DNA of 64,000 nucleotides from Octopus vulgaris (lineage: Eukaryota). Within the stretch, counting starts at the first letter, position 1. The number at the start of each line of letters is the position of its first letter. Under the pieces are notes generated by a model that was not told where the DNA came from, made no database searches, and saw nothing but the letters and a program-made list of their open reading frames with translations. The position numbers were made by a program, and so were the translations under genes. This document shows positions 1 to 64,000 of this stretch, piece by piece. Where the stretch lies: contig OX597817.1 of NCBI GenBank assembly GCA_951406725.2, positions 140,058,001 through 140,122,000 of the forward strand, read 5' to 3'.

Positions 1-372
1 GAAGCTGTTGAAGGGTAGTTTCGTACATAAAAATAAAAATGTGCGTCAGAGTGTGGATAATCTAACCCCATTTACATACATTGGCAACAAATAGATTATC
101 TAGAAATGTTTATAAAAATGACTAGATTATCTGGTGATAAACATGTGTGTGTTGGCTTAGTGTCGATATACTTGTCTTGTGGCAGTGTTGTAAGGGTGAT
201 GTATAATGTATTGTATGATAAGCGTAGTTGCTGTATGATATGTCTAATCTATTGTGTGATAAACACAGATGTTGTGTGATGGATACAACAATAGATTGTA
301 GAGACAACTTATACGGACATCAATTCTTTTGTATCTCGGTGTTGCACTAGTTGTTACGCATCATATCGCTCT

Positions 373-428
<56 letters not shown>

Positions 429-848
429 ACTGCTGCTGCTGCTGCCGCTTACATTTTTGCTTCCTCAAAAAATATTTTAGTCCGTCAAACTACACAGTGA
501 AGCTTTTATCTTTGAATTCAAAGATCAAAACGTTACCGAAAATAGAACGCCAGAAAACAAAGGGCAAAATGAAAATGCATCACATCCCACACCCTCCTAC
601 ACACTACTAAGACTAACAGAAACAAATCCAGCAATAGCAACTGCAGTTAGTGCAGCAAGAGCAACAGCAGCAGCAACGAAAGCAGCAAAAAGTGAAAAAG
701 CAGAAAAATGCATGATAATATTACTAATTCGTTTCGCTATTTAAAACAAGATTTTGTTTGCTAAAGCAAATAATTTCGAATCGGGATTCATTCCCGAAGG
801 AGACGCAGTCTTTTTTGGGCCAACTGCTGTTGTAGCAGTTTATAAGTA

Positions 849-856
849 GTGACAAG

Positions 857-927
<71 letters not shown>

Positions 928-1005
928 GTATGTATATATATGTATATATATATATATATTATATATATATATATATGTATATATATGTATATATATATAT
1001 GTATA

Positions 1006-1080
<75 letters not shown>
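849..1080. repeat. (TA)n microsatellite with TG interruptions
   Basis: Direct reading; source of poly-YI ORFs. Confidence 0.97.
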
Positions 1081-1084
<4 letters not shown>

Positions 1085-1352
1085 GTAATTATGTATACAT
1101 ATACATGCACCTGTACATATGTATGTATACCTATTTACCTACATATACATATATACACACACACACACACGCGCGCGCGCACACGCGCACTCACACACAC
1201 GCATATACATACATACATACACACATATATATATACTCATACATACAAATAAAAGCGTGTATATAAATGTGTGTGTATGTGAGTGTGTGTGTGTGTGTGC
1301 ATTGCATATCAACTTACTTTATAAAATGCGTACCACCACTTCCACCACCACC

Positions 1353-1384
<32 letters not shown>

Positions 1385-1725
1385 CAACAACAACAGCTAC
1401 GTCTATAAAAACAACTCCATAAAAGTGTAACAAGCATAGAAGACGATGTGAATAGCGGAGAGAAATGATGAAATATTGTTGTAGCAATTCTTGCTGTAAC
1501 TGTTGTCTAATGGTCTGGAATTTGTTTAGAAATTCTTCTACAATTTGAAAACATTAGAGAATGGCAAACTATAACACGGTTCTATTTCGACTCGCGTTGC
1601 ACATGGCGTCACACGACAACCCTCCACCCACAACCATTAAATATATAGGAACATATAGATATATATTTATACGTACATATATGCATATAGATACATAAAT
1701 ATATAGATATATACTTAAGCATACA

Positions 1726-1775
<50 letters not shown>

Positions 1776-1781
1776 TATATA

Positions 1782-1980
1782 GGGAGAGTTTACGAAAAAA
1801 CAAAATACGAAGACAGGTGGTGTACAAAGCAAACATATGTATTAGTATAACGCCCAGGAATAGAAAATGTCTTTTACGTTTCGAGCCTACGCTTTTCTAC
1901 AGAAAGGAACACAGAAAAAACAAGGAGAGAAACAAGGAGAGAAAAAAATGTGTGTAGTGGCTAACGATCTATCATGGCGA
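1782..1980 (-). mobile_element. Penelope-like pseudo-LTR remnant with degenerate minimal hammerhead-like motif
   Basis: Homologous to 6040-6240; minus strand reads CTTT-CTGTAGAA-AAGCGTAGGCTC-GAAACGTA-AAAG; (TA)n on both sides. Confidence 0.6.
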
Positions 1981-1982
1981 CC

Positions 1983-2025
<43 letters not shown>

Positions 2026-2572
2026 TCATACAGGTGCACGATGGAAACAAAGATTATCAGATAATATAAATACACAGACAGACAGACAGACACACACGTC
2101 TCCCTCTCTCTCACCCTTACTTCTTGCCCCTACTCCCTTTCTCTTTTGGTGTTTGAACGTTATTGAGGACGTTTTCAAAGTTATCGATGTTATTGATGTT
2201 TCCATTTTTCATTACACAGACAGACAAACAGACACACACACACACGCACACACACACGCACACACACACACACACATGCGCGCGCGCACACACACACACA
2301 CATTTCAAATCACCGTGACGGCCACCCCCACTATATGTCAATGTGAAATAAATGTGCCTCCTCCCATTAAAAATAAAGAACTGAAGCATGACTTTAGAAG
2401 TTCGCTGCTCGACATCATTTCTTCCCGGTTTTTCAACCAGCAACGCTTTTTTTTCTGTTCAAACACAAAAGTATACTAAATATTTTGTTTGTTAGTGTAG
2501 ACATAGCTATGTGGTTTAGAATGTTGCTTCCAAACATACGTACGTATAAATGCATGTATACATATATGCATA

Positions 2573-3097
<525 letters not shown>

Positions 3098-3404
3098 AGG
3101 GAGAGATGGATAGATACGTACCTATGTATATACATACATACACACATATATATCATATATACCCACATATTTTACGTTTCACATGACAAAGGGAGAAGCG
3201 TTCAATATCATAAATGTAGAGTTAATTAAAAAAAAAATTCTACTAACAGATCCAAAATAGCTCAGTCCTGCCTTACGTGGCTGCAATCATTTGCACCAGA
3301 TATGGTTAAAACCGCAACACTTCTCAAATACACAAGCTGATGGATCTATAGGAACGAATTGGTGAAGCCGCTTGAAAACTTTTTCAGAGACCTACTGTGT
3401 GTAC

Positions 3405-3446
<42 letters not shown>

Positions 3447-3455
3447 GAGGGGGAA

Positions 3456-3834
3456 GCACTCCGTCGGTTACGACGACGAGGGTTCCGGTTGATCCGATCA
3501 ATGGAACAGCCTGCTCGTGAAATTAACGTGTAAGTGGCTGAGCACTCCACAGACACGTGTACCCTTAACGTAGTTCTCGGGGATATTCAGCGTGACACAG
3601 AGAGTGACAAGGCCGGTCCTTTGAAATACAGGTACAACAGAAACAGGAAGTAAGAGTGAGAGAAAGTTGTGGTGAAAGAGTACAGCAGGGATCACTACCA
3701 TCCCCTGCCGGAGCCTCGTGGAGCTTTAGGTGTTTTCGCTCAATAAACACTCACAACGCCCGGTCTGGGAATCGAAACCGCGATCCTACGACCGCGTGTC
3801 CGCTGCCCTAACCACTGGGCCATTGCGCCTCCAC
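3456..3834 (-). mobile_element. tRNA-derived SINE, family A, tail type 1
   Basis: Minus strand head GTGGAGGCGCAATGGCCCAGTGGTTAGGGC (A box) ... GTTTCGATTCCC (B box); homologous to 60081, 42136 and 14815 copies. Confidence 0.85.
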
Positions 3835-4322
3835 GTGAGAGAGAGATACTCTGAGAAACTATCAGTAACATAAGTTAATTCCTCTACACACACATACATA
3901 TATTATTATTTCTGCACGTCACAGTGTATGGTGAAAAGCATAAGGTGCAAACTGCGAAACGACATCTTGAACCTGTTAACAGATCTAAATAGATTGTGTT
4001 ACTCTCTCAGAAAACAGCAAAACAAAGGATGTCCGATCGTCTTTTTGGCTCGTTGACTATTTCTCAGAGGACAAGTACCGCTCCATCCTGCTGCCCACAA
4101 AGAGATTGGTAGCAAACTGGTATTTAAGTCAAATAGAAACTAGTTATACGTTTGTAGTTTGTGCGCGCGCGTATATGTGTAGCGGAGAGCTCAGCAGTCC
4201 TCTACTTCAGCGTATTTCAGAATATATTTCATTGGATAATCTTTGAGAGAAAGCTCAAAGAAATCTCTACTGAAAACCATATGACCATCAGGCTGTAATT
4301 TCACCAGTCACAACCGGTTAAC

Positions 4323-4759
4323 GGATTTTTTCGCTTTGACCGGCAGATTTTTTAAAAATAATTTCTTTGTAACTAAACACTTTTAAACTTCGTATACTGG
4401 TTGAATGTGTTTATAAAACATCTTTTTCTCTTGGCTTTCTTGAGAAAATTCTGTAGTTTGTAAGCTATTTGTTGTTTAATTTCTTGCATTTCGGCAATTT
4501 CAACCAACCAATGACGTCTATTGAGGTGAATACAATATCTCCAGATCTTTGTCAACAACAATTATCGTCATTGATTGGTTGAAATTGCCGAAATGCAAGG
4601 AATTAAACAACAAATAGCTTATAAACTACAGAATTTCTCAAGAAAGCCAAGAGAAAAAGATGTTTTATGTAACACATTCTACCAGGATACGAAGTTTAAA
4701 AGTGTTTAGTTACAAAGAAATTATTTAAAAAAAATCTGCCGGTCAAAGCGAAAAGATCC
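4323..4759. mobile_element. Fold-back MITE, ~195-bp TIRs, 9-bp TSD (Mutator/Merlin-like)
   Basis: 4323-4517 is the reverse complement of 4566-4759; CCGGTTAAC duplicated at 4314-4322 and 4760-4768. Confidence 0.9.
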
Positions 4760-4906
4760 CCGGTTAACTAACACGAACGAAGAGGAAGCTATTCCTGTTA
4801 GCCAATAGGAGAATAGCTACAGTTTCAACAGATCATCCACGTGCTACACTTTTGTTTTTTCCCCTTTTCTAGTATATCTGTAAGTTTATATTTACGGACT
4901 CTCCAA

Positions 4907-5138
4907 GGCGGCAAGCTGGCAGAATCGTTAGCACGCCGGGCGAAATACGTAGCCGTATTTCGTCTGTCTTCACGTTCTAAGTTCAAATTTCGCCGAGGTC
5001 GACTTTGCCTTTCATCCTTTCGGGGTCGATAAATAAAGTACCAGTTACGCACTGGGGTCGATGTAATCGACTTAATCCCTTTGTCTGTCTTTGTTTGTCC
5101 CCTCTATGTTTAGCCCCTTTGTGGGCAATAAAGAAATA
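4907..5138 (+). mobile_element. SINE family B, full-length monomer
   Basis: GGCGGCAAGCTGGCAGAATCGTTAGC ... GTTCAAATT ... GTCGACTTTGCCTTTCATCCTTTCGGGGTCG ... AAAGAAATA; near-TSD TATATTTACKGACTCT (4885-4900 / 5139-5154). Confidence 0.88.
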
Positions 5139-5666
5139 TATATTTACTGACTCTTTCTTCCTCAGTTTCGTAGACAATTACTGTTTTGCTTACCTATACG
5201 ACACAGTGATTCTCCTCATTCACATACGAACTATGAGAGAAAACGTTTTCATATACATAAACGTAAAGCCACACATTAAATTCGCCACGTACACATCACG
5301 ACAAAGATGTTTTCAAATACACACACGTACAATCACATTCGTCCCATACACACCACACATAATATTACACACACATGTTCAGAATAACAAAGACGTTGTT
5401 GTCTTTGTTAGATTATTGCATGAAATATTGTCTGTGTTAATTATGCCACAGCAGTTTTTAAAAAAAATATTTCTAAGATTTGTGTTAATTCTGTAATTAT
5501 TAATATTTCGATATGGGAACTTAGTTTGTCATTTCGTTATTAATTATTGCAGTCTTGATCTTCTGTTGGAATTGTGACATTCATGAATACATACATATAC
5601 ACACACACAAATGTGTGTGTGCGCGTGCGTGCGTGTGTGTGTGTGAGTGTGTGTACGTGTGTTTGT

Positions 5667-5705
<39 letters not shown>

Positions 5706-5818
5706 GTAAGCATCAGTGTGCTTGGTTGCATGGTTAGAGGGGAGAGAGAGAGAGAGATAGAGAGGAAGGGAGAGAATGAAATTTTCGAACGAAACAAATG
5801 ATCTTTCGTTAGATTCAA

Positions 5819-5865
<47 letters not shown>

Positions 5866-5935
5866 TATACATATGCATATATACACATTTTTATTTACAT
5901 ATACATATGCATATATATGCATATATATACGTATG

Positions 5936-5990
<55 letters not shown>

Positions 5991-5993
<3 letters not shown>

Positions 5994-6236
5994 ACGGGAA
6001 GGTTTACGAAAATAAACAAAAGACGAAGGCAGGTGGAGAACACCATGATAGGTCGTTAGCTCCTACACGCATTTTTTCTCTCCTTGTTTTTTTTTCTGTG
6101 TATCTTTCTGTCGAAGAGCGTAGGCTCGAAACGTAAAAGACTTGTTCTATTTCTATTCCTGAGCGCCATACTAATACATTTGTTTGTTTGTACTCCACCT
6201 GCCTTCGTCTTTTGTTTATTTTCGTAAACCTTACCG

Positions 6237-6240
<4 letters not shown>
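5991..6240 (+). mobile_element. Miniature Penelope-like element with 48-bp inverted termini and a hammerhead-like motif
   Basis: 5991-6038 inverted at 6193-6240 (1 mismatch); embedded in (TA)n; motif at 6103-6140. Confidence 0.7.
6103..6140 (+). ncRNA. Minimal type I hammerhead-like motif (A6U variant)
   Basis: TCTTT-CTGTCGAA-GAGC(GTAG)GCTC-GAAACGT-A-AAAGA: helix I, helix II and palindromic ACGT helix III. Confidence 0.55.
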
Positions 6241-6300
<60 letters not shown>

Positions 6301-6351
6301 GGCAAAAAAGTCAAGGTAGAAAATGCTAAAATAATTTTATAAAAAACATTT

Positions 6352-6387
6352 CAGTATCGGTTTCGGTCACTGAGACCTTTTCAACTG
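6352..6387 (-). ncRNA. Minimal hammerhead-like motif (U3-A8 variant)
   Basis: Minus strand CAG-TTGAAAA-GGTC(TCAGT)GACC-GAAACCGAT-A-CTG. Confidence 0.5.
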
Positions 6388-6516
6388 TAAGTATTGAAAA
6401 CAATTAAATTTGGAAAAAATTCACTGAAAAGTATTTTAAAAGAATATTTGCATAGTATTCAAACATAAGGGGTATTTTCCTTGTTTCTGCCTGTCTGTGT
6501 GTCTCTTGTTTACTCT

Positions 6517-6608
<92 letters not shown>

Positions 6609-6835
6609 AAGCAGGAGAGTCTAACGACAAATTATTCAGACTGTAATTAGTCTGTAGTCATTTTAACAATGTATATCACAGAGCGGGAACTTCAACCATA
6701 ATACGAGTTCCTTTCGTAGTTTTTTCCTTTGATGTAAAAGGAGGTACGTAAAGTTCTAAACACTCGTTATATATCATGTGATTTCAGCTTAAACCACTCT
6801 TTCTCTCTCTCTCTCTGTGTCTCTTTATCTATATA

Positions 6836-7129
6836 CTAGCAGTATGGCCCGGCGTTGCTCGGGTTTGTAAGGGAAATAACTATATAAGCATTTTTAGAGA
6901 GTTACTTCCCTTATATAAAACCGAGCGAAAAATGGATAAAAAATGCGGAAAAATGATGGTAAATTTTTTTTAAATCGTAGACGCGCGCTAATACCCAGAA
7001 GGGCTCGATATGAATCATGACTATAAGATACCTGCTTTTGGTTAAACTGCTCCGCAAAATGTGGGTGTAGTTAGGAATCTAAATCGAAGGGGACAGACAC
7101 TCACACAACTACAGTTTTATATATAAAGA
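6836..7129 (-). mobile_element. Non-autonomous Helitron
   Basis: Minus strand A|TCTTTATATATAAAA ... CCCGAGCAACGCCGGG hairpin ... CTAG|T; second copy at 63636. Confidence 0.85.
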
Positions 7130-7139
7130 TATATGTAGT

Positions 7140-7780
7140 ATATATATATATACAGAAAACTGAACAAGTTAGGAAACACAAGATGCAAATCTTCCCTCGA
7201 GAAAAGATATTCAGTCAAAAAGAAAGGATTTAGGAAAGTGATAGTAAAGTAAAACAGCATATCATAGCAGTAGAAGACAAGTTCTCCAGATATCAGAAAA
7301 GAATAGATCAGCATCTATAGAATAGATTATTTGAGATAGACAAGAGGAGATTTTATAACCAAATGAATAGCGGAGAACAAAGTACTGAATATGAGAAACC
7401 TAATGGTGAGGAATCTAGAAAGTTCTGGAGTAATATTTGGGATAAACCAGTCAATCATAATGGAGATGCATTATGGTTAAAGAAAGTGACAGAAAAAGTA
7501 ATGAGTAAGAAGCAGCCAGATCTAAGGTTAGCTAATGTATTAATGTGTGAGGTGTTAGGAAAGATGCCGAATTGGAAGGGCCCAGGACTAAATTTAGTTC
7601 AAGGTTACTGGCTAAAGGGATTCAGTAGTTTACATGGGAGGCTTAGGGAACAACTTCAGGATTGCCTTAATGGAGGAATAATACCAGATTGGATGACTTG
7701 AGGGAAGACAATACTCGTTATGAAAGATAAGGGCAAGGGTAATACAGTTTGCAACTATAGACCAATCACTTGTCTATACA
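7140..7780 (+). pseudogene. R4/Dong-clade retrotransposon ORF fragment (pre-RT region)
   Basis: RRFYNQM..FWSNIW..NWKGPG..YWLK..PDWMT*GKT..NYRPITCL, homologous to the 50.7-54.4 kb element; internal stop. Confidence 0.85.
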
Positions 7781-8731
7781 TTAAAGTTGACTGAAATTGA
7801 TAGGTGGATTATGTGACTGAATTGGGTGCGTACGGATTCATGTCAGCATTGAGGTCGTGTTCAGTTCCCGTGGTTCAGCCCGTCTTTTTTCAGTCAATTG
7901 TTAAGGTTTAGTCGCTTTTAAATGGAACATATATTATTATTATATAAATATAATATAGTTACAGTCATTTTTGAAAAGGACTTGTGTGTCGCTCTTCTCC
8001 GTAATTTATGGCCTTCTGGTTTGTTTCCAAATTCATAAACATATATATTTGAATGAGTGGGTGTGCGTGTGTATGGTTACAATAAATGGTGTATAAATGG
8101 CGATAAATGGCGACCTGGCAGCTGGAGTCTTAGAGTAGCTGTCCACCGAAGTTCCATATAATATGGGAATGAAAAAGGAAAAGGAGGAAAATACAATGTT
8201 ACTAAAACAAAGACACATTCACAAGTAGACAAACAAATGGTTTGATTAGGGTATAATCAATTTGGCGAGGAAACTAAAGAGAAAATATTACGACGATGAC
8301 CACCACAGATCTACAATGGAAGAATTCACCACGTGTAGTTGAGGGTAAAAGAAATCGTTGAACGACAGTAAGTACGTCCAAAATTTATAAAGCAGTGACA
8401 TACATACATACATAGATACTTGTAGCACACATGTATATACGTGCAGAGTGAAAATAAATCACACTATTTATTGTGACGGACTACACTGCAAAAAAATCAA
8501 AAATTTCATTTCTGTTTACAAACTTTCTCCGTGTCTATACGCACAAATACTTTTATGTATACACACGCAATATTTAAGAAAAAAAGGAATATACACAAAA
8601 AAGAACGAAACATGTGTATATACACACACAATATTTGAGAACAAGGAATACACACAAAAAAGAACGAATCAAAACAAATATTTTATATTTTACTTTTATC
8701 GTATTGTTGTTTACATTTTCTGTCTCTACGG

Positions 8732-9960
8732 ATGACCAGAACCAACAGAATCGCCATGGTGAAATCCATAGCGGCGTGCGATAAGACTGGTCGCTGCTCT
8801 AAAATAGAACACTGCCCAGAAAATCACACCTGCCACATCTGTACGGAACCCGAAAATACGTTCCGTAATCGCTGGGTCGAATGTGGGACATGTCTCATCT
8901 CTGTCTGCCTCCAATGTGCCACGGACTTTCAGAAGATCCCAGGCCAAAAAAAGAGCCATCATAATGCTATGATGGATAGACTCTGGAAGATGGTTCAGCT
9001 TAAATCTTGGACTTTTCAGTGTCAGGCCTGCGTGCCTCCACAACCGACGATTGTGTCTCCCCTGCCACTCCCGTGGAGGAGGCGGAACAGCAACAGCAGC
9101 AACAACAAAATCAACCACAACCAGAGCAGCAGCAACAACAACAACAACAACAACAGCAGCAGCAACAACTAGAGCAGCAGCAGCAGCAACAACAAAATCA
9201 ACCACAACCAGAGCAGCAGCAACAACAAAATCAACCACAACCAGAGCAGCAGCAACAACAACATCAACAACAACAACAGCAACAACAAAATCAACCACAA
9301 CCAGAGCAACAGCAGCAACAACAACAACACCAATTGACCAGTGCGGTTCTTGCAGAACTGCAACAATCGATCTGTGCTTTAAAAGGGGAAGTAGCAGGAA
9401 TAAAAGCAACCATTCAGGTTGGACTCCACAATGAGGGGTCTTATCGGAATGCTCTGCTAAAGAACCTCCCTGTACCTGTACCTCTTGTCGCATTTAAGAC
9501 CGCGGATTCTGCCACCCATGAAGTCATTGCCATTGGGGTGCCAGAAGACATGGCTGATCTTCAGGCTTTTGCTGCCAACTCAGCCAAAGACCTAGGCTGC
9601 GTTCCCCCAACGGGTGCTATCCGCCTTGGACGACCTGGCCCAAAACCTAGGCTCATCAAGTTGTCTTTTACGGACCCCACTGAGGCAACCTCTTACCATC
9701 TGGCCTCAGTTAAAGCTGGGCGGGAAAATCGGACCACCTTCCGAACACGCCCAGGCTTACCGTCCGATGTACGTCCGAAGCTACGTGTAGTGGCTTCCCT
9801 GAATAGGAACTCAGCTCTACAGGAAAGCTTCAGTCTTCGGGAAGATGGACAAATCTGGAGATTTGTCAAGACTGCTGAAACGTGGAAGAGAGATACCAGC
9901 TGGTCTGAGTGCTCTCTACCCACAATAACTAAAAAGACTACAGCAACTCAGGGAAACTAA
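8732..9960 (+). CDS. LINE ORF1p: PHD-type Cys-rich finger, poly-Q tract, coiled coil, RRM-like region; one frameshift near 9059-9062
   Basis: CHIC..WVECGTC..CLQC..FQCQAC in ORF 8732-9172 joins ORF 9007-9960 (IAIGVPED, RLGRPGPKPRLIKLSF) if one C is added to a C4 run. Confidence 0.8.
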
Positions 9961-12782
9961 GCCAGAACAACCTGCCATCCTCTACACACCATCATAAACT
10001 GCGAGCAGGGTACAAATTGTTGTCCTTAAATGCTCGCAGTTTATGCAACAAAATACATTTGTTCAACGCCTACGTCAGAAGTGTTGACCCTGACTTCATC
10101 ACTGTCACGGAAACATGGGCGCATTCCTTACTCTGTGATGGGGTTTTCAACATTACGGGGTACAACCTCTTCCGTAAGGACCGCACTAACCGCCGTGGTG
10201 GTGGTGTGATGGTCTACGTTCGTTCAAATTTTTTGGTAATTCCTTGTGCCGATTTGAACGAATCACAAGAAGAAGTTTTTTTCTGTGACGTGCGTATGAC
10301 CATGTCAACACTCCTGCTTGGCGTTGTTTATCGTCCCCCAAGTTACCATCGGGACACACAGCTTTGCAATGTCCTCCGAGCTGCTGCCAGGAAAACAGCC
10401 ACTTATGTGTTTATTGCAGGCGATTTCAATCATCCTGAGATCGATTGGGAGACCTTCCATTGGCCACAGAGTGCAAACGATTTTGTTGAGCTTGTGCTGG
10501 ACTCAAACTGGTCACAAGTAGTCACCTCTCCAACAAGAGGCGACAACACCTTGGACCTGCTCTTCACCACAACTCCTGAAGCAGTTATCAATTGCACTAC
10601 GGAGGAACCTCTAGGTGACTCTGATCATGCTATGATCATCGCCAATCTGGCTCTTGCGGGCAACAAAAACCTGAACCATCTCCAATCTGCTTCCTTCGAT
10701 TGGAAGAGAGCAGATTGGAACCTGTACCACACTGAACTACAGCACCCAAACTGGCGTGAATTCTACAACTCTGGAGATGTGAATACTATACTCCAGAGTA
10801 TCCTGGACTCAATATGGGCAGCATGTGCAGCATCAGTGCCACGTAAACAAAAAAAGAAGAACCGCCCCAAAAGGGCAATTTGGGAAACTTCAGCGGTCCG
10901 ACTTGCCAGGAGGGAACGTCGGACTGCTGAACGGGAATACAGGTTGCATAAATCAGACACCAACAGGAAGAAGCGGAATAAATCCTCCAACCATCTCAAG
11001 CAAGTGACAAAAAAAGCAGTGCTTGAATTTGAACAGTGCATAGCAGCCAATCCTGACAGCAAGGTTTTCTGGAAATATGTGCACTCAAAGCAGAGACCTC
11101 ACTCTCCAGTGGGCCCTCTTCGCAACCCTCACACAAACCAGATCACTGACGACCCCAAGGAATGCGCAGAACTCATTGCCGAGTGCTATGCAAACATATT
11201 CACTGTTGAAAGTCAAAATGTACCATCTTCACCATCACTAACAGCAAACTCCATAACAACTATGGAATTTACACCTGCAATGCTGCGACGTCACCTTCAA
11301 AATAAGCGCAACTATGCCTCCCCTGGTCTCGATGGAGTTACATACCTGCTTCTCAAACGTGGCAGGCACTTCCTTTTACACCAGCTTTCTATTTTCTTCC
11401 AGTACTGTCTCAACAATGGTGCTACTCCGGAGCAGTGGAAAACTGCCAGTGTCATTCCTCTGTTCAAAAAGGGCGACCGCACATCACCTGTCAACTATCG
11501 CCCAGTCAGTCTCACTAGCTGTATTGCAAAACTGATGGAATCGTGTGTCAGAGAAACACTCTGGAACTTCTGGAGCTCTCACAGTCTCATCCGACCCTCA
11601 CAATATGGATTTGTCCCTAACTCCAGCTGCAGTGACCAGCTTGTCGAGTTCCTTGAGGACATTACTCAGATTACTGACAGTGGCTCATGGGTGGATGTTG
11701 TCTACCTTGACTTTGCTAAGGCTTTCAACTCTGTGCCACACAAAAGGCTTATGGTGAAACTCTCTGCAATGGGTGTGGGGGATGACCTTTTTAACTGGTT
11801 GAAATCCTTCATCCTCAGCCGAAAGGAGGTAGTCACAGTTCTAGGACAGCACTCTACACCATATGAGATGTCATCGGGTGTACCACAGGGATCTGTCCTT
11901 GGTCCCCTCTTGTTTGTGGCATACATTAACGACATAGATGCCAATTTAAAGAATGCCACAGTATTGAAATATGCAGACGACATCAAGCTGTACCTTGAAA
12001 TCAAGAGGACAGATCCTGATGTCTACAACTCTTTCCTGCAATCAGACCTAGACACAATGCAGCAATGGATCACAGACTGGCAACTGAAACTGGCTGTGGA
12101 CAAGTGTACCACCATGCATTTTGGGAGAAAAAACCCTGCGTTCACATACTCCCTCCACAACACTGATATCAAGAAATCCTCTTGTGAGCGTGACCTAGGC
12201 ATCACTGTCAGCAGTGATTTGCGTTGGTCAAAGCATATCTCTAAGATTGTCAGGAAGGCCGAGGGTGTCTTGGCATCACTCAGCAGGTCTTTTGTTAGCC
12301 GCTCTCCAGCCATCTATTTAAAACTGTATACAGCTATGGTACGACCACACTTGGAATTTGCATCATCAGTTTGGAACCCCTATCTTGCACAGAACATTGA
12401 CCTCCTGGAATCTGTCCAGAGACGTGCAACCAAACGCATACCCTCCATCAGACACCTACCATATTCTGAGCGCCTTGTTTCCCTGGGCATGGATTCACTG
12501 AAGCTCCGGCGTTTGGCGACGGACTTGGTAAACACCCACAAAGTTATCAACCACCTCACCAACAACAACACTGAACACCTTTTTGATCTCCATGTGTCTA
12601 ACACACGTGGACATGCCAACAAAGTCAGAAAACAATACAGCTCCCATGACTTTCGGAAACATTTTTTCACGCTCAGAGTTGCTGAAGCATGGAATAAACT
12701 GCCTGCGTCAGTTGTTGACTGCCATGACACTGCATCTTTTAAGGCCCTCATGCTTTCCGAAATCCGCCGAAACTACACCTGA
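9951..12782 (+). CDS. LINE ORF2p: apurinic-like endonuclease + reverse transcriptase
   Basis: Uninterrupted frame with LNARSL, VTETW, YRPP, GDFNHP, LDLL, SDH (APE) and NYRPVSL, YLDFAKAF, GVPQGSVLGPLLF, YADD (RT); frame open from 9933, first ATG lies inside the APE domain. Confidence 0.95.
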   Translation, partial: GKLSQNNLPSSTHHHKLRAGYKLLSLNARSLCNKIHLFNAYVRSVDPDFITVTETWAHSLLCDGVFNITGYNLFRKDRTNRRGGGVMVYVRSNFLVIPCADLNESQEEVFFCDVRMTMSTLLLGVVYRPPSYHRDTQLCNVLRAAARKTATYVFIAGDFNHPEIDWETFHWPQSANDFVELVLDSNWSQVVTSPTRGDNTLDLLFTTTPEAVINCTTEEPLGDSDHAMIIANLALAGNKNLNHLQSASFDWKRADWNLYHTELQHPNWREFYNSGDVNTILQSILDSIWAACAASVPRKQKKKNRPKRAIWETSAVRLARRERRTAEREYRLHKSDTNRKKRNKSSNHLKQVTKKAVLEFEQCIAANPDSKVFWKYVHSKQRPHSPVGPLRNPHTNQITDDPKECAELIAECYANIFTVESQNVPSSPSLTANSITTMEFTPAMLRRHLQNKRNYASPGLDGVTYLLLKRGRHFLLHQLSIFFQYCLNNGATPEQWKTASVIPLFKKGDRTSPVNYRPVSLTSCIAKLMESCVRETLWNFWSSHSLIRPSQYGFVPNSSCSDQLVEFLEDITQITDSGSWVDVVYLDFAKAFNSVPHKRLMVKLSAMGVGDDLFNWLKSFILSRKEVVTVLGQHSTPYEMSSGVPQGSVLGPLLFVAYINDIDANLKNATVLKYADDIKLYLEIKRTDPDVYNSFLQSDLDTMQQWITDWQLKLAVDKCTTMHFGRKNPAFTYSLHNTDIKKSSCERDLGITVSSDLRWSKHISKIVRKAEGVLASLSRSFVSRSPAIYLKLYTAMVRPHLEFASSVWNPYLAQNIDLLESVQRRATKRIPSIRHLPYSERLVSLGMDSLKLRRLATDLVNTHKVINHLTNNNTEHLFDLHVSNTRGHANKVRKQYSSHDFRKHFFTLRVAEAWNKLPASVVDCHDTASFKALMLSEIRRNYT

Positions 12783-13664
12783 TTATATATACACTTTAGA
12801 TGAGTTGTAGTGCACCTGAGCACTGTACACAATTATTATTATTATTATTATTTTTAATATTGTAAAACATGTATTTTTATATATTTCATGGACGTCATAG
12901 GAACATAGTTAAAAATGCCTGAATGAAATGAGGATGTCAGATTTATTTTACGTATAATTTATATTACTGATCTATCGTAACAAGCTGTATACAATTAAAA
13001 CAATATTTCGGCATAAAAATGCCCTTCTCATAGTTTATACGAATACTCGCAAATAACAAACAGAAAACTCAATCACAACAAAAGCTTTAATGATTTTAGA
13101 ATCTCATTTTGCTGCTACAAATGTTTCCCAGTCATTTACTTCCCAATCTCTTACAACAATTTCTGTGGAAGAAATTTCCAAACTGATTGGCATGAGATGA
13201 TTACTATTAGCAAACGACATCTTCTTTGGTGCAGTGTAATGAGTTCGCCTGGGTCTCGAAGACGCCATGATGTGAAATGGTGGTAGGAAATGTTTTTGAT
13301 ATTTTCTTTCCTGTTCGCTCAAGGATGATATCATTTGTTAAAGAGAGAGAAAGCAATAGCTAAGAAATATATTTAGCAACAGAAAGTCATTGTGAGGACA
13401 CCAGAGATTTCGTTATGATTAATTTTACATTGTTATTCTTTTAAACTATGAAAGGGCATTTTAATCCCGAAATATCTCTTTTAACTTTATATGATTTATT
13501 ATGAAAGATCAATGATATAAATTGAAATATAATTGTACTGTCTGACGTTCTTCTTTCAATACACACACATGTGCGTATGTGTGTGTGCATATAAAGCTAT
13601 ATATACTTGTGAAATATGTATACATATGTATCTTTCCGTAACTATTATATATATAAATTCGTAC

Positions 13665-13758
<94 letters not shown>

Positions 13759-13786
13759 ATCTATCTATCTATCTATCTATCTATCA

Positions 13787-13893
<107 letters not shown>

Positions 13894-14659
13894 CACGGAC
13901 ATACTCATATACAGGCATACATTGGCTTTACATATAACGCGCATATGCATAGATGTATATATTTATATTTTAGAGTATATTTTATATATAAGAATAAAAA
14001 TATATTATCCATGCATGTGTATTTGCGTGCGTGTCTGTGAATAGTTGTGTGTGTTTGTGTAAGTATTTGTGTAAGTATGTATGTATATGTGTATGCATGC
14101 ATTGTAATAGAGAGCAAAAAGGAAACTAGGAAAATACGTCTAGTAGATGATATGTTGCCGATTTTGGCCAATTGAAAGCTGATCCCAGAGGAAAGGAATA
14201 TGCCGAGCAAACGGTCAGTTGCAGAACATAAATAATAGAAGAGGCAGCTTGAAGAAAGATGTGGAATATCAGGGGACTTTATGGTAGAAGTGAACAGCGT
14301 TGAATGTCGGCCATCATGAAATTGAATAGATGTTAGGAGGGTGAAGGCGTGAGAGGGAGAAGGTGGAGGAGAAATAATATAGAGGGGGGAGGCGAAGAGA
14401 GATGAAAGGGAAGGGGTGGGGGAAAAGGAAAGGAAATACGGACGGAGAGAGCGAGAGAGAGAGAGAGAGGGAGGGAGGGAGGAAGGGAAAGAATTTGTAT
14501 GAGAGAGAAGGAAAAGAGAAATTGCAAGAGAGAGAGAGAGAGAGAGGGGGGAGAGAGAGGAGAGAGTGTACGGAAGAAATATCTATTAAATAAAAGCTCG
14601 TGTAAATAGCAAGCTAGATAGATTGGTAGATGGCTAGAAAGACAGACAGATTAAGAGAG

Positions 14660-14724
<65 letters not shown>

Positions 14725-14814
14725 TGAAGATGAGAAAGTGGATGCATAGGAAAAGAGTGTAAGAATTCGTATAAGAAATAGAGAGAGAGAGAAGGAAGAG
14801 TGACTGAATTAGAG

Positions 14815-14872
14815 AAACCGCGATCCTCCGACCGCAAGTCCGCTGCCCTAACCACTGGGCCATTGCGCCTCC
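14815..14872 (-). mobile_element. SINE family A head fragment
   Basis: Near-identical to 3775-3832. Confidence 0.8.
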
Positions 14873-15167
14873 TTGGTGTTGGTGCTGGGGTGGTGGTTTT
14901 GGTGGTGAGTCTAGTGTGTTCGCGGTTACGGAAATGAAGTATCGTTAGTGGAACGAAATGGCATGAAACCTAGACATTTCTGTGAATGGAACCAGACATC
15001 AAGTGGTGGGCATTCTTTGGTATGAAAGAGAATGTGGTCAAGAATGGCCATTGCTGGGTTCAGGCCTCAAAAGTGGACATCAGAGAAGAGTGCTCACTGT
15101 AGGGTCAGTAGACCAGGAGAAAACTACGGTAACACATTTTGTAGGTTTGTGTTTCTAAGTCTACGTC

Positions 15168-15219
<52 letters not shown>

Positions 15220-15595
15220 TGTGTGTGTGTGTGTGTGTGTGAGTGTGAGTGAGTGAGTGTGTGTGTGTGTGTGTGTGAGTGAGTGTGCGTGTGTGAGTGT
15301 TTGTGAGTGTGAGTGAGTGTGTGTGTGTTGTGTGAGTGTGTGTGAGTGTGAGTGAGTGTGTGTGTGTGAGTGTGTGAGTGTGTGTGAGTGTATGTGTGTG
15401 TGTGCGTATGTGAGTGTGTGTGAGTGTGCGTGCGTGCGTGTGTGTGTGTGTGTGTGTGCGTGTTTCTTTGCCTTGGGCTCTGAACTCCCAACGGAGTCAT
15501 AGGGGTATCGGCATAACATACAGACGGCATGTTTTGTGTTTGATTTGACTTGGTGGAGGCCACCCCTTTCTGGCTCTGACGACAGATGATCTCCC

Positions 15596-15646
<51 letters not shown>

Positions 15647-15679
15647 CAGATAGACATCAAAAATAAAGATCGCCCCTAC

Positions 15680-15832
15680 TAGAGAATAAGTACTTTATCG
15701 ATTTCGATTTATCGATCCCAAAATAATTAAAGGCAAAGTTGACCTCGGTGTTATTTGAATTCAGATCCCAGAGAACCGGAACGAATAACCCAAAGCATTC
15801 AGCTCCTGCCGATTCAGCCAATAGACCGCCTT
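15680..15832 (-). mobile_element. Decayed SINE family B relative
   Basis: AAAGGCAAAGTTGACCTCGGTGTTATTTGAATTCAG matches the family B core. Confidence 0.6.
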
Positions 15833-15910
15833 ATGGGTGTGCGCGTGTGTGTATATAGGCGTATAAACGCGCACGTATGTGTGTGAGGGTTGCATACATA
15901 ATTTTATGTA

Positions 15911-15958
<48 letters not shown>

Positions 15959-16159
15959 ATATATATATCAAATGTGAGGATAAAATTCTTTTCGAAAAAA
16001 ATCTTATCAATGGCCAGCATATTAAAAAATACCTTTAACGGTTAAATTTATAAACAATTCATAAATGAGGACAAAGGAAAAAAATTCTAATGCCAAATAT
16101 GCCGAAAAATTGGACATATTGTCCATTAACCATATAATTTTCTTCACAAAACGCACATT

Positions 16160-16227
<68 letters not shown>

Positions 16228-16229
<2 letters not shown>

Positions 16230-16317
16230 AATGTTATAACTGAGGAAGGTTTACGTAATGAATGCATTTCCTATTATATTTTAAGTAAAACCTGAAACGT
16301 ACGTATTAAAAGATTTC
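16228..16317 (+). ncRNA. Type I hammerhead ribozyme candidate with canonical core
   Basis: CTGAGGA 16240-16246; helix II AGGTTT/AAACCT; GAAA 16294-16297; palindromic helix III ACGTACGT; GUA site; helix I GGAATGTTATAA/TTAAAAGATTTC with mismatches. Confidence 0.65.
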
Positions 16318-16365
16318 AAAATACTACTATTTGGTTTGATTTTATTATTACAGCAACACACACAC

Positions 16366-16425
<60 letters not shown>

Positions 16426-16474
16426 ACACACACAAACATATCAACAACAACCACAGTGTCTGTAAGCCAATGTC

Positions 16475-17850
16475 GTCGTTTAATTCTAGGGCAATTCAGA
16501 TCTCAGTGAAACCTATGATCAAAGGTATTCCTACCATGACCACACCATTTTTTGGGTAATATGTAAGTTATAAATGACTGTGTCCTTTTATTTTAGATGG
16601 TAGGGTTGGATTTTGAGGAAGAATTTGGCTCTTTCTTTTAGTGGGTCATGCGGTAACTGCGCAGAAGACATACCAATGCGGTGTGGTGGAGATAACATTT
16701 ACATCGGAACAGGTCTAAATGGGAATTGATTTCTAATTCGATCCAAAAATGGCAATCACGATCGATAGTCAGACATTTATTCAGAATAATAAAACAAAAA
16801 GGCGAACATCTATGCAAATTAAGTAACTAGCACAGAACAAATGGGCTAATCAACATGCAAATTAAGCAGTTTGTGGAGAAGAACAAAAGTAAAATTAGTA
16901 CGCCATTTTCGACAGATGAAATTACGTTGTTAATGAACCAAAATATAATTAATGAATTACCTTTTGTTTCTTTTGTTCTCCTTCAGGGTAAATGTATGGT
17001 GGATGTGTGTGTGTGTTTGTGTGTGTGTGCGTATGTGCGTGTGTGACTGTGTATTTGTGTGTGCGTATGTGTACGTGTGTCTCTGTGTCTGTTGTTGTTA
17101 TTATTATTTAACACCAAGTTGGTTGTGGCCAAGCAGACATATAATTAAAGGCGTTCCAGCCAAGACCATCCTGTCTTTTTATTCATATAAAATACATCCC
17201 AACCAACACACTAGACAACGTCTTCGTTTTATTGAAAGAGCAGGGAGTATTTTGTGGGTGATTTGGTTGCTATCTCTAGCAGACCAATGGGCCACATACA
17301 AGCTCCTTTGTGATCTAGCTTGTGTCTGTGGTAGAATGTGTTGGGTGCGCGCGCGTATTTTAATTGTTTCCGATTTGTCCGGAAAATTTGTTGAATGTTC
17401 ATCAAAAGATTTAACAATCATTAATAACCACAAGCCATATATCATTAATCATTAACCAAAGATGTTGTTCCAGTTATATTTGAATGCAAATCAAGTGAGC
17501 CAAGTCATTGACTGAAGATAAATGATTGATAGGTAGCATAATCGTATCACCGAAAACTGGGTCTTTAGGCTTGTTTTTCACTTATCACGAGCAACATCTA
17601 CATAATTTCGTGTCATGTGATGTATGAATCATTGTTGTTTAACCCCAGGTCAACCGTGATTAATCGAAGGCATGGCAACCGTCACCACCCAAATATAGTT
17701 TTCACGAAAGTCTATCTATAACCATATTATCTCTTGCAACCTACTGCTCTTAAGACGGTGTTATTTGAGGGAGATTTGGCTACTCTATCTAGCATGATAT
17801 TTATGGTGTAGTTTGCAATAGCGAGGAGCTGTTTCCCTCGGCTCTCACCC
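16475..17850 (-). mobile_element. Three decayed copies of an old dispersed repeat (about 16475-16670, 17105-17310, 17630-17850)
   Basis: Shared motifs TTGTTGTTTAAC.CC, AAAGGYRTTCCAGCCAWGACCA, GATTTGGYTGCTATYTCTAGCAG; another copy near 22365-22500. Confidence 0.6.
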
Positions 17851-18074
17851 CTGAAAGAACTAAAAATGGTTTTACTCGAAGAATGACTCAAAATTCTTCT
17901 AAGAACTGTTCAGTATGAGTCAATTCCTCGATATATTAAAGCTGTGACCGATGTGAAAGGTGAATCAACACCAACTTAAATCATATAATTTTAATTTAAC
18001 AAAGCGCTTCCATTATTTTTCAAACCCCTACACACATACATATGTGTGTATATATAAATGTGTATGTATGTGTT

Positions 18075-18143
<69 letters not shown>

Positions 18144-18148
<5 letters not shown>

Positions 18149-18290
18149 GACGAACTGGAACGTGAAACTCCGAGTAACAGCTTTTGTTATATTTCTGCTG
18201 CTTTTAAATAAAGCATATTACTCTACCTCTGGTATTTGAGTACTCTTTTTCCCACCTTGTTTCGCATTTATGTGCTTACTCCGGTATATA
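18144..18290 (+). mobile_element. Penelope-like pseudo-LTR remnant with hammerhead-like motif
   Basis: TGT-CCGACGA-AC(TGGAAC)GT-GAAACTCCGAGT-A-ACA directly after (TA)n; AATAAA downstream. Confidence 0.45.
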
Positions 18291-18296
18291 TATACT

Positions 18297-18509
18297 CTGT
18301 TACTCTGTTACTTGTTTCAGTCATTTGACTGCGGCCATGCTGGAGCACCGCCTTTAGTCGAGCAAATCGACCTCGGGACTTATTCTTGGTAAGCCCAGTA
18401 CTTATTCTATCGGTCCCTTTTGCCGAACCGCTAAGTGACGGGGACGTAAACACACCAGCATCGGTTGTCAAGCAATGCTAGGGGGACAAACACACACAAA
18501 CACACACAC

Positions 18510-18530
<21 letters not shown>
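18297..18530 (-). mobile_element. SINE family C, 3' half
   Basis: Reverse complement of 31170-31378. Confidence 0.85.
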
Positions 18531-18573
<43 letters not shown>

Positions 18574-18593
18574 TGTTAATAATAATATTTATA

Positions 18594-18909
18594 AGCTTAA
18601 ACCTTATGAGCGATCGGTGTATATCGACCAAAGAAAATAGTGTGATATTGTGACAAATAAGCTTTCAACGGAAAAAAAGCGAGTTTTTACTACGCATGGG
18701 AATCGAAGCCATACCTCTTATATTCGTGATAAACGTGTTCATCGACTACACCAGTCTCCCCACTCACTTCTTTCCGTTAGATTTAAGAGTTACAATTTTG
18801 CAAATATAAGAGGTGTGAGTTTGATTCCCATGCATACTAAAATACCACTTTTTTTTTCGTCGTGTGCTTGTTAGACTAATTCATGATGATCGCTGAAAAG
18901 TTTTAAGCT
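18594..18909. mobile_element. Putative TIR element containing a tRNA-like A/B-box segment
   Basis: 22-bp TIR with 3 mismatches (18594-18615 / 18888-18909); minus strand TGGTGTAGTCG ... GCTTCGATTCC at 18690-18760. Confidence 0.45.
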
Positions 18910-18922
18910 AAAATTATTTTAA

Positions 18923-19808
18923 TTTCTTTACTGCCCACAAGGGGCTAAACACAGAGAGGACAAACAAGGACAGACAAACGGATTAAGTCGAATACATCGA
19001 CCCCAATGCGGAACTGGTACTTATTTAATCGACACCGAAAGGATGAAATGCAAAGTCGACCTCGGCGGAATTTGAGCTCAGAACGTAGTGGCAGACGAAA
19101 TACCTATTTCTTTACTACCCACATGGGGCTAAACACATTGAGGACAAACAATGACAGACAAACGGATTAAGTCGATTAGATCGACCCTAGTGCGGAACTG
19201 GTACTTATTTAACCGACCCCGAAAGGATGAAAGGCAAAGTCGACCTCCGCGGAATTTGAACTCAGAACGTAGTGGCAGACGAAATACCTATTTCTTTACT
19301 ACCCACATGGGGCTAAACACATTGAGGACAAACAAGGACAGACAAACGGATTAAGTCGATTACATCGACCCCAATGCGGAACTGGTACTTATTTAACCGA
19401 CCCCGAAAGGATGAAAGGCAAAGTCGACCTCGGCGGAATTTGAGCTCAGAACGTAGTGGCAGACGAAATACCTATTTCTTTACTACCCACATGGGGCTAA
19501 ACACATTGAGGACAAACAAGGACAGACAAACGGATTAAGTCGATTACATCGACCCCAATGCGGAACTGGTACTTATTTAATCGACACCGAAAGGATGAAA
19601 GGCAAAGTCGACCTCCGCGGAATTTGAACTCAGAATGTAGTGGCTGACGAAATACCTATTTCTTTACTACCCACATGGGGCTAAACACATTGAGGACAAA
19701 CAAGGACAGACAAACGGATTAAGTCGATTACATCGACTCCAATGCGGAACTGGTACTTATTTAATCGACACCGAAAGGATGAAAGGCAAAGTGGACCTCG
19801 GCGGAATT
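18923..19808 (-). repeat. Tandem array of headless SINE family B units, period 184 bp (4 full + 1 partial)
   Basis: TTTCTTTACT recurs at 18923, 19107, 19291, 19475, 19659. Confidence 0.95.
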
Positions 19809-19829
19809 ACAAAAACGTAACAGAAATTT

Positions 19830-20040
19830 AGTCACATGTGGGCAAATATGATTAGATAATTGTGTCGCTTTTCTTTTGTTCCAGTGCCTAAAGCTCAAAG
19901 TGTGGTTATTGAACCTGGCCTTGAAATTACCCTCTGTAAGTGTAAACTCTATAACCACTAAAGACACCGTTTCGACGAAGAAATACGTGGGCCTTACAGA
20001 GGGTAATTTCAAGGCCAGGTTCAATAACCACACTTTGGTC
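19830..20040. pseudogene. Penelope-like GIY-YIG endonuclease fragment in inverted arrangement
   Basis: Plus strand KYVGLTEGNFKARFNNH; minus strand LTEGNFKARFNNHTLSFRHWNKRKATQLSNHI; 45-bp perfect inverted repeat. Confidence 0.75.
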
Positions 20041-20241
20041 CCCTAAAGAAAACAGATTGAACATGCTTTCTATGTTATGTCCCAAGAAGAATTTATATAT
20101 TTTTATATATTTTTTATGTATTTTTATATAATTTTTGTGACGAAAAGTGCGAGCGATGTGTGAGTACGCAGGCAAGCAGAGTTATAACACAGTAATTTCC
20201 CTTTATTTAACGGTATTTTTTCATAGCGTTTTCAAATAGCC

Positions 20242-20304
20242 AGATAACCGAAGAGATGGTGTTGTGGATTTCCACTTCGGCATCTGAAACTCAGAGTTTT
20301 ATCT
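20242..20304 (+). ncRNA. Hammerhead-like motif with long helix II (U4C variant)
   Basis: AGATAA-CCGAAGA-GATG..GTGGA/TCCAC..CATC-T-GAAACTCAGAGT-T-TTATCT, ~200 bp 3' of the GIY-YIG fragment. Confidence 0.55.
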
Positions 20305-20329
20305 TGACTACCGAGTAATGTAACATATT

Positions 20330-20385
<56 letters not shown>

Positions 20386-20461
20386 TATAAGTGTGTGTGT
20401 GTGTGTGCGTGCGTGCGTGCATGCGTGGGTGTTTCTGTATACTTATATGTATATATGTAAA

Positions 20462-20690
20462 GGCGGCGAGCTGGCAGAAACATTAGCGCGCCGGGCGAAA
20501 TGCTTAGCGGTATTTCGTCTGTCGTTACGCTCTGAGTTCAAATTCCGCCGAGGTCGACTTTGCTTTCATCCTTTCGGGGTCGATAAATAAAGTACCAGTT
20601 TCGCACTGGGGTCGATGTAATCGACTTAATCCGTTTGTCTGTCCTTGTTTCTCCCCTCTATGCTTAGCCCCTAGTGGGCAGTAAAGAAAT
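20462..20690 (+). mobile_element. SINE family B, full-length monomer
   Basis: Homology to 4907-5138. Confidence 0.88.
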
Positions 20691-21259
20691 ATATAGGTAT
20701 ATATGTACACACACACACGCACACACAATTGATCCTTGAGAGCTCTTTAATGCTCCATATATTCCGTTAAAACTACTTTAACTACTATAAATATTTAGTC
20801 ATATTTTCTATCTTTCAAAAAAAGCCAGGTCTTAATACAACCGACGACCATATTGCGTCTTGTAATTGAAACAAAATGATTAAATAATCAACCGTGTGTG
20901 GTTCGCCTTCTTCTTTAAGTAGGCTGCAGAAATCCCAGTTGTACATTTATTACTGTTAAGTGTTTTAAGTATAATGAAACAGATCATGGCTCTCAGAAAA
21001 CTGGACTGTTGTGCTCAGCATTTGCGAGTCTCTCAGAGCATTGGGAGTCGGTAGTTTTCTCTTTTTTATCAATCAATTAGAAATAATATTGATTAGGTTA
21101 AACACATGCATGCACACACGCGCACATGCACACGTATATGCGTACATACAAATGTACACGCACGTGCAAACTTGCGCACACATACATGCATACATGTGCA
21201 CACACTTGTACACATATATGCACTCATACATATGTACACTTAAATATATTGAAATATAT

Positions 21260-21675
21260 ATTTCTTTACTACCCACAAGGGGCTAAACACGTAGGGGACA
21301 AACAAGGACAGGCAAACAGATTCAGTCGATTACATCGACCCCAGTGCGTAACTGGTGCTTAATTTATCGACCCCAAACGGATGAAATGCAAAGTCGACAT
21401 CGGTGGAATTTGAACTCAGAACGTAGCGGCAGACGAAATGCCTATTTCTTTACTGCACACAAAGGGGCTAAACATAGAGGGGACAAACAAGGACAGACAA
21501 ACGGATTAAGTCGATTACATCGACCCCAGTGCATAACTGGTGCTTAATTTATCGACCCCGAAAGGATGAAAAGCAAAGTCGGCCTCGGTGGAATTTGAAC
21601 CCAGAATGTAACGGCAGACGAAATACGGCTACGCATTTCGCCCGGAGTGCTAACGTTTCTGCCAGCTCGCCGCCT
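21260..21675 (-). mobile_element. SINE family B dimer (full unit + headless unit) with a single TSD
   Basis: 184-bp period (21261 / 21445); TTAAATATATTGAAATATAT at 21240-21259 and 21675-21694. Confidence 0.9.
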
Positions 21676-21689
21676 TAAATATATTGAAA

Positions 21690-22080
21690 TATATTAATGC
21701 AAGAATTCACAGCCAAACATAGTAAGAACGTTTGGGTATGCTTTGGACAACATTCTTCCAGGAGACATACAACAAACGCTGACTTATACCAGGGACTACC
21801 AAATGTGACATTGAAGATACAGCATAGAAGGATGAGTCTAGCTGGATACTGCATCAAACACATCGATGAAATTGCTAAGAAGCTAGTGCTCTGACAACCA
21901 ACGGAAGGAAGAACCAAGAGAGGAAGGAGGAAGACGACCTATATCGACAACTTGCTAGAGGATAGTGGTATGAGAGGGCTACAGGAGCTGAGGACAATTA
22001 TAGAAGATCGAGTTGAGTGGGGAAAACGTGTGGAAATAATCTTGGGGCGTCCTATGGGACGATCTAGACGAGATGATGGA
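21690..22080 (+). pseudogene. Decayed RTE-clade LINE 3' fragment
   Basis: LYQGLPNV..IQHRRMSLAGYC..LVL*QPTEGRTKRGR..YIDNL..DR.EW; GATGATG tail. Confidence 0.7.
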
Positions 22081-22744
22081 CAATATTTTTCCTGTTCTGG
22101 AATACGGCAAGCAACAACAAAACACATCCTCAACAACAAAGCAGCACTCATACTATGTACATAAAATACAATGCTGAACTCACTTGGAGACACGAAGCTG
22201 CATAGAGGGAGAAAGGAAAAAAATCTTTAAATGGTACAGGAAGAGAATCTCGAAAGGGTAAAAGAAGCGAAAGTGCTCGAAGTTAATGGACTGCCTTTTG
22301 TTTCTTTGGAATTTGTTAACGTATGATGGATGTGTGTGTGTATGTGTTTTTGGTTTTTTGTTGTTATTGGGATTTAACACCATGTTGGCTTTGATCGTGC
22401 AGACTCATGACTAAAGGCGTTCCAGTCGAGATCATCCTGTCTTTTTTCATGTATAGCGTACCTAGGTCAATAATAGACAATGTGTTCGTTGCATTGATAT
22501 AGCAAGGTGTTATTTGCGGCACAAAGCCGACAGTTTTCAAGTTGTGGGGCAGGAGGTGTTAGTCAATTACATCAACATCACTACTTGACTGGTACTTTAT
22601 TTTATCGACCTCGAAAAACTGGAAAGCATCTACAGAATTTGAACTTAGAAATGCAAAGAGCTGAACCAAATGCCATAATGAACTTTTTCGACATTCTAAA
22701 GATGCTTCCCTAACAACAACAACAACAACAAAAACAACAACAAT

Positions 22745-24678
22745 AAGTGAGCTTAACAGTACAGGGTATAGTTTTAAAATTGGCGACAAGAAAATAAGTC
22801 ATCTATTTTATATGAATGATTTAAAAAGGCCTTCGACAGAATACCGTATTTGTGGATCTTGAAATCGATGGATATCTTCAGAATCTCTCTGGTGATTTCT
22901 AGCTTCCTGAAACACAACATGTCAAAGTGGAATACGAATCTCCAACTGTACCACTCTGTGCCTACAAAAAAAAAGTAATAATATCAACTGCCGCATTTTC
23001 CAAGGTGACTCACTTTCAACTTTAATTTTCTGTATAGCCCTAATACCCCTTACAAGTGAACTTAACAGAACAAGGTATGGATATAAAATTGGCGACAAGA
23101 AAATAAGTCATCTATTTAAATGGACGACTTAAAACTCTGTGGCAAAGACAATAATGAGCTTGAAGACCTACTACGTACTGTGAAAGCTTTCAGTGATGAC
23201 ATTGAGATGGAATTTGGTCTTCATAAATATGCCAAGGCCACTTTCCGGAGAGGGAAACTGAAGACTTCGCATTCGGTAGTGTTGGATGTTGACACAATCA
23301 TGAAAGAACTCGAGCAGGAACAAACTTACAAATACCTCGGAATAAATGAGGGCTCTGGAATTCAATATGCAAGTATGAAAGTGAAGATCAGGAAGGAGTG
23401 TTACAGGAGAGTTTGAGCAGTCCTAAAATCCGAGTTAAATGCACGTAACTCCGGTTGTTATTAACAGTTTCAATGTTGAACTGGAATATGAGTGAAATAA
23501 GGAAGATTGACAGGAAAATCCGTAAGCTGCTGACTTGATATAAGATGCACCACCCAAAGGCAGACGCAGATCATCTTTGTCTACACAGAGCTCAAGGATG
23601 TCGAGGCTTGATCCATTTTGAAATCTGTTACAAAACCACCACAAATGGACTGGCAAAATATTTTGAAACATCTAACAACTGAATGCTAAAGCTCGTTGAA
23701 AACCATGAAAGAAGGGAGAAGCTTCATTCTGCTATGAATGAGAACAAAACATTTTAAAGTGAGTTTATAATTCCCAGGTTGAACTACATGAGGGAAGTGC
23801 AGCAACTGTAGTTGCAAAATAGGTTAAATCAATAGCAAAGCAAAACGCGCTTGAACAATCGGCTGATAAGTGAGAAGAAAAACCTCTGCATGGCAAATAT
23901 GTGGCCCGTAGCAACCCAGCCGATGTAGACCAGAAGCACACCCATCAGTGGCTACAGAGCTCAGGACTAAAGGCTGAGAGTGAAGGCTTTATCTTGGCTG
24001 CTCAATATCAGAGCTTACTGTCCCGGAACTATAAAGCCAACGTGATGAAAAATGTAGACCCAAAGTGCCGATACTGCAACGATGGGATTGAGACAGTGGA
24101 CTACCTAGTAAGTACAGACCGGACCGTCAAAACAAATAAACCAGATATTGTTGTGAAAGATCAAAAGAATAAAGTCTATTTATTGATCGAAACGAGCATA
24201 GCCTGTGGCTATAATATCTCGGCAAAGGAAATTGATAAGCTCAGAAGATATAAAGATTTGCTAATCGAAATCGAAAAGATGTGGCATCTCAAGACGGTTA
24301 CAATATCAGTGATTGTAGGAGCACTTGGAATGATCAAGGAAGGAACTGAAAATTATTTAAGAATCATCCCTGGCTTAGCATCCATGCAGGAAGTGCAAAA
24401 GATTGTCTTAATTGCTACGTCACACGAATTGAGAAGTGAATTGTTACAGAATTTTCTTTCTCCTTTTCCTATTTTTCTTTGTTTACTTTTTCTTTTATAG
24501 TTTTCCCTTTCTCATTGCCTTTCTTCCACCTTTTCTCTATCACACGTCTATGTAAATGAACTATCTGATGTGCTTATTTTAATGGCCTACCAATGTATAC
24601 AATGCGCTTCTCTGCCCTAGGTGTCAGGAAGACACTCGGCAAGAAATGGAAACACTACTGAAAGAAGATGATAATGAA

Positions 24679-24756
<78 letters not shown>

Positions 24757-24757
24757 T
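22745..24757 (+). mobile_element. 5'-truncated decayed R4/Dong copy with 3' UTR and (TAA)n tail
   Basis: MDDLKL, YKYLG, MHHPKAD, CRYC, KPDIVVKD; 3' UTR GCCCTAGGTGTCAGGAAGACACTCGGCAAGAAATGG matches 50538-50575 (minus). Confidence 0.9.
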
Positions 24758-24959
24758 TAGCCAAAACTCATGTCGGATCATTAACAATGACAAATAGTAA
24801 AAAAAATTAAAATAATAATAATATCAGTGATGATAATAATAATAATGAAAGAAGCGGTTGGAATCTCCCTATGCTCTGATTGATGATGCATCTAGTGATG
24901 GTGTCACAATAAAAACACTGGTATTTGCGCAACTTGATAATCGTTTCCTCATATGAGTG

Positions 24960-26580
24960 ACAATGAAAAAACAAAATATTGTGAATAACGGTGGGAATTA
25001 AACTGAAGCCAATGACGGTGACGGAGTTACACCCGGTAGGCTCAGAGATACTGATATTGGTTCGACTCCAGTCTGTCGATATCCAACAAGGGACCACACA
25101 CGGCATAGACGGAACAAAGAAATCAATGCTGTGGTCATGGAGTGTTACTGTCTGAGCAACCCCGTAGACTAAAATGGTGTTCATATTAGGGGATACTGAC
25201 AATGTTTGTATGATCAATGGAGAGAAAGAGGATTGTTTCAACTCACGGAACAGAGATTATGTGACCAAGCTAGGGCAATAAGAAAAAAATCGTTAGTTCA
25301 CAGAAGTAGAGCTCGAAGCTATCAAAAAATGGGTATTGGGAAACAGCAGCAAAGGAAACGATGAAAATGCAGTTCCTCCTGATAAAATGTAATCTCATAG
25401 CAGAAAACAGAGTTGAAATCTCTAATAAACCACAGGAAAGGAACAGTGATAGCTTGCTCGACGAGAGACATATTGATGCTTTGGAAGAAGACAATAAAAC
25501 TAATGGTGACATGACAGATGGGCAAAAGGCAATCTACGACAGAATAAATGCAAGGCTACAGGAGAATGATAGCGACATTATTTGCAACCTTAAAAAGGTT
25601 GATCAATGGATATTGAACCAAGAAACGAAAAATGTGAAGGAAATTCTGAAATACATCTGAACAAAAAACATCACAGAAACAAAGAATTTGATCAAGGCAG
25701 CAAGTATTATTGTATCAGAAAATGTGGGTGTTGATGTCAATAAAAAGTAATCGCATGGACTGAAGACGAACTAAACAGCTTAGACAGAAAGACAAAGATA
25801 TTGCTGACTAGATATGGGATACTCCACTCAAAAAGTGACAGACAGACTATACGTAGTAAGAAAAAGAGGGGGAAAGAGGACTGATTGGATGAGAACACAG
25901 CATTAGAGCAGAAGAAAACAACATAGCATGGTATATAAAAAATGCCACAGAACCGCTATTATTTGGAAGTAAGATGAGCAAGCATTAAGAACCAATTACA
26001 TCAAAAAAGAATAGTCAACACATCAGAAAGTGATAAGTGCAGAATTTGTGGACAAAATGGTGAAACATTATGGCATATTACCAGTCAATGTACGCCACTA
26101 GCCCAGAAAGAATATAATGCAAAGATTCTATGGGATATTATGATTTAGTTTGACCATGGGATAGAGAATAGGAAACCAGACATAGTGTTAATTGAGAAAA
26201 AAAGCAAACGGTGCTGGATCATAGATATAGCATGCCCAGCTGACAACAAGGTATGCGATAAGGAAGAAAGAAAAATCGATATATACGACAGGTTAGCTTG
26301 GGAGGTTAAGCAGTTGTGGTCGATGAAAAAGGTGGTAGTAGTACCAATAACAGTGGGAGCCCTGGGAACAGAGAGTAAAAGTCTTGAGAAGTACATGGAA
26401 CAAATAGGGGCTGCAATAAGGGTGGAGCACTTGCAGAAAATAGCACTGCTTGGAACCGCTCGAATACTCTGGATGGTGCTCGAAATATAAGGGGTTTTAA
26501 CTTAGTTCACTGGTAGGGAACAGCTGGCACGGTAGTACATTTCCAGAATTAGAAGCTGTGCAAAGACAATAAATAATAGT
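24960..26580 (+). mobile_element. Internally deleted R4/Dong copy, second subfamily
   Basis: N-terminal VVMECY..TEQRLCDQARAIR; C-terminal KPDIVL..IIDIACPAD..VPITVGALG..LQKIALLGTARIL. Confidence 0.85.
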
Positions 26581-26589
26581 AGCCATAGT

Positions 26590-27421
26590 TGAAACAGACG
26601 AAGAAGGCCGGCGTCATCAAAACTGAAAATTGTGTAATGAAAAAGCATGGAAGGAAAAAAATGCACGGTCAGTTTGCAAGAGATGTTGGCTATGGATGAG
26701 GAGTGACCTGAAGATAGAGACAGAAGCACTCATATGCGCAGCTCAAGAACAAGCGTTAAGGACCAACTGCGTGATGTGCAGCATAGACAACACTACCGGC
26801 AGCGAGAAATGCAGAATGTGTGGTAAGAGGGGTGGAACGGTATGGCATATCGTTAGCGAATGCCTGAAATTAACGCGAATGCAAAAAGACACCATGACAG
26901 TGCTGCAAGAATGATCCTTTGCGTGCTCTTTGGAAATCACGGCCGTACAAAGAGCTAAGATGTGATATAAGCAAACCCTAGAATGAGACACCGAGAATTG
27001 CAAAATCCTGCGGGATGCAATGATTCAGTGTGATCAGCTGACCAGACATCGGAAATTGGACATTGTTGCAGTGAATAAAAAATAAAGAACATGCATGATA
27101 ATCGGCACAGCATGCCCCGGTGACAACAGGATCAATGTGAAAGAAGAAGAAAAAATGAACAACTATGACGGTTTGAAGTGGGAAATACGAAGGTTGTGGT
27201 CAATGAAGAGAATAGGCATGATACCAATAGTAATTGGTGCACTTGGAAGTATCAACACTCAACTACCGACATGGGTTTAAAAAGTTTGGTGCAAAAATCA
27301 CCATTGCTTGGAACTGCAAGAATTTTCCGCAGTGTCTCCTTAGTCTGCTGGCTGTGGACAGCTGACACTTTGCATCATATACAGCAAAATGAGCTTTGAG
27401 TTTTCTTAAAATAATAATAAC

Positions 27422-27485
<64 letters not shown>
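26590..27485 (+). mobile_element. R4/Dong 3' fragment with (TAA)n tail
   Basis: ETEALICAAQEQALRTN, CRMC..WHIVSEC, IPIVIGALG. Confidence 0.85.
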
Positions 27486-27752
27486 TGAAAAAAGTGACAG
27501 TAGTACTAATAATTGTCGGAGCCCTGGGAACAGTGAATAAAAATCTTGAGAAGTACATGGAACAAATAGGGGCTGCAATAAGGTTGGAGTACTTGCAGAA
27601 ACAGCACTGCTTGGAACCGCTCGAATACTCCGGAAGCTGCTCGTAAAAAATAAGGGGTGTCACGTGAGTTCACTGATAGTGAACAGCTGGCACTGTTGTA
27701 CATCTCCAGCGTTAGCAGCTGTGCAGTGACAATAAATAATGATAATAATAAG
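27486..27752 (+). mobile_element. Short R4/Dong 3'-end fragment
   Basis: Near-copy of 26322-26580. Confidence 0.85.
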
Positions 27753-27754
27753 TA

Positions 27755-29680
27755 GGACATAGACAGATTATAGGAAAGCGTTTGACAGTGTTTAACATAA
27801 ATGAATACTAAAAGCTTTTGACACGTAGATCTCTCCTGTCATTTTAAAATTCTTACAAAAGAACATGGCCAAATGGAATACACATTTTGCCCTAAGAATA
27901 ATGTATGAACCAATACAACATCAACTTCAAACGAAGCATCTTTCGAGGTGACTTCCTCTCTCCATACCTTTTGGTATAGCACTCATCTCACTTTCAAATG
28001 ATTGGAATAACACCGGATGTGGGTACAAAATTCTTAACAAGATTATAAATAATTTGTTTTACTTGGACGATTTAAAGCTATTTGCAAGGAACGACCAAGA
28101 ACTAGATGAGCTGCTAACAATTGCTAAACAGTTGAGCAATGGGGATGGATTCTTGCCTCGATAAGAGTGTAAAACAACTTTTGTGAGAGGTAAACTCAGA
28201 AAGACAACTTAGATAAACTTAGATATGTTTCGACCAAAGATTGGTCCAGGCCATGTCTAACTTAATAGCACCACCTGATAGGATTATCTAAATCCTGTTT
28301 AAGTCAAGTTTTGTTTATGGTCCATTCAAGTAGTGAGTTCTAGTTGAGTTGTATCTGGTATTTCTTGAAGAATCCTGTCTAGACTCCGTTTAAAGGTGAT
28401 GAAATCCTTTTCGTCTTTGAACTCTTTCGGGATAATATTAAATAGGGCAGGGTCTGTTGAGGAAAATTATATCAACTTCTATTAAATTAGATATTGATGC
28501 TACCACTGAGAAACTTAAGCTACAAGAAACTTACAAATACTTAGGTATGAATGAAGGAAGTGACAGAAATCATGCCATTATGTGGAAATGATAAGAAAGA
28601 AACATTACGGAAGAATAAGACCAGGACTGAAGACTGAGCTGAATTCTGGAAATGGCATCGGAATCATTAACATTCTGTTGATTTCATTTATTCAGTACAG
28701 TCTAAATATCATTAACTAAAATTATACGGAACTCCAACGCATGGACATAAAGACAAGAAAATTATTGATATCTGAGAAGATGCACCACTCTAAGGCAGTG
28801 GGGGAAGAGGAATGATTCAATTAGAATTCTGTTATAAAAGCTGCACTATAGGATTGGACAGGTATTTACCTCGTGCAGCGGACTGGATGCTGCATCTTGT
28901 GCGCGAACATGAAGGCAGCAAAAGTTGCACTCTGTTGTTAACAAAGCATGTAAATTCGGAAGAGAAGTTGATGTTAATCATGAATGAGACTGAAGAACCT
29001 GAAACCATTGATGCCAAGCAAACAGAACGAATGGAGCTGGCTGCTAAAAAGGAAGAGACAGAAACAGCTTGAGGAACGGCGGAGCCAAAAGTCCCTGCAT
29101 GGGCAATATATTCTTTGAAACGAAAATGTTGATGTCGACATAGTATCGATCCGTCAATAGTTGAGAGGTTCAGGATTTAAAGCAGAGACTGGAAGGCTTC
29201 ATACTGGCGGCACAAAGCCAAAGCTTGATTACCAGAATTTACCAGGCTAATACTCTTAAAAACGGTGCTGACCCAAAATGCATATTTTTCAACAAATTTG
29301 AAGTAGCAATAGAGCAATCTTGTCTCGGGCTGCCCTGTGCTATATAAAAACATCTAGAAATCGCCACGATAGGGTAGGGCAATATATACATTAGAAAACA
29401 TGCACGCACTGCTAAATCGATACGCTTGCTAACCGGTATGAATATCGTCCTGAGCTAGTAGCTTCAGGTGAAAGTGACACCATCCTCTGTGATTCTGCTG
29501 TCAACACTAGCAGAAACACCCAGCTTAATCGACCAGACCTAATTATTAAAGACAGTGAAGAAAACACTTGTACATTGATAGATGTAAGTGTCTCTATTGA
29601 TAAAAATATATGTCAAGAAATTTAACAAGCTCATTAAAGAACTGGAAGCTGAAAGACGAAAGATCTTAAATTAAAAACTC
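27755..29680 (+). mobile_element. Highly decayed R4/Dong RT-RLE fragment, interrupted at ~28222-28468
   Basis: DYRKAFDSV, GDFLSP, YLDDLKLF, YKYLG, MHH.KA, RHDRVGQY, NRPDL. Confidence 0.8.
28222..28468 (-). mobile_element. 3' end of a CR1/L2-group LINE nested in a Dong remnant
   Basis: Minus strand STDPALFNIIPK..FKRSLDRILQEIPD; 3' UTR CAGGTGGTGCTATT..GACATGGCCTGG..CGAAAC shared with 35350-35490 and 48892-49198. Confidence 0.7.
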
Positions 29681-30575
29681 TATTGTAATTTCGAGGTAGA
29701 CAAATAGGTGTAAACATACCAGGTCAGTTCGAAGATTCCCCCTACCCAGATCGATGTATGCATGCATTTCTGAGTAGCTATCTCCTCTTCAACATAGAAG
29801 CTTATATTTTTATATTTACATATTTGAATATTGATATATTTGTATATCTATATTTGGATATCAATATATTTGTATATCTGATTTCTAATCTAATAAAACA
29901 TTGGAACTGCAGCCGTTCTTGTTGTTTATCGCCAAATCAGTTCTCATCGAGTGACCCTATGATAGAAAGAAATGAATCCGTGTTCTTTCGACTTTTTCAG
30001 GAACAATGTATCTTGAACTCCATCACTTTATTTTCTCTTTCTATTTCAAAAGCTACATCTTTTCATGGGAAGAAATTTCACTGATATTCGAATTGATCGA
30101 GAGACTGCTTCCGTTCTAATCCCAATCGTGGTTTTTCTTTACGAAGACCAAAGTTTCAAAAATCTCATACATTCAATAATTTAAAAGACATTTTATTACT
30201 TCGATATTTCTGTCATTTTATTTCGAAATTTCCAGAAGAATATTTATTTCTTTGGAATTAATGACTTTTGGTGAAGTAGCTAGGAAACTAATGCCTACCT
30301 AGTGTTAGTGCTCACATGAGAATATTCTTAACAGATTATCTTTAGAAACAGAATAATTAAAGAAAACATTGGTACTGAAAGACAAAATAATTAAATAAAG
30401 CATGCCATCAGTTGCGAATTAAAAATTTTTCACCATTGTTCTAACGAAATTCTAACCAGATTTCTTGCTTCTGTAACACTTGTTCCTATGTTTTCTTCCA
30501 TTTCCATCTTTCTCTCTCATTCTGTTATCTTCTCTCTCTCTCTCTTTATATATATATAAAGCCCTATCTTACTTT

Positions 30576-30616
<41 letters not shown>

Positions 30617-30628
30617 CTATCTTACTTT

Positions 30629-30688
<60 letters not shown>

Positions 30689-30954
30689 AAAGTAAGATAG
30701 GGGCTATGGGTGTAACCCACTATGGGATATCATTTATCCAATATACTGAAACAGCTGTAAGAAGTAATTTCCGGATTTCAATAATTTATAATATGACTTT
30801 TAAAAACTGTATTTGTATTATTATATTATCTATTGATTTATATAATATTCTGTATGCTTTTGATGTTCTCATTTGTAAAATGAATAAATAATCTAACATT
30901 ATAATATCCGTAAGTTGATGAACAAACTGAATTTGTTTCTCCATTTTCTTATTT

Positions 30955-31378
30955 GGCGCAGGAGTGGCTGTGTGGTAAGTAGCTTGCTAACCAACCACAT
31001 GGTTCCGGGTTCAGTCCTACGGCGTGGCATCTTGGGCAAGTGTCTTCTGCTATAGCCCCGGGTCGACCAATGCCTTGTGAGTGGATTTGGTAGACGGAAA
31101 CTGAAAGAAGCCTGTCGTATATATGTATGTATATATATATATATGTATATGTGTGTGTGTGTGTGTTTGTGTGTCTGTGTTTGTCCCCCTAGGATTGCTT
31201 GACAACCGATGCTGGTGTGTTTACGTCCCCGTCACTTAGCGGTTCGGCAAAAGAGACCGATAGAATAAGCACTGGGCTTACAAAGAATAAGTCCCGGGGT
31301 CGATTTGCTCGACTAAAGGCGGTGCTCCAGCATGGCCGCAGTCAAAATGACTGAAACAAGTAAAAGAGTAAAAGAGTA
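30955..31378 (+). mobile_element. SINE family C, full length (tRNA head, CORE-like segment, internal TA/TG microsatellite)
   Basis: A box TGGCTGTGTGG, B box GGTTCAGTCC, CTTGGGCAAGTG CORE-like motif, GTAAAAGA repeated tail; resembles described octopus CORE-SINEs (inference). Confidence 0.88.
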
Positions 31379-32341
31379 TATATATATATATATATATATA
31401 ATACACACACATATATATATAAATTGCTGTCAACATCATTGTTGCTGTTGTTTTGTTTTATATTAGCTGTTGCAAGTCTCTGCCAGAGACCGCCAATAAT
31501 AGAGACCTCGAATAACAGCAGTTTGGACTTTTTACTGTGGGTGTTATTTATGATTAGCGATGATATATTGCAGGGAAAGGAGAGCGAATGCCGTGAATGA
31601 AAATCTTGTTGAATTTGTAATGTTTTCGATTTTGAAAAAGAATCAACCATTCTCTGGTTGATGATGCGCAATGACTTTGAAACTAGTCTCTGGTTGCTGG
31701 CTTTGCTATGTGGAGGTGCTTGTCTCCCCTTTTGAAAACATAAGGACACAAAAAATGTGTCAAGGCCAACTGGAAACGATGTTTCCTAGGGCTAAATAAC
31801 AGTAGCATTCTTTCCTTTCATGAGACTGTCACATTAAGTTGACAGCATACTATCACTTTATCGTGCTGCGACTGCATAAATCTCTCTGAGAGATTTAGAA
31901 ATGTATTATTTCTATTTTCACAATTTATGGTGTTAAACAATTGCTAGGATATTTTTTTACAGGTGTCATCATCATGGGTCCATCAATTTTACCATAGCTA
32001 AAGGGCCGAAATCTATTCCATATTCAGTTACAGTATAAGCAGTAATAATTCAAAGTCAGCTGGAGAAACGTATTTACTCTACTTTGTATTTTTATTTCGA
32101 AACTGATAAAAATGATAAAATTCCTATACAACATAAACGCATTTCAGTCTAAACTGGACTTCTTCAGTGTGATGGCGACGACGACAACCAAAATCGATAC
32201 AGTTTATCAAATAAGAAAAGTAAAGAATGAATATACTCGTAGAACCATTTTCCCATTTCAGAGAGGTAGACAGGTAAACAGACAGATAGATAGATAGATA
32301 GAGAGAGAGAAGAAGCGAGATAAAGACACAGACAGAGAAAG

Positions 32342-32411
<70 letters not shown>

Positions 32412-33169
32412 TTTTTTACGGTCATAGGGTTCTCTGGTAATTTCCTCTTAATCGCTTCAAATGTTTTTCTAAGTGCTCAAGCATTTTTCTAAGTGCAAGG
32501 TTGCGGCCATACTCCCGCATGTGTTTGTGCGTGTGTGTGTGTGTTTATCTATTATGGAAAATGAGATATTACACTTGATTCCTCTCATTCCTATCGCTAC
32601 TAAAGTAAACCAAACAAAAATCACGCGTTTAAAAGCCAGAAACCCGCCAATCGATTAACACCGATGATCAAGGTGTGACGTTAGTCCATTCCTATATTCT
32701 GGGGAAATTAGCGGAGTTATTCGAGCGTTGGACCGACTGCCTCACAGAATTTCTTCCGACTGTAGTCAATTTGGGTTCAAATGTCGTCGAGATCAACTTT
32801 GCTTTTCATCCTTCCAGGGTCGATAAAAAAAGCTGTCCATCCGGAGCAAAGGGATTGGCGAAACCGTAATCAGATCGGATGCCTTGCGGTATTTATTTGT
32901 TCGGTCGCTTTGTGTCCTGACTTCAAATTCCGCCATGATCTATTGGATCAGTAGACTTAATCCATCATCCAACTTAACATCACCACCAGGTACCATGAGT
33001 ACTTTTAGGAGACCACACTCTAACAAAGTCGCTCACAAGGTTTTAGTCGGCTCCGGGCCTGCAGTAGAGGACAGTTGCTCAAGATGTGGCGCACAAGGGG
33101 TCAAGTGGAAACTACGCTGCTACAATGCGAGGTCCTTAATCACAAGCTTATTTGCGTTCATTTTGTCTT

Positions 33170-33390
33170 TTGTCTTTTATATTCTTAGTCATAAGTCTTC
33201 GGCTATACTGGGGCATATCGCTTTTATGAGAATTTTAGTTGAACAAATCGATCCCAGTACTTATGTTTTTGGAATTCTGGTACTTATTCTATCGGTCTCT
33301 TTTGCGGAACCGCTAAGTTACGGGAACATAAACACTCCAACACCGATTGTCAAACAGTGGTGGGCCCAAAATGAGCACACACACACACAC

Positions 33391-33464
<74 letters not shown>

Positions 33465-33625
33465 ATATATATGTACGACGGACTTCTTTAAGTTTTCGTC
33501 TAGCAAATCCACTCAGAATACTCTGGTCGACCTGAAACCATAGAAAACACTTTTTCAGGACGCCACGCAGTAGAATGAACCCGAAATCATGTGGTTGAGA
33601 AACAAACGTCTTAACAAACAGCCAC
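33170..33625 (-). mobile_element. SINE family C, decayed
   Basis: Reverse-complement homology to 30955-31378. Confidence 0.8.
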
Positions 33626-34015
33626 TTCTGTTTGAAAAAAAAAAATGGAAAACTGATTCTCTTAGTAGAGTTCTTCATTTTTTTGAGATGAAAAAAAATT
33701 TTGTGTGAATGAAAATTTATGATTTTATTGAGAGATAAACCAATCTAAATTAGGTTTTATAAAAGAAACAAACGAGAAACAGAAAGAAGTTCACACTCAT
33801 AGAAGTGCACGAATGCATATATGCATATATGCACATATACATAGCAGCACCAAAAGCCATATTTACTTCAGTACAATACAATCGCCCACTTTTTGTACCG
33901 AAACATCAGTAAAGTAATATATTTAAACATCTTATCTTACTTTCACACCGGAATATAAGGCCATACAAGCCCAGTTTTTAATCTAAAATTTCTTTTATAT
34001 GTGAGAGATACGGTC

Positions 34016-34118
<103 letters not shown>

Positions 34119-34201
34119 ATATTCATGCACACACAGACATATGTATGCTTATATACTATGTATGAGTGTGTATGCATATGTACTTATATTTATATATATG
34201 T

Positions 34202-34266
<65 letters not shown>

Positions 34267-34300
34267 TACAAACATACATACATATATGTACTTTTTTACG

Positions 34301-34389
<89 letters not shown>

Positions 34390-34685
34390 GCGTTTGTGTG
34401 GTATCTTACAGTACACGTGGACACACATATATATGAAATGAAATAGAAATAGCAAAGCTATATAAATATGCATGAATTTCTGCTCCATCACCACGAGGCA
34501 AACAATATTCCAACTCTCATCCGCCCACAACACCAAAAGATAGAAGAGAAAAATTTGTATGAATTTTCTCTCAAGAAATACTAATCTCTTCCGGATAATA
34601 AATATCGCAATTCAGAAAAAAATGAAATTGACGCCTCTAGTCTAGAAGAATTATTCCATGCACTAATATGGAGTAAATGGAATTA

Positions 34686-34749
<64 letters not shown>

Positions 34750-34895
34750 TACGTGTATGTAGGTATATACATATATACACTCATTTATATATGAATATAT
34801 ATATGTGTATATATTTGTATATGTTTATGTATATCCATATAAAGATATATGTATGTACGTATATAACACAAATAATATATACCCATATATGTATA

Positions 34896-34938
<43 letters not shown>

Positions 34939-34975
34939 GCACACACTCACACACATATGTATTTTTCTACATACC

Positions 34976-35022
<47 letters not shown>

Positions 35023-35349
35023 CCCACCGCACACACACACACATATATATATACGAACCATTTCAGTTTGCGCAATAACTGTGTGATGGGTAGTAAATGT
35101 AGCTTCTACAAATGTAATAAGACAGTTTTGAAATGAAAATACAGTTGTTCGAATAAATCTGTGATTCTGCAAGCGTTGTAATGTGACTGTGAATAATATA
35201 AAAATTGATTAATGATATCGTTGGTAAATGTTACTTATATCTTTAATCATAGACAATAACTCCAAGCTTCGTTATGATATCCAGAATGAGCGGAGTCCGC
35301 TGTGACCCCTGCTTCAGAAATAAGTAATCAAATGGAATGTGTGCGTGTG

Positions 35350-35490
35350 AGTGTGTCGAACAATAATATCTCTTTGCTAGTGTGGACCATGGTACTCCTT
35401 ATATGACTAAAAGACTTCACCAGGTGGTGCTATTGAGTTAGACATGGCCTGGGCCTATACAAGCCGAAACCTATCAAAGTTATCCAAGTT
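35350..35490 (+). mobile_element. Short LINE 3'-end fragment, same family as 48892-49198
   Basis: Near reverse complement of 48892-49030. Confidence 0.75.
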
Positions 35491-35507
35491 ATATACATAC
35501 ACACACA

Positions 35508-35559
<52 letters not shown>

Positions 35560-36218
35560 CTAACAAAATAATATATAAAATATATGCATATTTAGATACA
35601 TATATGTACATACCTACATCTATATGTACATATACATGCATGTATAGGTACAGAACACCAAAAAAAAAAAAACGTCGAACACAATGAGAAACAAAACCAT
35701 GGAAACGGACTTTTTGCAAACAACGAAGAAAGAGAGTACAAGACATACAACACAAGGAATATTCCCCTTCTTCAGCTGCACCTGCTTCGTCTACTCCGTC
35801 TATATACTTGATGGTCTACTTCGTATATATATATGATGGTTGCTACCGTCGTTTTCGACGTATGAGTGTTTAAAGGAGAATATGTGTGTGTGTGTGTGTG
35901 CATTAGAAATACAATCAAAGCAAATCTTTCAATGTGTGTGGAAATGGAAAACATGACGTTTCGAGCCTAAGTTCGTCAAGGTATAAAACAGAGAAATGAA
36001 GAACAAAAAAAAATGTTTGTGTAAAGTTTACGAGTCATGGAAATGATTTATGGCGGAGGTGGGTAATTTGATGTGTGCGACTGCAAAAAACTGGGACTGG
36101 GAATGTGCAACGAACAAAATGTCTGTAATACATGAATGTAGTATAGAAGGTAGGATAATCGACCGGTGTGAGTATATTAGTATATTATATTATGTGAGTA
36201 TATTATATTATTCACAAG

Positions 36219-36450
36219 GGCGGCGAGCTGGCAGAATCGTTAGCACGCCGGGCGAAATGCGTAGCCGTATTTCGTCTGCCGTTACATTCTGAGTTCAAAT
36301 TCCGCCGAGGTTGACTTTGCCTTTCATCCTTTCGGGGTCGATAAATTAAGTACCAGTTACGCACTGGGGGTCGATGTAATCGACTTAATCCGTTTGTCTG
36401 TCCTTGTTTGTCCCCTCTATGTTTAGCCCCTTGTGGGTAGTAAAGAAATA
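36219..36450 (+). mobile_element. SINE family B, full-length monomer
   Basis: Homology; GTGAGTATATTA on both flanks. Confidence 0.88.
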
Positions 36451-36569
36451 AGTGAGTATATTAGTATATTTGTGCGTATGTGAGTGGAAAATTCTTGTTA
36501 TATGAGAGCGTGCGCATCTGCATATTTTGAAGGAGGGATGGAATCCCTCCCATTCATCTTCCCCGCTCC

Positions 36570-36900
36570 TTATTCCTGTGTCAGTATTCGTGGTGGGGGT
36601 GGGTAGAGTCCACAAGCACTTCCTATATAGGGTCCTATCAGAAGAATCCGACATTAGTGACTAACTGATACTATGGAGGACAATATCCAACCATCTCGTT
36701 CTTAGTCTCTCACTGGTTGGTTCCTGCTTGGTCACTCCCGAGGTCTTCTGATGGTTGGCTCGGCTTGAAGAATCTGTCTTATGATTCTTTCCTGCGACAT
36801 TCTAATCACATGCCCGTAGTACCGGGACTGTGACCTCTCAATGCGGTGATGTAGCAGTTCGACCCGGAGAGACTCCTTGATTTTCGAGATACACATCCTT
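36570..36900 (-). pseudogene. Decayed RTE-clade LINE 3' fragment
   Basis: IERSQSRYYGHVIRMSQERIIRQILQAEPT.RRPR. Confidence 0.7.
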
Positions 36901-38015
36901 TGATACTTATTTTCAGGGGGGAAGAATATTTCCAGCTGAATAATCAGAGATATAGTTGGTGGTCCTCGTACTGGAGTAGACCCAAGATAGAAAGGTGGCT
37001 TTAGAAGTGACCAGGTATGTTCAAATATCATGTAACGGATTGGAGATTCAAAGCTGTTACATAGAATATTAAATGAATTGTATCTGAACCAATCTACTGT
37101 CCTCTGCAACCCGTCTCACAACCTCCGTCCTCTGCAACCCGTCTCATCCATGTACAAAGCGTCTCATTTTATGCAAAGACTTCCTAACTCCATCTCTTTG
37201 TATAGCCTTTACTCCCGGCTTATAGACTTTCATCATCTTAAATCTCCTACCCGTCAATTATCACTCTTAAATATTTTCCTTACACACAAATTATCTCTCT
37301 TGCAACGTCACCGACATCCTATTCCCCTATCAAGGGTCAAATTAATATTCTAATAGTTTGTTTTCTTTATGTGTTGGTTTTCAACTGTACTTTGTTTTTT
37401 TTTTTTTTCTTTTTGTACTTTATATAAAATTACAACCAGTGATTATCGCTTGGTACCATGTGCAATGCATTCGCTAATTGTTTTCAAAGCCTAAGTAGTG
37501 GTGAAAATCATTGACATTCAGTTCGTCCCCACATCACTGACAGCGCAGAACATTCGCAGATTGTAAAGGATGGAAGGAAAGAGGCCTGTACAGATATCAC
37601 CCAGCTGGTACTCATTACAACTTATCCAGATTTTCAAAACGTTTGGGCGACAGAGAGCACAAAAATCCTCACTAAACAGGAAACCAATAAATTCTAAGTT
37701 GACCCCTCCACCCGACCCACGCTTCTAGTGTTCTTTTTAGCTGGATTGATTGAAACAAGGTGAATTCTTCCTCATATACAAAGGTAAAAAATCGGTTTAT
37801 CTGTGACAGTTGATTCTATCTTTCAGAAATGGTTGCTTTGAGAATCTTCTTAATAAAAGTAAGATGAATATTTATCTTCAGATGATATAACCCCGTACAC
37901 TGTAAGGTTATACCACCTAACTTAGGACGTCGGTTTGTAGTGAATCACGGGACTGATAAGGCTGGAGTCTAACCCGCTTTGCAAGGGTTTAAGTACCTAA
38001 GATAACACCACTAAC

Positions 38016-38545
38016 ATCATCATCATCATCATCATTGTTCGACCGTGGTCGAGACAATGGAATTTACCATGCTACGCCAGACTTCACGGTCCATCATAGC
38101 ATTACGGAGGTCCTGTTGCTGGATGCCTGTATCCCTGGAGATTACATCAGGGTAGGAGAGTGTGCGCCCTCTGGTATTGCGATTAGATGGCTTCCAGAGG
38201 AGAAGAGTAGAAATTGCCTCGTTTTCAGCTCTACAACAATGTCCAATAAACTGAACTCTCCTACCTTTCACAAGAGATGACACAGGTGGTAGTTTCCCAT
38301 ATATTTGCATTTTGGTTGGATGACGCTTCCACGAGAGATTTTGAGCTCTCATAAGGAGGCGAGTGTAGGTTCCATCCAACCACCTCTCAAGCTTCTCTGA
38401 TAACGTCCAGGTTTCTGAGCCATATAGTAGAATTGGTTCGACTGTAGCTTTGAAGATTTCAAGTTTGAAGTCTCTACTTAGATTTGATGACCAAATCTTA
38501 TGCATATCATTGCAGGCTGACCAGGCCATACCCTTTCTAAAGCTA
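38016..38545 (-). pseudogene. RTE-clade LINE 3' fragment with (GAT)n tail
   Basis: FKATVEPILLYGSETW..LDG.YTRLL..FIGHC..DREVWR; the stop codon is the first TGA of the tail. Confidence 0.85.
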
Positions 38546-39273
38546 TACTGACCCTCGGTCACAGGGTCAATTTTCCAACTATTACTGGAACTAATGAATG
38601 AACTGGGGCGACTTGAAATAAGATGTTTTCCTCAAGAACACAACGCCCCACCTGGTTCGAGAATCGAAACCACGAACCTCTTAGTCATGCACCTCCCTTA
38701 CTGCTGGAAGATAAATAAATAAATATGAGTCTGGTCATGACGACAATCGTTTTAATTCTTTCTCTTTCCAGATTCCACTGTTCAAAGAAGTTATTACGCA
38801 GTGTTGTTTAGCTATCAGTAAGGTGACTGCCAATTCGACTATTTCAGCTGAGACTTACATTTGCTAAGATCAGAATATAAAATTGTTATAGTGATGACCT
38901 CTTTTCATGCTGTAGATTCTATCGTTTCTGTTGCTCTCCTTAAGATATATTCTCACATCTCGACGATATTTTTGTTTATACGTAAGTGATTTCAATTCAG
39001 TAAATGATTGTCCATAAAACGCTAACAATCCTCAGATTTATTACACACATCTATCCATTGAAGCGAATGTCTCAACTTTAAAATCTTGCCGTTCTTAATT
39101 CTTGCAATTTTCTGGCAAGAATTTTACTGTTGTCTCTTCTGACTGATTTATTTCTTAATTTCAAGAACGATATTAAAGTTTCAAAATGATCATTCTTCAT
39201 CTTCGTCTTCCCATCTGTCAAACAACACCATTCCGCCTACTTATTAATCTACATACCTGTAAGTGTAATAACC

Positions 39274-39513
<240 letters not shown>

Positions 39514-40020
39514 CTACTCCATGGATCTGCAAGTGCAATGATTTATTCTGTTCGTATTGACAATATATCACACCTTAGTCCGGCACAAATAACATTCTAA
39601 TGTCTCCTATAAATTAGAATACCGTTCAGTGTTTCGATTTTCAAACAATTGGTGGCAGACGACATCAAATTATCGATTAGGAGGAGTTGAAAGATAACCA
39701 CTGTCCATCGATTCACAAATTAGTAATCTAAGCTGTATGTTTATTAACTGTCAGCCTCAAATATTCGAGAGTGTATGTTAATGGCATTCAACTACACAAT
39801 TATATGAGTAGGAATTTTAATCCAAGAAGTGCTTTATTGACGGCGCCGCAAGAGCAGAACAATGAACAGTGAAACTTCAAAGTTACTATCAACCTTTTAC
39901 TTAATTTGAATAAGTACGTAGTTCCTTGTAGGTTGTGTATATATATATATTTGTGTGTGTGTGTGTGTGTGGGGGGTATGTATGTGTGTATGTGTATGCA
40001 TGTATGTATGTATTATATTG

Positions 40021-40247
40021 ACGGTGAGCTGGCAGAAACGTTAGCACGCCGGGCGAAATGCTTAGCGGTATTTCGTCTGCGTTACGTTGTGAGTTAATTC
40101 CGCCGAGGTCGACTTTGCCTTTAAACCTTTCGGGGTCGATAAATTAAGTACCAGTTACGCACTGGGGTCGATATAATCGACTTAATACCTATGTCTGTCC
40201 TTGTTTGTCCCCTCTGTGTTTAGCCCCTTGTGGGTAATAAGGAAATA
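40021..40247 (+). mobile_element. SINE family B monomer
   Basis: Homology to 20462-20690. Confidence 0.85.
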
Positions 40248-40279
40248 TGTATGTATGTATATATGTATGCAGGTATAGG

Positions 40280-40440
40280 TGTAGGAACAACAAGCAAGTG
40301 TATTTGTTTGACGCTCGTGGAAAAATGGAAAAGTCTTTTACGTTTCGAGCTTACGCTCTTTGACAGAAAGTAATAAGAGGAAATAAATAGAAAAAGAATT
40401 AAAAAAAAGCGTATTGAGTTCAGTGGTCCAACATGGCGAT
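40280..40440 (-). mobile_element. Penelope-like pseudo-LTR remnant related to 5991-6240
   Basis: Minus strand CTTT-CTGTCAAA-GAGC(GTAA)GCTC-GAAACGTA-AAAG at 40333-40370. Confidence 0.6.
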
Positions 40441-40454
40441 AGACGTATAGAGAG

Positions 40455-40491
<37 letters not shown>

Positions 40492-41320
40492 AAGAGACAG
40501 AGAGATGGATAGATAGATAGATAAATACGTAGATATGTCGATATATATATGTATATATATAGATGTTACATAATCATTTTGCTCATCCCTGCTTACCAAC
40601 TTGTTAAATGATTTATCACCCGTATGTTGTTGAAATCGGTGTAAACTGTGGAATAAGTGTATTACTAGGAAGTCTATTTTTCACTTATTTTACATTTCGC
40701 GAATAAAAATAACTTCCTGAATTGTGTGAAGCAAATTCATTTTTTAAGTCTGTTATTTGGGGAAAACAATTTTTCTTTTTATCTAATAAGGATTCTAATG
40801 CTCCTTGTGCTTCATTGTGGTGGAATAATTAACTGCGTGTCATATGACTCACCTTATTTGCTGTCTTATGTAGAAACAAAATTAAAACTATTCAAGTCTG
40901 TAGTTTTTTTTTTTCCTAACACTTTTCTATTCTATAGTGTTGTTACCTTTCATATTTTATCAATATTGATATTCAATACGTTATTTTAAATAACTCAAAT
41001 AATCCAGACTTAGCTGAAACAAATTCAACAGTTTATTGATATTGATAAATTGCAATGACGAATTCATTCTGTGTGTAAACCAATTCTCTGCTTTAGTCAG
41101 CGCTGATTTCTAAAGGAAGACATTCAAAGCACTGTTTTTCAATGTTAATAGGATCGAGTTTTGTTTGCTTGAGTAAAGATGGATAATCAGTTAATGATGA
41201 TAACAAAACTCCACCAGTTCTTCACAACTGTCACATTCCAGCTTGATCGTTTCGTAATAACGTTATTGCTATCATTATTGTCGAAAAATGAAAAGAAATA
41301 CCCCTCCTTTTCTTCCTTCC

Positions 41321-41416
<96 letters not shown>
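41321..41416. repeat. (CAT)n microsatellite
   Basis: Direct reading. Confidence 0.95.
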
Positions 41417-42135
41417 TAGTGTCCAGGAGCTTTATATTTACTGCATATCGCAACGGAGCACATCTCTGATGTTTAGTTTCGGCAGCGTTGTATCTTTGTT
41501 GTGTTTATGTCAAAGTCCTGACAGTTTTGGTTCTGTATTTTTTCTGTATCTTTATTTTTAAGTAAATTTTTCTTTTTGCTTCTCTGTTTTTCTCACGACT
41601 TGTCTAGTCTTTGTTTTATTTTGCTTGGTTTCCTTGACAACAGAATATAACACACACCAATTTTTTGCGTGTCATATTTTGTTCGTGTGTTATATTAATT
41701 TTCATTTTGTCTCTACCAGATATTTTTGTAGTCCAACACTTGATATTTTATAATCATTTTCTAATTACAGAATGCATCTGCTTCTCACTATTTCTGGTAA
41801 ATATAATTTTTGAGTAATCTTTTGTACGGTGACTTCTAAATCTTGTTGAACTATAAATCTGTTATAGCAACAACGATAGTATTAATGCCTATTACCATTT
41901 TCACGTTGTATTTATCTCTGTATTAAGCTCATTATTCTAATTAAATTATTAATCAAATACGTATTTGTATAAGTGTTGTAGTCTGTCGACTAAATTAATT
42001 CTTAGATATTTGTAAGTCTATGTTTGATCTCATTGTTTGATATATATTTCTTTATCTCACATGATGTCAACAGATTTCATTAATTTTCTTCTCTTCAAGG
42101 TTACCTTGGCGTAGTTTTCGTAACCAACCTTCTTG

Positions 42136-42440
42136 GTAGAGGCACATGGCCTAGTGGTTAGAGCAGCGGACTCGGGGTCGAAGAATCGCGGGTTCGAATC
42201 TCAGACCGGACGATGCGTGTGTTTATGAGCGAAACACCTAAGCTCCACGCGGCTCCAGCAGAAGGTAATGGCGAACTTCTGCTGACTCTTTCGCCACAAC
42301 TTTCTCTCACTCTTTCCTTCTGCATCTTGCAGCTCACCTGCGACGGACCGGCGTCCCGTCCAGGTGGGGAACCTATACGCTAAGGAAACCGGGAAACCGG
42401 CCCTTATGAGCCAGGCATGGCTCGAGAAGGAACAAAAACA
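42136..42440 (+). mobile_element. tRNA-derived SINE, family A relative, tail type 2
   Basis: A box TGGCCTAGTGG, B box GGTTCGAATC; tail CCTGCGACGGACCGGCGTCCCGTCCAGG..GGAAACCGGG resembling MetaSINE/V-SINE domains. Confidence 0.8.
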
Positions 42441-42469
42441 AAAAAAAAAAGAACCTTCTTGTCAATTTC

Positions 42470-42660
42470 TCTACCGCATTCGTACATAGTGTTTTTACTA
42501 TTTTATCATCTACAATACATAATTGTAAGTAATCCACATACAAAACAATATTAATTACCCTCCCATACAATTTATGACCGATCCTGGTTAACGGTTTTAG
42601 CTCTAAACCGAAAAGGCGTGGCGAGAGGGAGTCTCCCTGCAATAGGAAAAGTAAATGTTT
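42470..42660 (-). pseudogene. Very decayed R4/Dong RT remnant
   Basis: LQGDSLSPRLF..KPL..INIVLYVDYL. Confidence 0.55.
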
Positions 42661-44266
42661 CTTTCTCTTTGTTCTTTTCTCTTGCTTGTATCTGCTGAAG
42701 TGTTTTACCATTCATCCATAACGTGTTTAATGTATATGTCTATATGTATATGTCTACCCATGGCAAATATTTCCAAAATCAACAAGTGTGAAACAGTAAT
42801 CAAAAGTCTTCTGGTAATTAGTCCCTGCCATCCTCAGAATCTTCTTTCTTCTTCTACAGTCTTCGGTTATATTTTTGTTGGTTAATAATTAATATTAACA
42901 TATCACGCCCCTTCGTTATATCCATTGTATTTCATTGAAATTCAGTCGTTTTGTAGGTGACGATGTATTTTTTAATGATATTATTACAGTTGGCCCTGTA
43001 TACAATTGACAAGCAGGTTGTAGATTCCGAGCATCTTTCTGGTGCTGATGTTTTGTAGAATTGGCAATTTATCCTATGCTAAAATATTTATGAGCATTCA
43101 ATTGTCCGATCAAATAGACGACCTGTTCATTCGATTAGATGGCAGTGGTTAGGTATTCCGCAATTTCTATTTGTCCTATTTCATCAGCCAGTCTTTAGGA
43201 AAGGCAGACACACAAGTTGCCACGTGCCAGAATCGAACCTAGGATCTCATAGTTGCAAACATCTTAATCATTTGGTCATAATTCCATCTATACATATACG
43301 TACACCCATTCATATTTATATCTCTATCCTTATCTACCTATCTATCTGTCTGTCTGCCTGTCTGTGATAAAACTAATAATAAGCTTTTATAAAGTATTTA
43401 GAAGGATAATATTAATGGAAACCATAAAGAAACCCATTATAGTTTTTAGGGCTCATTCATTTAAAACGATAGGTTAATAACAATAAGATAAAAGCAGATA
43501 TAATAGTACGTCCTCCCTTTACTACGTGCTATTACAACATTCATAGACAATATGAAGAATACTAAGAATAGATGTAATTGTAGGACGACAGTCAATGTCC
43601 ACTTAGGAGACACTGTCTTAGGAAATGTGGTATACTGATGTAATGTCACTACACAATAAAATTAGGCTATGTTCTGGATCTACGTCCAACAACTTTCAGT
43701 TAAGTTATTTCTCGCACAAATACTCCTTCTCTAATCCCAAATTGAACCATTCGATATCATTCTCAGAATACCTTTATCTATACACAGCCAATTTATGTGT
43801 ATAGCTATAGTATTTTAAATGTGTTATACACAACTATTTTGCGAATTCTATATCAAGACAGAAGGCAGGAAAAATTTTGTACATACCGAATTTTTTTCAC
43901 TTTTCTGTTTTGATGTGTGTATGTGTGTGAAATTGTTTGTATATGCATGTGTACGTGTGCGTGAAAGAGAGATTGTTTTTATGCGTATGTGAGAGAGGGA
44001 TTGTTTGATTGTATGTGTGTTTGTGTGCGTGTGTCTGTTTGCGTATGCGTGTGCTAATATTTATCACCGCTTGAAAACCGATGCTGGTTTGTTTATGTCG
44101 ACGTAACTTAACGGCTCAGTAAAATAACCGATATAGTAAGTACTCGCCTTAAAGAATTAAATACTACTTTGAAATAGGACACTAGCAAATACACCCTGAC
44201 AGAGCATGGTCAGTGAAAACCCCTGATTTAAATGGTAATTGAAAGATTACTGATGGTGCATTTATT

Positions 44267-44680
44267 CAGTACCTCGTTATTTACGAGGAAAGCAGTATTA
44301 GTCCAAATTAGCAATCTATATATCATACTTAAAGCATATATTATGTTGAACACTTTCTATTTGGTCTCGAGAAAGTATCGCTTATGAACATACAATACAA
44401 AAATATAGCGAAATATTTTAGCAGCAGACAAAATACGTGGAGCAGTGACGATGGAATTTTTAACTCAGAGGCAGGAATCTGGATATAACAATTACACCGC
44501 CACTGTTGGATGAATTTCGTCTACTGCCATAATATTTCGGTATATTTCTGTATTGTACGATCATAAGCGATGCTTTATCGAGATGAATACCTCACTAGAA
44601 AGCTTTCAACAGCATATATGCTTTAAGCATGATATATTGGTTGCTAATTTGAACTAATACTGTCTACGTCACAAGTAACT
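44267..44680. mobile_element. Decayed MITE
   Basis: ~58-bp imperfect inverted repeat 44293-44350 / 44605-44662; left end CAGTACCTCG resembles pogo/Tigger termini. Confidence 0.55.
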
Positions 44681-44690
44681 AATATATATA

Positions 44691-44749
<59 letters not shown>

Positions 44750-45534
44750 AAACATGCATATATATATGTGTATATACGTACATGCATGTATATACGTGTA
44801 TGTGTGCGCACATCCAATTACATTAAGTATGCCGTACTATTCGCGAAGGTCAGCCTCACACACCTAACGTAAGTTCATGTGTACATGCCAAAAACAAGTG
44901 TGTAGACCTGAGTGAAACATGCTCAGACAGACGTTAATTTAATTTCCTCACCTCAGTAGGATACGAAGGCAGGTAGCGGCGAACGGGAGCGAATGAATAA
45001 TGAATGCTCTTCTGTCTGAATTTAATGACAACAGTGGAGACACCGAACTGGCTTAGTAACATTAAACATGCACTGATTACAATAGACCAAGGGAATCATC
45101 AGGTTTATGGAATTAGTAATTGTAATCAGCTGGCTATGAATTACACATCCACACATACAACCGCACACACCAACAACCTACTTTATAGTATACATAATAT
45201 ACGCACACGCAGTCATGTATACATACATGCGTTCGTATTCATGTGCGCGTGTATATATATTTGTGTACGGACACATGCACTTGCATGTAATATACAATGC
45301 AATGTAAGAGTTATCTTTCTTGTATCATTTATCTTTTACTTGTTTCAGTCATTTTACTGCGGCCATACTGGGGCACCACTCTGGATGATTTAGTCGAAAG
45401 AAATTCGACTCCAGAACTTTTTTTAAAGCCTAGTACTTATTGTATCGGTCACTTTTGTATGTATGTATGTATGTATGTATGTATGTATGTATGTATGTAT
45501 GTATGTATATATGTATGTATGTATGTATGTAAAA

Positions 45535-45710
45535 GTACATGAAGCCCAGTTACAACTACAGCCGGCTATTACCAGTAAAGGTCTTAGTTGCCAATTTTGT
45601 ACAAGACATTGTAGATCTTTAGCTGGGCTAAAAAGTCACATTCGATCACAGCACCAGTAACAGTTAAGCTTAGTGCAATGGCCATACTCGATAACGAGGG
45701 GGCAGCCATA
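45535..45710 (+). pseudogene. RTE/BovB-like LINE 3' tip with C2H2 zinc finger
   Basis: CQFCTRHCRSLAGLKSHIRSQH* followed by GGCCATACTCGATAACGAGGG..GCC; (ATGT)n on both sides. Confidence 0.6.
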
Positions 45711-46021
45711 ATGTATGTACGTATGTATGTATGTATGTATGTATGTATGTATGTGTGTGTATGTATGTATGTATGTATGTATGTATGTATGTATGTATGT
45801 ATGTATGTATGTATGTATTTATGTATGTATTTATGTATGTATGTATGTATGTATGTATCTATCTATATATATACACACAAAATTAAGAGGAATAATTTTC
45901 TATGTAACACAATTTTTAACCTTCGGATTTTTTAAATATGCTAAGACACTGGTTATAATTGATTAATATCAATTTCTAGCCTTATCATTTAATATTACAC
46001 ACACACACGCACACACATATA

Positions 46022-46098
<77 letters not shown>

Positions 46099-46228
46099 CA
46101 TATATATACACATACATATATATACATATATATATATACACATATACATACATATATATATAAATATATGTATATTCATATATATATATGTGTATGTAGA
46201 TATGTGTGTGTATAAATATATATATATA

Positions 46229-46328
<100 letters not shown>

Positions 46329-46769
46329 TAGATATATGATTAAAATAAAGAGCAGTTTACAATGTTTCACCAAAATTCAGAATTATAATTGGCACTAAAT
46401 GCGACATTGGCTAATAAATACGGTGATGCAACGCAAATTCATCGGAAGGGTTTGACGCAGATCTGTTCAGGCCGTTTGCAAGTATGATGCGGAGCGAACG
46501 TTGATGTGTTGTAAGCAACAGCTTCAAAGCAAAGGAAATAGAGAGAAGAGAGCATAATTCGAGCCAATGTACTCAACAAGGACAGATGACGAGATGGGAG
46601 GAACATTTTGTTGAAAGGAAAATAAGTTGGAATGAGATATGGAGGTGGACCACATCTCGCCTACAAATCTAGTAAGATGGAACGCCTCAGAAAATGATAT
46701 ATATATATCGATGCGGAAAAGTCGAAACTAGTATAAGAATAAAAAATATACAAGGATATACACACACGC

Positions 46770-46849
<80 letters not shown>

Positions 46850-46851
46850 GT

Positions 46852-48560
46852 ATGGTTAGTGAGAGCTGTGCGTGCCATGTACAGGGACGCTGTTAGTAAG
46901 GTGAGGGTTGGCAACGAGTACAACGAAGAATTCCGGGTGGAGGTTGGGGTCCACCAAGGCTCAGTCCTCAGTCCCCTCCTATTTATCATAGTCCTCCAGG
47001 CAATAACGGAGGAATTCAAGACAGGATGCCCCTGGGAGCTCCTCTATACTGATGACCTTGCTCTAATTGCTGAATCACTATCAGAACTCGAGAAGTTTCA
47101 GGCGTGGAAGCAAGGATTAGAATCGAAGGGTCTTAGAGTCAATCTAGCTAAAACCAAAGTCCTAATAAGTAGGAAGGTAGACAAATCTCAAACGCCTTCA
47201 GGTAGATGGCCCTGCTCGATCTGTAGAAAAGGCGTAGGTAGGAACTCTATAAGATGCACCAAGTGTAAGCTATTGACACATAAGAGGTGCAGCAATGTCA
47301 AAGGAAGGCTAACTGGGAAGATAGTTTTTGTAGGTGGCAGATGCTCTGGTGCAATAAACACTGAAAATGCGCAGAGACCATCTTCCGCCACATTCCAGGG
47401 AGAAAAACTTGAAATAGTTGATAGTGACCGTTACCAAGGTGACCAAGTTAGTAGCGGGGGTGGGTGTGCCGAAAGTGTAACTGCTAGAGTAAGAATAGCC
47501 TGGACAAAGTTCAGAGAGCTCTTACCTCTGCTGGTGACAAAAGGCCTCTCGCTCAGAGTAAAAGGCAGACTGTATGACGCATGTGTGCGAACAGCCATGC
47601 TACATGGCAGTGAAATATGGGCCGTGACTGCTGAGGATATGCGTAAGCTCGCAAAAAATGAAGCCAGTATGCTCCGTTGGATGTGTAATGTCAGTGTTCA
47701 TACTCAACAGAGTGTAAGTGCCTTGAGAGAAAAGTTGGACCTAAGAAGCATCAGATGTGGTGTGCAAGAGAGGCGTCTACGCTGGTATGGACACGTAGTA
47801 AGAATGGATGAAGATAGTTGTGTGAAAAAATGCCACACCCTAGCGGTTGAGGGAACCTGTGGAAGAAGTAGACCCAGGAAAACCTGGGACGAGGTGGTGA
47901 AGAACGACCTTCGAACTTTAGGTCTCACCGAGGAAATGAGCAGAGACCGAGACCTTTGGAAGTATGCTGTGCGTGAGAAGACCCGGCAGGACAAGTGAGG
48001 CCATAACCCATGGCCCCTACCTGGGACGTAGTCAGTCCACCTGTGCATACCTTCCTTATTGGGACACATAACTCTACTTGTGAAGACCTGTTGAGGCAAG
48101 TGAAAATCAAAAATCAAAGAATCAAATCAAAATCGAAATCGATCAACATCAATGGAATTTGTAGTTTTGTGGTACCAGTGCCGGTGGCACATAAGAAGAC
48201 CATCCGAACGTGGCCGTAGCCAGTACCGCATCGACTGGCCTCCGTGCTCGTGGCACGTAACAAACACCATCCGATAGTAGCCGTGCCAGCCTCGCCTGGC
48301 CTCCGTGCCGGTGGCACGTAAAAAACACCATCCGAGCATGGCCGTTCGCCAGCCTCGTCTGGCACCTGTGTCGGTGGCACATAAAAAGCACCCACTACAC
48401 TCACGGAGTGGTTGGCGTTAGGAAGGGCATCCAGCTGTAGAAACACTGCCAGATCTGACTGGCCTGGTGCAGCCTTCGAGCTTCCCAGGCCCCAGTTGAA
48501 GCGTCCAACCCATGCTAGCATGGAAAGCGGACGTTAAACGATGATGATGATGATGATGAT
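46852..48560 (+). mobile_element. 5'-truncated RTE-clade LINE (RT with inserted Cys-rich finger; long 3' UTR; (GAT)n tail)
   Basis: GVHQGSVLSPLLF, YTDD, GLRVNLAKTK, RLRWYGHV, RPRKTW; stop at 47998; tail 48540-48560. Confidence 0.92.
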
Positions 48561-48568
48561 ATATATAT

Positions 48569-48630
<62 letters not shown>

Positions 48631-48891
48631 GTGTGTGTGTAAGTGTGTGTAGACAGAGACTTCGAAATCTCTGTCAACCATTTCTTTCTAAAAGGTGATA
48701 CTGCCACGCACCTATTCTATCGGTGTAGGAGAGATTATATTGAATTTCTGCATAGTTTGAAATCTCAACCGAGTTATTAAAATGTAAATTGTAAAAAGGC
48801 TACACCCCTATGCATGCATGTATGTATTTATGTATTTATTTATATATATATGCATGCATGTGTGTATTTATGTATTTGTATGCATATATAT

Positions 48892-49198
48892 ACTTTGATA
48901 GCTATGATAGGTTTCGGCTAGTATAGCTTCAGGCCATGTCTAGCTCAATAGTACCACCTGGTGAAGTCTTTTAGTCATATATGGAGCACCATGGCCCACC
49001 CTAGCAAAGAGTTATTATTGTTGGAGACATATCCGGGTGTAGGAGGTTGGTCCGGGATTTTTTGAAGAAATTTGTCCAGTGAACATTTGAATTTTATGGG
49101 ATCTGTTTCCGTTCTGACGTATTTTGGTATTAAAGAGAGCTGGACCGGTTGAGGTAAAGTAGTTGTGATATAATGTTGCTATGTGTACCGAGTTCGAT
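48892..49198 (-). mobile_element. CR1/L2-group LINE 3' fragment
   Basis: Minus strand YFTSTGPALFN / FKCSLDKFLQKIPDQPPTPGY..NSLLGW*. Confidence 0.8.
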
Positions 49199-49203
49199 TT
49201 TTA

Positions 49204-49237
<34 letters not shown>

Positions 49238-49618
49238 CATACATACATGCATACATACATACATACATGTATATATATAGTATCTGTTTCGTTTTTTGTG
49301 TCTGGAAAAAAGAGAACTTTGTACCACAGATGAGAATAATAAGATATTTTATCTCAGTCGAGTTGGTTTCTTGGTATCCTGAGTTTCACCTGTCGGCACA
49401 GAGTGTCTTGTATCATGCCTGCTGCTCCTTTTATCTGGACAAACTCCTCCTCTTCCTCCTCCTCCTCCTCCTCATCATCATCATCATCGTTATCATCAAC
49501 GACGACAACGGCAGCAGCTGTAACTTTCCTAGCAGCACAAACGTCACCGTTCTGTTGAACAGATCGTTGTACATTGCCTAAAATTACAATTTCTCTCCCT
49601 TTCAGAGAATGTGTGTGT

Positions 49619-49681
<63 letters not shown>

Positions 49682-49799
49682 TGTGCGTGTGTGTGCTTTG
49701 GTGTGTGTGTGTGTGTGTAAAAGAATAGAAGACAAAGAAACGAAAGGAAAAAAAGGATACTGGATTGATTTGTTATCGATTTTTGCTGATTTCTTATTG

Positions 49800-50470
49800 A
49801 CCATTATTTCCACCTGCTGTAGTTCCTTGCACCTTGTTATTAATTTACGTGTTATCCGGTCTATCTCATGTAATTCATGCTTCTTCCAAGATACTATTCC
49901 TGTCCCATATCTCATCAAAGCAACAGCCCACGTGTTAATTGCTCTAATCTTATAGCGGCCATTTAGCTTCGATTGGAGTACAAGCCAAGTTCTCCTCAAA
50001 TACTCTTTCCTCTACATTTCTTTCATCTCCTGTTTATTCCTCTTATACATTCAATGATACCCAGGTACTTATATCCTTCCTCTCCGACTTCCTTTATAGT
50101 TTTACCACTTTCCAGCTTGATCCCATGGCTTTAACTGATTTTCCTCCTTTTGAGAATCATTACAGCACATTTCTCGATCCCAAATTCCATGCCAAATATC
50201 TTTGCTAATCATCTGCACACTTGCCGTCAAACTCTCAGTTTCTTTCTCAGTCTTAACGAATAGCTTTAGGTCATCCATAAACCACATTGTTTACTTTCAC
50301 CCTACCCAGCATGTGCCCCACACGCATCTTTCTTATAACGTTCATTAGTGGCAGTATGCAGACAACAAAATGGAGAGGCGAGAGACTGTCCCCTTGAAAG
50401 ATTCCTCTTTTGATATTTACCTCTCCCAGCTTATGTTGTGGGTTCAGTTCACCACATTGTCATTAAGTTT
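49800..50470 (-). pseudogene. Decayed R4/Dong RT fragment abutting the 3' (TAA)n of the intact copy
   Basis: FQGDSLSP, FMDDLKLF, YKYLG, LNGRYKIRAINTWAV.LMRY. Confidence 0.8.
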
Positions 50471-50479
50471 TCTAGTAAC

Positions 50480-53400
50480 TATTATTATTATTATTATTAT
50501 TATTATTACTTTTTTTTTTTCTTCTTTCAAATTTTCTTCCATTTCTTGCCGAGTGTCTTCCCGACTCCTAGGGCAAAGAAACTCATAGTGTATATTGGTA
50601 GGCCATTAAACCAAACTCAGTAGTTCGTTAATTTTTTTAAATTTTTTTTTTTTTAAGTTAAATTAAAATACGAGCAGCAACAGTTCTCACATCAACAATG
50701 CTCTTCTCAATACGTGTGATGTACCAGTTAAGACGATTTTTTGCACTTCTTGCAGGGATGGTAAGCCAGGGATCATTCTCATATAATTTTCGGTTCCCTT
50801 CTTGATCATTCCTAGTGCTCCTACGATCACTGGTATTGTAACCGCCTTGAGATGCCACATTTTCTCAATTTCAATGAGTAGGTCTTTATATTTTCTGAGC
50901 TTGTCAAACTCTTTCGCTGATATATTATGATCACAGGGGATGCTCATGTCGATCAATAAGCAAACTTTATTGTTTTGGTCTTTCACAACAATATCTGGTT
51001 TATTGGCCTTGATGGTTCGGTCTGTATGTACTGGAAAGTCCCACAGAATGGTTACATTTTCTCCTTCAGTTACAGCCTCAGGGTGGTGATTATACCACTT
51101 GTCGGCAGTTTTGATATTGTAATGCCGACTTATTAGCCAGTGGAGATATTGGCCAACTCTGTCATGTCTTAATTTATACTCCACTGGTGCTAAGACTTTA
51201 CATCCAGAGATTAGGTGGTCCACTGTTTCAATCATGTCGTTGCAGAATCGGCATTTTGGGTCTGCTCCATTTTTCATCACATTGGCCTGGTAGTTCCGGG
51301 TTAATAGGCTTTGGTCTTGAGCAGCCAGGATGAAACCTTCGCTCTCTGCTTTTAGCCCTGAGCTCCGCAGCCACTGATGGGTTTGCTTCTGGTCAACATC
51401 AGCTTGTTTGCTGCGGGTCACATATTTGCCGTACAGAGGTTTCTCCTCCCACCTATCAGCCAATTGCTCGTGCGCTTTTTTCATTGCCATCATTTTCACC
51501 TTCTTTGCAACAATAGTTGCCGTACTTCCCTCGGGTTGTTCAGTTTGGGTATCCTGCACGAGATCAATAGCAATTTTTTTGCTTTCCTTGATGATAGAAT
51601 GAAGCTTCTTTCGTCTCTCGTGATTTTCCACGAGCTTTAGCATCCAGTCATTCGATATTTCGAGATATTTGGCCAGTCCAATTGTGGTTGTTTTGTAAGC
51701 TAGTTCAAATTGGATCAGGCCTCGACCTCCTTGGGCTCTGGGAAGGTAAAGGCGATCTACGTCTGCCTTTGGGTGGTGCATCCTATTACAACTCAGCAGC
51801 TTGCGTATTTTTCTATCTATATTCTTTACTTCACTCATATTCCAGTTCAACACATTGTAACTATAAGTAACAACTGGAACTGCTAAGGAATTTATAGCTA
51901 ACACCTTGTTACGTGCATTTAGTTCAGATTTCAGGACTGCACGAACTCTCCTATAACATTCCTTCCTGATTTTCTCTTTCATGCTTGCATGCTGAATACC
52001 AGAGCCTTCATTTATCCCTAAATATTTGTATGTCTGTTCTTGCTCAAGCTCTCTTATGACTGTGTCAACATCTAACACGACTGAATTTGTGGTCTTCACT
52101 TTCCCTTTCTGGAAAGTGGCCTTGGCACACTTCTCAAGTCCAAACTCCATCCCGATGTCATCGCTGAATGCTTTCACGGTGCGCAATAGGCCTTCAAGTT
52201 CATTATTGTCTTTACCATAAAGTTTTAAGTCATCCATATAAAATAAATGGCTTATTTTTTTATTGGCAATTTTATACCCATACCCTGTTCTGTTTAATTC
52301 ACTTGTAAGGGGTATTAGGGCTATGCAGAATATTAAAGGTGAAAGTGAGTCACCTTGAAAAATTCCACAGTTGATGTTTATATTTTCTGAGGCAAGTACT
52401 CCATTAGAGTGGTGTAATTTGAGATTCGTATTCCACAACGACATATTGTGCTTCAGGAAGTTTGAAATCACAGGGGAAATTTTAAAGATGTCCAGCGATC
52501 TCAAGATCCATGGATGCGGTATACTGTCGAAGGCCTTTTTATAGTCAATCCATGCGGTGCTGAGATTTCTGCGCTTGTTGTGACAGTTCTCAAGGATCAT
52601 ACGATTGATTAGCAGTTGATCTTTGCATCCGTAAGAGCCTCGGCGGCACCCTTTTTGTTCAATTGGGAAAATATCGTTCTTCTCCATGAATGCATATGTT
52701 TTCTCCGCCAGGATAGATGTTAGGATTTTATACGTGGTGGATAGACAGGTTATAGGCCGATAGTTTTTTGGAAGGTTGGTTTCGTTATTCTTTGGGAGTA
52801 GGTAAGTAATGCCACTTGCTAACCATTCAGGTGTTTTCTTTGGGTCTCTCAAAATTCCATTGAGCAGCTGAACTAGCTTACCGTGTGCGCACGGGAGCGA
52901 TGCGAGCCAGAAATTCGGCACCCTATCTTTACCGGGGATTTCCAATTATGGGCCTTCGTGAGTGCCTTTCTTAGGTCTGCTATTGTGATGTCTTCCCATG
53001 CTTGTTGTTGTAAATTTTGGTAGGATCCTTCAGTTTGTATAATCCAGTCTGCATTTATGTTGTACGTCTTCTTGTCACTCCAAATCCTTTCCCAAAAGTT
53101 TTGAACTTCTTCCATGGGAGGGGGTCTTTAACGGTTACTTTCTCCTTCCCTATTTCTCTGTAGAATTTTTTGGCATTGGATGTGAACAGCTTATTTTGCT
53201 TGTAAAACTTGTTTCTCTTCTCAAATCTTCGTATTCTTTGGGCTTTTGCTTGGACTTTTTGTTTCAGCGTTTCTTTTATTGATATCAGTTCTTCTCTTGG
53301 TGAGGATCCAAATTTTCTCTTCATCTTTCTTCCTGTTCTGGATCTTACATCATTTCCACATATTAGTTCATTTAATATTGATATTTCCCCTCTCATAAAT

Positions 53401-54484
53401 TCAATCTCTTTTTCAATTTTACTTCTCCAGGTTTGATTTCTTCCCAGGTTTTGTTTTCTTTGTTTTTTCGGGGGCATACAGCTGGTTTCAATTGCCCTAG
53501 CAGAAGCGTAAATAATTTCATTTAACTCAGTAAAATCAGGTTTTAATTCTCGTATTATTTCATTTGTTACATAGTTGCCAATTTGGATTTGTTTTTTATT
53601 TTGGTTTGTATTTGAGAGTTTATGAAGCGGTTCTCTATCATTCATACTTGTATGTCTTACAACTTCAAGCGTATTCAGGATTTTCTGCCTCATTTCTGCC
53701 ATAGACTCTCTGTGTTCTTCAGCAAATGCGAGATCTTCAGTTACTGTTGTTTTTTCGTTTTCCTGGCTATCTTTAACAGGTACAATAGAATTTCTTGTAT
53801 CTTCAGGCCTTTGCGTACTTTGGTCAGATGGCAGTCTTTCAATTAAGCCTCGTGGCGGGCTATACTGTTCATCTGATTCTTCATTTCCTTTGTGTCTTAT
53901 ATTTATGTCATTTTCCGTTGCGTGCTTGATCGCACTTATTTCACTGTCTGTGAGCCTGTTATTTCTAAAGATATCCCTCCTCACATTTGCTAATTTGTTC
54001 TCGTCCAAATAGGGCCTACTGTCTTGATTCCGTGTTCTCCATATACTGTAAGAGTTTGCGGTGTGTCTCTCTTGAGATGGCCTACCTAATGCATAGTAAT
54101 AAGCGTATATTACTTCTTTATACTCTTCTCGGGTCCATTTGTTCCGCTTACATTTTTCTTTCTGTGGTGGTTGTGGTGGTGAACTTGGAGGGCTCGAGTT
54201 GGGGGATTTCCCGTTCAAGTGACCATCCATGTCCGTATTCGGAGAAGAGTTTGTGCCAGTTGATGACTTTTCGATCCCAGGCTGGCTCTTCCCTGGGGGA
54301 CGCGCTTCCAGATTAACCATAGGACAAGCGATTTGGTATACTGATTTAGTTTTCCTTTTAGTTTCCAAAAACATTTTGGTGCTACGATAATGTTATCATT
54401 TTTTAGCTTTGATTGGCTCGTGGGGAGACGGCCATCATTGCCGTTACAATTATAATCGTACCATTATAGCAGCCGTAGTCGGCT
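50480..54484 (-). mobile_element. Apparently full-length R4/Dong-clade non-LTR retrotransposon
   Basis: Single long ORF with two frameshifts, 3' UTR, A-run and (TAA)n tail; TAA-like repeats also at the inferred 5' flank. Confidence 0.9.
50687..54374 (-). CDS. R4/Dong polyprotein: RT + CCHC knuckle + restriction-like endonuclease (frameshifts at ~53122 and ~52935)
   Basis: NYRPITCL, EQKG, DYKKAFDS, GIFQGDSLSP, YMDD, YKYLG, CRFC..HLISGC, RHD, KPDIVV..ID..K..KY; three ORFs join if one base is added in each of two G/C homopolymers. Confidence 0.93.
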
Positions 54485-54915
54485 TATTATTGTTATTATC
54501 TTCACCATTACCATCACTATCATCATTATCACCACCACTACCATCATCATTATCATCATCACCATCACCATCACCACCATCATCATCAATGATATTGTTT
54601 TATGTGTAGTCACAGCAGTATCTTATTATTGTTATTTTTGTTTTTTTATCATTATCACCATCACAGTAGTGTCTGTCTGTCTCGTTGGCTGGCTTGGTGG
54701 TTGGCTGGCTGACTGTCTTCAATGCCAGAGTTCTTGCCTGTCAAATAATACTTTCATATTTGGTTAACAATAGAGCCGAGGTGAGGTTTGTGTGTGTGTG
54801 TAGATAGATAGATAGAATATCAGCACTATTACTATCTTTTTTTTTTTTTTTTTTTTTGGGTGGGGTCAAAAAAAGTTCAGATTTTTACTACTATTAGCCT
54901 TAAGAAAAATTAAGG

Positions 54916-55559
54916 AAGGGTTGTTCTGTATTGTTTGTGAATAGAGAAGTTGTGTTCGACCAGAGAGAATCTTAGCATCATCATTTTTTTTCCATGTGCG
55001 TTTGTGTTATTGCAATAAAAAGTGTTTGTATATTTCGTGTAAGGTAATATTGTGGAGGTTGAAGTTGACTTTTCTAGAGATGTTTGTATGTCCAGTTAGA
55101 AGAACAGGTGTGTTTTTGCAATAAAAAGTATATGTTTACATTTATATTTGAATATTCAGGGAGGAAGCAAAGAAAAGTCAGATTTTCATAGAAAGTTTTA
55201 CGGTTTTGAAAGTCCACAAAAAGAAAAGCGTGATGTTTTTAGAGAGAAGAAAAAAAAAGGATGTTTACAGAGGCAATTGTGGGTATCAAAGTTTTTAAAG
55301 CTGGTCGAATGTATGATTGAAAACTGTAGATATGTAAATTTGTAAACTTTCTTAACTTATTTTGAAGGGCTGTTCTGTATTATTTGTGAATAGAGAAGCT
55401 GTGTTCGACCAGAGAGAATCTTAGCATCATTATTTTTTCCATGTGCGTTTGTGTTATTGCAATAAAAAGTGTTTGTATATTTCGTGCAAGGTAATATTGT
55501 GGAGGTTGAAGTTGACCCCTCTAGAGATGTTTGTATGTCCAGTTAGAAGAACAGGTGTG
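54916..55559. repeat. ~195-bp direct repeat pair (54916-55111, 55364-55559)
   Basis: Direct alignment by eye. Confidence 0.85.
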
Positions 55560-55560
55560 A

Positions 55561-55561
<1 letters not shown>

Positions 55562-55633
<72 letters not shown>

Positions 55634-56172
55634 CATCATTTATTGTCTTTGCACAGCTTCTAACAATGTCAGCTGTTTCCTACCAGTGAACTAAGGTTAC
55701 ACTCCTTATTTTTTGAGCACCTTCCGGAGTATTCGAGCGGTCCCAAGCAGTGCTGTTTTCTGCAAGTGCTCCACCCTTGTTGCAGCCCTTATTTGTTCCA
55801 TGCACTTCTCAAAACTTTTTACTCACCGTACCCAGGGCACCGAGAATTATTGGTACTACTACCACCTTTTATAGCGACCACAACTGCTAAACTTCCCAAG
55901 CTAACCTGTCATATCAATCGAATTTTCTTTCTTCCTTATTGCATGCCTTGTTGTCTGCTGGGCATGCTATATCTATGATCCAGCATAGTTTGATTTCTTT
56001 CTCAATTAAGACTATATCTAGTTTCCTATTCTCTATCTCATGGTCACACTGAATCAAAATCCCATAGGATCTTTGCATTATCATTTTCGATGATGCCTTC
56101 GAATTTATGTTCGTACCACTTTTTTGCTCTGTCAAGTCCATACTCGTTGCAAAGTGTCCAATGGACAATGGA
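55562..56172 (-). mobile_element. R4/Dong 3' fragment with (TAA)n tail
   Basis: Reverse-complement homology to 26120-26580; WIIDIACPADNK. Confidence 0.85.
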
Positions 56173-56514
56173 CATATATACACACATTTGAGTATGCGTG
56201 TGTTTGTATAGGGACATGAATGTATTAATTTCTGTATGTTTGTGTGTTAGTGTGTGTGTGGATGTAGACTTACCGAAATATAAATAAATATATTCACACG
56301 TAAAGCGTTAAAAAGACAAGAGACAGTTATTTTTTAATGGATGAAATGACGTACTTGTTTGAAATTTTCGTGAGATAGCGAGTTCGCATTTTGGAGAAGG
56401 GGGTTGCTTTTGTTTTTCCACGATATTATTCAAAATTGCAAAAACAAAGGAATACACCATTTTATATTATTCTGATATTGTTCAATACTGAGAGGACATA
56501 TTTTTTATATTTCC

Positions 56515-56920
56515 TTCGTTTACTTGCTTCAGTTATTTGACGGGTCATGCTGAAGCACCGCCTTTTAGTCGAAGAAATCGACCCCTGGACTTGTTCTTTG
56601 TAAGCCTAGTACTTATTATATCGGTCCCTTCTGCCGAACCTCTAAGTTACGGGGACGTAAACACACCAATATCAGTTGCCAAGCGATAGTGGTGGTGATG
56701 GGGATACAAACATAGGCACAAACACACACACATAAGTATATGCATATATATACGACGGGCTTCTTTCAGTTTCCGTCTACCAAATCCGCTTGCAAGGCTT
56801 TGGTCGGCTCGAGGCTACAGTAGAAGGCACTTGCTCAAAGTGCAACGTAGTGAAACTGAACCTGAACCTGAAACCATGTGGCTGGGAAGAAGGCTTCTTA
56901 CCACACAGCCACACCGGCGC
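56515..56920 (-). mobile_element. SINE family C
   Basis: Reverse-complement homology to 30955-31378. Confidence 0.82.
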
Positions 56921-57445
56921 CTTTTACTCATTATTGCAACAGAACCTGAACTTATTCATACTACTTCTCATTGAGAGAAAACTTGTACTCACTTTTAACA
57001 TGGTACTCAACACTGAGAGAGAGGGAAAGAGTACCCAGTGTTATAACACTAATACGCTGCTCAACATTTGAATCCATCAGACGGGCGACAACTTCACAAA
57101 TGGCTAATTATAACAACAGTCTATTGCTTATTCATTTACTGCTCTCCCAGCCAATCATTTTCGTCATCAGCATAACCATCACTACGACACCCCTCCTCCT
57201 CCTCCTCATCATCATCATCATCATCACCATAAACCTAACCATCATCATCATTATTACCATCATTTCATCCTTCTCCGCTTCTTCCTATTACTCCCCCTCC
57301 TCCTCCTCTTCCTCCTCTCATTCTCCTCCTCCTCTTTCATATCTTTTTTCCAAAACAGCAACAAAAAAAATAATACTGATAGCAAACGAAGTACAATATT
57401 TCATTTTTATAGTTAATCGTGTTTATATTATTGTTTGAAATATTG

Positions 57446-57482
<37 letters not shown>

Positions 57483-57528
57483 CCACCACCATCACCATCA
57501 CCTTCATCATCATCATCATCATTATCAT

Positions 57529-57579
<51 letters not shown>

Positions 57580-57659
57580 CATCATCATCATCATCATCAT
57601 TATAATAATAATAATAATAATAATGATAATTTTAATAATTAAAAAATAATAATAACATC

Positions 57660-57715
<56 letters not shown>

Positions 57716-57791
57716 CGACGGCGACTATGATTATAATGATGGTGGCGATGGAGGTGATGACGACGACGATGATGATGATAAAGATGATGAA

Positions 57792-57825
<34 letters not shown>

Positions 57826-58449
57826 GTGATGATTTATTTTATTAAATATAGTTTTCATTAAAATTTTATTTTATTGTATCCTTGTTTTTTTTTCGGTAAT
57901 AAATACAAAACTGAACATGAAAATCGTGTTTGCAGTCATCAAAAATAATGGCAGAGACTGGAATGACAGTGAGACGTGAGAAAAAACAGAAGCAACAATA
58001 GAAACGGTGAAAAGTATAAGATCTAACCTAAAGATGGGTCTATAGAATGTCATGAGCGGATGATAGACAGAAAACCCCTTCGTGACCGGGGCTTCAATAG
58101 CCCTACGTCGCCAGTACTTAAAAAGTTCTTTGTGGCGAATACCTCAGAAGACTCGTGTAGCCAGTACCTGAATTACTCAGTAGGGGTAGGAAAAGCACTT
58201 TAAAAGGCCAACACGACCGGTACCTAAAAAGGCATGCGAGGCCAGTATCTCAAAAGCTGACCAAGGAGGGGATAGCCCGTCGAATATACATGATGATGAT
58301 GATGACGACGACTATGATTATGATGATATTGTTGCTGATGGTGGTGGTGGTGGAGGTGATGACGACGACGACGACAACGACGACGATGATGATGATAAAG
58401 ATGATGATGAAGATGACGATGATGATGATGGTGTTGATTTATTTTGTCA

Positions 58450-58727
58450 GAATATTTGTATACGAGATCATTTGTGGCAAATGTAGCGCATCCTACATAG
58501 GAAGCACAACAAGAAAACTGCAAATACGCATTAAGGAACACATTCAGGCAGACACTTCCGTGAAGAAACATCTACGGAAATGCCAGACCCGGGAATCCAC
58601 AGTGCACATCAAGACAACACAGCGGAACAGGAGCGACTTTAGAATCTCTGAGGCCATCCTCATACACCAAGGGAAACCAAATACCAACAACATAAGAGAG
58701 TTACAAGAAGCTAGCTGGTTGCTATAG
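58450..58727 (+). pseudogene. Penelope-like GIY-YIG endonuclease 3' fragment
   Basis: VYEIICGKCSASYIGSTTRKLQIRIKEH..H..C..SEAILI..KPNTN. Confidence 0.85.
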
Positions 58728-58780
58728 CAGCACCTTTCTGCGCATGTCCACTTCACACACGCACATCGGCAACATTCGTT

Positions 58781-58821
58781 CATTTCTTGAAAATGTGGTC
58801 ATAACCCCGAAATATTGAATG
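58781..58821 (+). ncRNA. Minimal hammerhead-like motif (U3-A8) in a Penelope-like pseudo-LTR
   Basis: CATTTC-TTGAAAA-T-GTGGT(CATA)ACCCC-GAAATAT-T-GAATG, 54 nt after the GIY-YIG stop. Confidence 0.55.
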
Positions 58822-58914
58822 CAAGGTAAGTGTACATTAATTCATATATTTATTCTTTTGTGATTTGCCTTGCATTTACTTCGCATTGTTCTGGCTTTAC
58901 CCCCGATCCTTTAT

Positions 58915-58985
<71 letters not shown>

Positions 58986-59529
58986 GGTATAATTATAAAC
59001 AGGGCAAATCTCAGGTATTTCTCCTCAGACTGAAAAAACGATGAACGACCTTAATCGATTTTCGAACCTTATTCGATTCTCATGAGAGGCGTCAACATCA
59101 TTTTGACAGTCTCCAGAGAAGCCTAAAAACCCCTCCCCACTGATAGATCTAAATAACAAAGTGAACCCAATGATAAAATCTACCGACGGAGAATGAACAT
59201 ACTACTATCATGTTCTTAAGAATGAAATTAACCCCTCTGTCTATATATCTACCCTCTTTGTAATGTTGGCAAATGAAATAGGGATAAGAATGTGTATTGT
59301 CCGTTTAATTGGTAAATTCTATATGTGGCTGAAGATTGCTCGACATTTTAAAACTGATGTAATACTTACAGTGTTTAATAAAATGAAGTAGCATGAAACA
59401 ATTGTACTACTCTGCCTTGGATATCCTTGTTGCTTATTTTGATTATAATCACCCAATTTGGTTTATAGGGATAATACCATACAAAATTCTGGTGCCTTTA
59501 ACTTACGTACCATATTCCTCTGAATCTAA

Positions 59530-59584
<55 letters not shown>

Positions 59585-59639
59585 ATAAACATATAAATTA
59601 ATATAAATGGGTGTGTATGTGTATCTATGTGTATGTGCC

Positions 59640-59840
59640 TTTGTGTCTGTGTTTATCCCACCACCACCTGATAACCTCTGTTGGTGTGTTTACATCTCCG
59701 TAACCTAGCGGTTCGGCAAAAAACCGATAGAATAAGTAGCACACTTTAAGAAGTCCTGACGTCGATTTATTTGACTAAAACCTTCGAAGACGGTGCTCCA
59801 GCATGACCGCAGTCAAATGACAGAAGCAAGTAAAAGATAT
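59640..59840 (+). mobile_element. SINE family C, 3' half
   Basis: Homology to 31170-31370. Confidence 0.8.
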
Positions 59841-60080
59841 AAGGCAAAAGATAATATTATATGGACAATAGGAATTAATTGTGCGATCTGGATTATACTG
59901 ATGCGAAGGCGTTAATCCTGCGGCACAGGAGACTTCCAAAAGTATGCGAAGAAGCAGACGTGGGAACTTCTTCAAAGTAAGTGAAAAATAAATGGAGGAA
60001 TGGAAGAACCAAGGAATTACGCTGTGACCAGTTTCTCGGGTTTAGCCGAGGAAGAAGACATCTGACATAAGAAAACGGTG

Positions 60081-60447
60081 GTGGAGGCGCAATGGCCCAG
60101 TGGTTAGGGCAGCAGACTCGCGGTCGGAGGATCACGGTTTCGATTCCCAGACCGGGCGTTGTGTGTGTTTATTGAGCGAAAACACCTAAAGCTCCACGAG
60201 GCTCCGGCAGGGGTAGTGGCGACCCCTGTTGTACTCTTTCGCCCCAACTTTCTCTCCCTCTTTCTTCCTGTTTCTTGTCCCCGACTTCCTACGCAACCGC
60301 TGAGCCTGGATGCGCATTTCATCCATCCGTCGATGCTCTCGGTGTCGGGGGTTGACCTGCTTTTTCTTCTGTGGGTCTTACGAATAGCAAAGGACTACGT
60401 TTTGGACTCCTCCCATCTTGCGAGCTCTGGGACGAAGACCGTTCGCT
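60081..60447 (+). mobile_element. tRNA-derived SINE, family A, tail type 3
   Basis: First ~190 bp match the reverse complement of 3640-3834; different 3' part; followed by CAA/CAG repeats. Confidence 0.85.
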
Positions 60448-60452
60448 CAACA

Positions 60453-60495
<43 letters not shown>

Positions 60496-60574
60496 TAACA
60501 GTAGTAGTAGCAGTAGTTGTAATGACAGTAGTAGTAGTAGTAGCAGTAGTAGTAGCAGTAGTAGCAGCAGCAGC

Positions 60575-60627
<53 letters not shown>

Positions 60628-61119
60628 CAGAAGCAGTAGTAGTAGTAGCAGCAGCAGCAGCAGCAGTAGAAGTAGTAGTAGTATTCGATTTTCAAATTGT
60701 GAATCAGATTTAAAACCGTTCAACAATTGCAATTGTTTCTTTTATCTTTTTGCGACTTTTATTTCTTCATTCATTCATTTAAGCACCCCACCCCTCCCCA
60801 ATTTCTTGTCACACCCTCCTCACACCTCTCCACTCACCTCTCCTCACCCTCACCCTCTGCTGTCCTTAATGAGGAAAAAGGAAAATGAGACCATCATATG
60901 AAACATCTTTGCGTATGTGTGTGTGTGTGTATAGCTGTAAATGTGTATGGGAATAATTGTAAATGTACGTGCGCATGTGTATGTATAGCTGTAAATGTGT
61001 ATGTGAGTAATTGTAAATGTATGTGTGTATGTGTATGTATGCGTAGTGGTAGATATGTTTGTGTGTGGGACGATGGAAACGCATTGCATGTAACGAAAGC
61101 AAGAGGTAGGAGGAATATT

Positions 61120-61138
61120 AATATTATTATTGTTATTA

Positions 61139-61209
<71 letters not shown>

Positions 61210-61398
61210 GTTATTATCATCATCATCATCATTATTATTATTATTATTATTATTGTTATTATTATTATTATTATTAATATTATTATTATTACTATTATTA
61301 TTATTATTATTATTCTATTATTATTATTATTATATTATTATTATTATTATATTATTATTATTATTATTATTATCATTATTATATTAGTATCATTATTA

Positions 61399-61458
<60 letters not shown>

Positions 61459-61480
61459 GATTAGTAGTAGTAGTAGTAGT
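61120..61480. repeat. (ATT)n compound microsatellite
   Basis: Direct reading. Confidence 0.95.
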
Positions 61481-61526
61481 AGAGATGATGGTGGTGGTCT
61501 AAACAGAAGTGAAATAAAAACACGAT

Positions 61527-61561
<35 letters not shown>

Positions 61562-61809
61562 ACGACAACAACAACAACAACAACCAGTCCTGAGATAGAA
61601 TGAAGTAATTTCCAATCGCAAATAATGAAGGAAAATTGAAACAAATATCACAGTTTAAAAGATTACATCTGGCAGACATTTTGGATGTCTTTGAATAACT
61701 CTTTATTGGTCTGTTTGCTTGTTGTTGTTGCTGATGTTGGTGACGTTTGTCGTTATTCTGGATCGTAATCTTGCTGTGATGTAAACAACAACAATGTCCA
61801 CCCCAATAT

Positions 61810-62195
61810 TTTACTGGTATTTATCGATCCCTAAGTGGGTGAAAGGCAAAGTCGACCTCGGCAGAATTTGAACTCAGGACGTAAAAACCCAGAAGAAATA
61901 CCTATTTCTTTACTACCCACAAGGGGCTAAACACAGAGAGGACAAACAAGGACAGGCAAACGGATGAAGTCGATTATATCGACCCCAGTGCGTAACTGGT
62001 ACTTAATTTATCGACCCCGAAAGGATGAAAGGCAAAGTCAACCTCGGCGGAATTTGAACTCAGAACGTAACGGCAGACGAACTACGGCTACGCATTTCGC
62101 CCGGCGTGCTAACGTTTCTGCCAGCCCGTCGCCTTCCCAGAAGAAATACCGCTAAGCATTTTGTTCGACACGCTATTGCGCCTGGCAGCTCGCGA
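61810..62195 (-). mobile_element. Young SINE family B copy (61903-62135) nested in an older family B copy, 15-bp TSD
   Basis: CCCAGAAGAAATACC at 61888-61902 and 62136-62150; old body to the left, old head to the right. Confidence 0.88.
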
Positions 62196-62493
62196 GACTG
62201 TGGAAGACCAGGACAGCAATTACTCGTGTGGAAATTGGTGCTCTTGGCACACAACACCTAAAATACTATCGGAGAGTAGAAAAGAGACGAATTATTCTGC
62301 ATTATACAAAAGAAAAACAACTACAAGGTATTTGGATCTGATAAAAATCCTAAAGCAGCGTCTATAATATGTAATAGGGACGCTTAAGATGCTAATAAAG
62401 ATGTTTCATTGGACACTGACGGACCCGGTATTTAAAATAAAAATTCTTTTTTATGTGGTGAGATGAAGGGGCTTACTATCTCTAAATGAATAA

Positions 62494-62536
<43 letters not shown>

Positions 62537-62986
62537 CAACAACAAGGGAACGCAACAACAAAGTAAAACTGATGTGTTGAACTCCGCTTTTGTGAATTGA
62601 GAAGAGAATATTGTTTGATAAGAAGAAGAGACACCGAGTGGAAGGCAAGTCGAAAACATGATGAAAGCAAATATCCATCTCCTCCCCCTGTCTCCCCTCA
62701 TTTCCCCTCCCTATCTCCTCCCCTTCTCCTCCTCCTCCTCCTCCTCCTCATCATCATCATCAGCATCATCATCAATGTCAGCAACAGCAAAAGCGGCAAA
62801 GACATTAACAGCAGCAGCATTTAACCACGACGGCATCAACAAGAGGAAGAAGATAATGAAATATTGCACGAGAAAGAAAATGGAGGCAAAATTGTCCGGA
62901 ACCTGCTATATACGTACATCCACCCATCCATACATACATACGTATATATATATATATGTATATATATATATGTATATATATGTATA

Positions 62987-63043
<57 letters not shown>

Positions 63044-63048
63044 GTATA

Positions 63049-63127
<79 letters not shown>

Positions 63128-63526
63128 GTATATATAGAGATAGGTATGTGTGTATATATATATGTATATATGTATGTATATGTAATACACGTATGTATAA
63201 TAGATATGTGTACGTGTACGGAACATGCCAAATTTATATGTACGAGGAAGCAATATAATGGATGAGAGAAGATTACTAAATAATACAGTTGTTAGGATAT
63301 GTGAGAGACTGGCGATGGAATCAGCAATTGAGACGTTAGAATATTAAATAGAATGCTTAGAGAATTGGCGAGGAAAAGTTCCTGATCGGAAGACAAAACA
63401 ATTGGTGAAGAGATTCTTGTAAAACAAAACGAAAAGATACAGCTACATAATGCATGCATGCATATATACACACATACATACATACATGCATGCATACACA
63501 CACACATACATACATACATACATACA

Positions 63527-63557
<31 letters not shown>

Positions 63558-63635
63558 TATATACATATAAATAATATATATATAAATATACATTTGCATA
63601 CATATGTATATATGTGTATATATATATATATATAA

Positions 63636-64000
63636 CTAGCAGTATCGCCCGGCGTTGCTCGGGTTTGTAAGGGAAATAACTATATAAGCATTTTTAGAGA
63701 TGTAAAGTATAATAGCCATCTCAATATGGCTAACAACAAAGGGGGGGGGGGTTACTGTAGCTTTTTACGTTCTGAGATTTAATAATAAATTTTTAGAGAG
63801 TTACTTCCCTTATATATGCCAAAAATGCATTAAAATGGGAAAAATTGATGGTAATTTTTTTAAATCGTAGACTCATCGTAGACGCGCGCTAATACCCAGA
63901 AGGGCTCGATATGAATCACGACTATAAGATACCCGGTTTTGGTTAAACTGCACCGCAAAATGTGGGAGTAGTTAGGAATCTAAATCGTAGGAGACAGACA
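63636..64000 (-). mobile_element. Non-autonomous Helitron, runs off the window
   Basis: Same family as 6836-7129; CTAG end and CCCG..CGGG hairpin. Confidence 0.85.

Follow-up and report, generated by a model that had tools for sequence, protein, structure and literature searches.

Background

Tandem arrays derived from SINEs are built of units that are shorter than the parent element, and the array at 18922-19808 in Octopus vulgaris raises the question of why the 3' end of each unit is joined to one and the same internal position of the next, and of whether that boundary was set by the amplification of the array or by the retrotransposition of the SINE itself. The array lies in what is here called the window, the whole 64-kb stretch of DNA that was analysed; the evidence comes from this one window, which was selected for holding the array.

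SINE-derived satellites have been reported from squamates as sSat1-3, with alternating monomer patterns noted and with a definition that includes a subtelomeric or heterochromatic location (Vassetzky et al. 2023, PMC10702118). Among rodent SINEs, B2 and Dip commonly form head-to-tail multimers, and multimers of B1 have been treated as well (PMC8466645). In this study, the extent, units and junctions of the octopus array were analysed together with the other copies of the SINE in the window, focusing on the recurrence of the junction, the choice of its position and the mechanism that may have produced it.

Results

Extent and junctions of the array

The tandem repeat of about 184 bp claimed by an earlier, sequence-only reading was recovered by TRF as an array at 18922-19808 with a period of 184, 4.8 copies, 95% matches, 0 indels and a score of 1620. 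Alignment to a full-length 231-nt copy of the SINE at 20461-20691 placed it on the minus strand. The coordinates of its units and of the other features are listed in Table 1. Each unit had been described as the SINE minus its first ~48 nt, which holds for four units (positions 49-231, or 49-230 in A5) but not for the 5'-most one, whose start is position 81. Loss of the A box was likewise borne out, the A-box-like stretch (about positions 11-25) being absent from the array units; the B-box-like stretch (about 74-85) is retained. Both boxes are presumed ones, labelled by eye against consensus sequences. All four junctions within the array (4/4) read GAAATA joined directly to GGTATTTC.

Neither a target-site duplication (TSD) nor an intact head was found for the array. 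Its 3' neighbour, a MITE-like element that is single-copy in the window, may have displaced the TSD, and given this neighbour and the truncated 5' end, the array may either have expanded in place or have arrived as a multimer. The idea that the 5' flank is a decayed SINE head was rejected, as its alignment to three heads was not significant (P 0.27-0.76). An 8-mer in this flank, at 19809-19840, resembles SINE positions 64-71 near the expected register, in an alignment that is not significant.

Table 1. Features of the window discussed in the text; SINE positions are numbered along the element
Feature	Coordinates	Strand	Remarks
Array unit A1	19657..19808	-	SINE positions 81-231, 5'-truncated leading unit
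Array unit A2	19473..19656	-	SINE positions 49-231
Array unit A3	19289..19472	-	SINE positions 49-231
Array unit A4	19105..19288	-	SINE positions 49-231; most divergent of the inner units
Array unit A5	18922..19104	-	SINE positions 49-230; 4 differences from A1-A4 in last 42 nt
MITE-like element	18580..18921		22-bp outer and 53-bp inner inverted repeats; adjoins array 3' end; outer limits by eye
Full-length monomer, reference copy (231 nt)	20461..20691	+	16-bp TSD with one mismatch; 13-bp head stem-loop 32-44/49-61
Full-length monomer	4906..5138	+	16-bp TSD with one mismatch, begins TATATTT
Full-length monomer	36218..36450	+	19-bp TSD displaced by 31-nt filler
Near-full-length monomer	40022..40247	+	In (TATG)n tract; TSD imperfect
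Dimer	21259..21675	-	Full-length unit 21675-21443 (C at 49) and 49-231 unit 21442-21259 (G at 49)
Full-length SINE, inserted at position 49 of older sister SINE	61903..62134	-	Decisive nested insertion
Host SINE 5' part, positions 6-63	62136..62193	-	Ends in first TSD copy (62150-62136)
Host SINE 3' part, positions 49-129	61818..61902	-	Begins with second TSD copy (61902-61888)

Variation among the units

Alternation of variants from unit to unit had been taken as a hint that a 368-bp dimer was amplified. The alternation exists as written, with position 77 reading -, T, C, T, C and position 89 reading C, G, C, G, C from A1 to A5, but it is limited to these two linked sites, which lie 12 nt apart. 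Positions 118 (T, T, G, G, T) and 123 (A, A, G, G, A) are linked to each other and are anti-periodic, failing 3 of 3 lag-2 comparisons; they group A1, A2 and A5 against A3 and A4, and together with 77/89 all four haplotype combinations occur. Inter-unit distances were 3, 6, 6 and 14 at lag 1 and 4, 8 and 8 at lag 2. Units two apart are thus no closer than neighbours (permutation P = 0.4 over 120 orders), the two-unit periodicity is absent and the amplified dimer is left without support; a higher-order (dimeric) repeat, in which lag-2 likeness exceeds that of neighbours across all variable sites, was not found in the array. Judged by these variable sites, the array is best described as a recombinant mosaic rather than an amplified 368-bp dimer.

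The suggestion of a local ancestor common to the units has held up. When the phylogeny of units within and between loci was reconstructed, the array units formed one local clade (support 96/97), and 7 fixed differences separate them from the majority among the seven other copies. Pairwise, array units differ at 3-14 sites, mostly by private single changes, and from the 7 other SINE copies they show 11-21 differences over ~151 sites. The last unit stands out at its tail: A5 departs from its four companions at 4 sites of the last 42 nt and at 2 of the first 141 (Fisher P = 0.026, borderline or weaker when adjacent AA is counted as a single event). A tail unlike those of the inner units is as expected for the joining of two different copies, the hybrid unit being copied afterwards.

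Recurrence of the junction

The fixed junction is confirmed beyond the array, since all tail-to-head junctions in the window (6/6), spread over 3 of the 7 loci, fall at position 49. Junction positions that vary at random among loci, which had been named as the outcome to fear, were not seen: two loci that the earlier reading left unused, with junctions at 21442/21443 and 61902/61903, repeat that of the array. The feature is real and its junction is fixed, and the array in itself is ordinary.

The case at 62 kb is a nested insertion into a SINE of a divergent sister family (80-84% identity). The TSD copies within 61818-62193 are identical at 15 of 15 bases and bear the private substitutions of the host (host positions 49-63), and the TSD score has a null P of ~0.006. 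Because the host is divergent and the TSD is private to it, this nested insertion is independent of the array, and its 15-bp target-site duplication indicates that position 49 was cut and served as a target of TPRT. Two independent events would share one nucleotide by chance at a rate of ~1/230; clean nested events number one only.

At 21 kb, the dimer as a whole sits within a perfect 21-bp TSD (21674-21694 and 21239-21259). Its C-49 head followed by a G-49 unit suggests that two templates took part. The second unit has G49, C65 and G200 in common with the array units, so that array and dimer could have a single shared origin; it is separated from the array units by 18-21 differences over ~151 sites and is not grouped with them in the tree.

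The SINE family

Seven loci of the 64-kb window carry the 3' end of the SINE, with 84-93% identity to the reference copy. TSD-like repeats of 15-21 bp were present at 6 of 6 non-array loci and the 3' end is invariant, and these are the TPRT hallmarks of a LINE-mobilised SINE. At the four monomers and the dimer that lie in ordinary DNA these repeats measure 16-21 bp; in one case the repeat is displaced by 31 nt, and in another, within a microsatellite, it is imperfect. At 36168-36470 the 31-nt filler between the 5' TSD copy and the monomer consists of partial target repeats, which suggests repeated priming at the 5' joint.

With 231 nt the element falls within the size set by SINEBase for a short interspersed repeat (<1 kb), a definition that also asks for at least 60% identity to tRNA, 5S or 7SL RNA over 60 nt (PMC3531059). 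ARAGORN found 0 genes, and the 65 Rfam matches to E=10 obtained for 17500-22500 include no tRNA. The element seems to behave as a LINE-mobilised SINE of the tRNA type; its tail matches no LINE end within the window. Octopus tRNA-derived SINEs named OK, OR1 and OR2 were reportedly described by Ohshima and Okada in 1994, and the present SINE, which is like them in its octopus host and apparently tRNA-type head, may well belong to one of these. OR1 and OR2 are listed as tRNA-derived SINEs of octopus (PMC4824008, PMC4758252, PMC5804259). The idea that the body of the SINE is the Meta domain of MetaSINEs, a 66-bp domain following the head, gained no support from a comparison by eye, in which the SINE showed no likeness to BivaMeta and BivaMD (supplement of PMC4824008); a short AAATGAGTAC-like likeness to BivaCORE-SINE2, a CORE-SINE, was likewise noted by eye only.

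Old sister-family remnants were seen at 15650-15860, 22500-22720 and 32690-32960, with a common central domain and different heads or tails, and the last of them consists of two pieces in tandem. Two patterns of the SINE gave 0 matches in GTDB genomes. In translated database proteins, the SINE was carried by 1 of 2 and by 1 of 31 candidates, plus 13 HMMER matches, and none of the 14 distinct matches (13 from HMMER and 1 more) spans the junction, which is a weak test. One of the 14 is an O. bimaculoides record, P0129 is unrelated and most resemble sister families. P0123, aminopeptidase-like by eye, includes an antisense translation of the SINE over ~40 residues, which probably reflects an exonised copy or an artefact of the gene model.

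Choice of position 49

The first 8 target bases of the five insertions into non-SINE DNA agree (consensus about K-R-T-A-T-K-T-M), and their leave-one-out score was reached by 0 of 5000 random sets, the null being random sites that were not microsatellite-matched. TATTT occurs at +3 in 2 of the five (P=1.3e-4) and TA in 4 (P=4e-4). In a matrix built from these targets, position 49 ranks fifth of ~450 sites in three monomers and eighth in a fourth, and it belongs to the best 3% of sites across the window. Positions near 200, 215 and 187 outscore it, and its rank moves to 13-25 when the 21-kb site is omitted and to 15-85 with longer matrices. That the target matrix alone singles out position 49 was therefore rejected; with higher-scoring SINE positions and an unstable rank, sequence preference is only part of the answer.

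Position 49 is also the first base 3' of a 4-nt loop closed by a 13-bp stem (32-44 with 49-61) that includes four G-U pairs. Across six heads 77 of 78 cells of this stem are paired; covariation amounts to one compensatory change from T-G to G-C, matched by 36 of 500 shuffles. The six full-length copies have two head types, T44/G49 (n=2) and G44/C49 (n=4), the closing pair of the stem being kept in both. All 6 junctions start with G.

SINE bases 51-56 (TATTTC) are the exact complement of the invariant last six bases of the SINE (GAAATA). When target bases +3 to +8 were compared with the complement of the 3' end, the match was exact at 21 kb, 5/6 at 4.9 kb and lower at the other three. Snap-back synthesis as the origin of the terminal GAAATA was rejected, the end being unchanged where the target is not its complement. 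Inspection by eye found no consistent T stretch 10 nt upstream of the six targets.

Discussion

A probable self-insertion hotspot as the source of the junction

We favour, at a probability of roughly two in three, the explanation that the 3' end of the SINE is joined to position 49 through a hotspot for self-insertion, followed by expansion at the DNA level of the resulting two-unit structure, probably by slippage or unequal exchange. The initial step, seen at one locus, is the entry of a copy into position 49 of another with duplication of host positions 49-63. The nested insertion would then be converted into a dimer of the form head + (49-231) by either of two routes. Annealing of the cDNA, by its 5' end, to the homologous host may produce a 184-bp duplication in place, or Pol III may read through the insert into the 3' part of the host, the whole RNA being retrotransposed. 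Read-through is possible because array units contain no run of at least 4 T, and the TSD-flanked dimer at 21259-21675, with its C-49 head and G-49 second unit, fits this latter route. Local expansion and recombination between units would finally yield the mosaic 5-mer. Position 49 may have been chosen for its fit to the TA-rich target preference of the family, and it is likely to be singled out further by lying at the edge of the hairpin loop or by the complement of the RNA 3' end.

A bolder version, which we hold to be speculative and rather unlikely, is that of a self-homing SINE. The RNA 3' end GAAAUA would pair with TATTTC on the non-primer strand and free the primer strand, so that the SINE's own head, which has this site in perfect form at the edge of a stem-loop, becomes its best target, and Pol III read-through of the nested products would generate multimeric source genes. 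If true, it would mean RNA-guided target choice on the strand opposite to that of the known TPRT microhomology, and a path from SINE to satellite that is inherent in the element.

Other explanations of the junction

The junction could have been made once, in a single ancestral dimeric source gene, with arrays and dimers as its retrotransposed descendants and the 62-kb case as a coincidence. The 21-kb dimer, enclosed by one 21-bp TSD and sharing G49, C65 and G200 between its second unit and the array, speaks for such a source, but that second unit lies outside the group of the array units, at 18-21 of ~151 sites from them, and at 62 kb the junction recurs at the same nucleotide in a different, older host with a host-private TSD, which chance would allow in about 1 of 230 cases. 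We consider this unlikely as a full account; a dimeric source can, at the same time, be combined with the hotspot explanation as a route of spread. The junction might instead have been formed on RNA, either through a cut in the hairpin loop or a stall of RT and a jump of RT to the 3' end of the same or another RNA, or through rolling-circle synthesis on a circularised 184-nt RNA. The exact placing of position 49 at the 3' edge of the 4-nt loop, the RNA-type character of a 13-bp stem with four G-U pairs, the local ancestor shared by the units and the 5' truncation of the leading unit would all agree with this. Such a process cannot, however, yield the 62-kb structure with its host head upstream and 15 duplicated host bases, and one rolling-circle event predicts identical tails, whereas the last tail differs; an origin on RNA thus seems quite improbable to us. 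Retrozymes are defined by a hammerhead or similar ribozyme in each unit. A ribozyme- or retrozyme-driven repeat was rejected, as neither a hammerhead nor any other ribozyme family occurs among the 65 Rfam matches to E=10 (17500-22500), which also counts against the RNA-level junction.

That the units are monophyletic and mosaic shows exchange at the DNA level during expansion, and the end of the tail has a 5-nt word in common with head positions 37-41, so that unequal recombination or replication slippage in one SINE through this microhomology might be thought to suffice, with no retrotransposition. Slippage on the 5-nt word would retain positions 42-48, but none of the 6 junctions has them. 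The 62-kb TSD and the recurrence at three loci would be left unexplained as well, making a purely DNA-level origin very unlikely. As for an artefact of assembly or polishing, a danger already named by the sequence-only reading, mixed reads of near-identical units could give rise to the four-gamete mosaic (77/89 versus 118/123). It could alter the number of units or the order of variants, but not the junction, which is found with intact TSDs at two more loci; the window contains no N and the units are separated by 3-14 sites, mostly private substitutions. We regard an artefact as highly improbable, and the hotspot for self-insertion remains our preferred explanation.

Comparison with known systems

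The array resembles a short sSat locus. As in squamate sSat1-3, whose units range over 70-290 nt, its tandem units are shorter than the parent SINE and form part of it (184 of 231 nt) (PMC10702118). It has 3 middle monomers, against a working threshold of at least 4 for sSat, and the between-locus homogeneity expected of concerted evolution is not seen, with 11-21 of ~151 sites differing between loci versus 3-13 within the array (PMC10702118). With just these 3 middle units and no homogenisation between loci, the term incipient satellite used in the earlier reading overstates the case, the more so as a retrotransposition hotspot at position 49 explains the fixed junction better than anything specific to the array. 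Short squamate sSat loci have variable boundaries, whereas octopus copies, even dimers, have one junction; in the part of that paper available to us, unequal recombination or, as more likely, insertion at the same locus is favoured, and no fixed self-insertion site is described (PMC10702118).

The tandem HCD-SINE arrays of the blood clam Scapharca broughtonii (Martelossi et al. 2024, PMC11481361) likewise come from a mollusc and have head-truncated units with fixed truncation points within one TSD pair. Their inner units are truncated at both ends or split by repeated TSDs, and unequal recombination has been raised for them (PMC11481361); octopus units, in contrast, each keep their 3' end exactly, and the junction is marked by a TPRT event of the nested kind. 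In the rodent B2, B1 and Dip multimers, adjacent SINE copies occur and integration of SINE into SINE has been considered, as here, but the insertion considered there is into the tail and the units stay full-length (PMC8466645), whereas the octopus site falls between the A and B boxes of a tRNA-like head and leads to 5'-truncated units.

Preferred sites in multicopy elements, 16-bp TSDs and tandem copies by sequential insertion are also described for the crocodilian SINEU and Tx1-Mar and for Keno, Kibi and Koshi (Kojima 2015, PMC4494074), where the target is another element (Mariner) or an RNA gene, while that of the octopus SINE is its own head. The Tn-TA signature of RTE/Bov-B (PMC13295347) is similar in its weak TA-type preference and 10-20-bp TSDs; RTE/Bov-B elements end in microsatellite tails, unlike the octopus SINE with its invariant end and no repeat tail. 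Among the papers listed by full-text searches, no title or abstract opening tells of a SINE whose own head contains a fixed hotspot for insertion, or of such arrays in octopus, a coverage that leaves aside most subscription journals, Repbase and Dfam and does not establish absence. Insertions of Alu into the tail of another Alu are known.

SINE-derived arrays as such are known from squamates and bivalves, and the interesting part of the present case is the probable self-insertion hotspot. Such a hotspot would explain the dominance of one unit boundary, a point left open in the papers on SINE-derived satellites, and the boundary would be set by the retrotransposition machinery ahead of satellite-type amplification. 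SINEs account for ~11.6% of the O. vulgaris genome (PMC13282606), so that many events of this sort may be present in a public assembly, and computation alone is enough to test the claim. Should the hotspot fail genome-wide, what remains is an ordinary short SINE-derived array. A hotspot would matter for the annotation of octopus repeats too, in which multimers can be split into spurious families.

Other elements of the window

The window consists of animal DNA that is rich in AT and in microsatellites and crowded with pieces of retroelements. An apparently near-intact LINE at 8639-12850, perhaps of the CR1/L2 group, has upstream ORFs rich in Cys and in Q, an open frame of 949 codons that includes endonuclease and RT domains, and a (TTA)n end; it was possibly active recently. 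An RT element at 50480-54392 (minus strand), presumably R4/Dong-like, shows a 752-codon open frame, a C-terminal KPDIVV-type nuclease motif and a (TAA)n end, with decayed relatives at ~23-29 kb. An RTE-like 3' fragment at 46676-48560 ends in (GAT)n, and its 3' UTR contains a tandem repeat of 61 bp; the RT fragment at 46856-47995 has 85% and 87% identity to proteins of Octopus bimaculoides and O. vulgaris, the other matches listed having 41-71%.

At 19896-20037, 88 nt from the array, lies a MITE-like element with perfect 45-bp terminal inverted repeats and no second copy in the window. A second interspersed family has 7 copies, 75-95% alike, at 18285-18510, 31156, 33234, 44069, 45332, 56520 and 59628, and its copy at 18285 runs into (CA)n/(TA)n.

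Follow-up and report, generated by a model that had tools for sequence, protein, structure and literature searches.

Why does a SINE lie inside an older relative at exactly the base where the units of a tandem SINE array begin? The question is raised by a locus near 61.9 kb of the window, i.e., the whole 64,000-nt stretch of Octopus vulgaris DNA analysed here, in which a SINE family of 233 nt is present in six full-length units. The fixed unit boundary of SINE-derived arrays is described but not settled in the parts of two reports drawn on here (PMC10702118, PMC11481361). A single window now presents an apparent precursor (the nested copy), an intermediate (the dimer) and a product (the array), all with the same boundary (Table 1). 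A favourite landing sequence in the head of the family itself most likely provides a simple origin for such arrays.

Table 1. Features of the SINE family in the window; element positions are counted from the first base of the 233-nt element.
Feature	Location	Strand	Basis
Solo young copy; 16-nt duplication (1 mismatch) with NN-TATTT start	4905..5138	+	sequence
Headless array; 4.8 units of 184 nt, every junction at position 50	18921..19820	-	repeats, profile
Solo young copy; 16-nt duplication (1 mismatch), 5' copy NN-TATGT, motif mutated in 3' copy	20460..20691	+	sequence
Dimer; full copy plus unit from position 50 in one perfect 17-nt duplication (NN-TATTT start)	21259..21676	-	repeats, profile
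Solo young copy; duplication of ~13 nt, misfit to motif	36216..36450	+	sequence, profile
Solo young copy in TATG microsatellite; duplication NN-TATGT, register ambiguous	40019..40247	+	sequence
Host SINE body; B-box-like motif and central domain to ~position 159, tail-less	61795..61887	-	alignment, profile
T5 run at position 249 from insert start, directly past the duplication	61883..61887	-	sequence
Target-site duplication, 3' copy, identical to 5' copy	61888..61902	-	sequence
Young full-length SINE insert, 233 nt	61903..62135	-	profile, alignment
B-box-like motif of insert, one base over consensus length	62049..62059	-	comparison with consensus
A-box-like motif of insert	62113..62123	-	read from sequence against polymerase III consensus
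Target-site duplication, 5' copy, 15 nt, starting at element position 50 (NN-TATTT)	62136..62150	-	sequence
Inner part of head hairpin in host; first duplicated base directly 3' of the 4-nt loop	62144..62161	-	prediction
Host SINE head, positions ~1-49, with A-box-like motif	62151..62197	-	local alignment, profile

Nested insertion into an older SINE

Two identical 15-mers (61888-61902 and 62136-62150), spaced by 248 nt, enclose 233 nt (61903-62135). An identical 15-mer 248 nt further on is found for 77 positions of the window, and a complexity filter leaves solely the pair at 61.9 kb. The enclosed sequence corresponds to positions 1-233 of the family profile (E = 2e-85; the profile was built from six sequences, the insert among them), differs from the majority of the six head-bearing units at 9 of 233 columns, and ends in AAAGAAATA without a repeat tail. 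On both sides, the host follows: its head piece (62193-62138) matches profile positions 7-62 (E = 5e-6) and its body piece (61901-61795) positions 51-159 (E = 5e-18). Without the repeat, head and body align to a young copy with scores of 46 and 97, the best of 1000 shuffles reaching 30 and 33, respectively, and both pieces are colinear relative to the young copy. The flanks therefore rejoin as one SINE, as the first-pass annotation had proposed.

Because 12 of the 15 duplicated bases are family sequence, the decisive check lies in the duplication of host-specific bases. Both copies of the 15-mer have T9 and G14, neither of which is seen in any of the 11 homologous 15-mers from young copies; thus, host sequence was duplicated, and the 15-mer is a true target-site duplication, again in line with the earlier reading. 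Its perfect identity beside an insert that is 3.9% diverged is not remarkable (P = 0.30). A nested insertion, with host sequence duplicated at both ends and the host halves colinear, is confirmed on this sequence evidence.

Compared with the young majority over positions 7-156, the host is equal at 115 of 145 columns and different at 30 (20.7%), and is therefore an older relative. Its homology to the family stops near position 159, beyond which the sequence scores below shuffles. This tail-lessness fits truncation and a different tail alike, and same-family status would be carried by the head and the central domain; the initial description of a SINE within its own family is borne out for these two parts only. 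The insertion puts 248 nt between the A-box-like and B-box-like motifs of the host. The T5 run behind the duplication is presumably a polymerase III stop, so the 61.9-kb locus would likely give no dimer transcript.

Character of the family

The family appears to be of the tRNA type, its A and B boxes being motifs recognized by eye against the consensus. Over 61810-62195 there is no open reading frame of 120 aa or more, ARAGORN reports 0 tRNA genes, and Rfam returns no tRNA match at E up to 5. The RNA fold of the whole insert is no better than those of shuffles (z = -0.48; 66 of 200 shuffled sequences fold equally well). A retrozyme or Penelope-dependent ribozyme repeat was rejected after an Rfam scan of 61700-62300, the sole match of which was an unrelated bacterial RNA (E = 0.56). 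The search for a partner LINE used the terminal 70 nt of the SINE, which at meaningful E match family copies alone within the window; the 3' ends of five LINE remnants in the window bear no likeness to the SINE 3' end. In genome_contigs, a collection without eukaryotic DNA, patterns from the tail and from the central domain each had 0 matches. As to the Meta, V or CORE superfamilies, a by-eye look revealed no resemblance to the bivalve alignments in the portion of the PMC4824008 supplement used here, with BivaMD-SINE1 as the Nin/Deu element compared.

Two head types exist, T45/G50 and G45/C50 (e.g., 62150 and 62155), which keep the loop-closing pair of a 13-bp stem; the leading GG of the shared junction is given by the G50 head type alone. 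An old family remnant (22517-22529, minus strand) possesses another tail with a short stem and a loop YTTGT like that of the young 3' end, on different stem bases. Such a stem-loop suggests a conserved recognition hairpin.

Target preference of the inserted copies

Duplications of 13-17 nt flank the element at six of the seven family loci, the headless array being the exception, and all six duplication-flanked elements stop at one and the same base without a repeat tail. The duplication begins with NN-TAT(T/G)T at four of the five non-nested sites, the 5' copy being used where the copies differ. This motif occupies 0.7% of the window positions and 5.6% (20/360) of those in the 40-nt flanks of the copies, so its enrichment has a binomial P of 1e-8 against the window background and of 5e-5 against the flanks; both values are optimistic because the motif was derived from these very sites. 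The misfits are the copy at 36.2 kb and the 3' flank of the array, leaving five of seven ends that fit, or four of seven on 3' flanks alone. The target preference is drawn from one window and six duplications.

A position matrix was trained on the five non-nested sites, the nested site being left out, with three column sets. The nested site ranks in the top 3.0%, 0.6% or 1.3% of the 127,984 8-mers of the window, and with each of the three sets it scores highest among the sense-strand 8-mers of the host. On the antisense strand of the host, one site outscores it in two column sets and two sites tie with it in the third. In an intact young copy, the position-50 site is the best sense site in two of the three sets and third with all eight columns. 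Upon leave-one-out scoring, one of the six sites ranks at 17% and the other five are within the top 1.3%. The leading GG of the nested site is present in none of the five other sites, all of which begin with T (5' copy).

Since other insertions prefer the same target, the coincidence of the nested site with position 50 requires a target preference and not necessarily self-recognition. On the assumption of about 10 homologous sites, one position-50 event among seven insertions has a probability of 2-8% by the motif alone, compared with 5e-4 under uniform insertion; three such events among nine insertions have a probability of 1e-4 to 1e-6 by the motif alone. In the nested and dimer targets, positions +3 to +8 are also the reverse complement of the last six bases of the element, which does not hold for the TATGT sites; no mechanism is supported by this complementarity.

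Shared junction of the dimer and the array

Element position 50 starts the nested duplication, the second unit of the dimer and units 2-5 of the array. The tandem periods in the window, 184 and 185, equal the element length minus the 49-nt head (233 - 49 = 184). Over 9+8 nt, the 3' junction of the nested copy is identical to all four array junctions, as first claimed, and differs by one base from the dimer junction. The insertion thus used exactly the array junction base, although the surprise attached to this in the first-pass annotation is lowered because the site is also the general target motif of the family.

The downstream units of array and dimer differ from the young majority at 14-16 of 184 columns (7.6-8.7%) and carry the tail. 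The host at 61.9 kb is 20.7% diverged and tail-less, with T5 behind the duplication, and this locus is therefore not the ancestor of the dimer or the array, which bears out the earlier view of an independent event at the same base. All four array junctions were copied from a single event, and the dimer is possibly kin to the array; hence, the window contains two to three independent junctions at one base, and not six.

The first unit of the dimer is of the C50 type, like the insert head, and the second of the G50 type, like the host head. This second unit carries 10 alleles that are absent from the six head-bearing units; one of them recurs in array units 2-5, another in unit 5 alone and a third in units 1-4. 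Two of the 10 private alleles are thus common with array unit 5 (chance P of about 0.03-0.06). In a tree of the 12 units, the sole supported group consists of the five array units, with the second unit of the dimer outside. From these sequences, dimer and array may have a common origin. The tail of the last array unit differs from those of units 1-4 at four columns. No target-site duplication was found at the array, and 19801-21250 upstream contains no head or duplication besides the known solo copy. The array, the opposite-strand solo copy and the dimer are clustered within 2.8 kb (18921-21676).

Origin of the site and the arrays

The site and the arrays are probably explained by a target preference that favours position 50, leading to nested insertion and subsequently to a dimer and an array expanded by unequal crossover. 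The nested insertion, the shared NN-TAT(T/G)T and the unit length are directly observed parts of this model. In ordinary target-primed retroposition, a LINE protein would nick the bottom strand two bases before the motif and copy the SINE RNA from a fixed 3' end. As the family head matches the motif best, on its sense strand, at position 50, same-orientation nested copies would tend to this base. The same event in a younger, tail-bearing host could explain both the dimer and the array, and three routes may lead from it to a head followed by two units. Polymerase III might read through from the insert head into the host remainder, the long RNA being copied as head, unit and unit. Alternatively, deletion or recombination between the two heads would give the same product, or the new strand might anneal to the host head during the insertion. 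These routes are indistinguishable in this window. Unequal crossover would then expand the dimer to an array.

A run of T4 or longer is a polymerase III stop signal. Such a run is absent inside five of the six full-length units, and without it polymerase III can read on from an insert head through the host remainder; the first unit of the dimer has a T4 run at position 105, which counts against read-through. The precursor-like structure at 61.9 kb would have persisted because its host is too diverged, tail-less and cut off by T5. The dimer fits the preferred model, since one 17-nt duplication surrounds a first unit of the insert type and a second of the host type, and the deviant tail of the last array unit is expected from local unequal crossover of a two-copy dimer. 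Because the motif alone is too improbable for three junctions, target preference with nested insertion needs, in addition, spread from a mobile dimer master. Such a master is weakly suggested by the two private alleles common to the second unit of the dimer and array unit 5; it is simple and has a precedent in dimeric SINEs (PMC10702118, in the portion used here).

RNA-guided homing is the most serious alternative and is considered unlikely. Here, dimer or array transcripts, which carry positions 50-65 behind the first tail, would pair with the nicked bottom strand at position 50 of a family copy and prime synthesis there; in an element without tail or terminator, the transcript carries the 3' flank of its source. 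The junction would then be self-propagating, and the "motif" would be an inherited target memory rather than an endonuclease specificity. In its favour, of the first 13 bases behind three of the four array junctions, 12 are those of the host duplication, and three loci per 64 kb have the same junction, which is unexpected from the motif alone if they formed in place; however, the mobile dimer master accounts for the repeated junction without homing. The common end of all six duplication-flanked elements, free of a variable tail, would likewise follow from homing, but the five non-nested copies are equally sharp at targets with just about five common bases. Motif type tracks head type (TATTT in three of four C50-type copies, TATGT in two of two G50-type copies), yet this split is not significant (Fisher P = 0.2), and the insert is nearer to a solo copy (95.3%) than to the first unit of the dimer (91.8%). 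An analogy is available in SART1Bm and, as cited there, in R1Bm (portions of PMC7265360 and PMC6007223): priming becomes more accurate when the RNA carries downstream, target-like sequence at its 3' end; both are autonomous site-specific LINEs (telomeric repeats, rDNA), unlike a SINE aimed at itself. It is more doubtful still that a tail-less SINE homes into its own head, each event splitting the A and B boxes of the host and seeding a SINE-derived satellite. If homing were true, the target choice of a non-autonomous element would be inherited via RNA, each copy handing on its own flank as a target preference.

Structure-directed nicking, in which the site is chosen at the loop edge of the 13-bp inverted repeat in the head, possibly as a cruciform, is improbable. 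The duplication begins immediately 3' of the 4-nt loop. Across seven heads, 95.6% of the 91 cells of the stem are paired, and at the loop-closing pair both sides have changed; this change, however, is one subfamily difference, and the count of such pairs is reached by 422 of 500 shuffles. The host hairpin, at -0.7 kcal/mol, equals the random median. A predicted DNA hairpin loop contains the nick at three of six targets; 31% of 3000 random positions and 28% of 905 positions matched for the motif lie in such loops, and a hairpin at the nick was rejected as a general rule over this background of about 30%.

Pure coincidence, i.e., insertion without any site preference, would draw on the density of the family (the 64 kb contain five older remnants, counting the host, besides six full-length and six array or dimer units) and on the selection of this window by a reader hunting oddities; with the uniform chance of 5e-4 given above, and with the same motif in other duplications, it is very improbable. 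Least probable of all is an origin without insertion, by recombination or gene conversion of an old copy with the dimer or by assembly error: similar 15-mers would flank any recombinant, as 12 of the 15 repeat bases are family sequence, but the host-only T9 and G14 stand in both copies and in none of the 11 young ones, and the insert has its own complete head with both boundaries exact.

Comparison with known systems

The nearest counterpart to the nested site is the single-nucleotide hotspot for Alu-into-Alu insertion, attributed to the best endonuclease site in Alu (Levy et al., PMC2836564, in the portion used here). Both systems show sense insertion into their own kind at one nucleotide, which is explained as the best endonuclease site of the element. 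According to the same portion, the Alu site lies after the A-rich linker, with poly(A) priming and a very short duplication, whereas the octopus site is situated between the A and B boxes, with no tail and a 15-nt duplication, and coincides with the array unit boundary.

Among tandem arrays, those of Scapharca broughtonii, of the type TSD-(SINE)n-TSD (PMC11481361, in part), are similar in that a mollusc tRNA-type SINE is surrounded by one duplication, with a head on the first unit and a common head truncation on later units. In the excerpts of that report, all units except the last are without part of the tail, in contrast to the full tail on every octopus unit, and unequal recombination between duplications is proposed with no nested precursor shown. 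In scaled reptiles, SINE-derived satellites (sSat) have units of 70-290 nt (PMC10702118, in part) and resemble the octopus array in a unit shorter than the parent SINE. The same excerpts invoke unequal recombination and mention same-locus insertion briefly, naming no fixed site.

Target choice is closest to that of RTE-related SINEs, which, in the parts of PMC6007223 and PMC13295347 drawn on, show a weak target preference and duplications that often start with T; weak preference and frequent T-first duplications are common to the octopus family. The RTE-related SINEs in these parts end in microsatellite-like 3' repeats and have a T stretch near -10, whereas the octopus SINE has no such tail and a motif at +3 to +7.

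In Octopus vulgaris, SINEs constitute 11.6% of the genome, and 893 of 900 recently active SINE families are unclassified, according to the portion of PMC13282606 used here. Since octopus SINE families are thus mostly unclassified, a target signature could help in finding the partner LINE. The words "nested", "dimer" and "satellite" are absent from the main text of that annotation, and the octopus family is unnamed in the parts of PMC4758252, PMC5804259 and PMC4824008 drawn on. Open papers yielded nothing on the nesting, the target motif or the arrays of this family, although the family itself may well be catalogued already. The parts are known kinds; new is the link of motif, nested copy and array boundary in one family and one window. 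The target motif can be counted in any octopus assembly.

Other elements in the window

The window is rich in microsatellites and contains several LINE remnants. A LINE at 9004-12782 (plus strand) has two long frames, the second of 949 aa with endonuclease and reverse transcriptase domains, and a TAT-repeat end; it looks young and may be CR1-like. Two related LINEs (50687-54392, minus strand, and 22822-24709, plus strand) are 78-83% identical in their common parts and have TAA-repeat ends; by their C-terminal motif, these may be of the Dong/R4 kind. For the LINE fragment at 46853-47995, the most identical proteins are from Octopus vulgaris (87%) and Octopus bimaculoides (85%), the best two among the 120 matches listed. 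Furthermore, a 61-nt unit is repeated 3.5 times at 48170-48392 (plus strand) in the 3' untranslated part of a LINE (85-87% to Octopus proteins).

Another SINE-like family, which has a TA/TG microsatellite inside it, is located at 18285-18550, 31118-31386, 33234-33659, 56516-56921 and 59554-59837. A portion of its body has weak similarity (E = 0.01-0.2) to the central domain of the 233-nt family. Just outside the array, a 53-nt inverted repeat (18672-18724 and 18803-18855, 81% identical) is possibly the remnant of a small DNA transposon.
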